Of a DNA stretch of 64,000 nt, positions 1-64,000 are shown piece by piece (the first letter of the stretch is position 1; the number at the start of each line of letters is the position of its first letter). A program made the translations under genes and the position numbers. The DNA lies in NCBI GenBank assembly GCA_964016885.1, contig OZ024749.1, positions 40,672,001 through 40,736,000 of the forward strand. Direction: 5' to 3'. This DNA is from Eledone cirrhosa. Its lineage: Eukaryota. The notes below the pieces were generated by a model, which was not told the origin of the DNA, made no database searches, and worked only from the letters and a program-made list of their open reading frames with translations.

Positions 1-155
1 TGGGCACTGTGCACAATATTTCGTTATTGTTATTATATCATGACTCATACACTGTTTATTTTCCTGACATTTGTACATTATTCTATGTACTATACATGCA
101 CCTTTGATGAGTTGTAGTGCACCTGAGCACTGTACACAATAATTTCATTATTATA
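1..155 (+). mobile_element. CR1-type LINE 3' UTR fragment
   Basis: Reverse complement of the 3' ends at 13090-13278 and 13468-13700 (gagttgtagtgcacctgagcactgtacacaataatttcattatta). Confidence 0.65.
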
Positions 156-284
156 TTACCCAAGATTCATAGGTATGGTTTGACATGAATACCAAATTGA
201 AGATAGAGAGTTTGGCTTTGACACCTACCCCCTTCTTCTGATTACTGAATGCTGAAGTTGCTGCATTACTGAATATATATACAT

Positions 285-351
<67 letters not shown>

Positions 352-648
352 CACACACACACATACTAAAAAAAGCAGCGTGTCTATCCTGTACAGTGGG
401 TGTGCTGGAGTTACGATCAGATGTTCCCAGTACATACTGTATTGGTTGGTGTTAGGAAAGACATCCAGCCATAGAAACTTAGCTAAAACAAAGCCTACAA
501 TTTAGATAGCACCTGCCCGTTCAAGCCTCAGTATGTGACAGCCTGTCTAACCTATGCAAGCATAGAAATTAGATATTAAATGTTGTTGATGTTGATGATG
601 ATGATGATATGTTAATTTGTTGTTTTTTACTTAATTTAATTATTGCAG

Positions 649-771
649 GAGATTTAAAACGAAACAGTGTAACTTTACAAAATGAACTCTTGAAAAAGAA
701 ACATGAATTATTTGGTCCTGAAGCAAATATGTACAAAATTTTTGTGAATCCAGGTTCATCTATATCAGAAT
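649..771 (+). CDS. NUS1: NUS1 (Nogo-B receptor / DHDDS complex subunit) internal exon; upstream exon(s) lie outside the window
   Basis: ttgcag acceptor and gtaagt donor, phase 1/1, 123 bp; encodes GDLKRNSVTLQNELLKKKHELFGPEANMYKIFVNPGSSISE, resembling vertebrate NUS1 [23 protein letters not shown]; splices in frame to the next exon. Confidence 0.85.
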
Positions 772-851
772 GTAAGTCTATTATGTACACATACATACAT
801 ATGTAAAGGTGTTTTATCATGTCACCAACTCTAGTGGGGTTGCCATGCCTT

Positions 852-887
<36 letters not shown>

Positions 888-888
<1 letters not shown>

Positions 889-1212
889 GTACATGGCTTA
901 GTGGTTAGAGCATTGGTCTTGCAATCGAAAGGTTGTGAGTTCAATTCTCAGACCGAGTGATGTGTTGTTTCCTTGAGCAAGACACTTTATTTCACATTGC
1001 TCCAGTTTACTCAGCTGTAGAAATGAGATGATAGGGACTGGGGTCCCTATCATTCCACGGCAAAAAAGCACCCAGCACTCACTGTAAATGAGAGGTTGGT
1101 GTTAGGAAGGGCATCCGGCTGTAGAAATCAAGCCAGAATCAGTTCCCGTCCCACCCTTGCAAGCAGGGAAAAAGCGGACATAAAATGAAATGATGAAATG
1201 AATGATGATGAT
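888..1212 (+). mobile_element. tRNA-head SINE with RTE-derived tail (intronic)
   Basis: A-box-like tggcttagtgg, B-box-like gagttcaattc, central ccttgagcaagacactt, tail cccgtccc...agcggacataaaatg(atg)n; near-identical copy at 14285-14636 (-). Confidence 0.8.
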
Positions 1213-1309
1213 ATAACAGGATTGATTCAGTTAGAAACTGGTTAGACCATTATTCACCAGAGTACTCGATAACTCTTGCCGTTTCAACAATTATTATATA
1301 TATATATAT

Positions 1310-1882
1310 ATATAAAAGACGTAAAATAAGAACATTTTTTTAAAAATTAACTTACTTACTTAAATTTTCACTCCAACTAATTAGTTTCTGCAATGGGATA
1401 AAGACAGTTACGTAATGAACTGTTGAGAATTTCATTGCGTCATCAGGGAGGTCATTCTCAGCCGAGTCTCCAGGCAATGCGCGGACACTGGGGACTTATA
1501 TAAAAATAATTATAATTCGGTAACTGGAACAGCTATCGAGGACTGGATTCCAGCTACTGAAAATTCACACTGCCACTGATCATATGGCCGATTCTAAAGA
1601 ATCAATCACGTGACACAGAGGCTAGTCAGTAGGAATGGGATGGTAAGATGACAGACGCCTACTAACACCCCCAAAAAAAATTTAGAAGTGGTTTTGGCAG
1701 GTTTGCTCGACAAATCAGTGATTTGGAGATAAATATAGATAATTTAATATATCTACTAACATAAGCGCACAGATGTACGCTAATGCCAGCAAATACACAG
1801 GTTATGTCATAGTACCTAGGTGGTTCAATGCAGGAGAATGCAGAACAATAATATAAAAGACGTAAAATAAGAAAATTTAAAA
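1310..1882 (-). mobile_element. (TA)n-embedded element with short direct terminal repeat (Penelope pseudo-LTR-like)
   Basis: tataaaagacgtaaaataagaa present at both ends; flanked by (TA)n; contains CTGATGA-N6-GAAA on the - strand. Confidence 0.4.
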
Positions 1883-2452
1883 ATATATATATATATATAT
1901 ATACAGGGTGTATCAAAAAGGATCATCTGATTTTATTTACAATTTTTACAAAGGCTCAATCTGCAAATAACTTTGTAAAAATTTATAAGAGTTATAAAAA
2001 AACCTAATATAACTTCATATTCAGACATCATTGTACAGGTTACTACATGATTATATGGTCATTTGTTTAAAAAATATAGAAATATAGCCTTTATATATAT
2101 ATCTCTGTCTGTCTGTCTGTGTGGGTGGCAAAATTTAGTGTGTGTGTATGTGTGGTAAAGTTTAGTGCTTAATTAGTTCATTGTTTTACAATTGTTTCAG
2201 AAGGTTGATTGATCATGAGAAATCAATATAGTGGCTAATCAATAGTAGTTATGTAACTCTGTATCATTATTCTCGACACTATAAATCCATCTCACTGTCT
2301 TCCCCAGAAGGGATTTAATATATTTATTTTTATATATATGTATGCGTATGCATATGTATGTTTGCATGTGTGTATGTACATATGAGTGTGTGTGTGTGTG
2401 TGTGTGTATGTGTATATATACATACAGACACATACTCACACACACGCATATA

Positions 2453-2493
<41 letters not shown>

Positions 2494-2845
2494 ACATGGC
2501 AATCCTCCTTGTGCTGGTGCTACGATCAAAATGCACCCAGTACACTCTGTAAACTGGTTGATGATAAGAAGTGCATTCAGCTGTGCCAAAACTAAGTTGT
2601 ATGTTAGCAAAACATACCCCACCCTCTGCCTGTCTGAGAGGACAGTAGCTCTGATTAAGTACTGACATGGTGGTTATGATGATGATGATGGTGGTGGTGG
2701 TAGTGATGATGGTAGTGGGAGTGTTGATTGTGATGATGGTGGGGGCAGTGATGATGATGATGATGGTAGGTGATATGGTGATGGTAGTGATGATGATCAT
2801 GATTTGTTTTTGTTATTTTGTTTTTCTTTCTTCATGTTATTGAAG

Positions 2846-3004
2846 TACCGAAATGTGGCCGACAGATTTTGGTAAATATTCTCTCCAATGACGATGGTAG
2901 AGGGTCTTTGGTACATATAGCTCAACATCTCAGTGAACAGGTGTTACAGAAGCAATTGAATATACCTGATATAAACCCTCAGTTGATAGACAAGTGTTAT
3001 AAAA
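2846..3004 (+). CDS. NUS1: NUS1 internal exon
   Basis: Encodes (L)PKCGRQILVNILSNDDGRGSLVHIAQHLSEQVLQKQLNIPDINPQLIDKCYK, matching NUS1 [28 protein letters not shown]; phase-compatible AAG acceptor after a pyrimidine tract; gtaagt donor. Confidence 0.88.
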
Positions 3005-3454
3005 GTAAGTTGAAACCATTCTTTTATACCTTTTAATCTTTTACAGGTGTCAGTTATAATACGGTGGTATTGCCTTGAAAGGATTTAACCCTAATGGTAC
3101 AAGTCTTCTGCTTATTTTATTGATCTCTTCTCTTTTGTTTATCATGAACAAACAAACATGAGCACACGCACACGCACACGCGCACACATACATATATATA
3201 TATATATATATGATGTTCAACTAACTATCTTGCTAACTCTGTAGCTTTCTAATTACCTATCTCTCTCTAATTACCTATCTCTCTCTCTATCTTTCTAAGT
3301 GTGAACCTAATATGACTTTGTATTTTTACATCCCTGTGTTTGTTTTGTTTCATTTCATTTATCAACTTTATATATATATATATATAAAAATGTATGTATA
3401 TGAATGTATATATATAAATGCACGTATATAAATGTATATCTATAAATGTATATA

Positions 3455-3680
3455 TAAATGGTATGGACTGCGATGGTATGGACATGCGATGGAGGATGAC
3501 CGATGGGAGAAGTGCCAAGAAATGCCAGTTGAAGGAAGATGTAATAGAGGAAGACCTCAGATTGCTGAAGCTCACGGTGGAGATGACGAAGGATCGTGAC
3601 AAGTGGAGGGATGCTGTGCTGAATAGGACCCGTCCCACACTTGGAAGCAGGGAAAAGCGGACGTAAAATGATGATGTTGA
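3455..3680 (+). mobile_element. RTE-clade LINE 3' end fragment
   Basis: KKCQLKEDVIEEDLRLLKLTVEMTKDRDKWRDAVLNRTRPT, typical RTE C-terminus, followed by a (GAT)n tail. Confidence 0.8.
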
Positions 3681-3834
3681 TATATATATATATATATATA
3701 AATGTATATGAGCAAGGCATGGTCAGCCGACCAGACACTGCCCACAACAGGACAACCCGTCTAACCCATGCTAGCGTGGAAGAACGGACGTAAAACGGTG
3801 ATGATGATGATGATGTATAAATGTACATATATAA

Positions 3835-3878
<44 letters not shown>

Positions 3879-3904
3879 AACTATTTATCTATCTGTCTCT
3901 GCAG

Positions 3905-4004
3905 TTACATATGGTTGTCCAGGTCCTGATCTTATCATCAGATATGGTAAAACAGAATCTCTATTAGGGTTCTCTCCATGGCAATCACAGTTCTCAGAAA
4001 TATT
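3905..4004 (+). CDS. NUS1: NUS1 penultimate exon
   Basis: ctgcag acceptor and gtaagt donor, 100 bp; (I)TYGCPGPDLIIRYGKTESLLGFSPWQSQFSEI matches NUS1 [31 protein letters not shown]. Confidence 0.93.
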
Positions 4005-4312
4005 GTAAGTTTTTTTTCTTTTATCTCGAGTTTTTCTATACTTATCTTTCTTTTTCTCTCCCTGTTGTTGATGGTGGTGATATGGTGATAGTGGTAGGAG
4101 TGATAACGATGATAGGGGTAGTGGGGGCGATGATGATGGTATGATGATAATGAAGGCGGCGGCGGTGGTGGTGGTGATGATGATGGTAATGATGATGTAT
4201 ATGATGGTAGTAATGATGAAAGATGTGGAGTGGTAATGGTGATAATAATAATAATGGTGGTGGTGGTGGTGGTGATGATAATGATTATGATATTTAATTT
4301 TTTTATTTTCAG

Positions 4313-4403
4313 ATCTTGTCCATCACATGTAGATTTGGAATACCTGACATATCTCAGCACTTTAATAGAGTACGCTAATTCATCGCAGCGCTGTGGAAAA
4401 TAA
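4313..4403 (+). CDS. NUS1: NUS1 terminal coding exon
   Basis: ttttcag acceptor, phase 2; (L)SCPSHVDLEYLTYLSTLIEYANSSQRCGK* with the conserved C-terminal RxG motif; TAA at 4401-4403. Confidence 0.93.
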
Positions 4404-4511
4404 CGAGAGGTGCCAATTATCGCCACTTCTCACCTCACTCTCTCTCTCTCATTCTAAATCTCTTCAAAGGTCTAATGGTTGTTTTGTTGTTGCTGTTATT
4501 GTTTCCTTCAA

Positions 4512-4539
4512 AATAAAAATGCCAAAGGATAAAAATAAA
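4512..4539 (+). promoter_or_regulatory. Candidate NUS1 polyadenylation signals
   Basis: AATAAA at 4512-4517 and 4534-4539, about 110-135 nt after the stop codon; AT-rich background makes this weak. Confidence 0.3.
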
Positions 4540-4897
4540 CAAAAAGGACTCAAACTAAAGTGGTACCCCAGTATGGCTGCAGTCTAATGAGTGAAACCAC
4601 AGTATAAAAAGCATTTTTGGATGGAGTGGAATAGGGTGGGGGTGGAATTTTAAGTATTTCCTTGGAAATTAAACCTGATTTTTCCAGAAGACAAAACTTT
4701 GGACCTTTTTAAATGATTACTGAACCAACTTTCCTGTGTCTTAGGAGATCAGGTATGAAAGAGAGAAAAAACAAGTCATAAAGTTTCTTTTTTTTATTAT
4801 CATCATTATTAACATAGGAGATGGCACCTAACAAAGGGAGCTAATTCAGACTTTTTTTTCTTTTTTCATATACTGTGATAGCAGAGTAGCTCTAAAG

Positions 4898-5654
4898 AAG
4901 TGGTTCCGTAAACCTTTTATTATTGAGACCCCATTTTGACAAATCACTAACCCTTCACAGACCCCTTTTTTCGTCCATTTTCGTTAATATATGAAACCAA
5001 TTTGTTACCATATAGTGAAAGACACTACGTATGATTTTCAAATAATTTTGAAAATAACAAAAAATTTGGACACATTTAATAATAATAATATAACTAACTG
5101 TCTGATGATTATTAAGTTGGTTGGTGTCTGGGACATGGCTTAACAAGAGTTCTTACATAAAATTATGATAGATAGGTTTGTAGATAAAAATAAACATTTA
5201 AAACCTTTTGTTATGTTTCTAATGAAAGACACTGCCTATGATTCTCATTATTTTGAAAATAATTAGAAATTTGGTGGGATTTAGTAATATAACTAACTTT
5301 CTTATTATTAAGCAGATGTTTAGAATATAACATAATTTAAAGGTTCTTACATAAAATTAAGTTTTGTATCTTATAACAAGGAACAATTTCAGGTAGTTTG
5401 GTATCAAAAGGGTTATATGAAGAAGAAAACATTTTCAAAGAATTTATAAAATCAACATTTGATATTTTTTTTTGTAAATGTTGTATTGTGGCTCTTATGC
5501 CTCTCTATGGATTGTTCTATAACACATCCATGAACATTTAAAAAAATTTATTTCAAAATATGTCAAAAGTAAAATATATTTATGTTTGCAACCCTTGCAG
5601 TATTTATATTGTGATCCTATTTAGATCACAACCTCCCTATGTTGAGAACCACTG
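4898..5654. mobile_element. hAT-like MITE remnant containing a nested piggyBac-like MITE (4951-5412)
   Basis: Termini aagtggttcc.taaac / gttgagaaccactg resemble hAT CAGTGGTTCTCAAC TIRs (no TSD seen); inner element bounded by taa|ccctt...aaggg|tta; related sequence at about 17020-17430 and 45180-45780. Confidence 0.45.
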
Positions 5655-5815
5655 ATCTCTCTCTCTCTCTCTCTCTCTCTTAGTACATATATTAATATGT
5701 ATCCAGCTATTTAGGTAATGTGTTTGGTGGTGGTGGGTGGAAGCCGTACTTGCTTTGTATATTATCTGTGACTGTCATATAGTTTTTGCAACAACTTTGT
5801 TTCTTAATTGTGATG

Positions 5816-6106
5816 AATATATACCATATATTCTTGTGTATAAATTGCACTGATGGATATATACCATATATACTTATATATAAGTTGCACTGATGGATAT
5901 ATACCATATATACTTATGTATAAGTTGCACTCGTGGATATATTCTATATATACTGTATATACTTGTGTATAAGTTGTATTGGTGGATATATACCATATAT
6001 ACTTATGTATAAGTTGCACTGGTGGATATATACTGTTATGTACTTGTGTATAAGTTGCATTATTGGATATACACCATATACACTTGTGTATAAGCTGAAC
6101 TGTTGG

Positions 6107-6110
<4 letters not shown>
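5816..6110. repeat. About 40-bp minisatellite
   Basis: About 7 copies of ggatatataccatatatacttRtgtataagttgcactgRt. Confidence 0.85.
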
Positions 6111-6154
<44 letters not shown>

Positions 6155-7384
6155 CATAGATAAGCCACACATCCATTTTACATAGAACATATACTATGTA
6201 CCATAGACTTTAAATCCAAGTGTTTTCATGAAAAAGGTGTGACTTAAACATGCATATGTTTATGTGTGTGTATATATATATGTGTGTGGATGTATGTTGT
6301 AGTCTCTTCTAATACAATCATGCTAAGGAGCCGTGGATGTATGTAGATAGGTATGTGAATGAATCACAGAATGGTGTGTGAACTATTGTTATAGTTCTAA
6401 CGAAAGTAAGTAGCAGGAACACGATAGATTGTCCTTTCTTTAGATATATAACATTTGGAGAAATTCCAAGCTTAAACATTCAAATGAATATTTTCAATTT
6501 GATCTTTGTACTTTTGGGAACATGATGGAACTTTTGAATGTAAGAGTAACCAAAGAATTTATTTCATTGAAGATCATGGTTAGGTGTAGCTATTTAGATG
6601 AAGTTATCTGTACTCAGCTTTTTTTAAATAGATTTATGATATACAATTAAACTCTCCCTCCTTCTCTCTTTGTTTTTATTCTCCTAATCATCAATTCCCT
6701 TATATATTAAATTAGAATAATTAAAATGATGTTGAGTAGTTTACAGTGAAGTTATCCTCAAGTAAAGTCACTGCAGTTCAGGTTTGTACTTGAAGCATCT
6801 TTGATATTTGAGGCTTTTATTTTATATATTATTTTTTTAAAAAATCTAAATACAAAGTAAAAAAAAGAACACAAAAAATTAATCATTTCTCTTTTGTTTT
6901 TTCTGTATTATAATTTTACTTCCCCACTTCTGATTCTAAAGTAGTATCCTAACTACAGTAAACTCACCTAAATAATGGCAACTTTGGGGAAATGAAATGC
7001 CACTGTTGTTATGAAGGTTTCCGTTGTCTAGGAAGATTTTTTTTCTGTTTCTTTTTATATATTGTATATAGTCAGGCATCAGTCACACCTTTTTCCACAA
7101 AAATATGTGAAAACCCAGCACTCAAGTTATTAACTGGACCTACAAAAGCTCAATTCACAATATATAGAACATTGTTTTATGTACCGTATATATCTGATTT
7201 AGAATAAGTACATCATACAAAGGGAACTAAAAGGGTTGTTATCAGGGAGGGCATCCATTCATCAGATATTATCTCAAGAAGGACCTCATGATAAGTTTGA
7301 TTAAAGTCTATCATGGAGTCCACTTTAACAGGAAAAATGTTCTTAAAACACTTAGTGTTGTACATGAAATGGAGGTGCAACCAG

Positions 7385-7630
7385 CCTAAACTCTGCTACC
7401 CACCAGACTGAAGAGGGAAAACTGTCCAAATATCAGTTGTTCTCTGATAGGTTTGTGGTAGAGCCTGTAGCAATGGAGACTTCTGGCATTCTTGGCCCCT
7501 GACCACATCCCTGCTCACTGCTATCAGTGGAATTGGCTGGCCGCAGGTGCAAAGTTGAGTCTGTTCCAGCAAATCTCCCTTGCTGTCCTCCAGGACAATG
7601 TATTTTCCAAACTGTTGGCCGGAAGCAAGA
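7385..7630 (+). mobile_element. Decayed CRE-like non-LTR retrotransposon, restriction-like endonuclease C-terminus
   Basis: TEEGKLSKYQLFSDRFVVEPVAMETSGILGP* then LFQQISLAVLQDNVFSKL, matching the K..KY / P.A.ET.G..GP / LFQRIS.A...GN pattern; stop codon and deletions present. Confidence 0.7.
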
Positions 7631-8432
7631 GATGGAGGGTAAGTTAGTTGGAGGTGGATGATACTTGTTCAGGTGTCACACTTGACCCCTTTCATACTTG
7701 TTAGTCATTTCCCTTAGTAACTGTACATGAGTATATCAAGTATATATATAAAATAAATAAAAGGGGAAAAATAGTAGAGAAAATATGAATTAGGGCTGCA
7801 ATATAATACTGTTTTATTAGCTGATAAATGGGGAATTGGTAATTTGGGGCAACAGAAAAAAGCAAAACATTTTAGAATGCATGGGGGTAAAAGGCATTTT
7901 CAAAATGGCGGAAACAAATAATGTGGCGTATTACTGTTAGTTTTTCTTTACTGTAGGACAATTTCAAGTGCCATTAGCTTGAGTTTCTTTGTTACTCTGT
8001 ATGCCGTTACTTCAGAAGTTTATTGTTTGTGTGTATGTTCGTATGTATGTATGTATGTGTGCGTGTATATATATATATATATACACACACTGTTCCCCAA
8101 AAAATCTATTCACACTTCAACAGCACTCTAATTAGTGTGTATACATTTTGGGGGTTGAGACACCATATATATGTGTGTGTGTGTGTGTGTATAAACTGTG
8201 ACAAAAGTATGTAATAGGTGAAAAGGGTTTATAGGTATGTAAATGAGTGTGTATGTGTAAATAGAAAGAATATATAGAACCTTAATCAAGGACATTGATT
8301 AAGTTGGAAACAAAAAACAAAACAAATCAAAACAAACCTTGATTAAAATGAGACAGAAGGGTTTTGTTAATAAAACAAATTATTTTTACCTTAATTTTCT
8401 TGTTTATTCATTTGTGTGTGTGTGTTTTTACT

Positions 8433-8840
8433 TAACTCTAGCATTTAAACTGGCTGTCTCCAGCCAGAATTCTCTTACCTCTTTCTGTTCAAACTGACTG
8501 TAACTTGCTACTCATACTGATGTTAAGATATTGTTCTCTACTTTTTCTTTGCCCACTTACCTGCATGAGGGTCATGAGTGAAGAGTCCTCAAACACTCCT
8601 TCCAACGGGTCCTGTCAGAAGCAACCATCTCCGACTGATCCGGCTGGATCTCCAAGCATGACCAGCCAAGCTCATGGATGTTATCCAACCATCTTGCTCT
8701 GGGTCTCCTGCCTGTTGGTTTCATCTGTAGGTATTGTTCTCAAAATGAATAATATCAAACTCTCATAGATTCAATATTATGTGAGATAAAGCCTTTAGCA
8801 CAAAAATACAATAGTATATATAGAGTAATGTAAATGCTAA
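8433..8840. mobile_element. piggyBac-like MITE copy interrupted by an RTE 3' fragment (about 8540-8727, - strand)
   Basis: Homologous to 17979-18365; the insert reads KPTGRRPRARWLDNIHELGWSCLEIQPDQSEMVASDRTRWKECL on the - strand. Confidence 0.6.
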
Positions 8841-10189
8841 AATACTTTTCTCAGGTATAACACTATCATTTGTGTGTCTTCAGCAGAGTCCATTCAGTTA
8901 GAAGTTTTCAGGTCAGGTTTAACCACAGCTGATTTCTTCCAGTAAGAGAAACAGGAAGAATCGGCACCAGTACTGGATTGGTACTTTATTTATGTATTGT
9001 TGTTTTTTTTTAATTTCAAAATACTCAGATATATTCTTAGCATAAAATTACATAAAAATAATAAAGAATTTAATATTTAGTCAAACATACAGAAAAAGAA
9101 AACAATATTGGAAAGGACTATAAATGCCATAAATGAAAGGAAAAAGAGAGAAAGGGCAAGGACTATTAGGCAATGGAAGAAATAAAGTGGAAAGGGGAGA
9201 GGGTGATGGACTACACTGAGCTCAGAGCAGTGTTTCAGCTGTTACCTTTGTCATTTTGTCCATAGGGATTTCCATGGACAATGGCCAGTGACACCCACTA
9301 CAACAGCCATCCCCCTCGCAGGGCTCCTTCCTCAGATGGGCTGCTGTCGTTCCGATTTTACAGATGTCAGCTGTACAACTTTATTTATTGACCCTGAAAG
9401 GACGAAACTCAGAGTGCAGTTAAGCAGAATGAAAACTGCAGATCATTCTATCAAATATTCTAATAACTCTGCCAATTCATTACCATTTGAATGAAAGAAA
9501 GATATCTTCAATCTTGCATGCCTGCTTACAATAGAGTGGTGGTATTAAATCGAGCATCAGATTAACCTTTAACATCCTGTACTGCCTGAAGCAACATTAG
9601 CAAGACATTTTTGTAAAGTACAAAAAAAGCACTATGATTGCATCAGAATAAAATTTTTACTCTAATACTGTAAATTTTCACAATACTCTGTCCCGTGGAA
9701 AAGATACTATTTTCTATGAAAACATTACTAGATGTTACAAATTAACTCTTAACCTCCTGTACTTCATGAAAGAGCATTAGCAAGACATTCTTGGAAAACA
9801 AAACAGTACCATGATTACATCACATCAAAAATTAAAGTCTACACTAATATTGCAAATTTTCACAATAAATTGTAAACATTTGGAAAAACACATTTTTTAT
9901 AGATTTTTTTCAGTATGCTGAGAATTAAGTATGTTACTTAAACCCTCGGGAGACAGAGAGAGAATAAATAACGCAAAGCAATTTTATCCGACGCTCTAAC
10001 GGTTCTGCCAATTCACCTCACTTAGGACTAAATAATAATTCATAAATTACCTCCCTTAGATGTAGAGTAGTTTCCCTTAGAAATTTTACTATACTTTTGA
10101 AATTTGCTATTTAACTGTTTTTGTCTAGCAGACTCGTTTGATACATATTCCGATACTCTTTAATCTGAGTTCAAATCCCGCCCAAAGAC

Positions 10190-10520
10190 TACCAAATGAC
10201 AGATCTTGGTACTCCATCAAAGGCCTTCTCCATATCTATAAAAGCTAGGTGTAGCAGCTTACATTTAACTATGAACTTCTATTGTAGTTGTCTCACTAAG
10301 AAGGCATCTGTGGTATTCTTTCCTGGCACAAAACCAAATTACATCTCATCTAATTTCACTCCTTCCCTAATTAGTTGTACTAACACTATTTTCCATCACT
10401 TTATAACTTGATCCATCAGTTTTATGACTCTGTATTTGCTTCTTTCTAGAACATCACCTTTTCCCTAACAATAATTATACTGTTTTGGCAGTCATTGGGT
10501 ACGAGAGCAACGTGTATTAT
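10190..10520 (-). mobile_element. RTE-clade LINE reverse transcriptase fragment (decayed)
   Basis: ...KYRVIKLMDQVIK...FGFVPGKNTTDAFLVRQLQ*...LHLAFIDMEKAFDGVPRSVIW with stops and frameshifts. Confidence 0.85.
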
Positions 10521-11012
10521 CTGATTGCAAATGAGTAGCTTGACTCCCACTACCACCATCATTACCACCACCACCACCATCATCATCACTAGCTTCACCA
10601 TCAATATTATCATCACAGTCACAACAGCTGCCACCATCACTATCACCATCACCACCACCACCACCCCCATCATTACCACCACCATCACTACTATCATCAT
10701 CATCATCAAGTATGATTTTAATATATTTCACATCAGCCTATTATTAGTAGTCATCAGCCCAATTTCAAAGTCTTAACTTTCTCAGGTCAGATCAAGTATC
10801 TTTGAGAAGAAATCCCGCCATATTTGTTCTCCTAGCTCTTGCTACCAGAAAATAATAACTGTGGTGAATTGACAGAATCGTTTGAGCATCAGCCAAAAGG
10901 GTTTGAAACATTCAGATATGGACCTTTATAACCTGAGTCCAAATTCCATTGAGGTAAACTTTGGCTTTCAACTTTCTAAGATCAATAAAATTAAGTACCA
11001 GTCAAATACTGG

Positions 11013-11295
11013 TGTGGAGGCACTTGGTTTAGTGGTAAGGGTGTTGGACTTACGATCATAATGTTGTGGGTTTGATTCCTGGGCTGGGTTGCTTGTTGTG
11101 TTCTTGAGCAAAACACTTCATTTCACATTGCTCCAGTACACTCAGCTGAAAATGAGTACTAGCAATAGCTGGTGGGTTTAACCCTGTGATGGACTGGTGT
11201 CCAGTCCAGGGGGAAGTCTAGTAAACTCAGTTGCTTCACGCCATGAAACCGGGATAAGCACCGGTCTAACGAGCCTTCTGGCTTAAGACAGACTT
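11013..11295 (+). mobile_element. Full-length tRNA-head SINE nested in an older SINE (about 10860-11380)
   Basis: 13-bp target-site duplication agtcaaatactgg at 11000-11012 and 11296-11308; A/B boxes present. Confidence 0.85.
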
Positions 11296-12179
11296 AGTCA
11301 AATACTGGGATCAATGTGTTTAATTTCCCTTTCATTCAGTATTGATGACCTTGTGCTTAAAATTGAAACCATTATTATTATGGAAGAAATCTAGTCTGAA
11401 GTACTTTATATCAAAGTATTCGAGTTTGTCAATATGTTGTGTGTTTTTTGATTTCTACAGCTGAGTGAATTGGACCAATGTGAAATAAAGTGTCTTGTTC
11501 AAGAGCACAACATACAGACTGGTCCAGGAATCAAACTCACAACATCACAATTGTAAGCCCGATGCTCTAACCACTAAGCTATGCACCTTCACAATGTTAA
11601 GAGGTGATAATAAGCCCTGAATGGGTTTAGTATCATCCCTTGACAATGCTGGAGATGACAGGTCTGTGTTGTTCTGTAACTTCTCAAAAACATGTTGACA
11701 GAACGATCAAGAATACTGCATTCCTCATACCTCTGACATGGAATGCATACATTGGTATTTGCAAATGGTGTTTATGTCTTATCTGTTGTTCATTCAAATT
11801 TGAGACAGTCTACTTGTCTGGCAGATAGTTTTACTTCTCAAAAGATTCATTGATACATACAAAAATAGCTTAATCTAAAATTTAAAACAGTAAAAATAGT
11901 GATGGTAACATAAACTTTGCTAAACCTTGTCATACTGAAAACTTGAATGTGAAAATATTCTCGAAAAGAGAAAGAGAGAGGGGGGGGGGGGGGGAACAGT
12001 TAGAGAGAGAGAATGATAGATAGGCATATTGATAAATAGAGAGATTGGAGCGGGGGAATAAAGAAAGTCAGATAGAAAGAGAGAGAGAGATGTGAGGATC
12101 CTGAGAGAATAATATATTTACTATGTTTGCCTTCAGAATCGAATGCCAATTATTTTTTAGATTCAGACACATCTTCTAC

Positions 12180-12217
<38 letters not shown>

Positions 12218-12879
12218 CTCTCTCTCTCTCTCAAAGAATAGCTGCCAAGATAAGAAGGAATCAACCCATGATTTAGTATCAACAGTCCAGCCAAGATCTG
12301 GCAACTTACCAATATTGGAATTTATCTATCTTTCTTGGAAAACAAAACAAAAAAATAAGATTAAGTCTGTTTTATTATTTTATTATTTCATTTTTAAAAT
12401 TTGTTTTTTCTTTTTTCATATGCATTTCCTGATATATCAATAAAGTTCATGTTAATTTGAGACTTAGAATAATTGGTTGCTGCTATCAGAGAATCACCTA
12501 CTTCTGGTAGGTTTTGCAATCTGGCTAATTCTCAGTGAATTGTTCTGATAAGATATACACTATACTTAAGGTAACCAGATTACATATTATGCTAACTTAA
12601 CATTTTTACAAAAAAAAAAAAAATAATAATAATTTTGGCGACTATCTCTGACAATCCAACAGCTTTACCATTTTTCATCTTCCAGATAGCTTTTATAACA
12701 TGACTATATTGGGGTGGCCCCTCTTCCATTCACTCATTCTCCATATTCTTCAACCATACATAGTAACATTTCCAGGGCTTTTTCTTCTGATTGTTAGTGA
12801 GTTTAAGTGTTCCAGACTCATTTCTAACACTTTTTTCCATCTGTAGAGGCTTATATACCCTACCTATTAGACTATATAT

Positions 12880-14070
12880 ATCATCATCGTTTTTACATCG
12901 GTTTTTATATGCTTACAGAGGTTGGTCAGGTCCTTCTCAGTACAGCATCTCTCCACTCATTGTGTTTCAGCGGTTTGAGGTCAGCTCACACCACATCCGT
13001 CTATGTCTTTTTTGGTCTACCTTTACTGTGGATTCCTTCCACTGGGATTTCCTGGCACTTCTTCACCCACTGATCATAAAATAAAAAAAATAATGAAATT
13101 ATTGTGTACAGTGCTCAGGTGCACTACAACTCGTCAAAAGTGCATATATAGTACATAGAATAGAGTATACAAATGTCAGGAAAGTGAAGAGTATATGAGT
13201 CATGATATACATGTTTGCGTGTGTATGAAGAGGGGATTTCAGGTGTAGTGTTGGCGAATTTCAGGAAGCATGGAGGTTATATTCCGTAGCTTCTATCAAT
13301 TTTGATCACCCTGCACTTTTTTATACAGCTGTCATCCTTCATACACATCATATGACTATACCAACGTAATCTCCTCTCAAGTAAACTGCATCTGATACCT
13401 CTTATTCCTAATTTCTCATTTAGTTCGTTTACATTTATATATACATAAATATATATATATATATATAATATAATGAAATTATTGTGTAAAGTGCTCAGGT
13501 GCACTACAACTCGTCAAAGGTGTATGTATAGTACATAGAATAATACACAAATGTCAGGGAGGTACATGTGTGTATGTGTTAGCTGTAGTGTTGGCGGATC
13601 TCGGGAAGCATGGAGGCCTTAAAGGATGCAGTGTCTCGACAGCTAACAACTGATGCAGGTAGTTTGTTCCATGCTTCAGCAACTCTGAGCGTGAAAAAAT
13701 GTATATATATATATACATGCATATATGCATTGCAGTAAGACATGGGCAATGACTACAGAGAATGTGGGAAGACTGGAGAGAAATGAAGAGACCATGTTTC
13801 GATGGATGTGCAATGTTAAAGTATGTGAACAACAAAGCATGGTTGAACTGAGTGAGAAATTGCGTATAAGAGGAATTAATTGTTTTGTGCAGGAGAGAAA
13901 ACTGTGCTTGTATGGACATGTGATGTGCATGGATAATGATTGCTGGGTGAAGAAGTGCCAAGAAATACCACTGGAAGGAGGCGACAGTAGAAGAAGACTG
14001 GAGCAGAAGTGGTGAGATCTGATCTCAAATCACTGAAGCTCACAATAGAGATGATGACAAAGGATCACTC
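12880..14070. mobile_element. Cluster of LINE fragments: RTE (about 12880-13075 -, 13278-13430 -, 13725-14070 +) and CR1 3' ends (13090-13278 -, 13468-13700 -)
   Basis: RTE: SKTWAMTTENVGRLERNEETMFRWMCNV...LYGHVMCM; CR1 C-terminus: FFTLRVAEAWNKLPASVVSCRDTASFKASML. Confidence 0.8.
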
Positions 14071-14198
14071 ACATAAATATTCACATAGTCAAACACACTC
14101 ACACACACATATACAAATATCATGCATATGTGATGATGATGATGATGATGATGATATCATTGCCATCACTATCATTGCCTTTACCACCATATATATAC

Positions 14199-14232
<34 letters not shown>

Positions 14233-14284
14233 ACATATAAATATATATATTTATATATATATAGATATATATATGTATATATAT

Positions 14285-14636
14285 ATCATCATCATTCATC
14301 ATTTCATTTTATGTCCGCTTTTCCCCTGCTTGCAAGGGTGGGACGGGAACTGATTCTGGCTTGATTTCTACAGCTGGATGCCCTTCCTAACACCAACCTC
14401 ATTTACAGTGAGTGCTGGGTGCTTTTTTGCCGTGGCACCTCCACGACCACTTTGCAGTGGAATGATAGGGACCCCAGTCCCTATCATCTCATTTCTACAG
14501 CTGAGTAAACTGGAGCAATGTGAAATAAAGTGTCTTGCTCAAGGAAACAACACATCACCCGGTCTGAGAATTGAACTCACAACCTTTCATCGATTGCAAG
14601 CCCAATGCTCTAACCACTAAGCCATGTATGTGCCTC
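14285..14636 (-). mobile_element. tRNA-head SINE with RTE-derived tail
   Basis: Near-identical to 888-1212; further partial copies at about 395-610, 11455-11590, 15340-15490, 17615-17930, 20890-21010, 51990-52095. Confidence 0.8.
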
Positions 14637-14652
14637 CATATATATGTATGTA

Positions 14653-14707
<55 letters not shown>

Positions 14708-14923
14708 CCTATGCTCCGATGATTCCAGACATCCCTCATGAAGAAACAATTGTCAGCAAATAAATGTATTAAACTAAGATTTGATTGTTTTAACACTTTG
14801 TATATATATATACATATACATATACATGCATATATATATACATGTATTATATACGTTAGTATACATATATATATACGTATATATATATATATATATATAT
14901 AAATATATATGAAAAAGTTTGTC

Positions 14924-14989
14924 CTCATCAGTGGCCTTCCAACCGTCGTAGGCATTTCGTCGCATTAAAGGCCATATACCTCAGGTTGG
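14924..14989 (-). ncRNA. Permuted hammerhead ribozyme candidate (family H, variant 1), left arm of fold-back
   Basis: Reverse complement of 15148-15213. Confidence 0.6.
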
Positions 14990-15147
14990 TGCGAGCAACA
15001 GCTGAAAAAAGTCGTTGTGTCACGTAAATAAGGGGGACGCTAGGGTAAACAAACAAAATGGTTTAAGCAACAGAAAGTGTTTGTTTGTTTACCCTAGCGT
15101 CCCCCTTATTTACGTGACACAACGACTTTTTTCAGCCGTTGCTCGCA

Positions 15148-15213
15148 CCAACCTGAGGTATATGGCCTTTAATGCGACGAAATGCCTACGACGGTTGGAA
15201 GGCCACTGATGAG
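15148..15213 (+). ncRNA. Non-circularly permuted hammerhead ribozyme candidate with k-turn (family H, variant 1)
   Basis: CCAACC-UGA-GGUAU-A^-UGGCCUU-uaaugcga-C-GAA-AUGCC-UAC-GAC-GGUUGG-AAGGCCA-CUGAUGA-G; predicted cleavage after 15162. Confidence 0.7.
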
Positions 15214-15263
15214 GACAAACTTTTTCATATGTAACCCATTTGCAGCGCCGCAGCTCCATTATT

Positions 15264-15341
<78 letters not shown>

Positions 15342-16139
15342 CATCATCGTTTAATGACCATTTTCCGAGCACTCAATACAGGTTAGACGGGTTGTCCCAT
15401 TTGAGGTAAATTGGATCAGATGACTGTGTCTTACTCATGTAGAACTGTTTCTGGCTAGGTTTCTACGGCTGGATGCCCTTCCGAGCACTCAATACATGTA
15501 AGCAGAGTGTAATATATATTATCTGAAGAGATTGGCTTCTGTACAGTTTCTGTTAACCAAATTCACTCAAAAGGGGCATTGATGTGACTGAGGTATAAGT
15601 AGAAGTTACTTGATTAAAGTGCCAAGAAATAGAATCAAATCTGAAACCACATGGTTACAAACCAAACTATTTAACCACATAGCCACACCTTATTGCTTAC
15701 ACTCTACCTTCAATAAAGTGGGCTTTTTTTTTTAGTTTTTTTGTTGTTGTTTTTTTTTTTCCTACAACATCCATTATTCTGTATAAATCTGAATATTTAT
15801 GAGAGATTTTTTCCAAAAATTACTATTCTAGATAGGTAATGATATTGATTTCCTATCAGAAGTGGTATTTATGATTACCAACATTTTTTTTTTTTTTTTT
15901 TTTTTTTTTTTGTCTGATTAATCCACATATCTGGTCTGTGTTTTCAACAGCCATCGAATTAATCAAGAAAAATATCAGAACAGATAATCTTTTTTCTTAT
16001 CTTATATATATATATATATATATATATAAATATATGTATGTGTTTGTATATATATGTGTGTGTGTTTATGTATATATATATATGTGTGTGTGTTTATGTA
16101 TATATATATGTGTGTGTGTTTGGGTGTATGTACACATAT

Positions 16140-16560
16140 ATATCATCATCATCACCATTATCATTTCATGTCTGCTTTTCCATGCTTGCATGGGTTGGAC
16201 GTCTCGTTTTCCATACAATATCTCTCCACTTGTTGCCTTCCTTTGCCATCTCCTCTGTGAGCTTCAGTGATTTGAAATCACCTCTCACCACTTCCACCCA
16301 GATCTTCCTTGGTTTTCCTCTACTGCAGCTTCCGTCCACAGGGATTACTTGGCACCTCTTCACCCAACAATCATCATCCATGTGCATCACATGTACATAC
16401 CATGGTAATCTCCTCTCTTGCACACTACATCAGATTCTTCATATACCGAGTTTCTATTTCAGTCCATCCATGCTTTGTCGTTGACACACATTAACATTGC
16501 ACATCTATGGAAGCATGCTGGCCTCATTTCTCTCTGCATTCACTAACTTATTCACTATGC
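16140..16560 (-). mobile_element. RTE-clade LINE 3' fragment
   Basis: QERRLPWYVHVMHMDDDCWVKRCQVIPVDGSCSRGKPRKIWVEVVRGDFKSLKLTEEM...KTRRPTHASMEK plus (GAT)n tail. Confidence 0.85.
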
Positions 16561-17978
16561 ACTCACTATGTCTTACTAACCTGTTTTTTCCCTATATTTT
16601 GATAAATTGAATAAATTCATTAAATAAATTTATAGATATATACATATATATATGTTGGTTGTGATATGGTAATATTCTAATTTAATTTGTTTACTAAAAC
16701 ATTTTGGAAGATACAATTTAGTTTGGTAATATTCCCCAATTGTGCAATCATTTGTAAACAGTTTTACTACTTGACAATACAATACAGCATCAGACGATTT
16801 CTAGTCTTTGTGAAAAAAACAAAACAAGATAGAATTAGCTGAACAAATGATGGTCAGCATTCAACAGTGGACCATTTTTAGCTGATGCCATTGTTCTTAG
16901 GAAATTAATATATAATAAATAAGATACTGAATAATGTTTAATGTAGCCCAAATTTCTAGACAGAGTGAGGCAATGGTTAGAAATGTGATTTAAAAATAGA
17001 ACTGGTAAAATAAACAATTTTCTATGATCATTGCAATATTTCTAATAACTGATACTGCCTAGAATTAAGAATTTAATGAGATTTAGTAATATAATGAACT
17101 TTCTAATTATTAAGCTGGTGTTTGGAGCATAACTTAACAAATGTTGTATAAAATTTTAATAGAAGGTTTTAGATTTTGTTACCATATTTCTATTGCAAAA
17201 CACTGCTTAGAATTTTCAAATCATTTTGATATCATTTAAAAATAATCAAGAATTTGGAGAGATTGAGTAATATAACTAAATTTCTAATTGTTAAGCTGAT
17301 ATTTGTACCATATCTTAACAAAAGTTCTTATATAAAAATTATGATGGAGATATAAATATAAGCACTTTAAAATAAACAGTTTTGTATCATAGGACCAGAG
17401 GCAGTTTCAGCAGTTTTCTATTAAAAGTGTTTAAAATAGAATCGGTAAAACAAAACTTTTCTTTGTTAAATAAAAACTGAAGAATGATAGGAAGCAAAGC
17501 AGTGAAATTTTGAAAGGTAAAAAAATTGCTGAATCATGTTACCTAAAATAGAAGAGGAAGAAGTGTTTCTATAGAAAACACACGTCTTCTCTCTTGTTTC
17601 TAATTCAGTGTGAAAGTGCATGGCTTAGTGGTCAGAGAGTTGGATTCATAATTGTGAGGCCGTGAGTTCAATTCTGGACCAAGAGATGCATTTTATTTCA
17701 TGTTGCTCCAGCTCACTCAGCTGGAAAAAATGAGTTGCACCATCTTTAGTGCCAAGCTACATTGGCCTTTGCCTTTCCTTATGGTGGCGTGGAGAGGGGG
17801 GAGACATGGTATGCATGGGTGACTGCTGGTTTTACACAAAAACACCTTACCTGGGCTTGTGCTTCGGAGGGGAACTCTCTAGGTACAAAGCCCATGGTCA
17901 TTCGTGACCAAAAGCGTTTTTTACCCTTTAATTCATGCACAAGGACAGAAATTTGGTGAGAGGGGAAAATATTATTAA

Positions 17979-18365
17979 CCCTTTGGTTTTTAAACTGACC
18001 ATATCCAGCCAGAATATTCTCTCCTCTTTCTGTTCAAACTGACCCCAACCGTCCCCTCATACCAATATTAAGGTATTGTTCTCAAAATAAATAATTGTTT
18101 CTACTTTAGGCACAAGGCCACCAATTACCCAGTGCATTACTGGTACTTTATTTTATCGACCCCGTAAGGATGAAAGGCAAAGTCAACCTCGGCGGGATTT
18201 GAACTCAGATCGTAAAGGGACGTAACTATGCTGGAAAGCATGGCGTCCGACCCTCTACCGACACTGCCAATAAATAATATCAAAATCTCATAGATTCAAT
18301 ATTATGTGAGATAATTATGTGTGAAAATACAATAGTAAATTTAGAGTAATGTAAATGCTAAAGGG
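17979..18365. mobile_element. piggyBac-like MITE with nested SINE (18096-18268, - strand)
   Basis: TTAA|CCCTTT...AAAGGG|TTAA termini; SINE flanked by aataaataat duplication (18086-18095 and 18269-18278); empty paralogous site near 8744. Confidence 0.75.
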
Positions 18366-18819
18366 TTAAATCAACCACAGTACTCAATTGTTAATGTATT
18401 TTATTGACCCCTGAAGGACGAAAGGCAAAATTAACCCTCAAAACTGATAACAGTGAGTCCCCTTGCTCTCATTTTTGTATAACTTTGTCCAGTCCTACAT
18501 GTATTGTAGCCCTATGAAGGGCTAATGAAGAAATCACCACCATCACCACCACCACAATCAACATCATCATCATCACCATTATCATCATCAGTAGTAGTAG
18601 TAGTAGTAGTGGTGGTGGTGGTGGTTGTGGTGGTATTTATTGTTGTTATTTTACAACTCAAACATGAAAGACACATTCCAGGAAAATTCTGGTTATTTTG
18701 ATCCTAATTATGCTCCTGTAATAACATTGTAATTTGTATCACTATGGTAACCATAAACGATACGAGAAATCATGGAAGGTCATGTGATAAGTCTGTAATA
18801 TGATGATAATATATATATA

Positions 18820-19458
18820 TCACATGGAAGTGAGGTAAATATATCATATGGATTGAGGTAAATATATCACATGGAAGTGAGGTAAATATATCACATGGAA
18901 GTGAGGTAAATATATCATATGGAAGTGAGGTAAGTATATCAGATGGAAGTGAGGTAAATATATCATATGGAAGTGAGGTAAGTATATCATATGGAAGTGA
19001 GGTAAATATATCATATGGAAGTGAGGTAAGTATATCATATGGAAGTGAGGTAAATATATCATATGGATTGAGGTAAGTATATCATATGGAAGTGAGGTAA
19101 GTATATCAGATGGAAGTGAGGTAAATATATCATATGGAAGTGAGGTAAGTATATCATATGGAAGTGAGGTAAATATATCATATGGATTGAGGTAAGTATA
19201 TCATATGGAAGTGAGGTAAATATATCATATGGAAGTGAGGTAAATATATCATATGGAAGTGAGGTAAATATATCATATGGATTGAGGTAAATATATCATA
19301 TGGAAGTGAGGTAAGTATATCATATGGAAGTGAGGTAAGTATATCATATGGAAGTGAGGTAAATATATCATATGGAAGTGAGGTAAATATATCATATGGA
19401 AGTGAGGTAAATATATCATATGGAAGTGAGGTAAGTATATCAGATGGAAGTGAGGTAA

Positions 19459-19499
<41 letters not shown>

Positions 19500-19600
19500 T
19501 ACAAGGAAGTGTTTATATCATATGGTAGTGAGGTAAATATATATAGATAGATAGATATTACATGGAACTGAGGTAAATATAGATATCACATGAAAGTGAA
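18820..19600. repeat. 24-bp minisatellite
   Basis: Tandem tatatcatatggaagtgaggtaaR with occasional 23-bp ggatt variants, decaying at the 3' edge. Confidence 0.95.
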
Positions 19601-19859
19601 GTAAACAGAGCTAAATATCAAATACCAATAACTTTCTGCTTGATTTGTTTTAGTAAAATATCATTTTGATCAGTATTGATTAAATGCGATTAGTTATATT
19701 GAGTTCAGTTAAGTGTAATAATTAGTTGTCATAATTAGTTGGTGAATTAGCAATGTCGTTAGAGTGTAGGACAAATTGTCTAACAGTATTGCTTCCAGCT
19801 CTGAGTTCAAATCATGATGAGGTCAATGAAATAAAGTGCCAGTCATAAGTGGAAGCTTG

Positions 19860-20885
19860 GTGGAATGTAGATGGTGGTGGTGGTGGTGGTGGTGTTGGTG
19901 GTGTTGGTGGTGGTCGTGTTGGTGGTGTGGATGGTGGTGGTGTTGGTGGTGGTGGTGGTGGTCGTGGTGGTGGTGGTGTTGGTGGTGGTCGTGTTGGTGG
20001 TGTGGATGGTGGTGGTGGTGGTGGTGGTGGTCGTGGTGGTCGTGTTGGTGGTGTGGATGGTGGTGGTGGTGGTGTTGGTGGTCGTGTTGGTGGTGTGGAT
20101 GGTGGTGGTGGTGGTGTTGGTGGTGGTGTTGGTGGTGGTCGTGTTGGTGGTGTGGATGGTGGTGGTGGTGGTGTTGGTGGTGTGGATGGTGGTGGTGGTG
20201 GTGGTCGTGTTGGTGGTGTGGATGGTGGTGGTGGTGGTGTTGGTGGTGTTGGTGGTGGTCGTGTTGGTGGTGTGGATGGTGGTGGTGGTGGTGTTGGTGG
20301 TGGTGGTGGTGGTCGTGTTGGTGGTGTGGATGGTGGTGGTGTTGGTGGTGTTGGTGGTGGTGTTGATGGTGGTGGTGTTGGTGGTGTTGGTGGTGGTGGT
20401 GGTGGTGGTGTTGGTGGTGGTAGTGTTGGTGGTGTGGATGGTGGTGTTGGTGTTGGTGGTGTGGATGATGGTGGTGGTGGTGGTGTTGGTGTTGGTATTG
20501 GTGGCAGTGGTGATAGTGGTGTTGGTGTTGGTGTTGTTGGTGGTGGTGTTGGTGGTGTGGATGGTGGTGGTGGTGGTGGTGGTGGTGTTGGTGGTGTTGG
20601 TGGTGGTGGTGGTGTTGGTGGTGTTGGTGGTGGTGGTGTGGATGGTGGTGTTGGTGTTGGTGGTGTTGGTGGTGTGGATGGTGGTGGTGGTGGTGTTGGT
20701 GTTGGTATTGGTGGCAGTGGTGTTGGTGTTGGTGGTGGTGTTGTTGGTGGTGGTGTTGGTGGTGTTGATGGTGGTGTTGGTGGTGGTGGTGGAATGTAGA
20801 TGGTGGTGTTGGCGTTGGTGGCAGTGGTGGTGGTGGTGTTGGTGGTGGAGTTCATAGTGGTGGTGGTGTTGGTGTCGGTGGTGAT
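19860..20885. repeat. Compound (GGT)n low-complexity array
   Basis: GGT/GTT/GAT triplets; similar tracts at about 28470-29300, 35820-36790, 38360-38710, 47720-48300, 54845-55570, 60100-60780. Confidence 0.95.
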
Positions 20886-21021
20886 GGTGGGACGGGAACT
20901 GATTCTGGCTTGATTTCTACAGCTGGATGCCCTTCCTAACACCAACCTCATTTACAGTGTGGGCTGGGTGCTTTTTTGCCGTGGCACCTCCACGACCACT
21001 TTGCAGTGGGAGGGGGTGGCA

Positions 21022-21086
<65 letters not shown>

Positions 21087-21448
21087 ATAGAAACATGCAT
21101 TGATGTTTTATATATTTATTTATTTATTTATTCTCTTTGTATTGTTAGTTTGCAAATTAAGCCATAGAAATAGATTCTATGCTGGTTCTAATTGAAAAAA
21201 TAATACCACATAAAAAAAAAACCCCCAGAAAACGAAAAGCCAACCATTCCATTGCCAACTTGGAATTGGCACTGACTTATATAAGACTATTCAGGTATTT
21301 TTGTCCATGTATTCTCCATCCCCTTCTCACCTACCCGTCACCAGGGTCCTGCCATACCACTTTCTATCATCACCAGACACCCACATAAAAACAAATATAT
21401 TTTACTCTGTTTCAAACCAAGTAGAAAGAAGTTACTGAAGAAACCAAT

Positions 21449-21488
<40 letters not shown>

Positions 21489-21824
21489 GTGTTTGTGTGG
21501 GTGTGTGTAGGTGTGTGTATGTGTGTGTGTGTGTGTGTATGTGTGTGTTTGTGTGTGTGTGTGCGCAAGAGTGTGTGTTACCTGTTTGCCTGGACTAATA
21601 ATCAGAACTTATTGAAAAAAATGTTTGCTTGTATCATCATCATCATCATCATCATAATCATAATCATCATCATCATCATCATTGCCGTTGTCATCGTCGT
21701 TGTTGTTGTTAACAGTGGCTTCACCATGCCCATCATCAACATCATGATCATCATCGTCATTATTATCATCACCTTAATCATCATCAACATCATCATCATT
21801 GCTGTCATCACCATCAACTTCACC

Positions 21825-21856
<32 letters not shown>

Positions 21857-22596
21857 CATAATACATCTAATAATTGTGTCTAATTTAGGCACATGGTCAG
21901 CAATTTGTGCAGAGGAGAAAGTTGATTAAATCGACCCCAGTACTTCACTGGTACTGTATTTTGTCAACTGGGGAAGAATGATGAGAGTCAAAGTTGATTG
22001 AGGCAGGATTTGAACTGAGCATGCAGAGTGAGAGAGGAGGAGGAGGAGGAGAGGAGGAGGAGAGAGGGGGCAGGCGAGTGAGAGAGAGAGAGAAGGATAT
22101 TTACATATTTTTTTTTTTAATATATGTAAATTAAAAAAAAATATGTAAATATCCTTCTCTCTCTCTCACTCGCCTGCCCCCTCTCTCCCCCTCCTCCTCC
22201 TCCCTCTCTCCTCCTCCTCCTCACATGCTCAGTCAAATCTTGCCTCAATCAACTTTGACTTTGTTTGTTTTCAATCTTTTTTTTTTTTTTTGCAGGTTAT
22301 ACAGCATCCCTTGTTATTTTTCACACATAATACTGAAAAAAAATCCATTGCTTATTTATTGCTTTCCAAATAAAATAATTTAAAAAAAAAAAACCATGTG
22401 TTATTTTTGTTTTATTTTATTTTCATTTTATCTTTCAGTGGCGACCCTATACATAGGGTAAAGATTCCATAATTCCTTGTGGAGTCATAGAGGCACTGAG
22501 ATATGGCATGTCTAGGGAACTTTTAAACCTGGCAGAGCCCAACCCTCTGAACTAGTACTTTTTTTATCGACTTTGAAAGATGAAAGGCAAAGTTGA

Positions 22597-22636
<40 letters not shown>

Positions 22637-22790
22637 ATACTTTGGGAGGGTCATGTTGCCAATAAGAAACACACGCACCAGTTGCTTTCACTTCAATTTA
22701 TTATATATTTATAAATTTACAAATTTACAAATCTATAAATTTCTGGTTGGTTGGTTGGTTGGTTCCACAACCAGATAGTTGTTTATATAT

Positions 22791-22835
22791 AGTCATATTC
22801 CTTTCGTCACACACTCTGTGACCTCTTCAGTGACT
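22791..22835 (-). ncRNA. Minimal type I hammerhead ribozyme (family C)
   Basis: AGUCA-CUGAAGA-G-GUCACAgagugUGUGAC-GAAA-ggaa-UA^-UGACU: 5-bp stem I, 6-bp stem II, 1-bp stem III. Confidence 0.7.
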
Positions 22836-23004
22836 GGGGATTCCTTTCTTTGTTTCTGTGCCTTTCCTTTCTTCTGTCCTACGCCATTTTGTTTCTGTGT
22901 GTGTGTTGTGTGCTCAGTTTGCGCATGACCCTCCCAAAGTATAACAATATCGGTTTCAACACACGATTTCAGATAAAGAATCTTGCTAAAAAAATTCAGA
23001 AACG

Positions 23005-23053
<49 letters not shown>

Positions 23054-23116
23054 ACTGTATCATATATATTATACATTACTGTATTATATACAATACTGTA
23101 TCATATGTATTATAAT

Positions 23117-23300
23117 GTGGATTGGCAGAATCAGTGGAGAGTCGGACGCCATGCTTTCCAGCATAGTTACGTCCCTTTACGATCTGAGTTCAAATCCCGC
23201 CGAGGTTAACTTTGCCTTTCATCCTTCCAGGGACGATAGAATAAAGTACCAGTAATGCACTGGGTAATTGCTGGCCTTGTGCCAAAAGTAGAAACAATTA
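23117..23300 (+). mobile_element. SINE family 2 (about 180 bp)
   Basis: gtggattggcagaatc...gagttcaaatccc...ctttgcctttcatcctt..gggtcgataaaataaagtaccag...gtagaaacaa; copies at about 32216-32398, 32408-32595, 38120-38290 (+) and 18096-18268, 54300-54445, 54460-54640 (-). Confidence 0.8.
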
Positions 23301-23516
23301 TAATGTTTTATATATATATTATACATTACTGTATCATATATATTATTATTCTATATATATATTATTATGTTATATATATTACTGTGTGTTGTATATATTA
23401 TTGTTATACATATTATGTTATATATATTTCTGTGTTGTATATATTTTGTTATATATATATTTCAGTGTTGTATATATCATTGTTATATATATATTTCTGT
23501 GTTGTATACATCATTG

Positions 23517-23588
<72 letters not shown>

Positions 23589-24309
23589 GTTGCATATTGT
23601 TATATATATACATATAGTTATGTAATAAACAACATAAGGCAATTATTCCATTTACCAGTGGTTTCTTAAAAGCAAAAAAATGTTCCTTTCAATCATCAGA
23701 ATGAAAAAATCCTGGTGTTTTTATTGACGTTGGATTTAAAAAAACAAAAAAAAACGGTTTTTTAAAAAAATCCAACGTCAATAAAAACACCAGGATTTTT
23801 TCATTCTGATGATTGAAAGCAAAATTTTTTTTTTGCTTTTAAGAAACCACTGGTAAATGGAATAATTGCCTTATGTTGTTTATTACATAACTATTAAGTT
23901 CTGTTACCTCCATAGAGCACTCTTTTTTCCTGGACTTTTCCGACAGAATTACTTCATTTATATATATATATATATTATGGTGGTGTATATATTATCATGT
24001 TATACATATTATATAGAATTGGTTGGAGATGGATAACATTGATTTAATTTAGTAGAGAGCCGTCTGATGGAACAGAACCATTGTAAATTGCTTGGTGTAG
24101 AAATCTAATTGTGTGATGAATAACAGCAGCGAGGGAGAGAGACAGACTGGTGTCTGTAGTTTCTTTACTTTCTTTTTGGTGATGACTGATGGAATTATTT
24201 ACACCTTTGTGTTCCTTTATTGAACCTGTTGTTAGGTATTCACTGTTACTATGAATTACAGACATATACATACAGACATATTTACATACAGACACATGCT
24301 CATATACAT

Positions 24310-25410
24310 GCATTTATATACATACACACATATATATGCACAGTTATATGCATACATACACACATATATATATATGTACAGTTATATACATACATACACA
24401 CATATATGCACAGTTATATGCATACATACACACATATATATGCACAGTTATATACATACATACACACATATATGCACAGTTATATACATACATACACACA
24501 TATATATGCAGTTATATGCATACATACACACATATATATGCACAGTTATATGCATACATACACACATATATATATATGTACAGTTATATACATACATACA
24601 CACATATATGCACAGTTATATGCATACATACACACATATATATGCACAGTTATATACATACATACACACATATATGCACAGTTATATACATACATACACA
24701 CATATATATGCAGTTATATGCATACATACACACATATATATGCACAGTTATATACATACACACACATATATATATGCACAGTTATTTACGTACATACACA
24801 CATATATATGAATAGTTATATACATACAAACACACACATATATATATGCACAGTTATATACATACATACACACATATATATATGTACAGTTATATACATA
24901 CACACATATATGCGCAGTTATATGCATACATACACACACATATATATATATACACAGTTATATACATACATAAACACATATATATGAATAGTTATATACA
25001 TACATACACACATATATATGAATAGTTATATACATACATACACACATATATATGAATAGTTATATACATACATACACACATATATATGAATAGTTATATA
25101 CATACATACACACATATATATGAATAGTTATATACATACATACACACATATATATGAATAGTTATATACATACATACACACATATATATGAATAGTTATA
25201 TACATACATACACATATATATGAATAGTTATATACATACATACACACATATATATGAATAGTTATATACATACATACACATATATATGAATAGTTATATA
25301 CATACATACACACATATATATGAATAGTTATATACATACATACACACATATATATGAATAGTTATATACATACATACACATATATATGAATAGTTATATA
25401 CATACATACA
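24310..25410. repeat. About 28-32-bp minisatellite built on TA/CA microsatellite
   Basis: Repeated gcacagttatat... switching to gaatagttatat... in the 3' half. Confidence 0.9.
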
Positions 25411-25721
25411 TACGCACTCACAGACACACAGACATACACAAACATATTTACATACAGACACACATACACACTTTTACATATAGACACACACATACACATA
25501 CACACACACACATATACACATATTTATATAGAGACACACACACGTACACTTTTACATATCGACACATGCATAAACATACACATATAGGCACATATACACA
25601 CAGACACGTACATACACATATTTGCATACACACAGACACACAAACATACATACATATACATATATACATATTCAAACTTATAAACACATGTAAGAAACCT
25701 CTGACAGGCACACATACATGT

Positions 25722-25795
<74 letters not shown>

Positions 25796-53092: not shown

Positions 53093-56043
53093 TTATGTAT
53101 ATATGTGTGTGTGTATATGTGTGTTTGTGTGTGTGTGTATAGGTGTAAGTATGTATATATACACACACACACATATATATATACACGTGTGTATGTTTGT
53201 GGAGGCCGAATTAATTGTAAATGTCACATTTTTAATAGAATAGGACTATTAATTTAAACAAAAGCAAAGAAAAGAACATATTTTTCGCATTCATTTCCAA
53301 GCGACAAACCACAACAATATCAACAACAATCAGCTGTAACAATAACAACAACAAAAGCACCGGATCATCCATGCTAACGAAGAACACCCGGTGTGACTAT
53401 CTGGTTTCTTCCTCACACCAGATGTGTGGCTTATACAATTTCAATTGGTTATTTATTATCGGTAAATAAACTCTTAAAATACCACCACGACCACCACCAC
53501 TCTAGCCGCCACCGCCACCACCACCATCACCATCACCATCACCATCACCATCACCACCACCACCACCATCACCATCACCAATCTAGCACTCAGCTCACTA
53601 CCACCACCACCACCATCACCAATCTAGCACTCAGCTCACTACCACCACCACCACCAGAACTAATCTTGTGCTCACCTCACTACCACCACTCTAGCTCTCA
53701 CCACCCGCCACAACCAATCTAGCACTTACCTCACCCATCACCACCACCACCACCACCAACATCAATCTAACCCCCTACCCCCAACCTCCCCACCGCCAAT
53801 CTAGCATTCACCTCACCGCCACCCCTACCATCACCACCGCCAATCTAGCACTCACCCCATACCCCCATCACCACTACCACCACCACTCATCACAAGTGCT
53901 CATCATTTATCACCACTACTCACCTTCCCTTTCCATCACCACCACCACTACTACTAACCTCTTCGCTCCTCCACTGTCACCCCCCCCCCCTCACACAACA
54001 CCATCACCATCATTACCATCACCATCATCACCCTACACCAACACCACCACCCGTTTCCTCACCCAGGCGCTCCGCTTCTCGTCGTTCACCGAGGAACAAT
54101 TAATTCATTACAGGAATTAAACATAAAAAGGATGGTGTGTTGGTAACGATGCACCATTTGGAATAATGGTTTCTGATTTAGGCACAGGGCTAACAATTTT
54201 TGATGCCCCCCCCCCTAAAAATAAAGTACCAGTAACGCACTGGGGTCGATTTAGTCAATATCGACACCAGTGCGTTACTGGTACTTTATTTTACCAACTC
54301 CGTAAGTATGAAAGACATTTTATCGAGCGCCCGTAAGAATGAGAGGCAAAGCTAACTTCGGCGTGATTTGAACTCAGAACATAAAGAGTCGTAACTCTAT
54401 GCTGCAAAGCATGGTGTGCGACACTCTACCGATTCTGCCAATCCACAAGGCCACAATGGCACAAGGCCAGCAAATTACCCTAGTGTATTACTGGTACTTT
54501 ATTTTATTTTATTTTATTGACCCCGTAAGGATGAAAGGCAAAGTTAACCTCGGTGGGATTTGAACTCAGACCATAAAGGGCCGTAACTCTTTGCCGCAAA
54601 GCATGGCGTCCGACTCTCTACCGATACTGCCACTCCACCGCCCTGAATAGAGAATAATAAATGTCTTCTTTGTTTAGAGACAAACGAGGAAAACCAAACA
54701 TAAGTCATTTGACACATTTATATAAGCAACGCCATTGAAGCGATTCCATAGTATACTTCCTTTTTTAAAAAAAAATAACAAAAGAGAAATCTCGCTAACA
54801 TATTTTAAGGCTGAGACCACATGTTTGTTTCCCTTTACACCTCCATCACTCCCAGCATCATCATCACCACCACCATCATCATCACCACCGCCACAACCAC
54901 CACCACCACCATCATCACTACAACCACCATCACCACCATCTCCACCACCACCATCATCACCACCACCACAACCACCACCACCATCATCACTACAACCACC
55001 ACTACCATCACCATCACCACCATCTCCACCACAATCATCATCACAACCACCATCATCATCACCACCACCACCACAACCACCACCATCATCACTACAACCA
55101 CCATCACCACCATCTCCACCACCACCATCATCACCACCACCACAACCACCACCACCATCATCACTACAACCACCACTACCATCACCATCACCACCATCTC
55201 CACCACAATCATCATCCCAACCACCATCACCACCACCACCACCACCACCACCACCACTATCATCACCCCCACCGTCACCACCGCCCACCCACTCACCACC
55301 ATCATCACGCCACCATTATCACCTCACGACCACCATCACCATCATCACCACCACCACTATCATCACCCCCCCCCATCATCACCAACACCATCACCAACAA
55401 CCACCACCTTCACCACCACCATCACCATAATCACCACCATCACCATCATCACCGTCACCACCATCACCATCACCACCATCATCACCACCTCCACCATCAC
55501 CAGCTCCACAACCACCACCATCACCCCACCAACACCATCATCACACCATCATCACCCCCACCACCGCCGCCAATCCTTCTCACCCTGAACACTGCTTCCC
55601 TACCACCACCACCACCACCACCACCACCACCACACTTTTAACCTATTCACTTCACACATATACAGACAAGAGACACACACACATACAATTAGATACACAC
55701 ACACACACATAGACACACACCGACGTATTGACTGACAGACAGATAGATACACATACTCACACACAAGCTGACAGACGCAGAGACCGACAGACACACATAC
55801 ACTTAGTCACACACATACACTTAGTCACACACATACACTTAATCACACACATAGAGACATACACACAGACAGACAGGCTAAATCCCTGCGGCAAGATAAG
55901 TCAAAATGGATTTGTTAATATAGAATCCAAACTTTCCTTGAAATGAAATTCTTCGGATGTACACACATACATACCTATATATACATATACACATATACAT
56001 TCATATATATATTATATATGCATACATATGCACACGCACACAC

Positions 56044-56093
<50 letters not shown>

Positions 56094-56101
56094 ATATACA
56101 T

Positions 56102-56601
56102 ACTAGCCGAATTACCCGCGCCTTGCTGTGTTTCACACATTGTTTTTGTAAGAAAACGATGATTTTTGTTGATAATTTTTGTCATAATTCTAGTGATGTT
56201 TTGCTATAGATAAAATGTTTAAATTAGCCAAATTTTACTATAAAAGAGAGGTGCTATTTTTGTTGATTTACGTTTAATTAATAGAAAAACCCCGTGATAA
56301 TAGAGGTTCCAATACTCAAGTTATGGGCTACCATAATTTTCACTATACTTAACCCCCATTAGGGTGTCTTAATATTATTGAAATTTGCTGAAATTTTGTG
56401 AATAGGCATCACATCTTGTCATTTACCTATGGTTTCAGCGGCGATTAGTACCCCCGGGGAACCCTTTGATTAAAATGAAATATACTTATCCAAGTACCCT
56501 GGGCAATGTAGTTTCAGAATATATATGGTTATGGGGGTCTATCTCCAAAACCATAGGAGGAGTTCGTGAACAAACAAACATACAGACAGGAACTACAACT
56601 T

Positions 56602-56610
<9 letters not shown>
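56102..56610 (-). mobile_element. Non-autonomous Helitron-like element
   Basis: - strand 3' end ...gcgcgggtaattcggCTAG|T preceded by an imperfect GC-rich hairpin; aaac/agac microsatellite near the other end. Confidence 0.55.
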
Positions 56611-56688
<78 letters not shown>

Positions 56689-56825
56689 TCCTCACTGATT
56701 AACAAAAGTGTGCACTCTGGCTAGCTGAGTTCGATTTTTTAATAATTTGGAATTAGTCGTCCATCGAGTGAGTGTAGAAACAGCCAAAGTTCTGTCTGTT
56801 CTATTAGACTTTCTTCGTCTCCTGA

Positions 56826-56857
<32 letters not shown>

Positions 56858-56858
56858 G

Positions 56859-56900
<42 letters not shown>

Positions 56901-57108
56901 GGAAATTTGCGACGGGGCGAACAGACAGCAGGATTTTCAGAGGGGGAGCCCCCATCAAGCAAGTGTTTCAGCCCTTGATTCTTCCTAACACTTCAAAGGA
57001 GCGGGGCCCACTTAAATCCCGACTCTTGTTGTTGTGGGGTTTTTTTCTCCACCAGCGGGTGATCTTGTTTGCCATTCCCTGTGGTTTACACCACTCGGCC
57101 ACAAAGAC

Positions 57109-57924
57109 CATCGGTACAACTAACCATCAGTAGAACTAACCATCGGTACAACTAACCATCGGTACAACTAACCATCAGTAGAACTAACCATCGGTACAAC
57201 TAACCATCGGTACAACTAACCATCAGTAGAACTAACCATCAGTAGAACTAACCATCGGTACAACTAACCATCGGTACAACTAACCATCGGTACAACTAAC
57301 CATCGGTACAACTAACCATCAGTAGAACTAACCATCAGTAGAACTAACCATCAGTAGAACTAACCATCGGTACAACTAACCATCGGTACAACTAACCATC
57401 GGTACAACTAACCATCGGTACAACTAACCATCAGTAGAACTAACCATCAGTAGAACTAACCATCAGTAGAACTAACCATCGGTACAACTAACCATCGGTA
57501 CAACTAACCATCGGTACAACTAACCATCGGTACAACTAACCATCGGTACAACTAACCATCAGTAGAACTAACCATCAGTAGAACTAACCATCAGTAGAAC
57601 TAACCATCGGTACAACTAACCATCGGTACAACTAACCATCGGTACAACTAACCATCGGTACAACTAACCATCAGTAGAACTAACCATCAGTAGAACTAAC
57701 CATCAGTAGAACTAACCATCGGTACAACTAACCATCGGTACAACTAACCATCGGTACAACTAACCATCAGTATAACTAACCATCAGTAGAACTAACCATC
57801 AGTAGAACTAACCATCGGTACAACTAACCATCGGTACAACTAACCATCGGTACAACTAACCATCAGTAGAACTAACCATCAGTAGAACTAACCATCAGTA
57901 GAACTAACCATCAGTAGAACTAAC
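57109..57924. repeat. 16-bp two-variant minisatellite, about 51 units
   Basis: CATCGGTACAACTAAC and CATCAGTAGAACTAAC units. Confidence 0.97.
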
Positions 57925-58182
57925 ACTTCACATCTATTGAAACAGCAATCAATGTTCACGACTTAACGTATCCTAACACAGTTCCGGTGGTCATTCCTCG
58001 TTGACCATTGCCACATTGAGCTTTCCTCGGCTGTCTCTGACAGACATTTGCTCGTTGCTGTTCTTTTCCGACCTTTGATTCCAAGCTGACCTGGCTTTAT
58101 TATGGATTGATATCCTACTCTTTTCACCTCATGTGTAGACATATATATATTGGTGAACATGTCCAGCTAACCTCATATATAT

Positions 58183-58850
58183 ATTGCTCGCACCAACCTG
58201 AGGTATATGATTTTTAATGCGATTAAATACCAATGATGGTTGGAAAATCACTGACGAAGGACTATTTTTATCATATGTAACCCATGTGCAACCACGCAGT
58301 ATTCTTCTTTCTTCTCATGTTTTTTTTATATATATTTACCTCGGCTGCGTTTGTCTGTTTCTCTCTTACTGCTTCCCCGTTCTCACTGTTGCTCTCACCT
58401 TCTTTCGCCCCCTCTGTCAGTTACACTTTCTCTCGACTGACCTCTTCCTCGCACTTCCACTCACTCACTCTCTTGTTTCTCCCCTTCTCACTTCCTCCCG
58501 TTTGGCTTGTAGTGGGTTCTCTTTTTGCTCACATCTCACTCACGTCGGACGGTCTGTATCCCGATCGCTCATGAAATCCACCCAGTTTATGCTGACCGGA
58601 TAACCATGTTGCTTGTTTATTCCTATCTTTGCGTTGCTTTCATCCTTCTATGTTGTTTACTTGTCTCACTCGCTTTACGCGATTTACTTGTCCCAATAGC
58701 TTTATTTAGCTATTGCTCGCACCAACCTGAGGTATATGATTTTTAATGCGTTGAAATACCAATGATGGTTGGAAAATCACTGACGAAGGACTATTTTTAT
58801 CATATGTAACCCATGTGCAACCACGCAGTATTCTTCTTTCTTCTCATGTT
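58183..58850 (+). mobile_element. Non-coding element with about 140-bp direct terminal repeats, each carrying a family H motif (58193-58258, 58722-58787)
   Basis: Repeats 529 bp apart; pyrimidine-rich non-coding interior related to 52355-52560 and 49200-49385; TA-repeat flanks. Confidence 0.7.
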
Positions 58851-59116
58851 TATATATATATATATATATACATACATGTGATGCGGACATGTTAACCGTA
58901 TTTCAGGCAGATGTTTGGAGCCGTGCCCTATCATACAGATCATAGGTCAACAATGCATTAAATGTTTTGGTCATTTTGTTTGGTCACTAATTGGCCAGCC
59001 AGCTCTGTGGACCTATAACAATAAATACTTGCATTTCAATGGTCTGAGGGATACAACACCGTGGGAGGGGGGAGGGGGGTTAGTGGAATCGCAAACAACT
59101 CCACACCCAAAACATG

Positions 59117-59161
<45 letters not shown>

Positions 59162-59587
59162 AGACACGCTCCACATCCATAACATGGCGCTAATAACCGC
59201 AGACCCCTTGCCTTGGTTGTAAATCACAAACTTCATTTCCTCGTCACACCTTCCCAGAAGTGCAATGGTTGAGAGCCAGGGAGTTACCACACTGCGGGTG
59301 GTTTGAAGGCAGTCGCAGACATATTCCCTACCCACAGCAGCTGGACACACAGACACACAGACACACATGCACACACACACACACACACACACACAGAAAT
59401 ACACAGAGATACACACTGATACACACACAGATAGAGACAGACGCAAACTAACAGGCACACGCATAGACACAGAGAGACGGAGGGGGGGGTCACACAAGAG
59501 TAAGAGAGAGATAAAGACAGAGAGAGAGAGAGACAAAGGCTGAGAGATAGGCAGAAAGAGAGGGAGAGATAGACAGAAAGAGAGAGT

Positions 59588-59651
<64 letters not shown>

Positions 59652-59957
59652 TAGAGAGAGAGCGACAGAGAGAGAGAGAGAGAACTAGACAAATTCAACA
59701 GATATAGTTTGACAGATGGTTTAAACGTTTTTCTACCTAAATAATTGTTTGTGAATGAGTGTGTGTGTGTTTATATGTGTGTGTTTATGTGTATGTATGT
59801 ATATGTGAGAGTATCTATTATATGTGCATGTATGCTTGGGTGTAAATTAGTGTATACGTGCGTGCATATGTATATATATATATATATATATGCGCGTCTG
59901 TGTGAATGTGTGTGTACGTGTGTGTGTACGTGTGTGTGTGTACGTGTGTACGTGTGT

Positions 59958-59991
<34 letters not shown>

Positions 59992-61139
59992 CGTCGGCAG
60001 AGAGGCGGAAGTCTGGTAGAACGCCGACATCTGTTGGAAATTGTCACTAAATCAGTGAGAGGTAGACATGAACTTGCTGAACAGACTGTTTGTTGGGTGA
60101 TGATGATGATGGTGGTGGTAGTAGTGTCTGGTGGTGTGGTGGTGGTGTATGATGTAGTGTCTGGTGGTGGTGGTGGTGGTGGTGTATGATGTAGTGCCTG
60201 GTGGTGGTGGTGGTGGTGGTGTATGATGTAGTGTCTGGTGGTGGTGGTGGTGGTGGTTGTGGTGAAGTATGATGTGGAGTGGTGGTAGTAGTGGTGGTGG
60301 CGCAGTGGTGGTGTATGATGTGGTGTTGTGGTAGTAGTGGTGGTGGTGTATGATGTAGTGTCTGGTGGTGGTGGTGGTGGTGGTGAAGTATGATGTGGTG
60401 GTGGTGGTAGTAGTGGTGGCGGTGTATGATGTAGTGTCTGGTGGTGGTGGTGGTGGTGGTGAAGTATGATGTGGTGGTGGTGGTGGTAGTAGTGGTGGCG
60501 GTGTATGATGTAGTGTCTGGTGGTGGTGGTGGTGGTGGTGAAGTATGATGTGGTGGTGGTGGTGGTAGTAGTGGTGGCGGTGTATGATGTAGTGTCTGGT
60601 GGTGGTGGTGGTGGTGGTGTCTGGTGGTGGTGGTGGTGGTGGTGGTGGTGGTGTCTGGTGGTGGTGGTGGTGGTGTATGCTGTGGTGGTGGCGGTGTTTG
60701 ATGTAGTGTCTGGTGGTGGTAGTGGTGGCGGTGGTGTGGGTGGTGGTGGTGGTGGTGCTAGTGTTGGTGGTGGCGGTGGAGAAGGAGGAAGAGGAGCAGG
60801 AGACGGGTTATGTTCGAGTGAACCAATAAATTCGGAGTGGTGCTGTGAGGGGTAGGGATGCATAGCACGCCGTGACTTTGTTCCTTCCTTTAAATACATT
60901 AAACAGTAAACCCTGCCTGGAGAGTTGGGTACATTCCAGACGAATCTTACTGTATAATATAAAGACGTATCCCCTCCCTACAGATGGCAGCTGGAGAGAG
61001 AGACCAGATCTTAAAATAGTTCCAATGTCAATCATGGACAGCTGGGTAGAACTCAATGCAGTTACACAGAACTGGGGTGGGATCACCTTCAAATCTGCCT
61101 GGGGGACAGAACACCTTTCAGACAGATTTTACTGCCTAT

Positions 61140-61260
<121 letters not shown>

Positions 61261-61393
61261 ATGTGTGTATAGAATTCACAAGAATCAAAGCTATGTTCAA
61301 AGCATTTATTCACTTACAATTGTTTCATCCAAACCTAGGCTTGGGGTCTTCGGAGCATTTTTCAGGTCAATTATGTGTACAAACATTGAAAAA

Positions 61394-61440
61394 TGCTCCG
61401 AAGAATCCAAGCCTAGGTTTGGATGAAACAATTGTAAGTG
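61394..61440 (+). ncRNA. Variant minimal hammerhead (core CCGAAGA, family D); inverted copy at 61311-61357
   Basis: UGCU-CCGAAGA-AUCCAAGccuaggUUUGGAU-GAAA-caauug-UA^-AGUG. Confidence 0.55.
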
Positions 61441-61678
61441 AATAAATGCTTTGAACATAGCTTTGATTCTTGTGAATTCTATATAACTGCTCTGTAGAAC
61501 AACTGATGTTATTACATTGAGCTATTTATCTTACTGGTAATAAGGTAGTAATAAATTACTGACCTTCACTGTTTAGGGTTTAAAATATATATAACTATAA
61601 AAAGTTTTAGTATATATATAACCATGAATAGTATCCTTAATATTATAAGTATGTATATATATAATTATAAATATGTAT

Positions 61679-61752
<74 letters not shown>

Positions 61753-61835
61753 ATGTATATATATATATAAATATGTATACATATATATGTATGTATATAT
61801 ATATATATAAATATGTATACATATATATGTATGTG

Positions 61836-61900
<65 letters not shown>

Positions 61901-62124
61901 GTATATAACAAAGGAAATGTGGTAAGGAGCCAGATGGACCATAATGCACCAAAGTACTCAATACTTAGGGTAGTAGAGTGGGAAATAGGAAAAAGTATGA
62001 CCCCGACGGCAGAGCTCAAGCCGTTTCGACGGCTATTTCTGGACTAATGTAGCTCGATACAGAATAAAAACATAAATACATGTAAAGTTTACATTGTAAA
62101 CGAAACTTCATCGTTATCTATGTA

Positions 62125-62240
<116 letters not shown>

Positions 62241-62692
62241 TATGAAGAGAGAAGAAACATTTAGATATAATTAGTAATAAAATGTATCATACCTAAACTG
62301 CTCCTAAATTCCTCGACTACGTAGTTTCGTGGCATAAACAAAAACAATATATCATAAAGATATAGAGTCCCTGCGAGGTCTGCCGACTTATCAAGAGGAT
62401 ACCTCATTTTACTAGTCTCAAGAACGCGTCTACACGACGTGAGAAAGAATCCCAAAAGGCGGAGGGGGAGATAGTCACGCGATATAACGGTCGAGAAACA
62501 GAGCTAAGCCTCTTATAACCACGAAGAAAATACCACGGAGGCGGAGGGGGTATTCATATCGAGGCCGCAGAAGATATGATTCCAGTTCCTCGGAGGAATA
62601 ACAACACACCCAGGAGCTGGACATATCGATGTATGGACGGAGTAAAACACACTTGAACAACATGTGTACCTGTCTTTCCAACACCAATTCGG

Positions 62693-62747
62693 ACTGCCTG
62701 AAGAGGTCACAGCCAATGATGGCTGTCACCGAAATATACATAGCAGT
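62693..62747 (+). ncRNA. Type I hammerhead ribozyme (family A)
   Basis: Same as 47383-47437 with substitutions only in loop II and loop III; host element about 62240-62895. Confidence 0.8.
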
Positions 62748-63110
62748 AATTTTTAATTTATAATAAACGAAGCCAAATTTTACATATTTGACTTAATTAT
62801 TTTACATTACTCCGGAGTAAACAAACCAACCTGCGTACTTCGTCGAGTGCTCCAATCTGCATACTGAGGTGTCGGTAAACAACCAACATATACTAAAAAA
62901 ATATATATATATATATATATATATATTGGTGGTGGTGGTGGTGGTGGTGGTAGTGGTGGTGGTGGTACTAGAGGGTGTATTTGAAGGACAGCGACCTTTC
63001 ACAAAGCAGCCATCACAGCAAACATTTGTCAAGTGGCCTTGTTATGTGATTAGAGGGAGAGAAGACACGCAAGAATAGGGAAATATTTACTCTCTCTCTC
63101 TCTCTTTCTT

Positions 63111-63141
<31 letters not shown>

Positions 63142-64000
63142 CTCTCTCTCTTTCTCTCTCCATCACTTACTCACTCACTCCCTCTCTCCCTCTCTCATAA
63201 TCTTTTGTGTGTGTATTTGTGCATGTGTAAGTACAACGTATATGCGAATAGATGTTTTAGTGTGTCCGTATGTACGAGTGTATTACACATGAGTGTGTTG
63301 GCGCGCGCGTGCATGTGTCATTGAATGTGTGTCCATGTGAATGTGCGCGTATATATGAGTGTGTATGTGTGTGCATATATGTGTGTGTATGTGTGTGCAT
63401 ATATGTGTGTGTATGTGTGTGCATATATGTGTGTGTATGTGTGTATATACTTATATCTAACACTCACTATATACTCAACGAATACCTCTAGCTAAGTCCA
63501 CTCAGTTGTAAGTATTTCGTGTCAGGGACAAGAAAAACAGTCATTTATATTAATAATTAATCAGCAAATAATGTGAGATAACTTAGGGATCGTTTCTATC
63601 TTATTAGATCCCATCAGCGAAGCATTTACTTCATCACACGTGCCGAACCAGTAATGAGAAAAATCACAAGGTAAATTTAAAATGTGCTCTTTTTAGATAA
63701 TAGTGGCTACAGTTGTTTCCCTTGATATATTCTAGTTGTCTCCCTTATGCTGATTATCTCCCTTGATTAGAGTTGTTGTTTTTTTTTTATATGTTTGTTC
63801 CTTAATTAAGTATTTGACTAAATTTAATCGACTAACAGCCTTCACGGCTTTGCAGTCAATGTTAAAATTCACACTTTTCCTATATATGTATTTCTAATGA
63901 ACGGTCGGGCAGACAGACGAACAGATGGACTAGCAGCTAATCCGACAGACGTGCGGACGGGCGGATAAGAACAAAGACGATGATGGCGACAACAACAACA

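Follow-up and report, generated by a model that had tools for sequence, protein, structure and literature searches.

The window analysed here, 64,000 nucleotides of the Eledone cirrhosa genome (assembly GCA_964016885.1, contig OZ024749.1, positions 40,672,001 to 40,736,000 of the forward strand), contains six copies of a 66-nt motif at 14924-14989 (-), 15148-15213 (+), 49388-49453 (+), 52287-52352 (-), 58193-58258 (+) and 58722-58787 (+), as a first-pass annotation of this DNA had reported. The sequence variants described there for stem I, the outer helix, stem III and the 10.1-11.1 pair are present, as are U or C at N7 and the G12U change in the 58193 copy, and A15162, A49402 and A58736 are the correct positions for the predicted cuts. 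In all six copies the blocks run in the order cleavage site, GAAA, CUGANGA (S-G-C). The expectation that standard models would miss the motif was borne out in Rfam searches, which gave no hammerhead match at gathering score over the whole window (a weak tRNA match alone) and, over 14850-15300, 42 matches at E<=10 that include no hammerhead. A canonical type I, II or III hammerhead (S-C-G within one unit) is rejected on the basis of this block order and the Rfam result. DNA searches of the 3.0-Gb host genome define seven subfamilies, A to G, of which A, B and C are present in the window, and the six copies represent four insertions: one inverted pair, two singles, and one tandem pair 529 nt apart. 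The features are as follows.

14904-15282: inverted pair of copies
15080-15282, plus strand: family A copy, 5'-truncated, with a (TA)n end (match to the 624-nt family A unit)
14904-15079, minus strand: inverted partner, joined 5' end to 5' end; ribozyme 14920-15021, predicted cut after A14975
15116-15119, plus strand: 5' strand of the closing helix P0; family sequence GUCC, altered by mutation in the 15148-15213 copy
15120-15141, plus strand: hairpin H, an insertion in stem II that forms in the most frequent upstream sequence of families A, B, D, E and F
15143-15147, plus strand: leader, the 5' strand of stem II; partner 15173-15177
15148-15153, plus strand: 5' strand of the stem I-II interaction helix; partner 15193-15198
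15157-15169, plus strand: block S, comprising a stem III strand, U16.1, A17 and a stem I strand; predicted cut after 15162
15173-15186, plus strand: block G, comprising a stem II strand, C11.1, GAAA and a stem III strand
15193-15213, plus strand: interaction strand, stem I strand, CUGAUGA core and G10.1
15213-15217, plus strand: 3' strand of P0; GUCC/GGAC in families A, B, C, D and F, AUCC/GGAU in E
49357-49457, plus strand: family C ribozyme, within a copy of about 49238-49502
52283-52384, minus strand: family B ribozyme, within a copy of about 52209-52557
58188-58262, plus strand: family B ribozyme carrying G12U, which has lost the hairpin and the P0 5' strand
58193-58721, plus strand: complete 529-nt non-coding family B unit, between two ribozymes
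58690-58791, plus strand: family B ribozyme, stem II with one mismatch; (TA)n end of the element near 58868

The full motif is about 100 nt long, and the 66-nt boundary given by the annotation is too short, since it omits the 5-nt leader responsible for most of stem II, the upstream hairpin and the closing helix. Transcription constructs proposed on that basis, with 15140, 49380 and 58715 as first positions, contain the stem II leader but neither the hairpin nor the closing helix. A structure descriptor recovers four of the six window copies and gives no match in five shuffles. Elsewhere in the window, 34643-34842 is an assembly gap of 200 N, and the weak Rfam tRNA match lies at 888-955 within a dispersed repeat, where it is probably the head of a tRNA-derived SINE.

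Covariation across genomic copies is far stronger in the seven subfamilies than in the window alone. Majority letters for each family were taken from 265 of 273 anchored rows, some of which are one copy in overlapping loci (171 distinct copies), and the majorities are 52-87% identical between families over 71 columns, while identity within families A to C is 96-99%. In the table of 24 pairs by seven families, 163 of 168 cells pair, compared with 132.7 +/- 3.2 in shuffles (0/20000 as high), a control that overstates significance because the subfamilies are related. None of the 11 core columns varies as against 35 of 46 stem columns, an invariance that is partly built in because core motifs, matched with no more than 2 mismatches, served as anchors for the rows; the families were originally picked up by plain DNA similarity, before core anchoring. 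In 18 real copies, 93% of 432 cells pair (30-45% in slid controls), with two-sided changes at 18 of the 24 pairs.

Stems I, II and III flank the core in all seven families, and the tertiary contact between stems I and II takes the form of a 6-bp helix. All six pairs of this helix are present in 7/7 families, five with two-sided change, and its strands are swapped whole between families (CCAACC/GGUUGG, CCGACG/CGUCGG, CUAGCC/GGCUAG, CUGAUU/AAUCAG and CUGGAG/CUCCAG). Stem II is the unusual element. Positions 10.2-10.3 do not pair with 11.2-11.3 in any of the seven families, and for this reason a stem II built from the 3' strand beyond 10.1 is rejected. Pairing at 11.2-11.3 is instead supplied by the 5' leader, with compensatory changes, and only 10.1-11.1 is formed from the 3' side; leader pairs 1-4 are present in 7/7 families and pair 5 in 5/7, with two-sided change at three pairs. 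The 10.1-11.1 pair itself is present in 7/7 families as one of four types (C-G, U-A, U-G, A-U), and is other than G-C in 6/7 families. A non-G-C pair at this position may slow hammerhead cleavage. Upstream, GUCC of P0 is kept in 25/29 distinct family A copies and matches GGAC behind the core, becoming AUCC/GGAU in family E; hairpin H does not fold in the commonest upstream sequence of families C and G. Position 17 is C in most family F rows, and G in merely 4/265 rows over all families. Nested minimum-energy folding fails to reproduce the structure (z -0.1 to -1.8), a calculation that is uninformative here because the RNA is multiply pseudoknotted. The proposal that this is a pseudoknotted, non-circularly permuted hammerhead missed by standard models stands as the best reading, and the fold drawn here is very likely correct.

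The strand order corresponds to one that has been described and tested in vitro, as comparison with published permuted hammerheads shows. In the accessible parts of Eckert et al. 2023 (PMC10085705), this order is named type SGC and represented by 583 sequences, from metatranscriptomes only and none from genomes of known organisms; type SGC RNAs cleave in vitro at 0.007-0.19 per minute, with four stems validated by compensatory mutants, and a second type, CSG, is known from two sequences, with monomers that also cleave in vitro. As far as the same source describes the SGC ribozyme HRIMA-1, it shares with families A-G the S-G-C order, the core nucleotides, a short stem I-stem II linker, an I-II helix adjoining stem I, and one unpaired base separating stem II from that helix. 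In HRIMA-1, however, the stem II and I-II strands follow CUGAUGA and block C is unbroken, whereas in families A-G both strands precede block S, block C is split after 10.1, and P0 and the hairpin are added; HRIMA-1 comes from environmental RNA and families A-G from an animal genome. Families A-G would escape the SGC descriptor published there, which requires a further 2-6 stem II pairs behind CUGAUGAG. Type CSG has an identical cyclic strand order and a different opening point. From these sequence comparisons, we infer that families A-G are a circular permutation of type SGC, opened at the stem II junction and with block C split. In the literature, surveyed through titles and abstract openings (subscription papers and bioRxiv supplements not covered), we found type SGC and CSG hammerheads only in Eckert 2023, with no report for animal genomes or Naiads; PMC13725137, in its accessible portion, merely cites that paper. 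What is new here is the split-stem-II form of the described SGC class and its setting in an animal genome.

Each motif belongs to a non-coding, pyrimidine-rich, tandemly repeated unit with one motif per unit. Unit lengths are 614-630 nt (family A), 525-529 (B), 511-516 (C) and 538-567 (F), and none of the units has an ORF with N-terminal GIY-YIG and C-terminal RT. A 34-nt block of family A has 595 exact matches in the genome (reversed control, 0), and (TA)n lies within 200 nt 3' of 64/81, 7/18 (family C), 23/26 and 32/38 copies against a background of 27%. This (TA)n insertion bias and the inverted 5'-truncated copies are features common to other Penelope-like clades too. In 400 kb of evenly spaced genome sequence, a generic descriptor covering six block orders gave no SGC match and five other matches versus one in a shuffle, none convincing, and a profile search of the same sample found three decayed copies at two sites, from which total copies probably number thousands or more and the window is enriched. 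Between 14904 and 58868 the window holds four insertions of three subfamilies in 44 kb, as compared with two sites per sampled 400 kb, and is a local hotspot. Non-LTR retrozymes, as portrayed in the available text of PMC7229834 and bioRxiv 10.64898/2026.07.22.740005, are similar in having dispersed, non-coding tandem units of low GC with one hammerhead each and a Penelope link; those elements were defined and searched for with type I hammerheads (both papers), whereas the window units carry the S-G-C order. The motif is very probably an S-G-C hammerhead, present once per unit of a non-autonomous Penelope-like retroelement (retrozyme).

Among Penelope-like elements, the Naiad clade offers the closest resemblance. 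The accessible parts of Craig et al. 2021 (PMC8557442) describe Naiads as being without a canonical hammerhead, with some flagged 'HHR_core' or 'HHR_half_core', and as having (TA)n targets and tandem and inverted truncated copies. Inspection of that paper's supplement by eye showed the split-stem layout (closing helix, hairpin, leader, interaction helix, S, G, C) at the end of nine named Naiad consensi of several phyla, in a reading that covered 58 of 62 places of one core word and 10 places each of the other three and is not a census of the 54; line breaks in the consensus file hide matches. The relevant 3' ends, all read by eye in this supplement, are as follows.

Naiad_Amil, Aacu and Anas, corals: split-stem layout
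Naiad-2_Movir, box jellyfish: split-stem layout
Plae, acanthocephalan: split-stem layout
EuTe, clam shrimp: split-stem layout
Obim and Ovul, octopus: split-stem layout
Bfor, ctenophore: split-stem layout, stem I of only 2 pairs
One unnamed record among the Clytia entries: split-stem layout
Naiad-1, -2 and -3_Nbra and three unnamed records among the nematode entries (File S5): type CSG

The same inspection found no such motif in either Naiad_Ppla or Dcar, the latter an incomplete consensus. G10.1, too, appears by eye to come from the leader in the octopus and coral consensi, and the layout and spacer letters of the Eledone unit resemble an octopus Naiad 3' end; Naiads, as described in the parts consulted, have a GIY-YIG/RT ORF, whereas the window element has no ORF. 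A pattern made from the coral motif matches at least 120 metagenome loci, 23 of which pass the descriptor while most others are without block S, and script parsing of 20 full copies gave 10 with all helices, P0 and stem I covarying. No RT ORF lies upstream at these loci, which are on short contigs. Patterns for the window families have no matches in metagenome contigs or in viral contigs. A pattern based on the octopus Naiad ribozyme matched nothing, and one for a Naiad endonuclease matched once. On sequence grounds, the ribozyme may be the one that Naiads seemed to lack. A Naiad-type origin of the element is probable, and the chances that a Naiad is its present mobiliser are about even.

Doubt about the mobiliser arises from the host genome, where at least 154 Naiad-type RT matches are mostly interrupted by stops, yet families A-C are 96-99% identical, a contrast that counts against a Naiad as recent mobiliser. 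[quoted passage not shown] We regard this as possible and somewhat unlikely. An autonomous element carrying families A-G was found at none of 30 GIY-YIG loci (of 150 listed) or three long-ORF loci; all 33 are C-terminal-endonuclease elements with no motif beside them, and the layout and spacer letters are, by eye, like the octopus Naiad 3' end in the accessible supplement. No RT adjoins the motif copies except for one C-terminal-endonuclease fragment in locus L173. The 1096-codon frame lies at L231:275-3562, and its fetched flanks are without hammerhead. Families A-G have no match within 1 kb behind 21 Naiad-type RT remnants; an S-G-C hammerhead does lie 629 nt downstream of one of the 21, L419 (0.01 in shuffles). 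The L419 hammerhead (G000:C5 near 27610711, minus strand) has its stem II and interaction strand on the 3' side, as in HRIMA-1, and L418 contains a decayed homolog. The decayed RT at L412 is Naiad-type by motif only and is 17% identical to a C-terminal-endonuclease element. The 3' regions of the Naiad-type remnants L412, L416, L420, L427 and L431 share a decayed segment with a hairpin before GAAA, in two instances seen in tandem, possibly another eroded ribozyme.

Judging from the tested relative and from genomic 5' junctions, intact copies quite likely self-cleave. In the mechanism that we propose, the strand for stem II and the I-II helix would sit at the 5' end, stems I and III and the I-II helix would form as in type SGC, and the base behind CUGANGA would pair with 11.1, with the closing helix and hairpin completing the stem II junction. 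A read-through transcript of tandem units would then cut itself after AUA or AUC, once per unit, and give unit-length RNAs, perhaps circularised, for which a Penelope-like RT/endonuclease acting in trans, most likely of the Naiad clade, would prime reverse transcription at TA-rich DNA. A template whose 5' end is generated by the ribozyme should yield copies that begin at the cut or slightly 3' of it. Metagenome starts were counted with gapped, de-duplicated alignments, and 100 of the 120 matches listed were left after 18 near a contig end and two duplicates had been dropped. Fifty-five of these 100 start within 13 nt of the anchor (cut at 11), eight of them exactly at the cut and 16 at 11-13; beyond the cut there are four at 14-32, 25 at 33-94 and 16 further up. 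The 5' ends thus step down sharply at the predicted cut (16/100 at the site versus four in the next 19 nt), and short-insert bias could inflate the first class but not produce the step. For family A we used the first 100 listed of 595 matches (62 newly fetched, 38 from earlier searches), with one internal deletion excluded, and counted 13 starts within the 17 positions that comprise the cut and the sites 3' of it, versus five in the next 32 (p = 0.0013). Two inverted pairs account for four of these 13 starts, and counting each pair once by hand gives about p = 0.006. None of the 100 listed family A copies begins precisely at the cut, and the majority extend through it, the outcome expected from multimeric or circular templates. 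Many very short insertions, seen in L232-L351, run from the predicted cut to about 60-70 nt past CUGAUGA and would correspond to copies of the predicted 3' cleavage product.

An unlikely alternative is that the motif is a hammerhead-derived binding or priming signal for the transposase, which no longer cuts or does so only with protein help. Its attractions are that the 10.1-11.1 pairs are not G-C, that read-through predominates among the listed family A copies, and that, according to the available text of PMC11167929, the hammerhead of an anole Penelope-like element depended on protein and could be dispensed with for insertion in vitro; for minimal Penelope hammerheads, the accessible part of PMC4209133 describes weak cleavage. 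Set against this are the 11 core positions, alike in seven majorities down to 52% identity, the avoidance of G at position 17, the sharp 5'-end step at the cut in related metagenome copies, and the fact that multimeric or circular templates would be expected to give read-through copies. Still less probable is a strand-swapped dimer, in which S and C of one unit would combine with G and leader of the next as a canonical S-C-G (type III) hammerhead with very long inserts. Identical pairs would covary in such a dimer, the units are tandem, and animal Penelope-like and amphibian hammerheads act as dimers in the partly accessible literature, but linkers of 3 and 6 nt hold all partners within about 100 nt, Naiad consensi have a single motif at the 3' end in the supplement as inspected, SGC and CSG monomers cleave in vitro (PMC10085705, accessible parts), and the metagenome copies are short single insertions. 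Chance or an assembly artefact, suggested by the richness of the window in simple repeats, has a negligible probability and is refuted by the 595 exact matches versus 0 in the control, with compensatory changes at stem pairs and high depth of the unit in contigs of public runs (possibly the source sample) also arguing against it.

For the single-unit, self-cleaving S-G-C reading, the wider implication is that much of the Naiad clade, together with its non-autonomous derivatives across animal phyla, probably has a non-circularly permuted hammerhead as its normal 3' ribozyme. If this is true, one cyclic strand order has been opened at three points, as SGC, as CSG (nematodes) and as the split-stem-II form; animal genomes rather than viroid-like RNAs would be the largest reservoir of non-circularly permuted hammerheads, the supposed lack of hammerheads in Naiads would be an artefact of how they were searched for, and many genomic copies would owe their 5' ends to cleavage in vivo. 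A rare ribozyme topology, known until now almost only from environmental RNA, would move into animal chromosomes, and a testable answer would be at hand as to why a very abundant retrotransposon clade seemed hammerhead-free. The split form would also break the assumption, in the portion of the published work available to us, that the CUGANGA block is unsplittable, and retrozyme surveys using type I descriptors would have overlooked the whole class. Genomic 5' junctions are a potential in vivo read-out of cleavage. A separate 459-nt tandem repeat (L230:4700 and 5159) has poor stems I and II, GAAA shortly 5' of CUGAAGA, and a possible stem III.
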